Shown in pieces: positions 1-64,000 of a stretch of 64,000 nt of DNA; position 1 is the stretch's first letter, and each line of letters starts with the position of its first letter. Under the pieces are notes generated by a model. That model was not told the origin of the DNA and ran no database searches. It saw nothing but the letters and a program-made list of their open reading frames with translations. The stretch lies in contig DF237221.1 of assembly GCA_000708835.1 (NCBI GenBank), positions 51,783 through 115,782 of the forward strand, in the 5' to 3' direction. The DNA is from Klebsormidium nitens (lineage: Eukaryota > Plantae > Klebsormidiophyceae). The translations under genes were made by a program, and so were the position numbers.

Positions 1-23
1 ATCCCGCTGTGCTTTTCTCCCAG

Positions 24-2957
24 GTTCCGCTTGAGCAGTACATGACTGAGACTCAGCGCATATTCTCTGCCGTGTTTCCTGACACCCACCGCGCCCAGCG
101 CCTTAGCCCCGTAAGTCTGTTTCTTGGCTTGTTCTGTATAACCTTTGATGTCCATACTTCTTAATGTTGAATAAAGTAGGAACAAGACTTTTGAGTTCTT
201 TGATTGGTTGTAAGAACGCGGCTAGAGTTGACGGGCTCAAAAGACTCGAAAGGCAGAGTTTTTGAGTTCGGAAAGCTCCTGATAATCTATCAGCTAGATG
301 GGTATAACCCAGTCCCGGAACCGATATCGTTCCTTTTCTCCTTCTGTTCTGCCGTAGTCCTTCTGGGCATCTTTGCAGGATGACGGCTCTGGCCCAAGTC
401 GACTTTCAACAAAACTGCTCTTATTTTTTTGCAATTGCGTAGACCAGTGTCCTACTTGCAGCTTTGAATCAGGAGGGAAAGTCCTCTGTGGACCAGGCTT
501 CCTGGAAGAACTGTAAGAGGCTTTAACCAGACCAACATGTTCGCCCCAGGAGAAGTCAGCTGATCTTGTTCAGATTGCCCCAAACGTCCTCTGCCTGGGT
601 CTGACTGACTCCTTGCATCACTGCCCAGGAGATGCGATGCATTTCACCTTCCGGTTGGCTTAACTCCAACAGAGAGTCCTCCGAGGAACTCTTGTCGAAG
701 TCCCTTTTTGTGTCATTGGCCCAGGAGTTGTGGCGCATGTTTATTGTTCATCAATGTTAACACTCCTCCAAACGTCCTCAAGAGAACCTCAGTCTCATCG
801 AATCATCTGTGTCAGTCCTTCAGGAGGTGTGGCGCATGATTATTGTCATCAATGTTAACACTCCTCCGAACGTCCTCAAGGGAACCTCAGTCTAATCGAA
901 ACATCTGTGTCATTCCTCCTGGCAGGAGGTGTGGCGCATCTTCATGCTCCCCATCAACTTCTTCTTCCTCAGCGTGCGCCCCGTGGTCGACATGCGGGTG
1001 TGGGTGCACGACCCCTCGGTAGATGGTCCCCGCCCTGGAGCGACGGCGACCGGAGGAAAGGCACGGAAAATGGTGTGCCTGGAGGCAGTAAGTTTTCAAT
1101 ATCAGATTTGCTTTTCTGATCCAGTCCCGGTTGGAAAAGGAACTACCAAGGCCCAAAGCGTCAACACGATGCTTCTTAGGGAGTTTGATTGGCGAAACAG
1201 ATAGCTGCAGCTTAAATGCAAAGAATCTAGAGTATGTCGCAAGTTTGTCGCTCCTACGTCGCTTGGAAGCCGAGATAGCTTGCGTGGATTGCAGTGGACA
1301 AAGATCGAGTGCTGCCGCCTCTGTTGGTGGCTCTTCGTCTCCTTTTATTGTTGCATGGCCATCATGATTGACAGTCAATTGTGGTCAAAGATGACACGGC
1401 TGCCTCTTATGCGCGGGCCCATTTGTTGCTTCTGTTCCTGGTCTTTGACTAGTAGCGGACCCTTAAATTGGCACACACGAAGTCCCTTCGTAACCATTCG
1501 AACTGTCAGCATTGGCCCTAGCCCCTGTTGCGTTTGATAAACTCTCTTTGCGAGGGAGCGGACGAGAGCACTTTCTTTTCTTCCGGTCGTATGCCCTTTC
1601 AATTGTCTTTTCTATTTTCCATTTCAGACCGAACGCCTCGTGCTTTGTTTCTTTGGTTCTTCTAACAGAAGATGAGAGGTCGAGAAAAAAGTTTCATTGC
1701 ATAAAGACGCATGCTAGTCAGACTTGCTCCTGCTGACCCACGTCTTAGCGTTAAGCCGAAATTGGATCTTCAGCATAATCTAAATCCAGGATAGAATACT
1801 GAAACCAGCCTCCTCGACCTCCCCATCTCCTCAACCTCTCCGCCTTTGTCTCCACCCCGTTCAGCTCTGAATGATTGTCAATGCCTCATTCGATCAGTTG
1901 GTTAGAGTGCTGAAAATTGTCAAGAAGAACCTGTCACACCCAACAGAAGCCTAGTTTCCCAAACCTCCGCGTCCTCTTCGCCTCCAGCTCCGGTGTGATC
2001 TCCGAAGCCTGGATTACGTGCTCAAGCCAGACGACTTCATCCTGGGCGCAAACGGCGCCCTATACCCTGAGCGCACCGGCCCCGCGGCGCGCCTCCGAGG
2101 CAGCATGCACGTCAGCATCAGCCTCGCCGTGCCGCCCGCGCTGTTCTTCACGCCCAGGGGACTGCTGGAGCCGGCGGGGAATGCGGTAAGCTTTAGGATA
2201 ATGCTTTTTGGGATGCGTGTGCTTTCGTTGTACATCTTGCTTTTTCGTCTCGCTTTTCGCGTCTTCGCTTCTAAAACGGGAAGGGGCCATTGATAATGAG
2301 GATAGCTTTTTAATGGCTCCGCATAGATCTTTAGGGCAGGTGGCAAGCCGCATCTTCTCGCCTTCAGAAGTAACGCATGAGATCCATTCAAGTCGAACAG
2401 TGCCTACGCGAAAAGCGTAAGATTTTGATTGTGATTCCCGACGAGTACCGTGATTTTCGAGCGCATTCCGTTATCGCCTGCGACCATCCCTCTGGATGGG
2501 CAAGACCAATTTGTGGTAAGACCAGGTTGTCGAGGAGTCAGCGCAACTGTCATTCGTTCCGCTTAGTTGACCGTTTCGAAGCTTTTCAATCAACACCTGT
2601 TGTATGCTGCGGGCGAATGCGGGAGCTGCTCCATCGGCTACAATGTCCGGCCAATCTGCTCAACGGCCAACCGTTCAAATCACCCCTTGAAAGTATCTGA
2701 TGCCGGTGCCTGTGTTCAAAGACACGTGTTGAAAGACTGTGTCTGCTGCATATTGTTTGGGTCTTCTGATGGCTTGTCCGTCTTCTTGATTGTTTTTCGG
2801 TGACTGACCTTAGCCTACTCGTTTCTGGTCTACCCTGCAGGTCATGGAGCAATTGCTCCAAAACATGAAGAACAAGGTGAACAGCCAGCTGCTGGTGGAC
2901 TACCGGGCATATGCTCAGGAGGAAGCAGCAAAGCGACGACAAATTCAAAGCGACTGA
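24..2957 (+). CDS. DUF1997 family protein (START/SRPBCC-like), 5'-truncated by the window edge; exons 24-110, 926-1087, 1988-2185, 2841-2957
   Basis: Four GT-AG-bounded phase-0 exons join into VPLEQYMTETQRIFSAVFPD...EVWRIFMLPINFFFLSVRPVVDMRVW...LKPDDFILGANGALYPER...VPPALFFTP...QNMKNKVNSQLLVDY. These motifs match my recollection of plant/cyanobacterial DUF1997 proteins. Confidence 0.8.
547..960 (+). repeat. Decaying tandem repeat (~80-102 bp units) of a splice acceptor plus exon start
   Basis: The motif CAGGAG(G/T)TGTGGCGCAT recurs at 722, 821 and 923 (the true acceptor), with weaker copies at 626 and 547. Units 722-820 and 821-922 are near-identical. Confidence 0.85.
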
Positions 2958-3867
2958 GTGGAGGAGGCGTTGTCGGCCCCTCATTATTCCTCCTCTGCTG
3001 AATGTACCATAACCCCATTCTTTTAGGTGGTAATTGCACGCTGCTTGTGATGTAACGATGCACTTTTGACTGCTTACTGGAGTTCTCGGTCTAGGTCAAG
3101 ACGTGACGCTGTCATCAAAAATGCAGCCTAGTGCGTCGATTTTTTGCAAGTATGAACTATATTGTACTTTGTCAAATGCAAGACCAGCTGTTTTATTATA
3201 AGACCGTATTGCATGTGTTCATCATCAGAGCACTGGCTACGGTGTCAATTAAGCACTTTTAATGCACTGACGCTGCAATGCAACTGGGCGCGAAGACGTG
3301 ACCTTGCACTGCACAGGGCGGATGCGGCACCGCCGTCCAGAATATGTCGCCTAAATACTTGACGAGTTGGATGCGTTGCAGTGGATGCATCACACTGGCA
3401 TGTCAGCCGGCCTCAGCAGGGAATTGGGGATGCGTATGCATTCCAAGTATCGCTTACGGTAGTACTTTTCCGACGTATACTGGCACAGCTCCGCGCCAAT
3501 ATTCTATAGAACATGGCATGCACAAAGCTGAATTGATCGACCGTGGCCCCTTACCTGCGTGTGTATTTGCTTCACCAAATTCAACCGCGGCAGGGATGAC
3601 TTGATCCGGCCAGCAAGGTACGGACGGTCGTGTCCTTTGCCAGCAGCCAGCTGAGCCAGCAGGCTCGACGGTTAACCGGCACCTTAACGGACAGAGTTAT
3701 CATGCCGCCTTGCATGCATGACGGCATGATGATAGTTGAGCACACATGTGGGCTGCGCACTGACTCAGAGATCGTGCATAAAGAGTCGACATAGCAAGTT
3801 GAAAGGCTGGCAGCTGTCGTGACCATTGAAACATTGCGCGCTGGCAACAGCTGCCCCCTCGAACGGA

Positions 3868-6303
3868 TCAATGCAGATCCTCGTCCTCGCCTGGACACTC
3901 CGTATCAATATCCTCCTGCGAATCGTACTTCACCCCGCAATATATACAGTACCAGTGTTTGTCTCTTAGCCGTCGAAGCATCCGCTCGAGTATCCGCACC
4001 CTGTCTTCGTCCGACACCTCCTCCACCGCGTTCTTCGCCTCTTCCTCTTCGTCTAATGATCTCTCTCCCGGCCGCAGCTTCCGTTTCCGCGCTATCCTCA
4101 CATCCAGCCCCACTTCGTCTTCTAATACGCTATCTCCTTCCAATACACTACCGTTTCCGTCCTTATTTACACCCTCTAAACTTACAACGTCTCTCCACGG
4201 CCCGTCCTCGCCCTCGATCGTTGCGAGCGCCGTTTCTGCGCGCCCGAGGTCGCGCCGCACCTTTCGAAAGTCCCACCGGCCCTTTGCACGGTCCCGGAAG
4301 TCGAGGGCCAACTCCTGCTGCTGCCGTTGCCGATGCTCTGCTGCGCGCGCCCTTCGTGCGGCCTGGTCAGGGAGACATTGATTTGTTTTATGAGGTCGAA
4401 GCTGGCACATAGCACCCACAAGAGAAACGAACACCTTCGTTAGTTGCACAATCCCGGAAGTCGGGGCTAACCCCTTCTGCGGCTGTTCCCAGGGCTCTGC
4501 TGCTTGCTGCAGCCCGAAGTAGAAAACGTAGTTGATCTTGAAAACAGTCCTCATACGTGACACAACGAAGATCACGAGCACAACTGCAGTTGTGGCCGAT
4601 TCTGCAGATCAAGAGCTAGAGCTGACTGCTGCGCGCCGGTGTGGGCAGGTCACGGTGCCCTTCTCACGATCTGATCAGCTGGATTCTGGAAACACGTTCG
4701 AAATATGGCAGCAGTACTGTACGCTTTCAGATAGGAAGGACCCGTTGTATTGGCACAGTGCTTCATGCCACTTGTCCTTCTGTGGCCTGATGAAAAAGAC
4801 AGACTCGGAGGGGAGGTTCCAGTGCGGTCAGAGAGTGCACAGCTGGCACCAAGAGACGTAGGCGGGATGCCAAATGCGAGTCTGGTGTCGAATAGTCGTT
4901 TGCAGATACCTTACATGCGTCCGAAAAGACGCCCTCAGAACGTCGTGAATTATTCGGGTCGAAGGTGTTGTACGTAGTGTCATAAGGTCCAGAAGTTTCT
5001 CAGATAAACTTGTCGGCTGGTGAAGACGGAAGAAGTCTCGTTTCAAGATCTGGCTCCTTCATCGAGCCAGGGAAACAGTTCAGCAACAGGGGTGTTCAGG
5101 GGACCAAGCCTCGAAGCAAGATCGAAGCAGTCCACTGCCAACTGCCATTCACAGATCCACCAAGTTTCATTCACCCAAGATTCGACATGAGAGATCCGAA
5201 ACAACTCTTTTCGATTCGAAAACGGCCGAGAAAGGCTTTGAAAAGCAATGCAAGCTTGACGTACTTTTGACAGCCTTTCTCTTCTGAAGCACTTCTCACA
5301 AGATAGTTGCCAGACTGCATCCAAGAACCGTGGCAATGTGAACATTCTACATTGGCTGACGCACCTTTTCTTGCTGCTCCTGCTGAATGATCTCGTCTCT
5401 GCCCAGCCCCGTCTTCGCTCTTTTCACCTTCAATTCCAGGGGCTCCGTGATACCCCCCTGCTCCGGCTGGCCCAAGCTACCCCCTGGCCTGCCAAAAGAA
5501 GGTTCAAAAGTGCTGTAATCTCCCGCGTCACCTTGTATGCAAAGACCTCTTTGGAATTTCGTTTTTGGTCAAGAGCCCCACACCTATCAAACGATGGGGC
5601 TCGTCAACGTAGGTCTGCAACTCTGAGAGATACTTTGGAACAATTCAAAGAGCGCATCTAGAAGATGGCCGAAACATTTGCTGACGCCACAAGAAATTTG
5701 AGCTTCGGGAAGGGGGCGGGGCGCTGCTGATTCATCTGTGATTTCACCTGATGAAAACCACCTTTCAGAGAGTCGTTTCACCATTGAGCCTCCTCATGAA
5801 GAGTGTGAAAAGCGTCAAAGACTCAACCACAGGAAGGCACTTGTGCGGACGAAGTAAACAACCTCAAGCAATCAAAGCAAATTGGTGAAAACAAGCGCCA
5901 TTTTTGAACTCACAAGCAGTGATAAGTGACTTCCACGGCGACAATCATTATTCTGTTCAAGCATCAGAGACAAATTGGATGAATGAAAGAAAGGAAGTAA
6001 TGAAGAAAGGAGCAATCAAACTCACTTGTAGCCCATCTTCTCCAGCAGCTTAAATCCAATGTTCCCCTGCGGAATTGCCTGCGCCATGCCCTCTTGCCGC
6101 AGCTTCTCTTCTTTCTCGAAAACACGCTCCTTTCGCTGCTGCTGCTTCTGTACAAATGTCAAGCGGGGCTTGGCGCTCTGCTGGGGAAGTTTCTTCGCAC
6201 CAGAGGTCTTAGAATTCGTGAGCGAAGGAGCGGATTCTGCAATGCCAAAGATGCTCAAATCAGCCATGTAGTCTGGCTCGTCTGCAGGATCCTGGTCCGC
6301 CAT
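3868..6303 (-). CDS. GPATCH11: G-patch domain-containing protein 11-like (G-patch + DUF4187); exons 6303-6026, 5488-5365, 4362-3868; ~298 aa
   Basis: The spliced frame gives the G-patch IPQGNIGFKLLEKMGYK|PGGSLGQPEQGGITEPL...KTGLG and the C-terminal HWYCIYCGVKYDSQEDIDTECPGEDEDLH (DUF4187-type). Splice phases (2, 0) are consistent. Confidence 0.9.
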
Positions 6304-6901
6304 AGCTGCAAATTGGTGTCCCAGCAGATCTCAGTTCAGATTTTCAGCGAGTGAGCGCTCCTATAATTTGTACGGCAGCATAATGCAAGATGTAGAGAAG
6401 CAATTGGGCACCACTATAAACAGAGTTCCGCGACTTGGTCACTCCATATGGAAGGCCAACAAAACTCTGGACAGTTTGAGTTCTGATGAAGGCCCATGCA
6501 CTGATGCAGCCTGCAGGAGGAGCCGACGGCACATTTGTCATCATGATGATGGTACGACGGTACCATCCGACTCCGAACGCGATGGTAATGGCTCTTTTCA
6601 CTGGGCGGCAGTCAAGGCGCTAACGGTGTGCATGGACAAAGAGCATTTGATTAAATACCGTCAATCGGACTGACAGATTGACGTGGCAATCCATCAACCA
6701 TCCGATGGCAGACAAGGTCAAGGCGGTTCTCGAGGCTCTCACCGGGTTTGCGAAACCGGGGCAAAGAATGGATGAATAGACTGGAAAGTCACGCATCTAG
6801 TTGACAGCTTTCCTCCTGCGAGCTGGCAACTTCTCACCCGCTTCTTTCTGACGACAGCTCACCTCTCTTGAGCAGCGGCAGTGGCAAATGCGCCAAATTC
6901 A

Positions 6902-9900
6902 ATGTTGCGAGTTGTCTCCAGCCGTCTGTCTATCCGCAGCTCGCAGCTCTGCTCTCCTCAAGCAGCTAGCCTATTCACAAGCCCTCACCGACTGAAGGCC
7001 AGCGCTATGGCCGCTCCTGGCACTGTTGTTGAGAACACCCTTCCGGGCAGCAGCGGGCTTGCAGCAGAGAATGGGCCTGTGACCAAGGAGGCTGGGTCGG
7101 TGGGGCCTGCAAGCAGTACCGCACCCGTGCAGGGGATCAAGAACTTGTCAAAGGTGGCCAATGAGATTGTTCCACATGTCATGAACCTGTGAGTGGTCCT
7201 AGTTTCTTCCACCTTTAGGGCTTTGGTGGGCCTCTTTTTAGAAGATTGTGCCGAATGATGCTTCGAAAGATTGAAGTTGAGCTGTTTCACCACAAATGAA
7301 ACAGTGGTCAGAACCAGGCTAACTGTGCATGCATGCAACGTCCCATTTTCGCCCATATTGAGCTAAAACTTCGTCTTCAGCGAGCGGGCTGATTACCTTC
7401 CAACGGCTTGCCTTGAATCTGGACAGCGGGATTTGCAAGGCAGGAACTGTCCAGAAATGCTATATTTTGAGAGCTTGTAGAAGCGCGCACTTGCTGGGAT
7501 AAGACTCGGGACAACGACTTGCACTGGTTTTGTACTTCAGCTTCTTCAATGTTCCGTGCTCAGAAAACAGACTCAATGAAGAAGACTCCCTTTGACCTCT
7601 TGCAGGTATCAGAGCGTTGCTACTGAGTCTGACTACAAGATCTACGCCCCAAATGCTGAATTTGAGGATCCGCTGATGCACGCGATCGGGCTCAAGCAGG
7701 TGCAATCGGCATTTCAAGCGATGCCCAAAACGTTTAGCATGGCGCAGGCTCTCAAGAGCGACGTCATCAAGGACCTTGACGCACCGAGCTCAGGAGAGGT
7801 GAGGTTTGCGGTTCCGAATGATGTTTGGCTGTTCAGAATTAAATCTTTTTCCGAACCACAAGCGATCGAGAACGCGCCGAGGTCAATAGTTGACAGAGAA
7901 GAAGTTGTCAAACAGTCTCTACGAGTTTGGGCATGTCTATTGTCAAGATTCCGAGCACCTATTCAGTGTGATAGTTGAGATAGACTCTGAAAGCTTCACT
8001 TACTTGATAACTGTTGCTTTAGGAGTGAAAGCCTTTAGCATCTCAGCGGGCCATCAAAACAATGCGCTTGTAGATCTAAACGCCTTGACACAGAGCAAGG
8101 TGGAGTGAGGTTTTATGGGCTTGCGTCAGGACTGGGGGTTTGAAGTTGTGCCAGGCGTGGAAGAACAGGAAAAACCGGCTGGGGAGGTTCCGATTGCGTT
8201 TATGGCTGGGAGATTAGATACATGTTTCGAGGGGTCTTGGTTCACAAGTTTGACTTTGCGCTCAGAATCGCGTGAGGAATCAAACAGCAAAGACGATCGG
8301 ATCCTGCGTTCGCTTTCAGTTATCAAGAGCGTATGTGACATGCAGAATAACGATTGGACAAGTCTGGTGCAATTATGCTATACTTCGTCTCTGTATGTTC
8401 TGTGTTGTGGATATGTATACACCATTAGATGTAAGCTCGTCGAGTTCTGCTTTATACCACCACCTTTGCAAATCTTCTGAGCACCGTCCGTCACAATCTT
8501 TTCAGAAAATTCTCAACGACCCCCGTTTATGACTTTTAGCCCTGTTTGAAGGAAGATGACAAAGTCCCAGGCAGAAAAGAGGCTCTTCTAGCTTCAATTG
8601 CGCGTTGCACAGGCTGTCTTACGACATTCTCGTTCTGATATCTGACCGGTTGATGATTCGCCAGTTAGGTAAGACTGGTGCGGCCAATTTCGGATGTTTT
8701 CGATTCCGGACGGGCAATGTTCGATCCAAATTTCGGACAAGTGAAAGCAGGGTTTCACTCAGTGAAACTGCAGTCGATTCGATACCGTTTTAATGCCAAA
8801 TCGAAACACGGCTTGATGACGTGGTCCCTTTTCGATTTGGCAATAAAACAGTATCGAATCGACNNNNNNNNNNNNNNNNNNNNAACACGGCTTGATGACG
8901 TGGTCCCTTTTCGATTTGGCAATAAAACAGTATCGAATCGACTGCAGTTTCACTGAGTGAAACCCTGCTTTCACCCGTCCGAAATTTGGATCGAACATTG
9001 CCCGTCCGGAATCGAAAAGATCCGAAATTGGCCGCACCAGTCTTATTAGGTATTCGTAATGAAATGATTTCTGTGACGCCTTTTTTCCTTTTCGCTCTCA
9101 ACACCGTAGTCTCGAGATTTCATCACGACTCTCCTCTCGCACGTGCCCCACTTGCGCCACAAAACGTCACCTTACGAAGGTACTCTACACGTCGCTTGCT
9201 CTGCATACTTGGTCTCACGAGACCCTCGCTCCTCGTCTCCTCAGATCCACATCGACCTGGTGATGAAATACAAGATGCGTCCCGTCGGCCCCACCTTCGA
9301 GATGCCGTCGCTGGTGCGCCTGGTGGTTCAGGACGGCCAGGTCGTCCGGCACGAGGACTTGTGAGCGTCCGAACTGCTGTAACGCTTGTTCTTTTCGTAG
9401 AAACTCTGTTGCAGAGGTCTCTGAGAATGTGACGCTCGTTCTACTCACATAGTCACATTACGAAGGCGTCCAAGACTCCACTTGCGGAGCACCACGCTTT
9501 TTCCTCAACAGTATCTCGCGAACAGTTTCGGTGTTGGAAGGTCACTGACTCTGACATATCGCGTTGTCGGAAAGAACCCAACCACGCGTCTGTGATTGTA
9601 CAAGTCCTGTATGGATCAGCTGATTGTCGTCGGTTGTGGGACTTTTAAGTCGAGAAAGCGCAATCCTTGAGCGCAGGACAATCAGACGCGGCCATTGAGA
9701 TTGGCTCTCTAATTCGGGTGGCGGCAGAATATCTGCTCCGCCCTTCCCGAGCGTTACCTTCTCTTTCCAAAATGAGCGACTGAAACCTTGTCAATCTACC
9801 CTCCAGATGGCACCACAAGCCCCTCACGCATACGGGCATCGTGGGCAAGACTGGCGACATGATGCGGAGAGCCAACATGATGCTGACGCACGCCATCATG

Positions 9901-9984
9901 GGTTTCGGGGGGAAGGTCCCTGCTGACTCACCTAAGTCCACGCTCACACCCCCGAAGGAGACTGCCGGGAGCAGCAGCTTGTGA
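6902..9984 (+). CDS. NTF2/SnoaL-like fold protein with a Ser/Arg-rich N-terminal organellar targeting peptide; exons 6902-7188, 7606-7798, 9245-9360, 9807-9984; ~257 aa
   Basis: Phase-consistent exons give IVPHVMNLYQS...IYAPNAEFEDPLMHAIGLKQVQSAF...LVVQDGQVVRHEDLWHHKP...MRRANMMLTHAIMGFG. The FEDP and VRHEDxW motifs are typical of plant NTF2-like proteins. Confidence 0.8.
8670..9045. mobile_element. Palindromic (foldback/MITE-like) insertion in intron 2 of the NTF2-like gene, spanning a 20-N gap
   Basis: The arms TAAGACTGGTGCGGCCAATTTCGGA... and ...TCCGAAATTGGCCGCACCAGTCTTA are near-perfect inverted repeats over roughly 140 bp. TTAGG is duplicated immediately outside (8665-8669, 9046-9050). 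Confidence 0.8.
8864..8883. other. Assembly gap (20 N)
   Basis: Run of N. About 60 bp is repeated on both sides of the gap, suggesting unmerged overlapping contig ends. Confidence 0.95.
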
Positions 9985-10973
9985 TGCGTTTGTCACCAAT
10001 TTTGCGTCTCGTAAAGATTCAGGCGAAAATCCAAGGCCGGTTTTCAGCGGGAAAGCCGCCCAGAGATACACATTCTTTTAGGGACAGATTCTTTGGTTAT
10101 ACTTAGCAAGGCACGATATTTGCGTTCGGTGTTCGAGAAGTGGTCCTTGTACAGAATACGCATTGTACAGTGTGTAACTCGTCGTTCCAAATAGCAGGGC
10201 ATTGAAATGAGATTGCAGGGGAAGTTACTGCGCAAGATCAGTGCACGTGCAGATTCAGCACCAGGGTCGGCTACGGAGGCCTCCCTGTCCGGCAATAACG
10301 GGCGTCAGAATTTGCTCAAGGGTGTATCTGAGTCATACTACTCGTGTAAGATACTGAAAACTAGGACTACGACTGAGTCCTTCATGTCCTTAAATCTAAG
10401 GTGATGTGAAATGTACACATCGCTTGATCTGCTCGACAATTATGTGCTTGCATGTGCTGAGTGCTGCTGCCTAACTGCGGCATATACTCATGTGCTTGAT
10501 CATGCAGTGCCAGCCCATCCAGTGCGCCCACGCAGTTTCATTTGCCTTTGTACCCCGTGTTCCTTGATCTGTGGGATGCACGTATCTACAACGAACTGTA
10601 AGATGGCCCCATTTTGGGTGTGCGAAGTGGAATAGGCACCGCAGTGACATGGAATGCGCGGGCCACCAGCGATGTACCCACAGCCTGGCCATGCACAGCG
10701 TCCAACTGTGCAAATTTCAGACTGCCGATTTCTTCTGCACTATGCCTGTTCGACTGCCCCTGGCTGCTGCCTGCCATAACTGGTGATGATATACTCGCGG
10801 TCACGAACTTCTAGTTCATACTTTGCTAACATCTGCACGCAGTTGGTCCGACAATGATCCGATGATCGTCTGTTGTACTTGCCGCTCCTTTTGCATGATC
10901 ACGCACTTAGTTATCCTCCTGTCCCTCTAGATTGCGTAACCCGAGCGGTACTAGCGCACTTAGACCTGAAGCG

Positions 10974-11342
10974 GGGGGACCAAACGCCACTGAAACACAG
11001 TGAACCATGATCCGCACCGTCAGATGAGAAATCTCTTGATCAGGACGGTTGCGGTTGCATATTTTGGATGTCCCGAGCCCGATGCGGTCCCTCGGTTGGT
11101 CTGAGGGGAGGGTTAAGAAGAGTGTTAAAAGAGGGTTAATGGTTTTTTGGCTGTTAAACCCACCTAAACCTGCCCCCAATCCCTCCTAAACGGCGCGTTG
11201 CCCGGACCCCAAACTCTGGGTTTTCAAAGGCGACCCTGTGGAGGTTCAATCCCACCAATTTTCGGTTCCGGGCAATTAGCCGTTTGGCTGTTGGCACATG
11301 GTTCATGTTGCTAACTTTCTTGCCTGGGGTGTTTGGTCCCCC
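10974..11342. mobile_element. Possible MITE-like element with 15-bp terminal inverted repeats
   Basis: GGGGGACCAAACGCC (10974-10988) and GGTGTTTGGTCCCCC (11328-11342) are inverted repeats with one mismatch. No clear TSD. Confidence 0.3.
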
Positions 11343-12064
11343 TGACTTGAAGCAGTTCAGGAGCAACTTCAATATAAGAAGTGGCTCTTGTAGCGCCGAC
11401 TCATGCAGTCTTCAAACGGTACTTCGATTGGTGACTTGAGGTTTCTGATCAAGGCTGCTACCTCTCAATCGAAAGCATTCTGTCTCTAAATTACCGATAA
11501 GATTAGGTTCATTCAGCCCGATACAGTACTCAAAAAGTTCCTGCTATGATCACCTGCGACAGCTAATCTTACAACGAGAAGCATACCTGCGTAGATTCCT
11601 TTCTGTCTTTCGAAAAGTCCATCACGACTTAAGTGCTCTCGCTAACTTGTTGAGCAGCTGATGATCGACTACGGCGCCCGACCGCCCTTATAGCTGTTTC
11701 CGATCTGTGCGCGTAATGTGAGATTGAAATAAGATAGCACAACCTTGCTGCTGCAGTAAGGAAAGATGCCCGCTAGTCACTTCAAATCCGTCCATTACAG
11801 GTCGTCTTCGTCGCAGGCTCTACAAGACCTGCCCCTTGGTTTCACCACAGGCAGTAGGAAAGCAGCGCTTAGAAAGCATCGGACCACTGCGCTCGTAGCC
11901 GCTGCGTGCTTCTCTATCCTCACAATCTTCGCCATCGAGATCTTGACCAGAGTCTTCAGATAAGGCCAAAACAAATAAGTTGGTCGGCGCAAGCGGCGGC
12001 CGCCTCATACAGACGAGCAGGGGCCACAAACTCGAAACTCTGCAAGAGATCGAAATTAAAAGCC

Positions 12065-15000
12065 ATGGCCAACGTTTTTGTCAGCGTTCGATTCAGGCCA
12101 ATGAACAGAAAGGAGTTGGGAAGCAACGATGTGAGTTGCATTCTGAAAGATCATCAAGACGAGAGAACTGGTCTCAAGCTGCAGGTATGTAAGAACGCCT
12201 CTGCCTTTAAGAAGAGTTGCAACTGCTTCAACGAAGTACTATTGACCTTCTGTTACCTGGCTGGTATCTGTGAGAGCGTCTATTACCATCCACAAGTAAA
12301 GCCCTTTCTTCCAAATCCAGGACGAGAAGGTCGGCGAAGCATCCTTCCACTTTGACAGAATCTTTTGGCCTGAGGCTTCCCAGAAAGAAGTCTACACGGA
12401 AGTAGCAGAACCAATCGTCAAAGGTGAGTTCCAATCAACAACACGCAGAGAAGTATCATTTTGATCGTCCACAAATACGGTCAACTTGATCCTTATATTT
12501 GTCTGCCTACGTATCGTATCATGAGCGAGGACTGCATCATTATCTCGGCTCTTCGCAGATGCACTGCAGGGAGTCAATGGCACGATACTGGCATATGGAC
12601 AAACATCTGCTGGTAAAACCCATAGCATGGAGGTAAGAATACACTTGAATTTGACAGATCATCTGCAGGACATGACTCCCTGTAGCAAGCCTGAACATTT
12701 CTCCGGAAGACTGACACTCACTGAAATGATGTGATTCATCCAGATGTCATGTCTTGAAAGCGTGCAGCACATTGCCTTGGGTATGCTCGTGTCAATCCTT
12801 GAGCACCTTCGAGTATGTTGCCGGTTCCACAGGAGATTTACAGGCCTTCACTATACTGGTTTTCCCAACAGGGGCCGTCTCTTCTTACACCGGACAGAGC
12901 TCAAAGGGGCATATTGCCAAGGGTGAGTCACGACAACGTGCGAATGAACGGTCAGCTTCAGCTTGATTCTGGACTCTCCAAACGTGAGAAAAGCAAATCA
13001 AACGTGGATTTGGCGATTAAAACTTCCCTTCGCAGCATCCATCACTACATAGAACTTCATGACAATCAAGGGTTGCTTACTGCCGTCAGAGGGCGTTTGC
13101 AGGTTGCAGAAGCTCTTTTTGCTTCCATCAAATCGGTTGATCCAGCTTACGAGTATCTTGTGAAAGTATCGGTGGTAAGGTCCGGCACAACCTTCGAGCC
13201 GGTGTGCTTCCAAGCGGTTACCATATCAACAGGCTCGATGACCAGAGGATCTGCTGAGACCCACTGTCCGTGCTGCTTGAACGTTCGGGGATTTCGGACA
13301 CTTTGCTTACCTGCATATCATCTTTTGTCCTGCTTGCACTGTGCCTCATTTGAATCATGCACAACTCCATTCGAGGAAAGAAAGCCGCTTCTGCTCCTAG
13401 AATTTCTAACTTTAACTACATTCAGGTGGAGCTTTACATGGAAAAGCTTCGAGACTTGCTTCAGACGGAAAAAGACAATCTGTCAATACGAGAGTCAGCT
13501 GAGAAGGGAATCTGGATTGCCGAAGCGACGGAGGTGTTCGTTCAAAGCGAGCTGGAAATGCTTCAAGTGCTGCAAGCAGGGGTGGAGAATCGAGCAGTAG
13601 CTTCTACCAGTATCCAACCAGCAAGCTTTGCTCTTCAGTCGTTACACTCTTAGAATGCTTTCCAACAAAAAAAAAGTGTGACGGTGTTCTTCTCTTCAAG
13701 CTTTCAAAACCGTGGAGGAGCTTACGAAGATTGCTTCGCAATTCAGAACAGTCAGCACCTGCAGTAGTGCTCAAGAACGCTTGACAACATTCTGACAGAT
13801 ATGAACAACGAAAGCAGCAGAAGCCACTGCATCTACCTGATCTCGATCATCGCAACTCACGTTGAAGATCGAAGGTGCGACTACCGCGTAAAGCATTCTA
13901 AGTTCTGTGGCCACCTTGCTTCAAGATCACCAGATCCTTCAAGCGTATGAAGAACTGCTTCTCTCCTCTTCCTAGATCTCATCGGGAAAAGTTTCAGAGA
14001 ATCAGATATCTGAAGGACCTCTCCTGCTAATCCTCGACACTCGTTGTCGCAGTGTCAAGACAGGGAAACTACATTTGGTGGACCTTGCGGGGTCCGAGAA
14101 GGTCGGTATATATCGCAATTTCACATCTTACGAGCTATCGTGCATTCTTGTGCATGCGATTGAGTTTCTGAACGGCCCTAGACTGGTGCCCTTCCTGAAC
14201 GCTAGCCCGCAGTGTACAGAAGAAGACATTGAGGTGCGGCTGGGAGTAGCATGAGGTCCACATACAAAGAATCATTTTTAATTATGCAGGTGGATAAGAC
14301 AGGAGCGGAAGGACAAGTCCTGTCGGAAGCCAAAATGATCAACAAGTCCCTTTCCGCCTTGGGCAACGTCATCAACGCGCTCACTGACGGTAGGTCTAAA
14401 AGAGCATAAAACATGAGGGAACACGTAATATGCTGAATGCGAACAGAGCGACCAGAGGACGCTTCTCTGGAACAAAGTGACATCAACGTGCGCATAAGCT
14501 GACGTATTCCTAGTAGCTGTGCAGAGAAGGCGTCGTTCATTCCGTACCGAGATTCGAAGCTGACACGGGTCCTTCAAGAATCATTGGTGAGCGACTTGCA
14601 GCAACTTAGCCATGGACGATGTGGTCAAACCTGGCCCGCAGGTTTAATACGTTTGCTATGTGCTGACAGGGAAATGTGTCTATGCAAATGCGCCCCATAG
14701 AGGGCGCATAGCTGGGCAGATCAAATAACCTCCAGACCGCCGAAAGAATGGATGATAAATACGAGCTTTCCAACCTGGTCTCTACACGATCATGTGCAGG
14801 GCGGTAACTCAAGAACGGCACTTCTCTGCTGCTGTTCGACCAGCTCGAGTAACGCGCAAGAGACTCTGTCAACCCTCCGCTTTGGAAACAGGTCAGGGAC
14901 TTTTTTTAAGAAGCGAAAGGTGTTTGTAAGCTAGACTGAGCACCCTGTTATCAAGGCCAAAGCCTCATGTTCTTCAAGTTTACGCCGTGTAAGTGGTATT

Positions 15001-16710
15001 TGACTTCAAATGCAGGGCAAAGCACGTAAGGAATCAACCCAAAGTGAACAACGAACGGAGCAGAGCCGAGCTTGAGAGACTGCTGGAAAGGACGGAGAAG
15101 GAACGTGACGGTCTCAGAAAGCAGGTGGAACGCCTTACATGTCAGTCCAAGTTGGAACCTGCACAAGGTAGGTCTGCTGTTTAAAGAACTAACCCTTGTT
15201 TCGACTGGAGGAAGTAAGCATGTTTAGAAAGTTTCTGCGGTCCTCCAAATTATTTCTGCTTATTCGGGTTCGTGATCTCTGCAGAATTCAATCCGTGCAA
15301 CTTGGGATTGCACCCTGATGCACCCGGCGACTCTGCGGAGGTAAGTGCCGGACTCGGAGCTCACTTCTTAGGATGATTCCAGGAGCTCTGATTCGCGGCC
15401 GGATATCAACCCCTCCCCCTCAACTATTTGTCTGAGGAGTAGAGTCTTTTCTGAAGCTAGGTCGAAGTTCTGTGCTGACTTGGAATGTTTCGCATTTGTT
15501 TCTGCCCGCAGATCTCACGCCTGAAGGCAAAAGTCTCGCTCCTCGAGCAACACCTTTTGAGGATGAAGAACCAGATCCTTCAGGAGCTGTCGAACATGGG
15601 AACAATCCGACTTCACGAGGACGGGTCGTACGACCAAGAAGGCGACTTGGACAGGGTTTACGTTGCGTTGCTTGAGGAGATCCGTTCCTCAGATCAGGGG
15701 CAAGATGAGGACGTTGGCCTGTCCAGTTTACTACCAGATGGAAGCAAGGTAAGTGCCAGAAAACGCGAGCAGCACTGTCCAAACACTCCAAAGCCGACGA
15801 CCGCAAAAGAAGCTCACGACCTGCTACACCACGCGGCTCGTTCGGCTTTCAGCGCATGCTGACTATATCAATCATGTTAAGGTGGATTTGCCACGATCTA
15901 CAGGGGCATGGTAAAGGCACTTGAGTTCGAATCATTGCGTTCCCATGCAGGCAATCGACGGCAGTGACAAGCACTGCGGGGATAGCGTGTGTCCTTCCCT
16001 GCAGAACCGGATGGAGAGACTCGCCGTATCGTACGCCCAGGTATGCTCGCTCACATCGCTCATGATTGTCAGCATGTTGAGCACTGTTTCCGGCAGACGT
16101 GTAAACGATATTGCAGGAAGAAAGCATCGGCTCGCTCACACAATTGACGTTCGATCAGCAGATCCCTCTCGTTGTAGAAATGTCCAACTCTTCGAGAAAA
16201 CTAAGAGCATAATAATGAGAGATTCTCATCATTCTCGGAGTCGCCCCGGTTGCAGGCCCTGAAGCAGAATGCACGTTTGACAGAGGAGAAGCGGGCGCTC
16301 GAGAGGATGGTGCAACTCACCAGACTGAACCGCTCAGGTGTTTGCCGGCCACAGTCTTCTAGCTAAGCTCAAGAGTTCCCCAATCCAGATCAGAATATGT
16401 TGACGGACGAGCGCGGCCGTATAGTTTGCAAGGCTTTGCCTGCTTGCAAGATGCTTCTGTCATGCACTTTGCATCGAAGATCCACGTCTAAACCTGATTG
16501 TAAATAACATCTGCAGGTCACTCCTCCGACCGAGAGCCACGTATCCTGCGGCCTAAGCGGGGGGACTGCGAAACGCCGGCGCCTGCAAAGCTTGACACTA
16601 GCGGTTTGCACGATGTACACGGCTTGATGCTTTTCCGCATTTCTCCCGCTGCTATCTGGAAGCACATGGGTCTGGGAGAATTGGTTCATACTTGGGCGAA
16701 GTGGCACTAG
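12065..16710 (+). CDS. Kinesin-1-like motor protein (N-terminal motor domain, short coiled coil), ~15 exons; 3' end approximate
   Basis: Exons encode VSVRFRP, FDRIF, the P-loop [24 protein letters not shown], switch I NNESSRSH, switch [44 protein letters not shown]|GGNSRT and ETLSTLRFG, followed by heptad-rich exons. Confidence 0.9.
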
Positions 16711-17826
16711 GCCCAGTGCACCGAGGCGAATTTGGAAGCTGGGCCCGGGGAGGAGGAGATAGAGACAGTCTTATTTTCACTTTTATATAGCGACAACGTG
16801 TCGATGCAGAGACGGTCGGTTCGATAACGCTGCATCGTCAACCCTGCGTGAACGTTGGTGCATGATTCACGCAAAAGACTCTTGAGCTAGTGCAACAGAA
16901 GCTAAAGTTTGACTGCATTTTGAGTAGCTAAGCATGGCTCACCTGTGCTGGATGATTATACACAATCACTATTGTCGCGCGGCAAAAGTATATGCTCAGT
17001 CTGCATGCAGCTGGGCCGGCCGCCGCGCTGAGGCGGCAATCCAGGATCCCATGTGCGCTGATTACGACACGCCATGCTTACAGCTTGGATCTGGCACCGG
17101 TGAGTTTGATTAGCACTGAGATTTATTGTGATTCAATGGTTCGGCGCGATTTGGAGCAGACTTCTTCCTGTGCCCGTGTAGGTACACGCATGAACAATCA
17201 TTTCGAAAGTTTCACCTGCCTTTCAATTTTATGATAATGCACCATGTCCGCACCTCCGCAATTGGAAGCTTCTTGACCAGCATACCGTTAGTAGCTTTTA
17301 GCACAGTGATGGACGGCCGGGCAGCTAGCTTAGACGGTCCCCTCGCGACACGGCAGTGCTTAGTCTGTGACGTCCTTTCAACAATTTGCCGGAAGGCTCC
17401 ATAGATGTATACCCCCTCCTTTTTTTGTGTAGCACTAGAAAGACTCGATATCGCGTTCAATGCAATCGATCGTATTCATCATTCTTTGTGCAGAGATATA
17501 TGAACCAAGACGTAAATGAACGCTGACTATTATCCAACGTTCAAGACGTGCATATTCAACGACAAGAGACTCTTATACTCATGTACCTACTTCAACCTAT
17601 TTTCAGTACTGCTAACGAAACGTACAGTGGATGGACTGCAGGGGTCCAGCGGCTGCAGTATAATTACTTGGCGACTGTGGCATTCCAAGATACTAAAGGA
17701 CTAGAGACTTGTGGACTGGCAGAACCGCTGCTTCTAACTATCACAGTGGCAGGTCAGTATCAGGCAGGGTTATTGATATAACAGCCTCGATTGATGGGCA
17801 CCCGGCTACACGGGGGCTGGATCCGT

Positions 17827-20800
17827 CTACTCTGCGCTATTGGCACTCCAATCGTATGGTTGGTACTCAATCTTGTACTTTCCTTCGCCTATCAATGCCT
17901 CCAATTTGTCCCGCTCCTTCAGAGTCAAGAACCGGGCCACGAACTTGAGGACCTCCAGATCCGTCGCGCCAAAGTCAGTCTTGTACCTGTGGAAGAGAGA
18001 CAGCGTTGATTCGCAAAGCTGGTACTCCGGTAAACAGGGCTGCAGCGTTGGAAAATCTTTGCGAATCTGTCTCCGTGAACACCTCTTAAACCACACCCTA
18101 GTAGAGACTTCCGGGCCTCGCTTTACTAGTGACCAAAAAACATAGGGTGGATGCCGAAAGATCCTGCCATAACTACGGTGGTCAACCTTGCAGAGCTGCA
18201 CTCCCTCTCGGAATAGAATTCTCAGCAACCTGCTCAGCAACTTAAGCAGTCAAATATAGCAGACGAACTGCCTATTCATTTGTACTTTTCCGGCTCGTCG
18301 AAACATGCTCAAGTTGTCGGCACGCTGTTCCCAGCTCAGAAACAACGATGTCACCGTTCATTCGGTGATATCGTTGTGATAGTTCTTTTTGACACAGAAG
18401 TATCCCCAACCGCTTTATCGAGCGGCTCATCCTTTGCCTCACCAGCTGAGGATCTTGCTCAGGTGGATCGTCTTGGTCTCCACGTCGACCGTCGCGCCCC
18501 CGCCCTCGAAGAAGCCCTGCGCCGCAGCTTTAAGCGACTCGTCCACCGCCTTGGCCTCGTACGTCTTGACGGGCGGGCAGCTCTTGGCGCCGCACACGAG
18601 CGCAAAGTGGATCAGCGGCTCGGGTGTCGTCAGCGCCACCTGGATTATCAAAACGAGTCTTTTGTCATTACTCGAAGAGCACTTCCACCCATGTATTTCC
18701 ACTCGACACATTCAAAGGCTTGACCAGAATTCGTTTTGAGAGCCCACTTCATCACAGGGCGGGGGTCACTGCCCCCTGTTGCGGTGGAGTCGCCAGGAGT
18801 CGCGTCCGATTGGCAGAACCATGTGCGCAGGCAGAGCTTCTCGCTCCAGATGCATTCCGCTGACATTGACCAAGCCTGCGTCTTCAAATTCTTTCACGGT
18901 GATGGCGTGCTCCTGCCGAATTGACGTGCAGCCGTGTGCGTCGGAATCACTCCCCCGGAAATCCCTGTAGATCTAATGAGAAGAGGACAAATCGGCAAAC
19001 TTCGCAAAGTTCGTACCAATCGAGTACTTGTAGGTCGTACACCAGTGGGGCTAGAGAACCCCGTCTTGAAGGCCTACGTCAGCTTGCGAACAGAAGCGGT
19101 AATGAAAATTGAAGGTTGAAAGAGGGGGCCACGCACCGGCAGTCGGTCGTCCTTGTCGCCGAAGGGCTTGGAGAAAAAGAAGGGCGGCCGCTTGTTGCCC
19201 CGGAGGATCCCGTTCTCAATGGCCGTCAGCGAGTAGGACGAGCCGCCAATGATGTAGCTGCGGGCGCAAGAAATGTTGGGTCAGAATGTGCAGCCAGGAA
19301 TTGCGGAGATGCGGAAACGCGGAGACCAGTAGTGCAGTCGTAAAGTTTGGCAGTTTATTGTCGGATGATGACTAGAATACCGAAGCCAACCTTGAGTCTC
19401 TGGAAGTGGAGGTTGATGAGTGAGGTGGGGGGGAACCTCCTGGCGTTCAAATCGCGGGCTCTGTTCAACGTCTGAACGATAACTGCCTTTTGCACTAAGC
19501 CCGTCAGAAAAGCACCGTTCTGACCCAGACCACCGACCATCCACGCATAATCTGGCTTATGTCGACACATCGGCCGTGACTCTTCAAACTGATCACTGAG
19601 CTGCCGAGACAGACGAATTCCTTCCAAGACTTACGTGTGCTCAGTGAAGAAGTGGCGCCGCACCGCGAGCGTGGTGGGCCCGTGGCCGAGCACGACGGTG
19701 ACGTGGATCACGAGGGCGTTGTAGATGTTGATGAAGAACGCCAGCTTCTCCTCGCGCGACAGCGCCAGCACGTCCACGCGCTGCAGCTGTAGCGTCAGCC
19801 TGACGTACCTGCCACGTCAGCGAAAAGAGACGAGTTTCAGCGCTTGCATTCAGGTGGCGAGGGAGCAGACGTTCCAGTCCTGGGGCATCGTGGCTTCTGG
19901 TTCGCCAAGGTCAGCTTGCTGGATCAGGGCGGGATGCTGGTACAGATCCGTTGGGGAAGCAGGGGTCAATCTGATCTGATGCTGCGGTTTGCAGGGTTGG
20001 ACTCAGATCGATTATACTTCTCGAACGGGCTTGCCATGGGGCGGCAGTAGTTGTTCCGACGACACTCGGAAGGACAGTTGAATCACTTGTGCCAGCAATT
20101 GCATCGATCAACGCGAGCGAGTGGGAAGCAGGAGAGAAGCGATTGAAATCAGTATTTTATCGACCTCATGACGACACGAACATCATTATGATGTGGTGGA
20201 AGCCCCAGTCTGGTCCCTAGTCTGGCCTCGCTCATGCAGATAAGGATCGCTTTTTCATAAAAGCCTCCCTGCTTCTTCCACTCAAATGCAGACGGAACCA
20301 AAAGCAATCAACAAGGAAAAAGGATCACTCTGAACGTGGACGGAAACCTGAAGAGAGATGATCTTGCCCCGCCTACTCTCCCTTACATGGAAACCCTTCT
20401 TGACGCAAGCCCTCACCTCCGGAAGATCTCGCTCTTGGCGATCCCGCGGTAGTCCACGTGGCGCCCGTCGTCCGACAAGAACTCGTCGTACACAGCGAGG
20501 ATCATCTTGCGCATCCGCGTGCCGAGCTCGACCGCTGGGGGCGGCTCCAAATCGCTGGTCGCGCCGGACCAGTTGGCGGCGGTTTTGCCGAACGGCTCGT
20601 GCTCCAGGAGGCGGTAAAAGAGGGGGCTGTCCTTGAAGGAGTGCTCCTGAGGCGGACGATAGGAGATGGTGAACAGGATAGCTTATGATCAGGGGATGGC
20701 TCATAAGACGGAAGGAGCCTGACGGAAGGAGCAAGACTGTAGTAAGGGGCCGTCTTTGAGAGAGTCCTCGTAAGGAGTAGGTTCGCCAATGGGCAGGAGT

Positions 20801-23800
20801 CGGGAAAGCGATAGGAGCTGGTGATACAACACATGTTCGGGGTGTCGAGCAATGATCAGCGTATAATCGTTTACGGTAAAGCATCCTCTAGACCTCCAAA
20901 GAAAAGGGGAAACAATAGTGAGATGAGACGGTGCAGATGCAGAAAGTTGATGCCATCAGTTTGCACCACAAAAGATATTCGAACTCGCAATGCTTGCCTT
21001 ACCCGTAGCACGTGATGGAAGAAGTGCTTCGTCTGCAGCTGCTGGAGGAGTGACGTGGCCTGCACATGTGAAATATGCAGTGGACTTACTCCTAAGTCCC
21101 AAGGGACGGACCGCACGATCGCATGTAGTACACTTTTCATTCCGATTCTCGAAGACCGGCTCTTTGATGTGGAGAGTTACAGAAGCAGACAAGATGCTTC
21201 CTAGGAGCCTCCCCCTTCCCTTTAGATGCCTTATGTCTCAATACTCAAGAAGCGGAGCGTGCGTCAGCCAAAGAACGCTGCGACGAGACTTCCCGAACGT
21301 CGACCTTTTTCAAAACAGCACGTTAGAAACGGGTTCTTTAAACACTGAGTCAAACAAGAGCTTGGTCAATACAGTACTCCGCTTGCTGCGACCCTTATCA
21401 CTAGATTCGCTTAGCTTCCAAAGTCTGTAAGAATCTAGGGCTTGCGAGTTCTGGAGGGCTTACCTCGTGCCGGCTGATCTTCTTCTCTTCGACGACGAGG
21501 TCCACCGCTTCCGAGCCCACGAAGCACCGGTCATACTTGCGCAGCTTGTACCACCGGTCCTTGATTGCCAGCTTCTCTCGGAGCCACTTGACTGTCTCCA
21601 GATGCTTGTCAGGGGTTTCGTCGGCTACAGGGGCGGCAGACTTATTGGGGCCGGGGGTTGCGGGGGCGGAGGAGGGAACGGCTGCAGACAAAGACTATTG
21701 TGTTATAGATAACCCGACGAAGCTTAGCAGCAAATTTATTGGTGCTTTTGACAGGATTAGGCCTGGGTTGGACTAAACGGGGCCACTGTGAGCACAGCCA
21801 AAACTTAGGAGGCCCTGCGCATACTCCCATCGCCGATCGACCTTCGCTGCACTGTAGTCACTGAGGAAGATTAACCAGCGGGTTCGGAGAAGTAAACTTG
21901 GTGGCTGCTGCCAGAAGCATAGCAGCGCACCTTTGACCTCTTAGCAGATAATATGCGGCCATTCGCTTCAAGTCAATGCTGCAACCCCAAAGAAGTCAGA
22001 CAGTTGACGACCAACCAAAGATGGATGAAAGATGGAGACGAGCAACGGCGGCCAGGGAGTCCTTACGGGTTTCGTGAACAAGCTTCAGCTCTGCATCCAG
22101 ATTCCCGTCGTTTTCCAGTGCCTGCAAGTGCAAGACATCGGGAGTTTGTTTGCATGATTGGTGGCTTTTGTAATCGCTTGATTTCACCATTTGCAGTCAT
22201 CATTTCGAATCGGAGATCAGAAGTCCTTATTTCCAGCCAACAGGACATGCTTGACGGGACATCCTCGCAATATCATCTCAGTCTGCAAGAATATCAAGCA
22301 AATGATTGACTCGGATCAGGAAAGCTTAGCAATGGGAATGTTACTACGAAACGGACTCGTTTCGACCTCAGAACTAAGAATCCATTGTCATATCCGCAGA
22401 TGCCCTCTGTTGCTTGCTCCTTAAAAATCGGCTTTAGCAGGGGGCTGGTCTGAAGTTTACAAGGAGAGGTAGAGGAAGTGCCTGCGAGACTTGAATCGTA
22501 ATGATGTCTCTACATAGAAGCGATCAAGGACGTCCAAGGGATGGAGAAATTCAAACCAACGACAATTCAAGTGTGGATAATCTGCTTAATCAGCGCACTG
22601 ACCCAAAGTCGAGACCCTCTGACTGTGACTGTAAAACCCAAACCTGCCACAAGTAAGTCGGCATAGACTGAAGATACACCTACTCTACCCAACCCACTTT
22701 GCCTTGAGTACGAAGGACACACGTTACAATCCGGTGTCCAGACAGTGGCTTTTGCCCTGATTATCGCAGAAGCAAAGAAGCGCACCTGCAGGGCATCGTT
22801 CCCCCCAATGAGCTTCTCGTTGAAGAAGATCTGGGGGCAGCTGCTTTTCCCGGTTCGCTCCTGCATCTCCTCCCGCCTCTCTGGGAACACGTCCAGGTTG
22901 ATCTCTGCAAACTTGACGCCCTTCTTCTTCAGCAGCGCCTTGGCGGCCTTGCAGTGGGGGCACCCACTGATGGAAAACACTGTGACCCGCCCCTCCCCAT
23001 ACTCATAGCTCGGCGCAGGCTCCACAGCCAGTTCTGAAGAGGCCTCTGGTTTGGAACTCTCTGCATCATCCCTGAGATCGTCCGCAGCAACTGGCTTCTT
23101 GTCCTCCGGTTTCCAAGCCGCCTTCACATAGTTTGCTTGCTGCTTCATCTTCTCAGTAAGAGACCCCACCCTCTGGATAACCCGCTCCTTCACCGTCGTC
23201 TTTTCTGCGCCGGGGCTTGCCAGATCTGAAGGAGGCCCCGCCGGATTGGCCTCTTGAAGCTCCGCTGCACTTACTTTGACCGGTTCGCCTTCAGGTGGGA
23301 CAGCCTCAGAGCTTGCATCGGCCCCCACTTTGGTCTCAGACTTCCATGACGATCTTAGTGAAGAGGCCTGAGACTTGACCTTATCACCAATCGAACCGAC
23401 ACTCTGGTAGACCCTGCTTTTCAATGTTGGTGTCCCCGGCTTCGTCCCCTCCTTTCCCATCGTCTCCTCCTCTGTGCCCTTCCCTCCATCCTTCTCGGAC
23501 TTTGGTTCAGACTTGAATGCAAGTGCAACTCTGTCTTTCAGACCAAACATGGTCCCCTTCTTGCCTGCTTTTGACACTGGTTCCCCATCTCCTGTAACTT
23601 CGATCGGCGCAGATTCACTTGCTGCTGGAGGAGTAGCTGCCACCTCTGCTGGTGGCATATCACTGTGAAATGCTGCTAAGACCCTCTCTTTCTCCCTGGC
23701 TGCATCGTTTGCGTCATCATCCTTCTCAGCGCTTGCGACCTGCTTTGCCACAACAGGCAGGCCACCGACAGACTGGACTCCTGTAGCCAGGCCAACCTGC

Positions 23801-24033
23801 TTTGTCTCTCCCTTTGGCGCAGTTTCAGATGCTGATTTGGGTACCGCTTCTGGCGCTGTTGAGTGAAATGCCGCCAGGACCCTCTCCTTTTCCTTCGCCG
23901 CATCAACGTCCTCCTCATCTAACGTCACTGCTACGGGCAATTGTTCCTTCATCAGCACAGGAACGCCCCCCACAGATTGTACCCCTGTCGCAAGTCCATC
24001 TTCAACGGTGGGAACTTTACTATCTTCTGCCAT
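17827..24033 (-). CDS. Glutaredoxin-DEP-DUF547 protein with a long low-complexity N-terminal extension, ~9 exons
   Basis: Grx: VTVFSISGCPHCKAAK...SSCPQIFFN...IGGNDAL. DEP: IKDRWYKLRKYDRCFVGSEAVD...HFFHHV. DUF547: EEKLAFFINIYNALVIH, YSLTAIENGILRGN, PEPLIHFALVCGAKSCPP, LSKILSWYKTDFG, YQPYDWSAN. Confidence 0.9.
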
Positions 24034-25256
24034 TTTGGTGGGTCTCCAACGACGAGATCTGCAAGGGCCAACGCTGACGACCTACTAAAGGTAAGTTAAG
24101 TTGCTATGAGTGCCTGCCTTCTCTTTCAGACTCAGCGTCCAAGCAGATGCTGTCACTCAATGCAGCCACTCTGCGTGATACAAGTTGACCAGTCACAAGT
24201 TCACCACCTTTCGGACTTCATTGCACTTTTCAGTCCCTGCACAGGAAAAGAGCAGGTACAACCTATGAGACCTGGCAAAGCAGAACAAGTTCTGCACAAT
24301 CATAAGTGCTGCGAGAAATTTGGTGAGGTTTGAAGCAAGCGAGCTCCATGCAATTTGGAGTTTAACGAGATGTTTGTATTATTGAATAGTTGCACCAAGC
24401 TGCAGCCATTCAACGTGATCAGATTGATCTGCGATCTTCCAGTGCAGCAACTTGCTAATGCAAAACACAATGCAGGATTTATGATGCACGACTGTGATGG
24501 TGAAAACTCTCAATGATTTGGTGCTTCACTAGGGGCTGCCGATCATCAAGTGATGTTGAGCTCAATGCAATCTCCCACTGGTTTCACCGTTTGAAAGAAA
24601 ACTCAAACAGAGCACTTAAGTGCTCACCTTTTTGAACACAATGTGAGTGCCTTTTCAAAGCCAGAAAATAAGACGACCGCACCTGCATTCATTGGTTGTT
24701 TGGGCTAGAAACAACTCACCTTATTACGGTTATCCTTTGAGCTTCGGGAGAGGCTGTCCAAACAAGAAGCTACTCTTCCTAGCCGCCACAAGCAGCAGCA
24801 CAATCTGCACTTCAATTCAAGTGCTCATGACATTTTATTTTGATCAGCATTGAACAGAGCTTCTGAAAATTGAAATGTGGTGGCCGCTCTTTCGTGAGCA
24901 GCTTCAAATTCCAATACCAAAATGCGCGCGCGCAGAGGGCTTGGACAGTGTCGAAATTAAGGCGCGGCGCTCACGCTGCGCGCGGCGCGCACCCTTTCTA
25001 AACCTCTTAGAAACCCGGCGTAAAATTAGCGCGTCGCATGTTGGCCGCCCGACTCCCGTCAACGGTCATGATAAGCTTCCAAGCTTCATTTCCGAACCAG
25101 ACTGCAAAAGACAGGCTTATCAAAGCTGGCTGTATTCCGCGCGCCTTCTGAGAGAAGGGAAGCTACGGCAGGCTTGCGGGCGCAGCTCAGATTAGGTAGA
25201 CGTCCTCGACAACTTCGTCGTTGGGGCGCAGTACTGGTGTCTCACTCCAGGGCAAG

Positions 25257-28200
25257 ATGGTTGAGTTCCAGATCTTCATTGACCTGGAGAGTGAGGAAGA
25301 CGTAGGCGCTAGTGAGTGGAAGTGCTTTCAGAAATGTTTGTCCTCTGGTTCTTTCCACTTTTGCACTCTAGCCGCTTCGATGCTATTTGATGGCATGCTT
25401 GCTAAGTAGAAGCTAGTAAAGCCAGGTGTCTGAAAGAAAGGGCACGGGGACTGGGTGTGTCAGTCTTCCGTTGACTCCACTTCAAGACTCTGTTACACCC
25501 TTCTGCATTCTAGAATTCTATCCTGATAACTTTGCGACACCGGTCCTAGAAACAATCGCTTGAGAAGTTTGCAAGCGCACATGCTTGTACAGGAGCCATG
25601 CTTAGCACCAGTACCTTGAATGTGTCAAAATTAGTCAACACTTGAAGTGAGACGCAAAATGATGTTGAGAAGACCCGGTTATCAGCGCTGCGCTGGCTGG
25701 ATAGAGCACTTGTATGGTCCTCATCATAACACCAGATTCACTGACAAACCAGCCTGATCATTTGCCAAGTTGCACTAGGCTCAGTGGGTTGGTTCAGCAG
25801 ACCTTTTTCTCTGAGCTGTTCCGCTAATAACAACCTCAAGGATTATTAGGCAACTAACTACTTTGCTGCAAGCAGTCTCTGCAATCTGCAATTGCACTAG
25901 ACGACCTCTTTTTGTATTGAAAGCGTTCTTGACGGTCCCCTACAAAGGACTTTAGTCCAAGGGAACCGTGTGGTCTTGATTAGTGTTGCTTTATATCGAT
26001 AAATACGACGGCATCGTCTCTCCTGCAGAAACAGCAGGTGCTCCTCTCCAACCTTCCGGAAAAACGACTGCCAAGCAGGAGGATGAGGATGATCTGGTCG
26101 AGCTTGATCCCGCCCACTTCAGCAGGAAGGCAAGACCATTTTCATTTTGCTCTCGCTTCTGTTTAATCTACGCGTGTGTCCTGTCAGATCTGCACCTCTC
26201 TTGATGACCGTTTGCCAACAATATCCAGGTGGGGACGTTTTCTATTACCTCGCTATGCTTACATTCGACTCTCTTGTTCAACGAGCAGAGCCCGGAGCCA
26301 CAGAGAAGGGAAGTGTGAATCAACCTTAAACAACGCCCATTGTAATAAGTCAATCAACAGCTCCCCTTGCTCGTGAAAAGCAGGGGGTCATTGCGTCATC
26401 CTGCACAACAGAAACACATGGGTTGGTCGGTCTCCTGAAAAGGTCTCAATCTCTGCCATGCAGCAAAGACGCCATTCTGGCTCAACGATCATCCTCCTGG
26501 AAGATTCTGAAAGTTGCACGACTACCGGAACCGGGACTGGGAACGGAACCTGGAACGGATACGGAAAGGCTTTTGGTGCGGCTGCTCGGACGTCCTCTTT
26601 GGAGGATGACGTGGTGATGCTGGATGAGGCACAGGTCGAGGATCGACACCTGCGGGCAAGTGCTTCATCCAGGAAGACCACTGTCAATCCAGGACCGCGA
26701 GAATTGAATATTCTGCACGAAGGCAAATCGCAGTCCAGTAAGGGTTTCACAGGCTGTCAGTTGTCTGTCCAGCAGACTCACAAAGACCAGTAGGGCATGG
26801 CATAACATCTTGTTATCGACTCGGCAGAAGATCTTCGAAGAAGGCGACCACAGGCACAGACATCAAGGTTCTGGGTGGAATCCTTTCATTTGAAATGTAG
26901 TCACCAGATTCTTTGTGCCAGGAATTTTATGCCGTCTTAGGTTTGTCAGTGGGTCACCTTGCTAATGGGTTCTGCAGCTTCTGAGAACGTCTACCGCGTT
27001 CCCCTTTTAAGTCCCAAGCAGACATTCGATTCATGGACGTAGGCGCTATACTGAGATACTCTGCGGTCACTGAATTTACGTGCCTACCTCCTTGTGCATA
27101 AAAGGTAGATTTGTGCGTCTATGCAGAAGCAGCGCGCAAAGACAGTTGAGCACAACAAGCGCGCACTGATCACTGTGACCAACACAGTCGCGAGCATCGA
27201 GGCCCGCATGAAGGAGGCCCTAGATCAGGCCGCAAAAGTCTCGCAGAGTTCCGTGGCTGAGGGCAGCGCTCCGCTGATAGGAGCGGAAGGAACGGAAAAG
27301 TTGCAGAAAAAGAAGGCTGGGAAGCAGACGGAACGGAGAGGCAAAAGAAAGGCAACGGAAGGTGAAGAGGAACGGCTGCTTGACGGGGAGGGCCACCTGA
27401 CTATTAACCCCGAGCAAAAAGGGACAGCTAGAACTAGGGCGGCGAGTAGCCAAGCAGCACGCGCCGCGTCCGACCAGGCCCCGGTTGAAAAGCCGGTAGC
27501 CCAGAGTTTGGCTCCAAGGAAAGGACAGGCGGCCGCGGGGGCGGGGGCGGCGGGGCGTGGGGGCCGCGTTCCCAAGCCCAAGAAAAAGGCCGCAGCAGGT
27601 CGGAGGGTGAAAGGTGCGCAAGCTTGTAACGTTCTGTCTGAATCAACGGCTGTGAGAACGATTACTGGACCAGTACGGTGTGTTCTCCTGGCGTAAGGAT
27701 GCACATAGCTTTGCTTCTGATATACGTCCCGGTCGCTTTTATAAGACACCGTGTCTGTACCTGAAACATGAAGTTTCTGATGCTTTCTTTCGCATCTCAG
27801 CGGACCGGACTGCAGTCGTACGCCAACGCGTACGAGCATCCAGATCAGTCCGAAAGAGGACTTCAAACGTCAATCTCTTCCGAAACCTGATTGAGTATCC
27901 TTTCCCTCAGGCCTTGCAAAAGATCGTTGTTTTGTATTCTGCTTTACATTTTAGAAGGGTCCCAATATCAGCACTGCCCATACGGTACCTGCAGCGGTGC
28001 TCCCCCGCATCCCAGCCGGTCCGAACTGGATCAACGCGTACGGACGTCCGGAGCCTTCCGAGGAGGCCATTCTGGACGCGACCAAGCAGCTGTTTGCGGC
28101 TCTGGGCGGCCGGTTGGCGTTTCTGCCCAAGGGCGACGCCGAACACAATACAATCATGGCCTCACACTTAGCAGCTACCGGGGTGAGGCGTCACTGAGGG

Positions 28201-30258
28201 TTTTGAGTATCAAGTTTTTGGGGTTTAGCATTCTATCGGTTGATATCTGATGTGAATGAGGCAGTCAGTGCTCAAGTTTTTGAAGCCTTTGATTAAAACA
28301 GCTTCCCACTGGATGGGGGCGGTCCCTAGATTTCTGCACGGTTCGTCCGACCTGTCTTCCTGACCTGCTTCCACTCTTAGCTCATTGCCAAAGTTTGGCT
28401 CGATGCGCACCATTTGGACCTTTCCGTTGAACTGACTGCCTTTCTAAAAGCAGAAATGCTGCGCGTTTTGACACCATCAAACAGTGCAAAAAGCAGGCGC
28501 CGTAGACGTTCTCGCGGTCTGCATTTCGAAGCAAGCTCTCTGTGTGTCAAGGTCCCCATCGTGGCCATCCACAAAGTGGTACACGGGCCGGCTCGCCTGG
28601 CCGCTTTCGAAGAGGAGGCGCGCGCGCTTGAGCTGGTGCGCAAGGGGGGCGCAAACGTGCAGGTAATAAAATCCTCCATCCTGTTTCAGTGGCGTTGGAC
28701 ATACAGCTGCTTGCATCAAACTTGAGATTGAGTTCCGATTCCTCCGAGCCTCCGAGCATGGTTCCTGATCTTGAGCCGTTGATGCGTTCCTGGCCAATCG
28801 GACGGTTCAAGATAAAAAACATGCTCGAAGCACTTGTAGCCCGATGACACAAAGAGCTGTAGTAAGCTTGCCAGCCTCAGACGGGTGCAGTTTTCTTGGG
28901 GTTTAGGTGGGTTCGAGCGCGCAGCGAGTGAATTTGAGGTTCGGATTTTAGGATTGGGCTACCAGCTTACTACGTATCACTAGTGCTTGTTTCTTCAGAA
29001 TCGGAGAGATGCCGTGCAGGTTTGCTGGCACGGCACCAGCGAGGAAGCCCTGCTGTCAATTCTCAAGACGGGCTTTACCGCGAGCCGGACCGTGAACGGC
29101 AAGTCGGCAGGAAACGGGCTCTACATGGCGCCGACGCATGCACCAACCACCAGCATGTGAGCACGCCTAACGTGCCCATTTCTGTATCTATGTTAGCCCC
29201 CCACCCTTCCTCCGTCCCTTATCTTTCTATTTAAAAGCAGTCTCGTCGCTTTTCCTTTCCGCTTCGTTACTTCCTACCCCCCTCCCTGATCTATTTGAAG
29301 GCTTTCGAGGTCCAAGATCTGAATTCCTTGAGGTTTTAAAGCTTTGCGACTTGAAGAGTTTTGCCCTTATCCAGGAGAATTGATTTTCTGTCAATGAGGA
29401 GAAGCTTCTGACGGTCGCGCTGCGTGCCCTCGCATGGGGCTGGTTCAAGTATCTCTCTTTTGAAAGAGGGCCTTAATCTGGCGGAGAAGGTCCGTATGAG
29501 TGTTTGAATTGGTAGGAGCGTGCGTTTGAGCGGCTAGATAAACTTGTTTCATTTGGTTGGCTGCTCGCAAACATGTTTGAACGCGAGTTTGTTGAGGCGA
29601 GACATTCTCATGACCCGCACTTTTGCCCTTGGTTTGGCCTGCGTCTGAAACGTATCATGGATTTCGAAAAACAACACTAGAAGAGCCGCGGGGGATTCCG
29701 AAAGGGCTCATTCTCATCAGTAGCCATAGTAGTTACGAGTTTGCTGCCCCAGATTCTGATCACCAGACGACATTTTTGGCAGAATTTCTCCAGCACACCG
29801 ACATTTTACTTGCGCTCTCCACCGTTTCACTCAAATTTCTACTTAAAGTCAGCAAGTACGGTCAATTACCCTGACCTGTGCTCACACACATAAAAAACTC
29901 AATTCTGAGATGTTCCGCACCCTGAATCCCTAGATCTGTCGTACCCGTCTCCCGGGCAGTGAAACAACTCAGCTTAGCAGAACCCATTCTCAAACCGGTA
30001 CGTACCTCCGTCAGAGGTTACACTGGCGGTGGTGACGGCCACGTGGGCCACATGTTCCTCCTGCGGGTGATCCTGGGTGGCGTCGAGGTGGGGTACGCGG
30101 GGATGGACCTCCCAAGCGATCCGGATTTGTACGACTCTGCTGTGGACCATTTGGAGGACCCAAGCGAGAGAGTCGTTTGGACGCCCTATCTGTACTCCAG
30201 GATCCTTATCGAGTACGTGATCAGCTTCAAAGTGGATCACGGTGGTGTGTGGTTCTAG
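25257..30258 (+). CDS. PARP-fold ADP-ribosyltransferase-like protein (RCD1/SRO-like catalytic domain), paralog A; well-supported exons 27127-27613, 27995-28182, 28552-28662, 29020-29156, 30015-30258; N-terminal exons approximate
   Basis: Phase-consistent splicing gives ARLAAFEEEARALELVRKGGANVQ|VCWHGTSEEALLSILKTGF...GNGLYMAP...TSIGY...HMFLLRVILG...YDSAVDHLEDPSERVVW...ILIEYVISFK. Confidence 0.8.
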
Positions 30259-31188
30259 AACGACGATATCCACATGAGAATATCTGGGTATTCAGAGCTT
30301 CTACAAATCATGTAAGCGGCTTGCAGCTGGCATGCCAGGGGGTAACTCGTTGGCTTTCCGACGTGTAAGAGATACGTGTTTCGGTAAAAGGCACTATGAT
30401 CGCCAGGCTGCTGATGGTAGCAACACGTGTGCATTCAAATTTCGGGTTATGTACTACCTGTCGAACACGGACATGACACTTGACACGGATGTAATCCAAG
30501 TATTATCATATCGCCATGGAAGTTACTCAATTGCAAGTTGTGCAGACGTCGGGCCCCTTGCGAATTTACATTCTATTTCTAGTCTAATAAAGGCTGCCCT
30601 ATTAAGGTCTTAGCGCCACTATCATTGCAATCGTGAGCATGCCTGGGAGACTCGTGCAATGTCTATGCAGCTTGCTTTGACTACTGGCACCTGATTGTAA
30701 TCTTTCCAAACCGATATTGTAAAACTGTGATACGGATGTGAAAAGACTGAAGCACATGCGGTTTTGACTATATCGGAACTATGGGTGATGCATGAGATTG
30801 GTCCATTTGTGAAGATGGAAACATTCGGCTGATTCTAACTTCATTGGGGCATGCCTCGGACTTGTTGGCATGCTTGAGTTGGGAAACGGATCTGGCATTT
30901 GTAATTGGGGTAGGATCTTGCACGACGAGGCATTAGGCAACGGGGAACTTGACTCGACGACGGCAGGAACACATCAAATCTACATGTATTCAAATATGCA
31001 TCTGCTTGCCATTTTAAGTTGATACTCTAATTCCAAAAGGAGTGAAACGCGTGAGAATAACATCACGCTCCTCAAATGAGATGTGCTCACGATTTTGTAC
31101 TACTAGATTGGTCGAACTTCATTTCACATTTTGACTCAAAAGTCAAGCTGCTCAAAGGTGTTGTTCATGCCACCCGTCGCTCTCCCTT

Positions 31189-34100
31189 TCAAATCCCAAC
31201 CCTGGGTCGAAAGCTGATCACATACTCGATCAGAATTCTGGAGTACAGGTATGGGGTCCACACAATGATCTCGCTTGGGCTTTGAACATAGTTTGCTGCG
31301 GAGTCGTACAGGTCCGGGTTGCTGGGGAGGTCCGTCCCCGCTTGCCCCTGCTCAACGCCGCCCAAAATAACCCGCAGAAGAAACATGTGGCTCACGCCCG
31401 ATGCGCCGGCTCGGGCGTAGCCCCTGACAAGAAAAGTCACGTGTTCGGTCGGACGCAAGAAACTGACAAGAATTTGAAACTGACGACTCGATGTGAAGGC
31501 AAAACGATCATGGTGAACCGGCTTCGATCTTTGCGTCTTCTAAGAAAGAACGATGGTGGATGGGGCAACCAAGTGACTTCATCCACTTCGCGCTAAAATG
31601 GACTCAAGCGGACAACATGCAATTCTAATGGCTTCCCATATAGTAAAGCATGTCATGTTGTAACGCAAGCACAATCTCTGCTTACATGCTCGTGCCAGCC
31701 TGATTCCCGGGAGCCATGTACAATCCGTTCCCGTGCGACTTCCCGTGCACGGTTCTGCTCGCCGTGAATCCCGTCTTGAGGATCGATAGCAGGGCGTCTT
31801 CGGATGTCCCGTGCCAGCATTGCTGCACGTTTGCACCGCTCGGGCGCACCTGCGAGAATAGAAGAGGGCGTCAGATTTCAAGATCATCTAAGTTGAGAGG
31901 GCAAGTAATCTCGGACGGACTACTGTGTGTCGGCGTAGAGCGCCGTAATCCAACTTGGAGTTTAACCGCTTCAAACCGCAACCGAGCACGAACGCACTAT
32001 TTGAAGCACCCGTCTGAGGCTGGCGACACCTAACGCTCCTGAGGCTTATTTCTTTAAGCATGAGTGACCAACAGCTGGTCACGTCAAACCTGGAGCGGTT
32101 GCCGCTCCGTTCTCTCTTAGCAATCCGGCACTCAGCTTCTCGAAAACAAGTCAGACACCCTTGAAGACCCTCAAGAAACCGCTTAGCATGCGCGAGACAC
32201 AGGGTTTGAAGCACATCATAATTCGCTCAACAAGGTTCAAACATGACCTTGTACTCGACAGCAACTACAGTAATCAGACCAAGTCCTTAAGGCAAACGTA
32301 GAGGTGATACCAAATCCTGACGGAGCTTTAAGGCCCATTCCGCGAAATGTCCGCCGTAACCCACGTACAGCTAACGCACCGAGCCGACCTCACCAAAGTC
32401 AGTCCCGCCTTCCCGGTAAACCCAGGGGGCAGTGACGGCTTCATTCGTCAAGTTGTCCAGATATCGTCTAGCCCCACCGCCAGACATGGGTGATCAATTC
32501 GAAAAGCTTTCTGAACGGACTGACGACGTGGCAGTCAAAGGTAGAAGGGTTACAGATTCCAACCTGCGCGAGCGTGCGCGCCTCCTCCTCAAAGGCGGCC
32601 AGGCGCGCGGGGCCGTTGAGCACCTTGTGGATGGCCACGATGGGAACCTGTGGACACAACAACTTCGATGCAGAATTGAGTGCCGGTGTTCTACGAGAAG
32701 CGCTTCAAGAAAAGTCCCTCATAAGTTTGCAGTCTGACAGCGCACCACAATCTTTGCCAATTTCTGACAGCGAAGCCGTAAACGTTGATGCCTCGTGAGT
32801 ACGCGATGAAGTAATGAGCCTGCGGAATGATAACCTGCGCCGATTTGTTAGGACGTTACCACCCAAAACAACGAACGTTCAGGTGTCCATTTAGGTAGAA
32901 ACAAAGGTCTTTGGTCTACGTTACGATTGATGGGTAATCCATTGTTTCTAGACGATTGTCCTCCGAAGCACAACGCTCAGAACTTCGACCCTTCTGAGCT
33001 CTCCAAACCCAGGCAGACTCCTTACCCCGGTGTTCGCCAGCAAGGCCATGACTTTCTTGTGGTCGGAGTCGCTCTTGGGCAGAAAGGCCACCCGCTTGTC
33101 AAGCGCGCCAAACATTTTCTTGGTCGCTGCGAGGACCGCTTTCTCAGAGGGGCCGGTGCGAACCGGCTGGTGGGGTATGGGGACCGGGATCGCGGCGGCT
33201 GCAAGTGGCACACGGAGGCTGTGATGACTGGAAAAAAGTCGCACAAGCAAGCTTTAAGACACAAATAGAGGCGATCTGAGAACTGTCACTGAACTGCGAG
33301 GAATTCTGGACTAAGATTTGAGTAGACATTGGCGGTTATTTCTTAAAACGTTTCGGTAACCAACTGCCTAGTTTGCGGGCAAGCTAGTCGCTCCCGATTC
33401 GTCAGCTCCACGGCTTGAGAGATTTGAATGGACGGGTGCGTCGCTACGGAAGAAGTCTCAAAGTCAGCGAAACGTCACAAAGTCTTACACTTCGGCATCA
33501 TAGTAATCGGGACGCTAGGAACAGCCGCTGGAGTACTTCGGGGCTCCTTCACGACTTTGTGAAAAATCAAAGATAAGACCAAAGAGATCAACAGCTTCGA
33601 CTGCACATGGCGCACACACACAACGCGGTCCCGAACACGCGCGAGCGCGCACCTTTCCTTGCCGGGGCCTTGGCCCCTGCCGCGGCCGCCCTCCCTTTCG
33701 CCCGCGGCGGAGCGGCTGGCGGCGTTAGCCCCATTCCCTGCGCGATCCCGGCCGCGATTGCCGCCTGAATGGAAGCCCGGAGCGCGGTTAGCCCGGAAAC
33801 CGACTTCGAGGGATCCCTCTGCTTCGTTGTTCTCTTCTTTCTCTTCGGAGCGGCCTTCCCCTCATCGGCTCGAACCTTCTGGGCAGCCGGCTGTTTGGTT
33901 CCAGCAATTGTTTTTTCCCCGCGCATACCCGGCTCTTCCGCGCGTGCACCCGCTTCGTCTCCCCGGGCGGCAGGAGGGCCCGCGCGCGCGCGCGCCTTGG
34001 CTCGCGTGGTCCGCTTTTCCGCCGGGTGCGCATCGGGCTCCGCTTCCGAGTTTCCTTCGTCACCCGGCAGCCAGTCGTCATCATCCGTCGCCTTCCGCTT

Positions 34101-35942
34101 CCGCTTCTTCCGTTTCTCGTTTCCAGTCCCCCGGCCGCTCTTCACGGTTGCCGCTGCTCCAGTGTTCCGCTGCTCCGTTGGTCCGTTGTTGTTCCGTTCT
34201 GCAGCCGGCGCCGGCGGGGAGCCCACTGTACCGGACGCGAGCGTCTGCGCGTCACGAACTCTCTCCTTCACAGCCTTTTGTTTCCGACTTTTAGTAATGG
34301 GCTCCGCTGCTTCCGCTGCCGGAATGAGCGGAGTGCGGGCCGTTCCGGCGGAATAGTCCGCGCTCCGGCCCCTGTGGGAGTGAAGCGATTTGGCAGTGTC
34401 TTGGGCTCTCTTCATTCGGGCCTCGATGCTCGCAAAGGTGTTGGTGACGGTAGCCAAAGCGTGCTTGTTTTGCTCGATGGTCACCGCGTTCAGCTTCTGC
34501 ATTGCAAAGCAAGGATAAGATAATAATCCTGCCAGGTAGACACTTTCACACTTGTTGGAGTACAGCTTGAAAGATGCAATACAAGTGATTGCACATCAGG
34601 ATTGGCGTTTCAAGACCCGCAACTGGGAGCGCCCGCAGACGAGGCTGCCTTTGTTACTGCAAACTTGCCAAAGATAACAGATTCGAGTATTTGAGCAACT
34701 GTTTTGCGCGATCAGAGAGAAAGGTCCCAACAGGGGCTGGTTGACAGATCTGAGCAACACGGCGAGAGGGCTTCTTACAAGTCAACACCTTGCACAAGGC
34801 AACACCTCAAAAGATCCTTTCATCAAAAGTAACCAAAATTGCTCATTGCAGTCGCGTATGAAAACCCTTGGAGACCCACCAAGGCCCTTGAAGCGGCGCG
34901 CTTTTCCTTGAATATGGTCCCGCTCGTTTATTCAAGTTCGAGATTGACGCATGAGACTACGGTGAGTGCACAATGGTACAGAAAAGAAGAGAAAAGCAGA
35001 CGCAGTTTAGGTCACGTGTCCTGGCTGAATCCAATCAAAGCGCCTTGTAAGAAAGTAAAGGGTCCAAAGCTGAGCACTCTCACCTGTTGTTGCTGCTCCA
35101 TATACTGCTCGTAATCCAGCACCAATACTTCCTCGTCTTGCTCAGAGGCAACATTGAATTCAGCCTGTTGTGCCCCGTCATCCGATGCTTCGTGGGCACT
35201 GCTGGCTGCTTCGGGCAAGAAACATCCATCAGTAAGTTCTGCACGACCCAAAAGGATCAAGTAACATTTTGGCTTCAGAAGGTCTTCGATCGCTGAATGC
35301 AGCGAGTGGCGCTTTCCTAGGTGTCATTGCAGCGGCTTGCCATCCAGGCGCTTACAGTCACGCGGCAGTCAGAGTGTCTCTCTTTGACGTTAAAAAGCGT
35401 ACACCTAACTGCCCAAGCATCATTCGTGGTGCCTTCGTGACATCTTCCGGTTTTGGTGACAATGGGCATATAGTTCAGAGATTTTAAAGAGGATCTGGAG
35501 GATCCTGCACCCTCCATCCGCACGACGTTGAGCAGTCTCTGCTTCCTGTCCTTTGGAGGACGTCTGCTGGAATAGAATGTCCATGGCGCAAGCCTGTCCC
35601 AAGCTGGTTCTGGGAGTCCACTGAGTTCAAAAGCGCTGATATCAGCATAAGGCAGGCTACCCGAGGTGATTAAGGCTTTCCTTCTATGCTCTCTCAGCCG
35701 GTGATTATGTGCTTGGATCTGGACACATTCCCCAGTAAACAGGCCGTGTAGGTATCTGCTGCACCTTCTCTGAGAACCAGCAAGAAATTGACAACGCAAG
35801 ACCTTGAGTGTCTGGAGTCTGTATCCACTTTGAAAAGCTGGCTGACGCTGAAACATAATCCGTCGTCACATGCCTTACCTTCAGCTTCCTCGTCGCTGTC
35901 CAGATCAATGAAGACCGACTGCATCGCTGTCTGGGGCCCCAT
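31189..35942 (-). CDS. PARP-fold ADP-ribosyltransferase-like protein (RCD1/SRO-like), paralog B; exons 34495-33651, 33198-33026, 32647-32564, 31849-31686, 31423-31189; N-terminal exons approximate
   Basis: Exon-by-exon homologous to paralog A: GANVQQCWHGTSEDALLSILKTGF...GNGLYMAP...TSMGY...HMFLLRVILG...YDSAANYVQSPSEIIVW...ILIEYVISFR. Confidence 0.8.
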
Positions 35943-37568
35943 TGGTGCTTCTTTTGACAGCACAAGGGGCTGTAACTACCTAGTGCTGGAGCTCACCTAC
36001 CCCTGCAACAGATCAGCGATTACCCATCTTCACGCGTGACACATTGCTTCTGCATCATACTTTTCTAGCCAGGAAGTGAGACACTTGGATATCAGATGGA
36101 GAGTCAAAGACAAGGTAAGCAACTGTCCTGAGATGCTGTCCTGGCCTGAAGTCACCGTAAGCAATCATTTCTGAGACGCTGGTCCTACTGTGCGAGCTCA
36201 AAGGGTGTCAATGGCTGCTTTTTACTATATCATCTTGCTGAAATCAGAGCCAAAGGCATCACAAAAGACTGAAAGATTCTGGAACGAAAAATCCAGTGTT
36301 ACCTTACCGTGAGGAAGAGCTTCCATTCTCTATTGCATTCCCTTCCGCCTGCTCACTGGTCGCAAGCTTGCAGAAGCTGACTGCTGATCCAAGGCAAGCT
36401 CCGCTGAAACACCAGGAACACCCGTAACATCTTTTGAAACAGTACTGTGGCTGTCGGACCTCGCGAGGATAAGCTCATGCATGATGACGAATCGACGCGC
36501 TTCAATCCGCGGCCGCGCGCAATTCGAGAAACTGACCGTTGCCCCCAAGGTTTCGGGTTTGCAGGTTTCTGATCACGTGGCTGAACTTATGATCGGTCGG
36601 CCTTAAGCGCGGCCTGCTCCGGCCCGCGGGCGCGCCACACCGTGCATCCGGCCGATGACCACCTTAGTATCACTTGATTGCAAAATGCACCCGCGTGTCC
36701 CTAATTGTTTTGTTGCGTGATCGAGCAAATCATTCGCACATGACATTCTATCATATGGCTCTCGTCGGCCGTCAAAGTTGTCGCTCAATTTCATTGTCTC
36801 GTGAGAGCGGTCTAGTGTATGGGAGTGGTCATATCTGTGAAAGGGGCCAGGCCGGTTCTGGGCAAAAGCCGTATACACATCCGTATATACGCATACGCAT
36901 TGTGTCTCAAAGGCTAGGCGCAAGCATACTCACGCATGTACAACGGAGCAAGATCGAACTTCATCCGACGTACGTGCTGGATGGTAATAACGCATTATTT
37001 GCTTGCTAGGCGCCTCGGCATGTACACTTGTGATATATAGTCAGTCCGCAAGCTTAAGCGCTGACTCGGAAGAGATAAAAATCTAATCCACCGTCTGTTG
37101 TTCATACTTGTCACCTCTCGCAGGGGGATCACGGGGCCTGACATGCTTATACCCGTTCGGACATCCGGCTGACGACAGAAAGTCGACGAAAACTAGACGC
37201 CGTATCACAGCTATAATTGCAGGGTTGTTTGGAAAAAGCGTTCCATGACCTGGTTCAGCCTGGTCAACCTACAATATGCTTGTGTCAAGAATAAAGCGCT
37301 TCTATGCATACTCTAAGCTATGTACTAAACGACTGTGTGCTTACGCACGAAACCGTTTGAACCGTGTGTCTGGACCAAAGTACGCCGATCCCTTTCCAAC
37401 GTTCTGGGTCGTTCCTTTTGGCGTGACGTCTGACGTACCGGCCTTCGTCGGACCAAAGTTATTTTATGACCATGTGATCAAAAGCATAAATTGAACAGCT
37501 CTTGATCGAACACACGAAGAGCCGGGCGTTTGACTATTTGTAAGGTTTCTTCTTAGGTCCGAGGCAGC

Positions 37569-40500
37569 TTAGGGAAGGAGCAGGACGTCATCTGCGTGAG
37601 AAGGACGACAATCTTAGCAGCGGATGAGTCGAGAGCTTTTGGCATCAAGCATGAGTTTCTATCACGAATCCAACGACAAATCTCATCTAATTTATGATCA
37701 AATCAGTAGCCGCAACAATCCAGAACACGCTAGTAAGACAATCGTGAGAGAGCTTCGTCTATCTACCCAACTCTCGGTAACTGCAAAATAAGCAGTCCAT
37801 GAAAGATTTATCAGTTTTATGAAGCGGCCAGCAAGACGTCAAGCTGCCCTTCATGCTGCGAATAGAAGTACGTCCTGCATTTCGAGGGGACCACTGCACC
37901 CCATTATAACGCAGGGTATAAACCGCTTCCTTTCAGACGCTTACAGGAAGAGCACTGCATTCCGACGGGCAGACAATAATCTTCGCTCAGGAAACATTGC
38001 GCTACTTTACTAGCAAGGGCCGGGGCTTACCTGCAAAGATGAAGTCCGGGTCCTTGATACCGTTCATCTTGGATAGCACGTCAATGCTGGTGGAGAACTC
38101 CCGGGCGATCTTGGAAAGAGTGTCGCCCTGTAGCACAAAATACTTGTGATTCGTTCGGTCTTCCGCAAATATGTTTGCGTTTTGTAGGCTGAACGAGCAG
38201 TTGGAAAAGATGCCAGAAAGTCGCCCAACGCCGGTTTCGAACTTCAGAGTCAAACTTTGAGAAGCTGTGGTTGCCGCAAAAGATTCACGGCATAGCAAAG
38301 CATTGGACACGTCAGGAGTTGCACTTTTGAAAGCAGTGGAACGCCGAGTATGCGAAAAGATCGGGGCTATCATATCGCCGCTTCGAAAGAAAAGCTAGAA
38401 AATACGCCAATGAGGTTAAGCAAACGCAACGAGTTCGAGAGATCCGGTATGGCCGCAGACGACCTCAACAGAAGCCACAAAACGTTTCTACCAGAACGCG
38501 TTGATAGGGGGCACAGGCGAACAGTACGCAAACTTTAAAAGAAACGTGAAGAGCGAATTGCTTACCGGCCTGATCGTGTACGTCTTCGGAACCCAAAGTT
38601 GTTGACCGGCGTAGACCCTGTCGTCCTTCAACCGGTTTGCCTGCGGGAAGTAGATAGCTTTCAATGTGTTGCTCGCTGCTTTTTGCAAGAAAGCAGAAAC
38701 AGTGCATACCAATATTGAAGACGAGTGTGGTGCACCTTCGTTGACACCTGCGTGGAATTTACGTCGCAAAGTCCAAATCAACGTAAAGATGCCAAGGTCG
38801 GCATTGATGCAAGCTTTCTTGCAAGGTGAAGCCATGGAAACCTGAGGGCTCAGCGAGCAGGAGACACCTTTCAAGAAGAAAGACCAGAAACTTGATCTGA
38901 GAGAGAAGAAGCTCTTTAGAAATGACACTGTTTACTCGGAAGCTTCCGCCACCGCACCAAAACGAAACAATTTCGTGTTCTCAACTTGAGCTCTATCCCA
39001 ACCACCAGAATGACTTAGGTATCAAGAATGAGGCAGGAGCAGACTTGCGCTCACCTCCATAATGACTGAGATTGGCGCTCCCAGGCGGTCTGCGATCTTG
39101 GTGAGTGTGTCTCCATGCTGCACAGTGTACCCACGGCTGCCGCCTTCACCGAGGCCCCCGGCCGCTGCCGAAGGGGGAGCACCTAAAGAGACGAAACGGG
39201 AGGACAGAGTGAGGTCTTACAGTGGAAAGTGACGCCAATGTGCAAAGAGTTGCAGTTTCTCTGTGGGTATGTAACATACAGGTTGCACCAGTTGGCTTGC
39301 TCGTTGCATCGTTATCGACTGCTCGGTGAATTTTTTCTCAGCAGGTGTCTTCTGCTTTCTGTAATGGAAAGAGCTCTTCCAATCTCATGTATGACATTTG
39401 AGAAATGCAGATTCCGTTAGGGATCCGAAGCAATCAAACAATCATGATTCAAGCAGGCTCGCAGGCAACAATCAAGGGAAAACTTAGTCAAGGCAGGACC
39501 TTTGATTATTCTGTGATCTCGAAGACGTCTCCTTTTGCTTTGGGCTCACGTTCAGACTGGTGTATGATTGTATGAGTATAAGATCGATCGCCGCTCCTTA
39601 CCTGCAGCAATTGCCTCGTCAATCACGTGGTGCGAGCTCTCCTCGCCGTGCTTGCGAACGGCCCACGCTGCCGCACCGATCGCTGCAGTGGCTGCCCCAG
39701 CGCCAGCGGCAAACCGCAGAAAGCGGTGAGGTCCCCTGCAAAAGCCACAGTTCTTTCTCAGGTTGTGCAAACCTACCATATCAAGAAGTAGACAAGTATC
39801 AATGCTGGCAAAGATAGCCCAAGACTGCGTCTGATGACAAGTCAATCCACGTGAAGCTCAACCAACCAGATTATTTAAGAGGCAGATGACCGTCTACCTA
39901 AGGATCGCGGAAAATAAAATGCTTAAGAATTCTTACAAAAGGCTTCAGACTTGTAGAAATATCTGCGCATTCCAAGATGTACTACATGAATCTAGAGTAT
40001 GGGACATGGAAGTTGATACGAGCTTTCAGAGGTTGCACTGCTTGCGAAATGGTTTCATTTTGGGGAACTAGAGCTGCTCTGATTGTGCCTCAAGATATTC
40101 AAAAATGCCAATGTCACAGGACAACCGGAAGTGAAAGATTGTGAAAAGTGGTCGAGGTTGGACCCAACACACGAGGCAGCTATAAGTTGCTCCCAACACT
40201 GTTGTTGACGCTCTTCTCAAGAAAGGGCTTTCGAAAGGTTTTTCTGCCCAATGCTGCAACACTGATCAATCAAGAAATTGAATTAGCTAGATGAGCTAGC
40301 CCCTACTTCCTAAGGACCCTGGCTTCTAACACAATAAGCTCCCTCTACCCAATACAAACTGAGTGTCAACTCCTATCCAAAAGCCATTGATGAGATCAAA
40401 ACTCAAGTCCATCAGAACAAACATGGGGGCAACTCACTCCCTCTTCTCCTCCTCCCGGGTCGCCATGCACACAACCCCTTGCCTAACGGACGGCCTGCTC

Positions 40501-40658
40501 AGAGTCCTGAGAGCCCTTTGCGGGAGTTGGGTAATCAGGAATCGATTGGATGGGGGAAGCTGTCGGACGGGAGACGTCCTAGTGGAGGAAGTCGCGGTTT
40601 GTACCTGGAAGAACGAAGCTGCATGCAGAGGGGCAGAAGACAGCAGTGCTGAAGCCAT
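37569..40658 (-). CDS. Double-LysM protein with a predicted plastid transit peptide and an Ala-rich hydrophobic segment; exons 40658-40438, 39735-39602, 39182-39055, 38640-38566, 38127-38031, 37591-37569; ~225 aa
   Basis: All splice phases are consistent. LysM1 is YTVQHGDTLTKIADRLG...ANRLKDDRVYAGQQLWVP and LysM2 is YTIRPGDTLSKIAREF...NGIKDPDFIFADDVLLLP. The N-terminus MASALLSS...VVCMA is S/T/R-rich and lacks acidic residues. Confidence 0.85.
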
Positions 40659-41476
40659 GCTCTGCTGCTTTCATAGAATGCAAGTGCCAATGGCGCCAAG
40701 CCGCCAGAATCGTGGAACAGCTTCAAACTCTTTGAGAGACGAACCCCACATACCTATACCTATTGGCTTGCCTCTTCCTCTTAGGAAGAGGGGAACCATA
40801 GGGATCGATCATTTGGGCACTGTACGACGCCGCGGCGCGGGCCCGCCGTTCGACGTGCTTGGGTTGGCCCGTTTCGACGATAAAACGTACGGTATTGCCT
40901 GGAATTCTGGACAAATAACGGTGCGACATTTTTTGGACTGGGGCCCCGCGTGCGGAGCAGTTGCACCTTACGAATCGAACACATTGGCTCGACCGGTGCA
41001 TGGTGCAAGTCGCGGAAGCGCGCTTCGTGCATGTCCGCGATCTTCGACGCCGAAGTTTCGCGCTTGCTCGGTTGGCTGGTTTCACGACCAAGACATCTAC
41101 ACCGTTGAAAGAGATATGGCCAGTCGATGCCAACTGCGATTATCAACCGTTGATTACGTTGGAAATCAAGGAAGAGGCAAGCCCTTGCCGTCGCATCGAC
41201 GGCCAACCATGTACAGTAGGACCTACCTAGGAGTCAGGACTACAGAGGCTGCAGAGTCGAAATGTTCCGATGCGTCTGATGCCAGGTGGCAGGACAGACG
41301 CACGACCGGCGACAAGTCAGCAAGATTTACCACGGGTACCACGTGCTGGAGACGGAGGCTGCTGCCACTGGAGCAAGAGGCACAAAGCAGCCGAACTTGC
41401 CAACCAAACGGATGCGGACACCGTCCAGTTTGACTAGCCGGGCACTGTTTCAAGACTACCGGGAACCTCACCAACA

Positions 41477-41590
41477 CTAAAAACCTAAGAATATGCCTAA
41501 GCCGTTAGTATAACCCTAATCGTAATGCAGTCAGAGTAAAGGTAGCACGACCCTAAAAAACCGTCACAGGCTTACAACAGAACCCTAATG
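41477..41590. promoter_or_regulatory. Cluster of telo-box-like ACCCTAA motifs between the divergent LysM and TPR-MYND genes
   Basis: ACCCTAA occurs three times (about 41513, 41550, 41582), plus AAACCTAA near 41483. Telo-boxes are known plant promoter elements; function here is untested. Confidence 0.3.
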
Positions 41591-41857
41591 TCACAGGGGG
41601 CCCCGGTTGCTTGCCGGCGGTTCCAGGTCCGATCAGTAGCAAACCGGCGTCCGCAACTTTTTTCCAAGAAAAGTTCGGCTGCTTTGTCCGTTTTGCGCCA
41701 CTGCTGGCACTGGAGCCAATTTATATTGCGAACTGCGAGAAGCCTGCCCCTTGGATTCAAGAAGTGGTGAATAGTCTACTGATGTCATTGATCAGTCCTA
41801 CATTGTTCTGTGCTTCGGCCTCCAATTGGGCAATGCAATACGGTACACCTGATAACA

Positions 41858-44800
41858 ATGGCCTTGGGCCAAGTGTCAAGGGGAGTTCTTGCGGATGCTG
41901 ACGTCGTGATGGCTTCCCTTTTTGATCTGAGGTGCGAGATGGAGAACTACGGGGCAGACTTTCAGGAGGGCCTCGGCGAGGGAGCTTTGCGCGAGCGGCT
42001 CAAGACGCACAAGTGCGTAACTGCATTGGTGACATTCCCCAAACTACTTACGAAAGCTGCAATGTGTCCCCAATATGTTGAATGCTGACCCAAAAGTCTG
42101 CGAGCAAAGAAAAGCAGATGGAGATGTCTGCTAGCGCAAGTTCAAGTATGGTGAGATGTTGCAAGAACTGTGCAATGTCTTTTTACAAAGGTTCCAGATG
42201 ATTTCCTCAAATCAGTGTTGAGAGTCCGCTGTGAGAACCTTGTGTGCATTCTGAAGTAATCTGAGCGTTATTCCATTACGTCCTTTGATCTAAATTGCAT
42301 CCTCTTCTGAACGGTTTGTTCCACTTCCAGTACAGCACAGACACAATGTCAGTAGCATCACGTCAGTCAGTAGACATAGGGGCACCTTCGCATCGCTTGA
42401 CAACTAATCGGTCCATTTTCTTATTGCAGGAGAGACTATGCAAACAGAGAACTTTCTAGTGTCTCTGCGGACGTGGCAGCAGGCTTTATGCCAAGCAACT
42501 GCACCGGTCCCTCTGGCGTTAGAGGGGTTCAACACAATTTTGGGAGCTTGCTTAAGGAACTAGAAGAAAAGAGTTTTGACCACGCAGCCAGAAACATAGA
42601 CGTCTTCTTTCTCGGTGAGTCGGCATCATGTCAGAGCAGAAAAGTCTAGCGTCACTCTTGTCTCCCTGTCATAGACTTTTATCTATAGAACGTCGCTTTG
42701 TAAAGTTGCATAAGTCAATGGAGGGTGGTCAGGCAGAAGCATATTGTGGACACCAAATACTCCTTGCTGTAGGAACAGAGGCCTCTTGTTTTGGCCCTTT
42801 GTTCGAACCTTCCAGCATCTATCAATGAAAAGTCAGCAAGCCACTAAGCGAGATCTTTTCCAAATCACAAGTTACCGCGGAATCATGATGTTGGGAAAAC
42901 TTTGCCATGTTGACCCTGAAAGGAGTCTTGTAGTCGACCTCTGAGAACACACGTTCTCTATTTTGTGTCATATAGGCCACAAATGGGGGGAGCACTTTGA
43001 GAACATGGGCGAACTCCAGACTGCAGAAACATTCTATGCGGGCGCGCTTCAAGCCGGTGACTGTCCTGCGGGCCGAAAGGCCCTGTCCCAAGTATACGGC
43101 AAACGGGACATGGTCGCTGTGGTGCAACAGTACTTGGGGCTCCTTTACAAGAAACAGAAGAAGTTTGACAAGGCAGAGCAAATGTATTTCAAGGTTCTGG
43201 ACACTCCGGCCGCAAGCCTTGTAATGAGCACGCTTACATTGCATCAGCTGTCAAACCTGTACCTAGTCACAGGGGATGCGGCCAAGCTCAGGTACGCTGC
43301 TAAAACGCTCTTGGAAACCTGCGTCCATGCCTCTATGTGTGCTCATTTGTATGTAGCTCAAGAATATGCGGGAAAGCGCGTCTGCAATTGCCAGAAGAAT
43401 GTTTAGGATCTTGCAATCCTTGGATATTCTGTAACTCCATGAGGATGTTGCGCAAACGATCTTTATCCCTTCAAGCTAGGGAATAGCCGCCAGAGGGAAA
43501 TTCTTGTGCTAGGCCAAACCTGCTAGGGGACTGGCGTGCGCTTAACGGTCTTCTCTGATTTGCTCCAGGAATGCTCACAAGCGGTGGAAGAAGCTGCTGG
43601 TGGCTCACAAGGTTCCTGAGGACACCCTTATCTACTGCCAGTATCATGATAGCAGGGCGGACTTCCTACGGACCCAAAGAGAGTTCAAAGAAGCCGTCGA
43701 GCACCGGGAACAAGCGATGGCGATCTACGAGAGTGCTTATGGTGCGGACTCGTGGCTGCTTAACCCCAAGCTGGTCAACCTGGCTAAACTCTCCATGGAT
43801 CAGGTGCGCTTGCAAACCCTTGACAAGCTACAGCGTTGCAGATACCTCGTTGGGAGAATTGCCACACTCTGCAAAGTGACAAAGAGCGAGTGAAGTATTC
43901 GGAATGAGACTGAAGACGTTCTTTCAGAAAGCTATGTCGTCTTGAGGAGACTACGCAAAGAAACTTTGCTGTGAAACAAGCATTCAAATTGCCTGTCAAT
44001 CCTTGCCTGCATCGTGCCTCATGAACTCGACTTTTCCACCTGGCAACTCCGGCGAAGCTCTGGGGACGCCACAATCGCCTTTTGCTTCGTCTAATGCCAC
44101 CCAAACGAAATTCGTTGGCTAGGCGAACCTCAAAGATGCAAACCCAAGGCGTGAATCAAAGGATGCGGCTTAGCGGATCTGCTGATTGGAGCGTACCTGC
44201 ATTGCTGCCATGTTATCTGACCAGGCGTTGCCTGCTTAGGTTGCCATTCTAACGGAGCCTTTTTTCTGCTTCGCCTTGCAGTTCAGATTCGAGCCGGCAT
44301 ATGCTAGGCTTGAACGGGCCCAGAAGATCTGCTCACGATTACGCCAGCTCACCGAAGCAGAAAAGAATTCATGCCACCCCTTTGTTCCAGTCCTACAAAA
44401 TCCAGGTAAGCAGAATGTAAGCAACCATCCGAGCGTCACGGTGATTCGCCAGATTTATCTATCGGGGACATACGTTCCTCTTTTAGTCGCATTAAGTTTC
44501 GCCGTAGAATCATAAGTTTCTGCTTGACGATCTAGTACCTTGATGAGACATCTTCGAAGGAGTCGATGGCTGTGCATGGCACGAGCAGCAAAGCTGTTGA
44601 CTCGAAAGAAATGGGATTCAATCAATTTTAAGGCCGATCTTGCAATCAGTCAACTTCGTGTCATTTGGTGGAAGATCCTTCACGTGTTCTGCCGCTTCAC
44701 CCCAAATCTTTCTCCTCTTTTCTTGCAGTCCTTGCGACGACGAAACAACAGCAATTGCAAGCGCAGACCCTCGCCGCCATGGGTGACGTCAGAAGCGGGC

Positions 44801-46172
44801 AGCGGCGAAACTCAGAAGCGCTGGCCCTCTTCGAGCGCGCATTTCGGATGGACTACGACAAAGCAGACGGCAACATGGGGGTCTACATGCAGAGCCACGG
44901 CCACGTAAGTATCAAGAGCAGTGATTGCTAATGCGGTGTTAAGGTTGGGAACGTTCAGTTGAGACGCAGCCTATGCTTGGGGGATGTGGAGTCAGATCAT
45001 GGAACAAGAGGACACGTTTTGGAACGCTGCCTGGCCCTGAATATACGCACTCGATGCTTGACGGAACCGCATACAGGTGTGCTACGGTCATGGTTAACTT
45101 TTCCGCCTGAGGAAGCTTGGATGACTTTGGTGCATCGGTTAAAGACAGTGCCGTAACAAGATTCTCCGGGTACGAGATGCCTTTGTCCTCGTGTTTTTCC
45201 ATTGACTACAGATGTGGCTCAGCTTGCGAAGTCATACACCAATCTGGGAAAAGTCCGTGATTCTGAGAAAAGTCGTGACGTTTTCATTGACACTTTGAGA
45301 CACCGCAAGACTCCGTCCTCTTTTCCTTGCAGGTGCTTAAGGAGCTCGGACGTTTTGACGAGGCACTAGACGTAATGAGACGCGCATCCGCGCACCTGGA
45401 TAGGACATTCGGCAACGGATACTTCCAGTCGGTAGTGGCAAGATGCGCTTTGGGAGAGGCGCTTCTCGAGGCTCATCGCTTCACGGAATCCAAGACTGTG
45501 CTCGAGAAGGCGCGCTCTCTGGCGTTGGCTAGCCTTGGGCCGAGTCACAGAGCAACGCAGGATGTGAGGCTTTAGAACCCCCCTCTAGCTAAATCTAGGA
45601 TTGTGCTTAAGATCAGCGCTTCTGCTTTTGATCTTTACGCCCACCTCGACTCTATCCTCTGGGCCCCATTGATGTCATGCGCTAATTTCTTCCCGACTTC
45701 GGTTCGTTGGTGAATTCCATTCGTTAAGAGCTGCTTGGAGGAGAAACGAAGTCGTTGCATACGGGATTGCTTAGCGGGCTTCTCGCTTGTTCACCGTTCC
45801 GCTGCTTTAAGACACTGCAAGATTATTTACCGGGGTCACGTCGTCCTCGACTAGATTCAGAAAACTTCTTCCAATGAAGTCAATTCTCAGAATAGGCGCA
45901 CATGTCTGGCTCCTCGGAACTCAACCTCGGAACTTCATTAGCACCAAATCCGCTATTCTTCCTTTCGTAGATCGAGGACCTGCTAAGAGTGGTGACGCAT
46001 TCGCTGGAAACTGGGTCCATCCCGTTCTCACTAAACGTGCCCACCCAAGAGTTCTCGGAGATGTACCGGCCCCCAGAGATGAAGCCGAAGTGCGAATCTT
46101 GCGAGAAGCGGGAGCAGGACGGGGAGAAGTTCAAAGTATGCAGCAAGTGCAAGCGCGTGAAGTACTGCTCGG
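41858..46172 (+). CDS. TPR-repeat protein with a C-terminal MYND-type zinc finger; start (41858 or 41909) and last exon unresolved
   Basis: TPR-like exons include QQYLGLLYKKQKKFDKAEQMYFKVL, EAVEHREQAMAIYESAYG...LVNLAKL and VLKELGRFDEALDVMRRA...ALGEALLEAHRFTES. The MYND start is CESCEKR...FKVCSKCKRVKYCS. Confidence 0.75.
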
Positions 46173-47936
46173 GTAAGTTCCTTGACCGAAGACTCTGCTG
46201 CGCATATTTTGGCGAATCTTCGAGACGAGCGCTTGCACGTTGGTGTGTGCTTCCTGTCGCCTCCTGAGGACGGCAAACTGCAGATTGTCTTTTTCGTCTT
46301 TTCGACTCACATCACCATTAATCAGCCGGGAACAGGTGGAGGAGTGTGCTTATAGTTGCAGTCGAGATGCAAAGGATGGATGACAAATAAACGGGCGATG
46401 ACGCAACTGCTGAAACCACTTTGAACTTCTTGAGTGCCGGCTCGCAATCTCGCGGCGTTAAAACATGAGAGCAAGACCTCCTGAATCAGTCGAAGTTGCC
46501 ACAGCCGTCGGACAGCTCGACTGGAGGGCGGACTTAAAGCCTCCTCTGCCCTGAGTGTTGGTATTTCAATGAATAGCATGCGCCAAAGACGGGTCCCACT
46601 TGCAAATGCAATCTGGATGCTAGGAGCCTCAATTGTGCGCTTCGTCTGCAGTGGAGTGTCAAAAGGAGGACTGGAAGCAACACAAGAAGAAATGTCGGCC
46701 TCTGCCCATCTAGTTAGACCATACAACAGCCTAGACCACCTTTACTAACAACATCGCCTTTTGTGTATATTCTGCTCACGGTGTACCTCCATATTAATCA
46801 TGGTACAGGGCTTTTATACAGAGCGCCGCCTTTACCGGCAAGTGAATCTGGCTAGGCCAAGCGTGCGGCGAAGCCTGGAACTTTTGAAGCTAGGTGATTG
46901 ATGCTTTCTTAGAAAAACTGGAAACAGATTCGGTGTCCGACCGGTCTGGACATGGAAAATCGTATGAGTGGAACTTATTTCCATACGTACATGCAAGTAT
47001 AGAGCTGACACAATGAACATCGTCAAAGAATCAATTTGGACCTTTTCAAGTTCTGTTTCGATGCACTTTGAAAAAATTGGTTCTTTTGAACAAGCGACTC
47101 CGCGTTTATCTCTACTTTAAGATTGGACGGCGCGCGTTTCGTCAGACAAATTGCGCAGGATCACACACGGTATATACGGGCCCACGCACGAGGAACATCC
47201 CCAGTGGATAATGCATATGACGGGAGAAGATAAGATGATTCCTATGAACTCAAAGTCTAGATTGTTGTCATCATCTGATCTGATGGGAATAGTACCGTCA
47301 TGTCATGCTTAATCAGATGCATAATCGATTGATCTCGTCAACATGGCAAGTTCTTATGCACCGGCGATGGTACCGTCAGCGGATGTCGAAATGCATTAAC
47401 GGTTCTTGATTTGATTTGAGATTTACGCTCGTGTACATAACGTATCCGACTGCAGAGTGTCTCGAGATGGCGTGATAGTGCAACCGGAGACTGCAGCCGC
47501 GCATACGTTGAACAAGGGACCGTAATCAGGCTGGTCCCAGCGAGACGGTCCCAACAGATAGTATTGAACCTATTGACGAGTGGTTTTGCGTTTCTCGACG
47601 TAACATACGCCAAGCCTGCCGAATTGGCTTCTATGAGTATTCGTTTTGCTAGCGGGACGCGGCCAACGTCGCCATCAATATCATTGCCCTCACGCAGTCA
47701 GAAAATTGCCGTGTGACGACTCAAAGGCGACACTGAGTCCGTTCTAGTAGTATCATCCGGATGAAAGCCGTCAGTCTAGTCTGAATCTAGCCGTGAACCC
47801 CTCACTGTACTGAGCCGATTCGCTATTTGACTTTGTACCCCTTGCTTCCAGTTCTCTTGTCTGTACAAAAGAAGTGACAGGGATTGATCAATCGTGCCAG
47901 ACTCAGCGACCCATCTCGTATACACCCCCGCCTCCT

Positions 47937-50900
47937 TCAGAAGAACACCATGCGCTTCTTGAGGTTCTCTTGGACGCGTGGCAGCTCGTACTTTCGCCAC
48001 TGGTCTTCCGCGCCCGCTTCTCCACTCGATACGGACGCCGTGTCTTGATCCCAGGAATCTTGCATGTATAGACGGGCCCGCGTGGCCGCCAAATCTGCAG
48101 GATCAGGCTGGGAGTTTCGGAAGACTCAGATGATCCGACTTTCGAAGTTCAGGCATGAGGTGGCTGAAAAGAAACACAAAGGTCACTCTTCTGCTTTGCA
48201 AGAATTGCTTTTGCATTCAACGCTGAGAAAGGAGCAATCAACAATCCAATTCATGATGCTGAACACTGGACTGGCTTCCAGCAGATTCAAGAATGACAAG
48301 AACCAGTAAGTTGGCAGGGTTTCGTTGACTCGGACAGTCGCAAGCGGCAAACTCGTCACAGAACATCGTGAGAAGCGCAGCAGAAGGTCGTGATATGTTG
48401 CGCGCTTTGTGGAACCGATCAGTCAATGTGACAAATTGAAGCATAAGAGGACGAGGCTTACCGGCATAGTATGCCGGAGGCGCTGCAGTCAAACAAAAGG
48501 ATAGAAGTCAGACCCGCTTGACATATTCGAGCAGACTGGTTTGCGCATGATAGGTTGCTCAACAGCCGAGAGTAGCAAGTGCTCCTCGAGTAAGGATAGC
48601 TCGCAACATCTGTCGGAAATATCACAAACGCCCTCACGCAAGGACTCAGAAGTGAGCTTTCAGGCGCGGGGCTTATATGAAGGAATAACCGCGGCTCGTT
48701 CGCTTTACAAATTGTCGGGCAAGAATTCGAGGCTTACCGACAGAGATCGAACGGGTACACGCTGCATACCTGCGCCAGAAAGACGTCGGACTTCAGCAAA
48801 CGCCAACAGATCTGTTTCGCCGCCAAACTTGCAACAATCTCCTGATTATCGCTGGGAAGCAAAGTCGCTGGACTTCTCTGAGTCTGCAGACAGCTCTGTG
48901 TTGTGAAACGTGGATACTGTCCTCACTAGCGAAACCCGCTCGATATGACCGCGCCAAGCCTTTGATACGCACGGGCTTTTAGAGAGGAAAAGCTCTCTGC
49001 AAACCCGAAACATCAACCAAGAGGAGGCATAACCCAGCCGCCCAGATTACAATTCCTAGTATCATGACCTCAGTACTTACGTGTAGCAGAGATCATTTGT
49101 GAGGGCCTGAATCTCGTCGGGCAAAAAGTTGTTCTCGTCGTACACCACGTAGTAGTGAATTGGGCGGCTCGTACCCTGTACACAGGCGGGTTAGCAGCGG
49201 GTTAGGGGAGTCGCCGCAAGGGTTTGCGGCAAAGCACCAGCAACTCCGACATTTTCAAGCAAAATAACAATCAGCTTCAATGCCCGGGACTTGATTCCGG
49301 CAGCCCAGCCAGAAAAACAGCCCGAAAGTCAGAGCCCCGTTCTAGACTGGTCAATGTAGCGGACGCGCTCGTGTTCGGCAGAGCGAGAGCAATCGGCACG
49401 TCAAAAATCAACCGTAGCCGATGCTAACAGTCGCGCACCGCTGGCAACGTGAAGTTACCCTGTGATTTGCGGTTTTCAACCGAATTGCTTCCCCACGAAC
49501 CGAGGCCCCAAAGAGCTTTCGGTCCGCACTCCAGCTCCTGCAACCTAATTTTTGTGACGCTAAAAGGTTCAAGAAGGCGAATGGTAGAAGAGACGTCTTA
49601 CCTGGATCCCCTCGTGGCTGGTCAGGAAAAAGTCAAAGAGTGACGGGTGGCTGACCACGTTGTCGACGACGGTACCTGGACGTGACAAGTGGCAGAGTGT
49701 GGGTGGTTGAGAAGTCGGAGAGTCGAGTCACTCGAAGCACGCAAGTGCACAGGTTTTTCGAGAGGTGTATGGAGTATACAGTTTGTTTGAGAACATTTGC
49801 GGTTGGCAGTTATAGTCGAAGCAGGGAGTGAGCAGGCGCCTGGAAGTCGCTGTGCGCTCGAGAAGTGATGACCTGGAGTGAATGGTGCTTGGACCGAATC
49901 CTCCGCCAATGCTGACGTCAGGCACCCGCAGGATCTTACATCATTCTGACTTTCGTAAGTTGGTCGACCAAACATTCTATGATCAGCGATACCAGGCGGA
50001 CGCATTGCAGACCAACGGCAACGCTGTAGAACCTCAGAGAAACTCTGGGGTCAGTAGGGCGACCCACCGGGCTTGATGTTGCCCTTCTTGTCGCCGTCGC
50101 TCGGTGTCTCGGGGTAGAAGCGGGTATGGTGCCGCTTCTGCACGATGATGAACGTCAACGGAGGGCTGTAGCCGCTGTCAATGGAGTTGCAAGCCTGCAA
50201 AAATAACGCCAAAACGTTACTGTGAGCACGGGCTCTGAATTGAGTACTTGCAATTGATGTTTGCAGCCCCTTGATCCACTTTGGTTGTGATGAAGCTTTT
50301 AGTATGGTCTGTCCCGTGCGAATACGATGAGGCTTGCAGTTCACAGTTTCCTGACGGCTCCATGAGCGCAGCTTTCAAAGATGAAAGATATTGACGCCAA
50401 TTGCTGTTAGAGAGACAGATTTTCATTTCTTCCTCTGAAGCAACCTTTTCTGCTTTGATCTCATCTGTCTCCATGTTTTGCAGATCAACACGCTGTTCAT
50501 CGTGTCAGACCAACCTGCAACTAGTTCTACGCCAGTACCAAACTTTGCTAATCGAGCGGGCTCTTCAATAGCATCATCTCACCTCTTTGATGGCCGCGAC
50601 CTCCTCCTGGAGAACGCTTCGGAACTGACCGTCGCTCACGCCATCTCGGTAGAAGATGATGCGACTAGGGGGCCGCCCTCGATTGTGGTGGTAATATGCC
50701 CTCAGGAGGGTCCTGCCATGCAATATGGTAGGTGTAAGCTAGACTGCTCTATCACTGTGTTTCGTAGAGCTGTGCAAGAGCAAAAGAAAGACAGAAGCAC
50801 CGCTGTTGAGACTAGAAAAGGGGAAGAAGCAGGTGGGAAATCGTTCTGATGGTGAGTCTAGGTGCCGAGGCTCTACGGTAACGTGCAGATTGAGAAGTGT

Positions 50901-53900
50901 TCTGCCAGAGGGTTCGGCTTTGACGGCGCTGACCCGAATGCTGAAAGCATTTGATGAGTGTAACGAAAGCCAAGCTCGGCTCACATTTCGAAACGTCCTC
51001 AAGAGTAGCAGTGCAACTTTCTTACTGCCTTCAAATTGCAAGGAAGGTACGCGCGAATACAAAGTCACGCCTCAGTTATCAGCCATCCTCTGACAGCTGG
51101 CGGAAACTGCAGTAACATTCCCACGAATATTCCAAATATCGTTTTCCTTGACTATTTGGTGAGCTTCAAAGCTTACCTGACTGCGCTTTCTTTCTCGGGA
51201 TCGCGCTCATTGGTGTACAGGTTCTCGATGACCTCCTGGCGCGGCTTCTGGACCGACACCTCCGCTTGGTACCGGGTCGGGACCGGCGAGTTGAGACTGC
51301 CCACCACCTGCACCGATCAATTGAATCGCGGGTTTGGAGCTCCCAAAAATCTGCTTGTACTAGATCTGACGGTCAAGGTTGGTGTTGATTGGGAAGGCTA
51401 CGTGCCCCGTTGCGGGTTGAAGCGGGACGAGAAGAGTGCTCGGATAAGAAGGGTCGAGCAGTAGCCAGGCTGGATCAGATGTTGGTGTATACAGAGTGCG
51501 GTACTCATTGTGGACAACTGATAATTTGTAAAGTGGTGATATATTTGTGAAGTGGGGAGGCAGAAGTTCCTTGTGAATTGCGACGCACAGAGTGCGACCA
51601 GTGGTGACGGATGACTAAGATCCAAACATTCGAAGACTCCCGCCCTAAACCCTCAAAAGAGGACAAACCACCGTTTATAAGGATGTCAACAAATCTATGT
51701 GAAACAGATTTTGGAAATTAACAACGATGTGATACATCTCAAAGAAAGTGGCACGAGTGCGCTCACCGCAGCTACGGAGGGGACGTCGGCGCGGTGCCCC
51801 GGCGCGTGGCTGACGTCAGCGCCCATGAACACTGGCAAGGAGGGAGCATAAAAGAGTGAAGACCCTTTGAAATTTGCGCCGAGCGACGACGGCAACATTT
51901 CAGAAGAAGGCCGGAGACATGGGGTTTTTCACTTTCTTTAGGAGTTGGGGCTCATCGACGGAGAGGTTGCTAGGTCGGATGGACATACGGGTTTGAACCG
52001 GCGCATGCAAAGCACCGGGGCCCAAGATTCACGTCATCAAGGCGCACGTGGCACCTCGTAAGCGCGTTGCAAGACAAGACGAGATCGGCGCTTCGAACTC
52101 CGGACGCGCTTCGAGATTGAGAAAACCGATGAATAGACGCCACAAACGGATAACTCACGAAACAGCCCTATTACTTGTCACGATTTGCAGACATTCTGAA
52201 AAGGAAGAACAGCGTCCTTCGACACAAGCAGATCAATGTGAACTCCATGTTGACCACGAGCTCCGGAAACGTCCGGAAAAACAGCCGCTATATTTATATG
52301 CCTACGAACGACTCCTGACTGATGTTTCGTGCTTACTTGTGTTTTCCAACTTGGGGTGCTTGAGGAGAGCATCCTTGAACGTCACGTTTTGGCCGCCCGT
52401 CTGGCGCAGAAACGGGGTGTTTCCGGTCAGAGCGTGCTGCCAAGCCACTTCGTCACCGGCAGATCGAAAGAGTTCGGCAGAAAAGAAAGAATGCACAGGT
52501 GACAGGTGAAAGGACACCAGGTGGGAAGTCGAATAGGATGCTGGCGATCCGTTGCATTGGCACACAAAGGGCACTCAATGTAGAAGGGCAGATCTGACAA
52601 ATAGAAGCGGGCATAATCTACTATGAAGATTTAAGCGAAGCTCGGAAGCGAGGACGTTCGAAGACGGTTGCGTCACCACACGTTATTAGGCACGGGCAAA
52701 CATGCTTCTTGAAGTGGGATGAAAATGAGACGAATCAATCTGCGAAATAAGGATAACGCTACCAAAAACATACGTAGACTCCAGCGCACCTTCGTATTGA
52801 TCTTTTGGATGAGGTTCGCATAGTACTGCTGGTTCGCCTTCAGTACTTTATCCGCCGAGCAGCATTGCGTGACCAGTCCGCCCTTCTGCAGCACCTCGCA
52901 GTTCCGCTTCAGCTCGGCTGCGCGGACGGAACTGAAGTTAGACGTGCGGATGACCACATTCCCAAAGTCCGACTGCGCGTCACATGTGAAACGGCGTTCG
53001 AACGAGATTAGCGTGCGTCCCCATGACAGGAAGTCGTCTTCGGACGACCATGCAAACATCAGTATGTCGCAGGCTGATCAAGTGTTTGCGTCGGACTTTG
53101 ACTCGGACTTAAAGAACCCGAAACATTTGTCTACATAACGAAGACTCCAGATTTCCGTGGTCGGATTCTCCGGTCCAATTGCAAGTGGCGGTCTTTTCGG
53201 AGTGTCACAAATCAGTCGGTGGCCTTCGCGCATAGAAGAAAATGAATGGTTACGCCCAGAGTGGGCGGCAAGGAGAGCGAACTAAGTCACATTGAAAATA
53301 TCAGATTGAGACACAAGTGACTCTCAGCGCAAAAGCTCTACGAGTGTAGCAGCAAACCAGCACCTATCCGTTGTCAAGCAGCAGGGAACGGAAATAGAAA
53401 GCTGTCAGGACGTCTTTGCTGCTGGTGTCGTTTCGCGACCGATTTTTCAGGTCCCTTTGCGAGACTCTCCCAATAACCTAAGTCGTTTACACTGGAAGCC
53501 GGGCGAGAAGACTCCATCTCCTTCCGGAAAGGATAGGTGCTAACCGTACAATGTATTTCCCCATAGTCGTATCTCGTTTGGAAGCAAGGTTGCAAAGGAA
53601 CCAGCAAGAACCGGCAGTCAAGCAGCGGAGAACGAAAGGGAGAAGCTACTTCCGCAGGAATGCCTTTGAACAGCGTGTTCCTGTGCACGGCGCTCACCGT
53701 ACAGCGGAATCTTCCCCATGGGCAGAATGACCAGTACGAAGGTCGGCTGCAGCTTCGTCGCCATCCATTCGATGCACGGCTTGATATTCATTGGGTCCCC
53801 AGTGACCATTCCGTTGTTCGAGAGCGCCCGCATCGACTGCAAACAAAGGCGCCTTGCTTTTCAGACATCGCCAGAGTAGCTCCAGTCTCGTGGCTGTTAT

Positions 53901-56900
53901 ACCGGGTGCCCAACTTTGGCAAGTCGAGGCTGCGGTGCTCCTAACTGATCCGCTCAACTTGGAACATGACCTGCAGATGACAGGATCCAGAAGGTCGCAG
54001 GTGATTGGCCAAGAGTGACGTCATATTTGCGCGTGGGAAGAGTCTTCTGCTCACTACAGCGCCACTTTTCCGCAGTTTTTGGAAAAGTGGTGCCACGTCG
54101 GACTGTACGGACCGTCAGATGCCAAAATCGGACGGTTCATATTTTGCTGCCGACCGTCCTCCTCGTGTCTGGGTTGCCAAGTTGGTCACGCTGTATAACA
54201 GCCACGAGAGTTCCTCACATTTCGGGCCAGGAAAGGGCGGGGGAGGAAGCAGGCCTCGCGCATGGCGGACTATGCTCAAGCACAAATGTTTGTTTCGAAG
54301 CTGAGAATGTATTTTCCGTTCGTCGCCAACGGCAGCGATGGAAATGCACGATGGCGGCGTCTGGAAACACAAACGCATATAGGAACGATGAGCGGCAAGC
54401 CGGGGATGTATGCCAAGGCTGATCAGCATTCAAGCATGTTCCCAGGAAGCCCATGGAGATGAAGTTTCACTTGACACTTGGGTCTGGTAATGAGCGGCAG
54501 CCTTGACCATTGTGTAGTCCCAGTCCGCACACTGCATGGTGCCTTCTTGAGCAGTCTTCACCGTTCCTTGCCTTTCTTCAATCTTCACTTACGTTTTGTC
54601 TTAGTGAACGCGGTGCTCACCAGTCCGAAGATGTTGCTGTGTTTGACCAGCTCGTTTGCGATGTGCAACGCGCGGTCGACGGGGACTGCGGAGCGCGGCT
54701 CCCGGCTGGCGAGGTTCAGAAGCGCCCACTTGTCGATCGATACGCTCTGGTACATTTGCTGGTTAAGAGAACGGTTAAGAGGTTTGGGACCACTAGCTGG
54801 GTGCGACGGGTTTGCCTTGACTCTTATTTGAAAATGCAGAAAGCTTTTTGCGACCCTTCTGGTCGATTTTGGTGTTCGTCATGTTGACGCTCTAGAAGCG
54901 TCGACACTTCGAACTACAGTTGACCTCTTCCAGCATGATACTGGAAAGAATGAAGGGTCCGAGAGTCAGGGTCCTAGCCACGTTCCGGGCGGTCAATTTT
55001 AGATCAACATCCGAATGGTCTCCAGAGGTTCTCGATTGCAGAATCATCAGGTCAGCGTTTTGCGACCGTCTTTGCTCGATCTCTGCAAAGATCAAATCAA
55101 GCTTGTCGCCAAAAAAATCGTTCTGAATGCAATCGATCAACATGCGCTTACGCTCTGGGATACAATCAGCTCACCTTGGCCCCCCCTTGCGTGAGATTCC
55201 ACTTCCCCGGGTTGCTGATCCGCTGCCGGTTCCTATACTCGAGCTCTGGGGCAGGCAGTACCCGGGCCTGAACAGGCATCATCTCGGGGGCGACCTCCAA
55301 GCCCCAGTCTCGGATCAGCGGGTCGCCGTTGTAGTTGTTGACTTGGACAATCTGCGGAGACTAGTCCTCGGCTTAGGAGGGATCATACTATGTCGAACAG
55401 GTGCGGAGAACAGATGGTTTATGGTTTTAGGTTTTTAGGGTTTTAAGGGTTTTAAGCTTACTGATTCAGGATTCGAAGACAAGATTTGAAGTTTCTCGAC
55501 TGGTTCTTACAACGCCTTTCAAACCCATGGACTACACTTTAAGCGTTGGCGAAGTATTTGAGCGGCCGTCGACGGGAGAAGGAACGCCACTTTCAACCCT
55601 GGACGAGGAAAGAAGGGAACAAAAGAGGCTTCTCTTGAAACGTGCTTGATTTCCAGTGATTTTCTCGATGCAACCCCAAACCTCTTTCCGTTCCGCTTTC
55701 CCGGGCACTCACACCTGTCGAAGTTATCAGCATTCGGGGAGTTTGTGCTTACGAAGAAGCATCAATCCAACGCCGGTCCCAACCGGTCGTTTCCAATCCA
55801 TTCTTAGGCTACTTATGAACAATCACCTGTTTCTGCTACACATTCGAAACTTGCACATCCCCGGGCGATTGCAACAACGTTATCAAACGTCCCACCCCAC
55901 TCGTTCCGTCAGGGACTACAGATTCCCTGCAGATCACTTCGTCGGAACGTTCACATCCCAAAATCTCAATTCTCTCTAAAAGCGCTCCTCCACTCCGCCG
56001 TCGATCTGAAAAGCCGCGGACTCGTGGCCAACAGAAAGAATCCCAAGAAGAAGTCGAGATGATGATAAGCTCCAGCCAACACTCACAAATAACTAACCTG
56101 GGGACTTACCTGCTCCGGGCCCCTGCTTAATCTCAACCTCCAAACTAAACCTATCCGTCCCAGTGCGAAACCATATTTTTGTACTATTAAGCTTACTAGT
56201 ATCTGTTGTGAGATCGAGCATGCAGTGAAGTAAGTCGATTGCAAACCCCACCTGTTCGGTCATGGTCCGCCTCTTGCCCGGTAGCTGTGCTGCTTGCTTG
56301 ATCATCTCGCTCGTCTGCGGGTCGCTCAGCTTCTTAACCCGGTTGCCCTTCGCAATCACGCATACCTGCGGAGTACGAAGCTGTTTATCTCGATTGAAAC
56401 AACTTTGTGACAGCTGGTAGGACTCTCTTCTGACTCTTCCTTGTTTATTGAGATAAGTCAGCAGTCCCAGAGCCTTGAGACGCAGCCTCGCTTTCCAAGT
56501 AACGCGTCGAGAAACCGGTAGAGCCATCGCACTGGTTGGGACAAGTGCCCCAGCAAAAGGTGCTTCTTGGTCGGAGCGTTCCACTTCGAAGCCGCTCGAT
56601 GCGCATTTGGTGACAGAATCAAACAATCCCACGAGGTCCAGTGCTGACATCTTCGACCAACCCTTCTGAGAACCCTGGAGAGGCATCAGCCTTTCGGTCC
56701 CAATTGATTTTGTGTAAGGACGCCCGAAGTCTCGCATGCCTTGCGGCAAGCACCGGAATCTAAAGCGGTCCCCCATAGACACCATACTTCAAGGACGGGA
56801 AACAGCGCTTAACGCGACCAAGAGAACTTCCTTAAAGCGGGCGTCGTGTGACCTGTAACGCCTCGGCGACCACATAGCCCGTATGCCCGCATTCGGGTCG

Positions 56901-59900
56901 CTAAATTCGGTACCATGTGATCAAATTCCTGGCGACACGAAGACAGGGTATTCAGCGAAGAGGCCGCCGCGGAACCACGTGGTTAGACGCCCTCTTTGAA
57001 CTGCACCGAATGTGCTCAGTAGAACCAATTCCGGAAAAGAACCCGGGGAACAAGAACCGAGCAGTATTCAAAGAGTCACCTCAAAGGGCGTGGCCACCCG
57101 GTCGTTCTGTCCGCTCAGGAACGCGGGCAAGTGCGAGAACCGCAGGTCCCACCCGTAATGTTCCCGGAAGTATTCAGGAACGCTGCACTCCCCTCTTCCT
57201 TCCCATTCGAAGCTACAAGCAGGGAATGTCGGTCAACGACTTTCGTGTAATCCATGTCAAAACAGTGTGGTTTAAAATTGGAATGCAGAAACATGAATGT
57301 ATGCGCAAATCGTAAAGATGCCGTACTGCTCCCGGCAGTACTCAGGAACGCTGCACTCCATCCCACTCGAAGCTGCAAGAGTGAAAAACCTAGGCTTTCT
57401 CGCGAAACGATGTCCGATTCGTGTGGTTCAATCTGTGGCGAAAGAAAATGGACATAGGCGCACGGGGAACCAAGCAGAAATGAGAGTCTTTTCATTACGC
57501 AATGCTGGATCCGATGTACGCTCTAGGCTTCGAGAGCAGCCAAGAATTCCACTTTTTGAAATAAAGGTTTTCCAGTGCCCGCGACAAACGCCTGATGGAG
57601 ATGTTTAGCAAACAGTCAGGAAAACAAACCCGTCATAAGCTCGTCTTTGTGTAAAACGACAGGATATACTCAGATGGAATAAAGTTGCTTTAACAGGACT
57701 CCAAATCGTGCCGCATAAACAACGCTGTGTAAGAGAATGATTTTACCGGATGTCACCGACGGGTCTCGGGCTTATCTTGGACGCCTTAATCCTCTTCTTC
57801 TTTGCACCCATGTGGGTTACCTCCAATGTCAGGCCCCTGAGCGCTTTCATCACCTGCGCAAATGTCGGGACGGTAAGATTGGTAATCTTCGCGCAGGAAC
57901 TGGGGATCTGGACAGCGAAAAAAACTCAGACGCTTTCTGACAGCGGTATCGCAATTTCGGACAGCAGGCTCCTGGTCGCGATTGGATTGAGGCCCTTAGT
58001 CGACGTCCGATGGTAAATCTGGGACTCTGGGCAGCAGAAAGACGTTGGCACAATCGCATAAAGGGTTTGTGTATTCTAGCACAGCGTGTGTATGCACCCT
58101 GAAATCAGAACAGAGCTCCGGTGAAGGGCATCATTCATGCGGGAATTGGATTTTGAGCTGGACGGTTGCAATTTTTGGGCACGCTTTGCTGTCGAACGCA
58201 GGTTTAGCTAGTTAGGGCCGCATCAATCCCGGCGACGGAAGAGGCGCTCACTTTTTGCAGCTCAGCGGGCGAGAGAGGACCCCGATTCCTCAGCTGCTCG
58301 ACGGAAAGCCGCAGGGTGGAGGCGACGAAGTCGATCACGGGCTGCGGTTTGACGAACGCCGTGACCGCCGTGTCTGAGACACAAAATACACGCCGTTGTG
58401 AGTGCTCAAGCGGATGTTTTAACGAATTCTGTTCCAAGACTTTCCGCAAAGGTAGGATCCGTACACTGCTTAGCATCCTTGAAAATAAGTGGACAGGGGC
58501 CGGACGTGCATTCTTCCGATTCTAAAGCGGCACGCCTAAACAACTGCTTTCAGCAGATCAGAAACCGATGAAAGCACCAATACAGCCCTAACTCAATCGT
58601 TCGAAAGTGACAATTGAGCTCAACGCACGCCAGCAGAAGCCTTTGAAAGCATGGACCGTTCCTGAGCCGTCAAAAGGAGAATCACGGGCAGCAAATCACA
58701 TGGAGCCGCTTTTGTCAACGGAAGGAAGCGCCTCTTACCGACGCAAAGCGCGAGGGCGCCCTCCTGCGCGCGCGCGCCCTCGGCCGGCACGCCCTGGATG
58801 GGCTTGAGGCTCTGGTGGAAGCCGGTCCAGCCGTCGACGCCGCCGCCCAGGTCGAAGGGCTTCTGGGCCGGGTTGAAAAAGGACTGGCCAACGACCTTGA
58901 AACTGCAAGGCCGTTCGCTCCAATGAGCCGTTTGCAACTACTGACCAGCTTGCCTGAGTTGAAGGTTGATAACGTGGATGCAGAGATGCATGACGAAGAT
59001 AAAGGAACGGTGTAAAGAGAAGGAAGAAAGTAAGAAGGCGTGTGCGGAGCGGCGTCTCGGAAGGACCTGAAGAAGGACTGGCCCACGACGATGAAGCTGC
59101 AAAGCCGCCACTTCTTCACCCGTTTGCAGTCGCTGACTGGCATAGAACGAGCACCCTGTTTTCAAGGAACAAGTAATCATTGACGGATTTGCACAGCTGA
59201 AAACTCGATCTTCCAGAAGGTTCGTCCTTAACATTGACCACCTGAAAAGATACGCACGAACGATTGATACAGAACACTCGTAAGAGTTGGGCGGGTTGGA
59301 AAAGTCGGAAATAGGCTAAACCACCACCATGTAAGCCGGGACGATTCAAAAGACCGAAGAGGAATATCTACGCCGCATCTAGAACTATTGCTTATCCGCA
59401 TTACTTTCAAGGGAACAGTGGCCCGCTGGCACGAGCTTTGAATAAATGCGAGCTACAGCCCAAGGTCTTTGTGGGCGATGTGGGTGATTCAACTCTCCCG
59501 ATAGTGTTCACTTCTTGCAGCAATCGCTTGGGTCTCCACTTCGTCAAGCCGCTTGATAAAACGGACCTTGAGGACCTCAAAGAGTAGCATTGAGCAGGGT
59601 TCGCAGCTTGAAACGTGGATCCGAGGTAGGCAAGGAAGCACTTACGTGGCACTCAAGCGGCCCTTGAATACGGTCTCGAGGGCCTGCAAATAGGGGGATG
59701 GTCAGGCGTGACACTGACACCGTTGATGCAGGCAACTGAACAGAGTTCGGGACCTTGATAATCTCGTATACACGACAACCATCAACTTTTCCTTTTTGAG
59801 AAGAGCCATTCAAACGCTTCCCACAAATCCTCTGCGCTCTTTATATTCGACTCCGTCTTTACCAGGATCGGTGTCTGGGTTAAGTCTCCAGGAGCTTTCC

Positions 59901-62230
59901 GCGCTCAATTACTTTCAGACCTTAAAGTGGGCGCTCTATTACCCGCAACGCCTGTCGCCAAAAAGCGACATCGCAGGACATACTCAGGCTTAACGTCGCG
60001 GCAAAATATGTCAATCTGATCGCGGCGATTGAAAGCAGATTTGGCACTGGTTGGGTCGCTGCAGTTCGCGGCGACCTGACGCCCTCTTCACGCGGTCGAA
60101 CTTTTGGAGCATGCGGAGTTTGCTAGCTTACGGAAACTGCGTCCTGAGGAACGGTGCGGATGGCTCCAGCGAGCGCCAGGCGCAGAACATCAAAGTCAAT
60201 TTCGTTGTCCGCCGGCCGCGACAGCTTCACGTAAAACCGCTTCTCAGGAATCTCCCTGCGCAGGGGGAAGACAGGCGACGAGTTCAAATTTCAAAGTTCT
60301 TCTTCGGAAGAGTAAGGGCGGGACTGCGTCCGAAAGAGCAAGAGAACGTCCTTCCGAGGATCGAATGAGACTTTGTAGAGCACTGCTTACGGAAGGGATT
60401 ACAATTGAGAGGGGAGTCAAGCCTGTACAGACAAGCTCGTAGAGAGAAGACTTTCTATTCCGCAAGGAGTTCCATATATTATCGAGCTCCCCAGCTTAGA
60501 ATTGTCTGTGCACAATTGACCTTTGAGAGATGGTGCGTACAAAAAGAAGTGTTATCTTGAGAGACAGCTCGAGCACGTGCAACATTAGAAAGACAACAGT
60601 ACCGCACAAGGTAGAATGAGCGACATCGTAGGACAGCGCTTTCGTTGAAAAGCGTACCAGATTGATCTGCGAAAGAGCCTTCTTGGTTTGTCATACTAGC
60701 TCGCAGTCGCTCATCTGCAAAACTCACCTGTTGACTGCAGTCCGCAACGCAACTTCCCAGAAGTAACGAAACTTGCTGCCGAAGTTGCTCGCTCCAACAA
60801 AGTCGCGAACCAGATTTGAGAACTCAAAGGGGTCTTCCTTTGAAAATGCGACACTACTTTCGGCAGTTTTTATCACTCACCTTCCTTCAATGACCTCCTT
60901 GGGCAGATCAACCAGGAACTCCTTGGAAGTATCGCCGTTCGCCTCGAACTTCAAAGCCTCCATCGCATACAGCAGCTTATTGCCGTCATAACCCGGCAGG
61001 GAGCCGCCGAAGTCCGAGTCCTTGTACAGCTCAATAAGGCGAGCGATGATCTTTCGGTTGGTGGTCCGGGAGGGGGGTATCAGCAGATTTTCGACACGTC
61101 TCCATTTCTCGTTGCCGTCCTCGTCTTTCTCCGGCTTCTTCTTTGCATCGAGGACGAGCCTCAAGGGAGTGATGTCGACCTGCGGGTGGAGGGAATGCGG
61201 ACCGTTTTGTGAGAACAACCTGTAGCTATCCAAACGGTGAGAAGTAAGCTCTAAGTGACAGTAAGCTCTAAATTTCAGGCCTGCTGGTGATTGAGAGGGG
61301 TAGCATGCATGTGTCAAAGCAGTTTCAAAGGAGACCCGTTGCTGAAGCCCAGGCATCAAAGAAAGGTGGTAGCAGGCCCATCACGTCACTTGCAGTATCC
61401 ACCGTCATTTAAGGTCCCCCGAAGATGGAAAAGGTACGCCGATTGGAAGCTGAAAGGAATTGGATATTTGAAACATTTCAAAAGCAGTGTTTTTTTGGAT
61501 CTACTTGGATTGAATGAGATCGGTCATAAAAAAGTCAAAATCGAGATCTCAATGCGATGCTCAAATCTCCTTTCGTAAAAAGGTCAGAAGCTCATGGTCA
61601 GGTAACCTCATGACAGCTCACATTCACAATTCATTTCTACAATCAGTTCATACAATGTCGTGACCTCTTTCAAGTTTCCTCATCCTCAGGGACCGAACCA
61701 TCACAAGTCATAAACGCTCCACAATACTTTGTAAACGTTCCTACTTGGTGCTACAATTTGCTGCCTCCACAAACTAACATATCATCGATATCTTTCTCAA
61801 ACCTTCCACGCATGGTCAGTTCGAAACTCTGTCAGACAGCATTCCAGAGCTCTTCTTTGACCAGAAAGCTGAAGAGAAAGAGAAGAGAAAAATCAACACA
61901 TGCCAAGCTCTCTACATGGTAGTAACAAGTACGGCCAGCTGCAAGTGTCGATTCCCAAGGTCGAACCTATAAGGAGAACCTTCTGTGCAAAAGCCCTCTT
62001 CTCTGGCCCGCGCAGAGTAGGCAGAAGTCAAGACTCCTCACCTCGTACAGTCTGGCCGAGCCAATGGGCAGCCTCATGATCGTGAAATAGTTTGCTCTCA
62101 GGTTGACAGGAAAGCCCCTTCCCCCCAATCTTGAAGGCTTTCTCGCCAGCTCGTACGAAGTCACTCTTGAGCGCTTTGCTTCCCCCTGCTGCGAGGAGGA
62201 GGCCCTGACTTGCCCGCTGATGTCAGCCAT
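47937..62230 (-). CDS. AGO: Argonaute (N, PAZ, MID, PIWI), ~21 exons over 14.3 kb, DEDD catalytic tetrad
   Basis: Exons encode [36 protein letters not shown], the PAZ segment [109 protein letters not shown] and the C-terminus KKRMVFF*. Confidence 0.95.
53886..54209. mobile_element. MITE-like inverted-repeat element in an AGO intron
   Basis: TCTCGTGGCTGTTATACCGGGTGCCCAACTTTGGCAA (53886-53922) pairs with TTGCCAAGTTGGTCACGCTGTATAACAGCCACGAGA (54174-54209) with about 4 differences. Confidence 0.5.
55425..55456 (+). repeat. Short degenerate telomere-like tract (TTTTAGGG-type)
   Basis: TTTTAGG TTTTTAGGG TTTTAAGGG TTTTAAG inside an AGO intron. Confidence 0.4.
57320..57379 (-). pseudogene. Frameshifted pseudo-exon copy of the AGO PAZ exon start
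   Basis: Copy of 57152-57219 including the acceptor, with an 8-nt deletion and mostly third-position substitutions. Confidence 0.8.
59067..59101 (-). pseudogene. Partial pseudo-exon copy (FIVVGQSFF) of the AGO exon beginning FKVVGQSFF
   Basis: TGCAG|C TTC ATC GTC GTG GGC CAG TCC TTC TTC versus the true exon TGCAG|T TTC AAG GTC GTT GGC CAG TCC TTT TTC at 58873-58907. Confidence 0.8.
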
Positions 62231-63793
62231 GCCGCAAACCCTTCAGTGTGCGTTACTTGCAGCTCTTTCTGTGAGGATAACAAGACTTGTGCTTGAAATG
62301 ACGCTTGTAGCGAGTCTTCCCCCCCACAGCAGCTGGAGTAGCTCGTCTGTACAACACTGAGGCAGCTTCAATGAGAGCAATGCATCTGAGGTACCTACTA
62401 AAGAAAGTGGTTCCAAGGATGTTAGTACGACCAGCTAACAGATGGCAGTCTGTGTGCCCATAGTAAGAACACAGCGCAGAAGGGGGGAGGGGGGGGCAGT
62501 CAAAACTGTGAAGAGTGGTTTGAAGTTTCAGTCCAAGGCCCTTCCAATCTGTCCAAAGTCTTTCCATCATAACAAGTATCTCGGAAACAGAAGTCTAGCA
62601 GTTGTGTCCTGCCCACTCAAAAGTTGCTGCCAGGAAGTCTGAGCTGATTGACCTGCTGATTTGAAAGAGTTAGAAGCAATACTCAAATGAAATAAAGTCT
62701 TGGACAAGTACATTAGAGGTAACAGCCCCAATCAGAAATGCAGTGGACATGCAATAAGCTCATTGCAATAGCGCAATGCCAAAGAATAGAGTTGCCCCAT
62801 AGCGCGCGCTGCATTGCCAAAGAAGGATGTCAGAAGGTGTAGCTTGAGGTGCATTTGATATAATCTGATGCTTTCATCCTCTTATCAATGCATTCAAGGC
62901 AACACTCCTCAGAGAAAAAGAAACAAAGATTACTTGGATCAATCGACGCACCTTCAAATGCGCCCTTCAGCGCCAGGCCCACACTTCCGCTTCAACACCA
63001 CCTTACTGGAGCTCCCATAGATCACTTTCAGCAACCTGTTTGTAGCAGGATCTCCAGAGATCAGGCACCATTCTAACAAATTGCACGAAAGAAAATGCAA
63101 GTTGCTTCTTGTCGAAATGTTCATCAGAGTCAGAGTTCCCGTCCTTCGGCAGAAATGCGCGAACTGCTTGAAAAGTTGAAAACAATCACTTGACGGGAGC
63201 TCTGACTCTGACTCTCGAGTCTAGCTGAGTCTGTCACTGTCAGACTCAGACTGTCTGAGTCACAGTGCATCATGCATGCTGCATGCACAATCGTCTCGGT
63301 GCTTTTGGAATTCAAACGTCGAGTTTCCAGCGACCATGCGTCAGCGTTGAGAATCAGCTTATAGAACGTATTTGAAAACGTATTACGTGCTTAATCTTAC
63401 GTCAATACGTGCTTAATCTGGCGTCATCAATTTTGTGGTCGCCGCAAAATATTATAATATTGTTTTATTATTTCTAGTTTCTTCTATAATCTATATAATG
63501 ATTATTTATTATTTATAATATTTTCAATTAAACTTTTACAAAATGAAACCTGGCGGGCGCGCGCGCGCGCATTAATAAGAAGGCCCCCTAAATGCCCGGC
63601 CCACATTGTCCCGTTCAACGGGGCTACTAACTCTACTAACCGTCGAAATGACTTAATGCATGCCAACAGCATTTTGTTTAACGCCTGAACGACTAGTTGA
63701 TTAGCATAGACAGACAGCCGAGGTCCCGGCCAAGGTACCGAGTTCCCGGCCCCCCCTACATTGTCCCGTTCAGCTGGGTAACCGCTGAAATGC

Positions 63794-64000
63794 ATGCAAG
63801 AGCAAAATGTCTTCCATTTGGCCGATGAGTCGATTTATATACTAGAACAAAATTATGGAAAGTGGTTCTTGCAGACAAAATCCGGAGTCAAGGCGCTTGT
63901 GCCGCTCGACGGGACCATCAGAAAAAGACGACATTTCTATGAAAGCAAATTTATTGTCATGTACATGATCCCTGTAACGGCACGACTGCGCACCGACTCC
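63794..64000 (+). CDS. Unidentified ORF running off the window end (69 codons visible)
   Basis: ATG at 63794 with an open frame MQEQNVFHLADESIYILEQNYGKWFLQTK... to the edge, preceded by an AT-rich tract. No recognised motif. Confidence 0.25.
   Translation, partial: MQEQNVFHLADESIYILEQNYGKWFLQTKSGVKALVPLDGTIRKRRHFYESKFIVMYMIPVTARLRTDS

What the first reader, a model, noticed from the sequence alone, without database searches (positions are those of the whole stretch)
27995..33198. RCD1/SRO-like PARP domains with an intact H-Y-E catalytic triad and no RST domain
Seen: both paralogs have His in WHGT (A: 29029), Tyr in GLYMA (A: 29122) and Glu in PSE(R/I)(V/I)VW (A: 30166). Each stops a few codons after EYVISF. 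Known (recalled, needs alignment): plant RCD1/SRO proteins show the diagnostic context ARL..F....RG.ANVRYAW, HM.LCRVI.G and VD....P..Y.VW...MN..I.PE.V.SF. They have lost the H-Y-E triad (RCD1 is L-H-N), are considered catalytically inactive, carry a C-terminal RST domain and were described as a land-plant family. Here ARLAAF...GGANVQ.CW, HMFLLRVILG and VDHLEDPSERVVW...ILIEYVISF match that context, with Glu at the RCD1 Asn position. Inference: these may be catalytically active, RST-less relatives of the SRO family, i.e. an undescribed algal ADP-ribosylation system that preserves the ancestral state.
Basis: partly seen in the sequence, partly recalled or inferred. Interest (0 to 1): 0.85.

Follow-up and report, generated by a model that had tools for sequence, protein, structure and literature searches.

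The report
Algal SRO-like PARP genes, intact triad
The alga Klebsormidium nitens has two neighbouring, expressed genes for small PARP-type enzymes that are the closest known algal relatives of the plant RCD1/SRO proteins yet keep the full catalytic His-Tyr-Glu set and lack the RST tail; a 2022 supplementary table already lists exactly this, and no one has tested their activity.

Summary
Two convergent, intron-containing paralogs (KFL_002720120 on +, KFL_002720130 on -; Klebsormidium nitens scaffold DF237221.1) encode a C-terminal PARP catalytic domain. HMMER alignments place His-Gly, Tyr and Glu on the triad positions of PARP12, PARP15 and RCD1. Spliced RNA contigs confirm the exon structure. 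Both transcripts end 6-9 codons after EYVISF, with no downstream RST exon. No RST or WWE domain is detectable.

The nearest relatives by sequence, profile and predicted structure are land-plant SROs. On a tree the Klebsormidium clade lies just outside the land-plant SRO crown. The triad and the gene pair are conserved in two other Klebsormidium-like genomes under purifying selection (dN/dS 0.12-0.25).

The claim "undescribed" fails. Vogt et al. 2022 (Plant Cell, Suppl. Data Set S1) already list these two proteins (A0A1Y1IDH6, A0A1Y1I9P2) as PARP-only homologs of the SRO PARP domain with His/Gly/Tyr/Glu all conserved, and the third paralog (A0A1Y1IDR0) with Met. They do not discuss them.

Catalytic activity and "ancestral state" remain untested.

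New here:
- RNA-backed gene models.
- The position as sister to the SROs.
- Conservation across species.
- Conserved N-terminal SUMO-interaction-like motifs.

Interest is moderate.

The parts
27121..27613 (+). Gene A (KFL_002720120), long exon. It holds a conserved N-terminal helix (QKQRAKTVEHNKRALITVTNTVASIEARM) followed by a basic, disordered, NLS-like region. 27121 is the annotated ATG, but the exon probably begins at an acceptor just after it.
   Evidence: The ORF and its similarity to gene B are. An RNA contig covers 27450-27611 and carries 841 nt more upstream. P0093 maps here.
27995..28182 (+). Gene A exon encoding the N-terminal alpha/beta part of the PARP-like domain.
   Evidence: GT..AG joints at 27613|27995 and 28182|28552 appear in four runs.
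28552..28662 (+). Gene A exon (VPIVAIHKVVHGPARLAAFEEEARALELVRKGGANVQ).
   Evidence: The joint 28662|29020 is seen in runs X1 and X2. Low-depth contigs that retain this intron also exist.
29020..29156 (+). Gene A exon carrying His-Gly (29029-29034), Tyr (29122-29124) and the T-S-x-G-Y motif.
   Evidence: This exon alone scores 26.9 bits on Pfam PF00644, above the 26.7 cut-off. Codons were checked. The joint 29156|30015 is.
30015..30258 (+). Gene A last exon, with HMFLLRVILGG, Glu (30166-30168), EYVISF and the stop at 30256-30258. The 3'UTR runs to about 30522.
   Evidence: Contigs run unspliced from 30015 to 30522. HMMER aligns the Glu with RCD1 Asn428 and PARP12 Ile660.
31189..31423 (-). Gene B (KFL_002720130) last exon, with Glu at 31272-31270 and the stop at 31191-31189. 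The 3'UTR runs down to about 30967.
   Evidence: Contigs run from 30967 to 31422 and show the joint 31423|31686. The exon set reproduces P0092 exactly.
31686..31849 (-). Gene B exon with His-Gly (31813-31808), Tyr (31720-31718) and T-S-M-G-Y.
   Evidence: Pfam PF00644 scores 29.7 bits. Joints are and codons.
32564..32647 (-). Gene B exon (VPIVAIHKVLNGPARLAAFEEEARTLAQ).
   Evidence: Joints 31849|32564 and 32647|33026.
33026..33198 (-). Gene B exon encoding the N-terminal alpha/beta part of the PARP-like domain.
   Evidence: A joint, plus a loose end that continues into the exon ending at 33653. Confirmed.
33653..34496 (-). Gene B long exon: the conserved helix, then a long basic disordered region with KRKKRKRK-type NLS-like runs.
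   Evidence: Pfam finds no domain here.
35084..35205 (-). Gene B exon 2, with an acidic SIM-like motif (EEVLVLDYE).
   Evidence: The annotated model is reproduced. The motif is also present in the L002 relative.
35879..35942 (-). Gene B exon 1, with the start codon and the SIM-like motif VFIDLDSDEE.
25257..25301 (+). Inferred, unannotated first exon of gene A (MVEFQIFIDLESEED, followed by GT).
   Evidence: It is homologous to exon 1 of gene B and of the L002 gene. Splicing here was not verified.
26079..26108 (+). Inferred coding stretch of gene A with the motif EDEDDLVELD. Exon limits were not determined.
   Evidence: It resembles EEDDELVELD in L002.
26560..26634 (+). Inferred gene A exon end (AAARTSSLEEDDVVMLDEAQ, followed by GT at 26635).
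   Evidence: The protein sequence and the GT donor position are conserved upstream of the L001 ortholog of gene A.

Best explanation
The locus holds two convergently transcribed paralogs of a small Klebsormidium-specific gene family. The family has three members in K. nitens.

Each protein has, in order:
- short acidic motifs that look like SUMO-interaction motifs;
- a conserved helix;
- a long basic disordered region with NLS-like runs;
- a C-terminal minimal PARP-type ADP-ribosyltransferase domain. It lacks the PARP1-style regulatory helical domain and has no WWE and no RST.

The catalytic domain is the nearest algal relative of the land-plant RCD1/SRO PARP-like domain and branches just outside the SRO crown. 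Unlike most SROs it keeps every residue known to be needed for NAD+ binding and catalysis:
- the His-Gly pair;
- the triad Tyr;
- a Ser-x-x-Tyr pair;
- the Glu.

The most likely reading is that these are active, probably nuclear, NAD+-dependent ADP-ribosyltransferases. Mono- or short-chain modification is more likely than long polymers. They would represent the enzyme-type relative of a lineage that in land plants acquired an RST domain and mostly decayed into non-catalytic transcription co-regulators.

Shown: gene structure, expression, domain content, triad positions, conservation, and nearest relatives. Inferred: enzymatic activity, nuclear location, SUMO binding, and the direction of evolution.
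For: - Domain identity: Pfam PF00644 is the only domain hit above its cut-off. The AF2 model of P0092:335-561 has pLDDT 89.7 and pTM 0.84. It matches PARP12/14/10/15 and RCD1 catalytic domains with TM 0.73-0.84 by target.
- Triad mapping: His aligns with the PARP15 His and RCD1 L333. Tyr aligns with the PARP15 Tyr and RCD1 H365. Glu aligns with the PARP12 Ile, the PARP15 Leu and RCD1 N428.
- Model geometry: His sits at the end of a strand, Tyr in mid-strand and Glu just before a strand, as described for the canonical triad (PMC2848248).
- Gly after His: it is present here. It is invariant in active PARPs and replaced by Pro in RCD1 and Ta-sro1 (PMC9614482).
- Expression and ends: spliced contigs from two studies support the models, and there is no joint after the last exon.
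- No RST: the RST HMM finds nothing in the six-frame window (best E 2.4) against 60 positive controls.
- Nearest relatives by single-exon search: phmmer of the last exon against 1.8 billion representatives gave 91 hits, of which 50 carry RST.
- Nearest relatives by profile: the Klebsormidium profile against PDB scores Ta-SRO1 66 bits, RCD1 60, PARP14 47, PARP15 and PARP12 44, PARP10 30 and PARP3 25. A land-plant SRO HMM scores the Klebsormidium proteins 100-136 bits against 40-68 for PARP7/11/12/13-type proteins.
- Nearest relatives by structure: the top five Atlas structural matches are Streptophyta SRO clusters.
- Tree: land-plant SROs have support 98/91 and the Klebsormidium clade 100/98. 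The clade joins 0.50 from the SRO crown and 1.48 from the outgroup.
- Conservation: the convergent pair in L001 and a single gene in L002 keep H, Y, E and the early stop. dN/dS is 0.12-0.25.
- Independent listing: Vogt et al. Suppl. Data Set S1.
Against: - No biochemical data exist for these proteins.
- The closest characterised relatives, RCD1 and Ta-sro1, do not bind NAD+.
- The third paralog has Met at the Glu position, so Glu is not essential to the whole family.
- The loop after the triad Tyr is SRO-like (A-P-x-N-x-A-x-T). The equivalent of PARP1 Ser904 could be assigned only by the S-x-x-Y pattern, not by superposition.
- The donor-loop part of the model has lower confidence: 10-residue block means of pLDDT are 74-84 over model residues 121-140.
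- H-Y-E does not by itself give polymerase activity. This rests on established knowledge of PARP3 and PARP4.
- The tree had only PARP7/11/12/13-type outgroups. Clades 1, 4, 5 and 6, PARP14/15, and the K. nitens and Chara ANK-PARP proteins could not be included.
Confidence: 0.6

Rival explanations
1. They are pseudo-enzymes like most SROs. The PARP-like fold would serve as a scaffold or interaction module in a nuclear regulator, and the H-Y-E residues are retained without catalysis.
For: The nearest characterised relatives, RCD1 and Ta-sro1, are inactive and do not bind NAD+. The loop after the Tyr is SRO-like. Paralog C replaced Glu with Met.
Against: His, Gly, Tyr, S-x-x-Y and Glu are kept in two paralog lineages and three taxa at dS 0.5-1.5 with dN/dS 0.12-0.25. 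The features that block NAD+ binding in RCD1 and Ta-sro1 (Leu for His, Pro for Gly) are absent. Met at the third position is compatible with mono-ART activity, as in H-Y-[I/L/V] PARPs.
Confidence: 0.2
2. They are ordinary clade-3-type mono-ART PARPs, akin to PARP7/10/11/12/14/15. The resemblance to SROs would be shared primitive similarity, so they say nothing about SRO origins.
For: Foldseek against PDB does not separate RCD1 from PARP12/14/10/15. Single-sequence phmmer bit scores differ modestly: SRO1 56, RCD1 46, PARP15 42. Language-model features match generic PARP clusters. Outgroup sampling in the tree was narrow.
Against: In a 1.8-billion-protein library the last exon retrieves almost only SROs (50 of 91 hits carry RST), and only two hits were recognised as non-SRO mono-ART-type PARPs. 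Profile scores favour SRO by 14-20 bits against PDB and by about 60-70 bits in the cross-HMM test. Atlas structural matches rank SRO clusters first. An independent JACKHMMER search from Ta-sro1 recovered these proteins before canonical PARPs.
Confidence: 0.12
3. The Glu is a secondary regain within Klebsormidiophyceae, not a retained ancestral state. The ancestor of SROs and these genes would already have been H-Y-[non-Glu].
For: The earliest-branching family member in the tree (paralog C) has Met. H-Y-keeping SROs have Arg, His, Cys or Trp. PARP7/11/12-type outgroups have hydrophobic residues.
Against: Three of four Klebsormidium lineages have Glu. Citarelli et al. infer H-Y-E as the PARP ancestral state, with independent losses in clades 2 and 3 (PMC2964712). 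Met to Glu needs two nucleotide changes.
Confidence: 0.4

Closest known systems
Land-plant RCD1/SRO family (PARP clade 2; structures 5NGO RCD1, 7PLQ Ta-sro1)
   Same: This family has the most similar PARP-like domain by sequence, profile and predicted structure. Shared motifs are ARL..F, ANV..(A/C)W, A-P-x-N-x-A-x-T, HM.L.RVI.G..E, (F/Y)DS..D...P...(I/V)VW and EYV(I/V)SF. Both are minimal domains without the PARP1 helical regulatory domain. Both are streptophyte lineage.
   Different: The algal proteins have no RST domain and no WWE. They keep intact His-Gly/Tyr/Glu where RCD1 has Leu-Pro/His/Asn. They come from an alga, not a land plant. They branch outside the land-plant SRO crown (98/91). 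They carry a different N-terminal region with SIM-like motifs and a basic disordered region.
Human mono-ADP-ribosyltransferases PARP12, PARP14, PARP15 and PARP10 (clade 3)
   Same: They share the same minimal catalytic fold (TM 0.73-0.84), conserved H-G and Y in identical positions, and a short acceptor loop.
   Different: The third triad residue is Ile, Leu or Val in those enzymes and Glu here. They carry WWE, macro or CCCH domains. Sequence and profile scores are lower than to SROs.
H-G-Y-keeping SROs and SRO2 (Physcomitrella, Amborella, Sphagnum, Adiantum SROs; Arabidopsis SRO2, reported to be a mono-ART)
   Same: They show that the SRO-type domain can keep the NAD+-binding residues and, for SRO2, activity.
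   Different: All of them have a residue other than Glu at the third position (Arg, His, Cys or Trp), and most have RST.
PARP1/2/3 (clade 1)
   Same: They have an H-Y-E triad.
   Different: They carry the helical regulatory domain, WGR and other domains, and a long acceptor loop. Similarity is only weak (PARP3 25 bits, PARP1/2 below threshold).

Membership tests
PARP superfamily (PF00644, diphtheria-toxin-like ART fold) | Match to the PARP catalytic domain model above the curated cut-off | tested here: met
   PF00644 scores 40.9, 35.9 and 43.9 bits for P0092, P0093 and P0094 against a cut-off of 26.7. The His/Tyr exon alone passes the cut-off.
PARP superfamily (PF00644, diphtheria-toxin-like ART fold) | ART fold with His, Tyr and Glu at the canonical strand positions | tested here: met
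   The AF2 model has pLDDT 89.7. Foldseek finds PARP catalytic domains at E about 1e-14. Residue mapping comes from HMMER alignments and DSSP positions. No atom-level superposition on PARP1 was possible.
PARP superfamily (PF00644, diphtheria-toxin-like ART fold) | NAD+-dependent ADP-ribosyl transfer | not testable with these tools
   This needs biochemistry.
RCD1/SRO family (PARP clade 2) | PARP-like domain most similar to the SRO PARP domain | tested here: met
   An independent JACKHMMER search from Ta-sro1 also recovered them.
RCD1/SRO family (PARP clade 2) | C-terminal RST domain (PF12174) | tested here: not met
   Pfam gives no hit. An RST HMM finds nothing in the six-frame window, with 60 positive controls. 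Stop codons fall 6-9 codons after the domain, and the RNA contigs show no further joint.
RCD1/SRO family (PARP clade 2) | N-terminal WWE domain (type A members only) | tested here: not met
   Pfam finds no WWE in the proteins or in upstream ORFs.
RCD1/SRO family (PARP clade 2) | Placement inside the SRO clade on a tree | tested here: not met
   Land-plant SROs form one side of a branch (98/91) that excludes the Klebsormidium clade. The clade is adjacent to the SROs, consistent with a sister group, but the root and other PARP clades were not sampled.
RCD1/SRO family (PARP clade 2) | Degenerate catalytic triad | tested here: not met
   The triad is H-G-Y-E in A and B and H-G-Y-M in paralog C.
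Clade 3 mono-ART PARPs (PARP7/9-15) | H-Y-[Ile/Leu/Val/Thr] triad with WWE, macro or CCCH accessory domains; closest sequence kinship | tested here: not met
   Glu occupies the third position, no accessory domains are found, and profile scores are lower than to SROs.
Clade 1 PARPs (PARP1-3) | Helical regulatory domain and WGR upstream of the catalytic domain | tested here: not met
   Pfam finds only PF00644. PARP3 scores 25 bits, and PARP1/2 are not found at E<=0.01.

The most novel reading that the evidence does not exclude
These genes encode a SUMO-directed, catalytically active ADP-ribosyltransferase. Conserved N-terminal SIM-like motifs (FIDL[DE]S[DE][DE][DE] and [DE]n-LVELD/VLVLD) would dock the enzyme on SUMOylated nuclear proteins, and the H-G-Y-E domain would modify them. 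The family would be the surviving enzymatic form of the lineage that, after gaining RST in land plants, became the non-catalytic RCD1/SRO transcription co-regulators.
Probability: 0.15. Interest if true: 0.7.

Novelty: new member of a known kind. Interest (0 to 1): 0.4.

Why it matters
Both founding papers on the SRO/PARP clade 2 left open whether streptophyte algae have members (PMC2848248, PMC2964712). It is still debated why plants keep a conserved but mostly dead PARP fold in RCD1/SRO regulators (PMC9614482).

An expressed algal sister group with a complete His-Gly/Tyr/Glu site and no RST gives a concrete protein to express and assay. That would show whether the lineage was enzymatic before it became a scaffold.

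The value is limited. The proteins are already annotated as PARPs. Their conserved triad is already tabulated in the literature. Nothing here shows activity.

Tried and rejected
- Exon-wise searches: the last exon alone gives no Pfam hit, and the His/Tyr exon alone gives no PDB hit. Whole-domain queries were needed.
- Spliced protein of gene A: it has no reference id, so I did not type it into any tool. Its RNA-supported form was analysed only inside scripts and was not folded. Gene B (P0092) was folded instead.
- The search for homologous proteins: its length and word limits gave only 10 relatives for the domain.
- Foldseek against PDB: it did not discriminate SROs from clade 3 PARPs.
- Superposition on PARP1 H862/Y896/E988: this was not possible because model coordinates are not exposed. 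Triad mapping rests on HMMER alignments and DSSP positions.
- Tree outgroups: I could obtain only PARP7/11/12/13-type sequences. PARP1-6, 8, 14-16, tankyrases and the K. nitens and Chara ANK-PARP and CCCH-PARP proteins were not available, so the tree cannot exclude a closer unsampled clade.
- Upstream ORFs: searches for RST, WWE or any other domain there were negative.
- Literature: searches for SRO or RCD1 with Klebsormidium, charophytes or Chara found no paper discussing these genes. Only the supplementary table does.
- Gene A 5' exons: the splicing could not be checked.

Full report
**Where the window comes from.** The region is eukaryotic and has introns. Gene B's product is identical to GAQ86139.1, also known as KFL_002720130 and UniProt A0A1Y1I9P2. 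Gene A corresponds to GAQ86138.1, also known as KFL_002720120 and A0A1Y1IDH6. Both lie on scaffold DF237221.1 of Klebsormidium nitens NIES-2285, assembly GCA_000708835.1. An earlier scan note had named the species, and I confirmed it here.

- Six-frame translation and a tblastx comparison of the two arms show two convergent paralogs.
In gene A, His is at 29029, Tyr at 29122 and Glu at 30166. The gene B equivalents are at 31813, 31720 and 31272.
- Both frames stop 6-9 codons after EYVISF.

**RNA evidence for the gene models.** Contigs from public runs of the same organism carry GT..AG (CT..AC on the minus strand) joints.
- These joints define gene A's exons as 27995-28182, 28552-28662, 29020-29156 and 30015-30258.
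- They define gene B's exons as 33198-33026, 32647-32564, 31849-31686 and 31423-31189.
- The last exons run unspliced into 3'UTRs that end near 30522 (A) and 30967 (B).
- The two transcripts therefore do not overlap, and neither is spliced to a downstream exon.
- An RST profile built from 59 RST-bearing hits finds nothing in any frame of the 64 kb window (best E 2.4). It recovers 60 positives in the control set.
- Pfam finds only PF00644 in the three K. nitens proteins and nothing in the upstream ORFs.

**Are His, Tyr and Glu the catalytic triad?** HMMER alignments of the gene B domain to solved structures place them as follows:

| Residue here | PARP12 / PARP15 | RCD1 |
|---|---|---|
| His (WHGT) | His of PARP15 | Leu333 |
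| Tyr (GLYMA) | triad Tyr of PARP15 | His365 |
| Glu (PSEIIVW) | third triad position: Ile in PARP12, Leu in PARP15 | Asn428 |

- The RCD1 triad L333/H365/N428 is from Jaspers et al. 2010.
- An AlphaFold2 model of P0092:335-561, built on a 67-sequence alignment, has mean pLDDT 89.7 and pTM 0.84.
- In that model His108 closes a strand, Tyr139 is mid-strand and Glu201 immediately precedes a strand. These are the positions described for the canonical triad.
- The Gly after His is present. It is invariant in active PARPs, and its replacement by Pro helps explain why RCD1 and Ta-sro1 cannot bind NAD+.
- A conserved T-S-x-G-Y follows the triad Tyr. It gives an S-x-x-Y pair like PARP1 Ser904/Tyr907. 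I assign this by pattern only.
- I could not superpose atoms on PARP1.

**What are the nearest relatives?**
- phmmer with gene A's last exon against 1.8 billion cluster representatives gave 91 hits. Three are 65-69% identical fragments, and the rest are 32-48% identical.
- Of the 91, 50 carry RST and 26 carry WWE_5. All the full-length hits I looked up by name are land-plant SROs: Amborella, Sphagnum, Adiantum, Cryptomeria, Welwitschia, Nymphaea, Musa and others.
- Against all PDB sequences, the single gene B domain ranks Ta-SRO1 (2.6e-14) and RCD1 (4.5e-11) ahead of PARP15, PARP14, PARP12, PARP10 and PARP3.
- A three-sequence Klebsormidium profile widens the gap: 66 and 60 bits for the SROs against 47, 45 and 44 for PARP14, PARP15 and PARP12.
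- Cross-profile tests agree. A land-plant SRO HMM scores the Klebsormidium proteins 100-136 bits and PARP7/11/12/13-type proteins 40-68. A Klebsormidium HMM scores SROs at median 86 and the outgroup at median 42.
- The ESM Atlas structural search lists five Streptophyta SRO clusters first.
- Foldseek against PDB does not discriminate between these families.

**Tree.** I ran a careful IQ-TREE analysis (LG+C20+F+G4 by PMSF) on 80 domain sequences. I left out two long rows, P0029 and P0069.
- Land-plant SROs (98/91), the Klebsormidium clade (100/98) and the PARP7/11/12/13 outgroup (100/100) each form one side of a branch.
- The Klebsormidium clade joins 0.50 substitutions per site from the SRO crown and 1.48 from the outgroup.
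- This fits a sister group of the SROs, as expected from the species tree.
- With one outgroup clade it cannot exclude a closer, unsampled PARP lineage. Candidates include the ANK-PARP proteins of K. nitens and Chara listed by Vogt et al..

**Conservation.**
- A Logan contig from another Klebsormidium-like sample (L001) has the same convergent pair.
- A JGI metagenome contig (L002) has a single, more divergent gene.
- All three of these genes keep His, Tyr and Glu and the early stop.
- Nei-Gojobori dN/dS over the domain is 0.13 and 0.20 for the two ortholog pairs (dS about 0.5) and 0.12-0.25 for all pairs.
- The domain is therefore under purifying selection in both paralogs.
- The third K. nitens paralog, KFL_003400140, has Met at the Glu position, as does the fragment P0003.

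**Prior knowledge.**
- Jaspers et al. 2010 and Citarelli et al. 2010 found SROs only in land plants. Both explicitly left streptophyte algae open for lack of data.
- Vogt et al. 2022 ran JACKHMMER from the Ta-sro1 PARP domain over Viridiplantae. In Supplemental Data Set S1 they tabulated 33 PARP domains that keep His/Gly/Tyr.
- In that table A0A1Y1I9P2 and A0A1Y1IDH6 have no deviation in any of His, Gly, Tyr or Glu and "PARP" as the only domain. A0A1Y1IDR0 has Met.
- These accessions are exactly genes B, A and the third paralog.
- The main text of that paper says the Glu is not conserved in this subset and does not mention the algal proteins.
- The core observation is therefore published as a table row, but it is neither interpreted nor tested.
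- The same paper notes that Arabidopsis SRO2 has been reported to be an active mono-ART.

Both genes extend far upstream of the PARP domain.
- Gene B's annotated model (561 aa, reproduced exactly) starts with two short exons. They carry VFIDLDSDEE and EEVLVLDYE.
- A conserved helix follows (QKLNAVTIEQNKHALATVTNTFASIEARM). After it comes about 240 residues of basic, low-complexity sequence with KRKKRKRK-type runs.
- The L002 relative has the same order: VFIDLDSDDE, then ELVELDFEQ, then QKQQAKT....
- Upstream of gene A's annotated ATG lie MVEFQIFIDLESEED followed by GT (25257-25301), EDEDDLVELD (26079-26108) and EDDVVMLDEAQ followed by GT (ending 26634).
- The last of these is conserved, with its donor, upstream of the L001 ortholog of gene A.
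- An RNA contig carries 841 nt upstream of 27450, more than the 329 nt that the annotated start allows.
- I therefore infer that KFL_002720120 is annotated 5'-truncated.
- The motifs have the form of SUMO-interaction motifs: a hydrophobic core plus an acidic/Ser tail. That reading rests on recalled knowledge of SIMs, and SUMO binding is speculation.

**Mechanism and verdict.**
- The best-supported reading is a small family of expressed, probably nuclear, probably active ADP-ribosyltransferases of the minimal (mono-ART-like) PARP architecture, sister to the land-plant SRO domain.
- Activity, product type and targets are inferred, not shown.
- Whether Glu is ancestral is unresolved. The states seen are Met in paralog C, Arg/His/Cys/Trp in H-Y-keeping SROs and hydrophobic residues in the outgroup. 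Against that stand Glu in three of four Klebsormidium lineages and an inferred H-Y-E ancestor for PARPs.
- The finding is real and moderately interesting for the origin of RCD1/SRO proteins. It is a new, uncharacterised member of a known enzyme family whose key feature is already tabulated in the literature.

Noticed in passing
window 25257-27120 (+): The annotated gene A (KFL_002720120, start 27121) is probably 5'-truncated. Conserved acidic SIM-like coding stretches with GT donors lie upstream at 25257-25301, 26079-26108 and up to 26634. The last is conserved in the L001 ortholog, and an RNA contig extends 841 nt upstream of 27450.
   Followed up: partly
window 28999-29019 (+): The annotated gene A protein (P0093) contains 7 extra residues (NRRDAVQ) from an acceptor at about 28999. 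RNA contigs in two runs instead use the acceptor at 29020. Low-depth contigs that retain the whole intron (28635-29042) also exist.
   Followed up: yes
window 28662/29020 versus 32564/31849; L002:5310-5552: The intron between the ARLAAF exon and the WHGT exon sits 9 codons apart in paralogs A and B. In A it follows GANVQ, and in B it follows LAQ. It is absent in the L002 relative, where the two exons are fused. This points to intron sliding, or to independent gain or loss.
   Followed up: partly
elsewhere in the genome (P0094, KFL_003400140): A third family member has H-G-Y-Met, no RST, and a Pro/Ala-rich N-terminal region. The fragment P0003 from another sample shares the Met.
   Followed up: partly
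window about 21189-24033 (-), about 37569-40658 (-) and from about 41858 upward (+): According to the public annotation the neighbours are a glutaredoxin-DEP-DUF547 protein, a small LysM-domain protein and a TPR/zf-MYND protein. There is no evident functional link to the PARP pair.
   Followed up: no
L001:595-7082: The tail-to-tail arrangement of the two paralogs is conserved in another Klebsormidium-like genome (Logan SRR23617307). The duplication therefore predates that species split. On the tree, gene A is the faster-evolving derivative of a B-like gene.
   Followed up: yes
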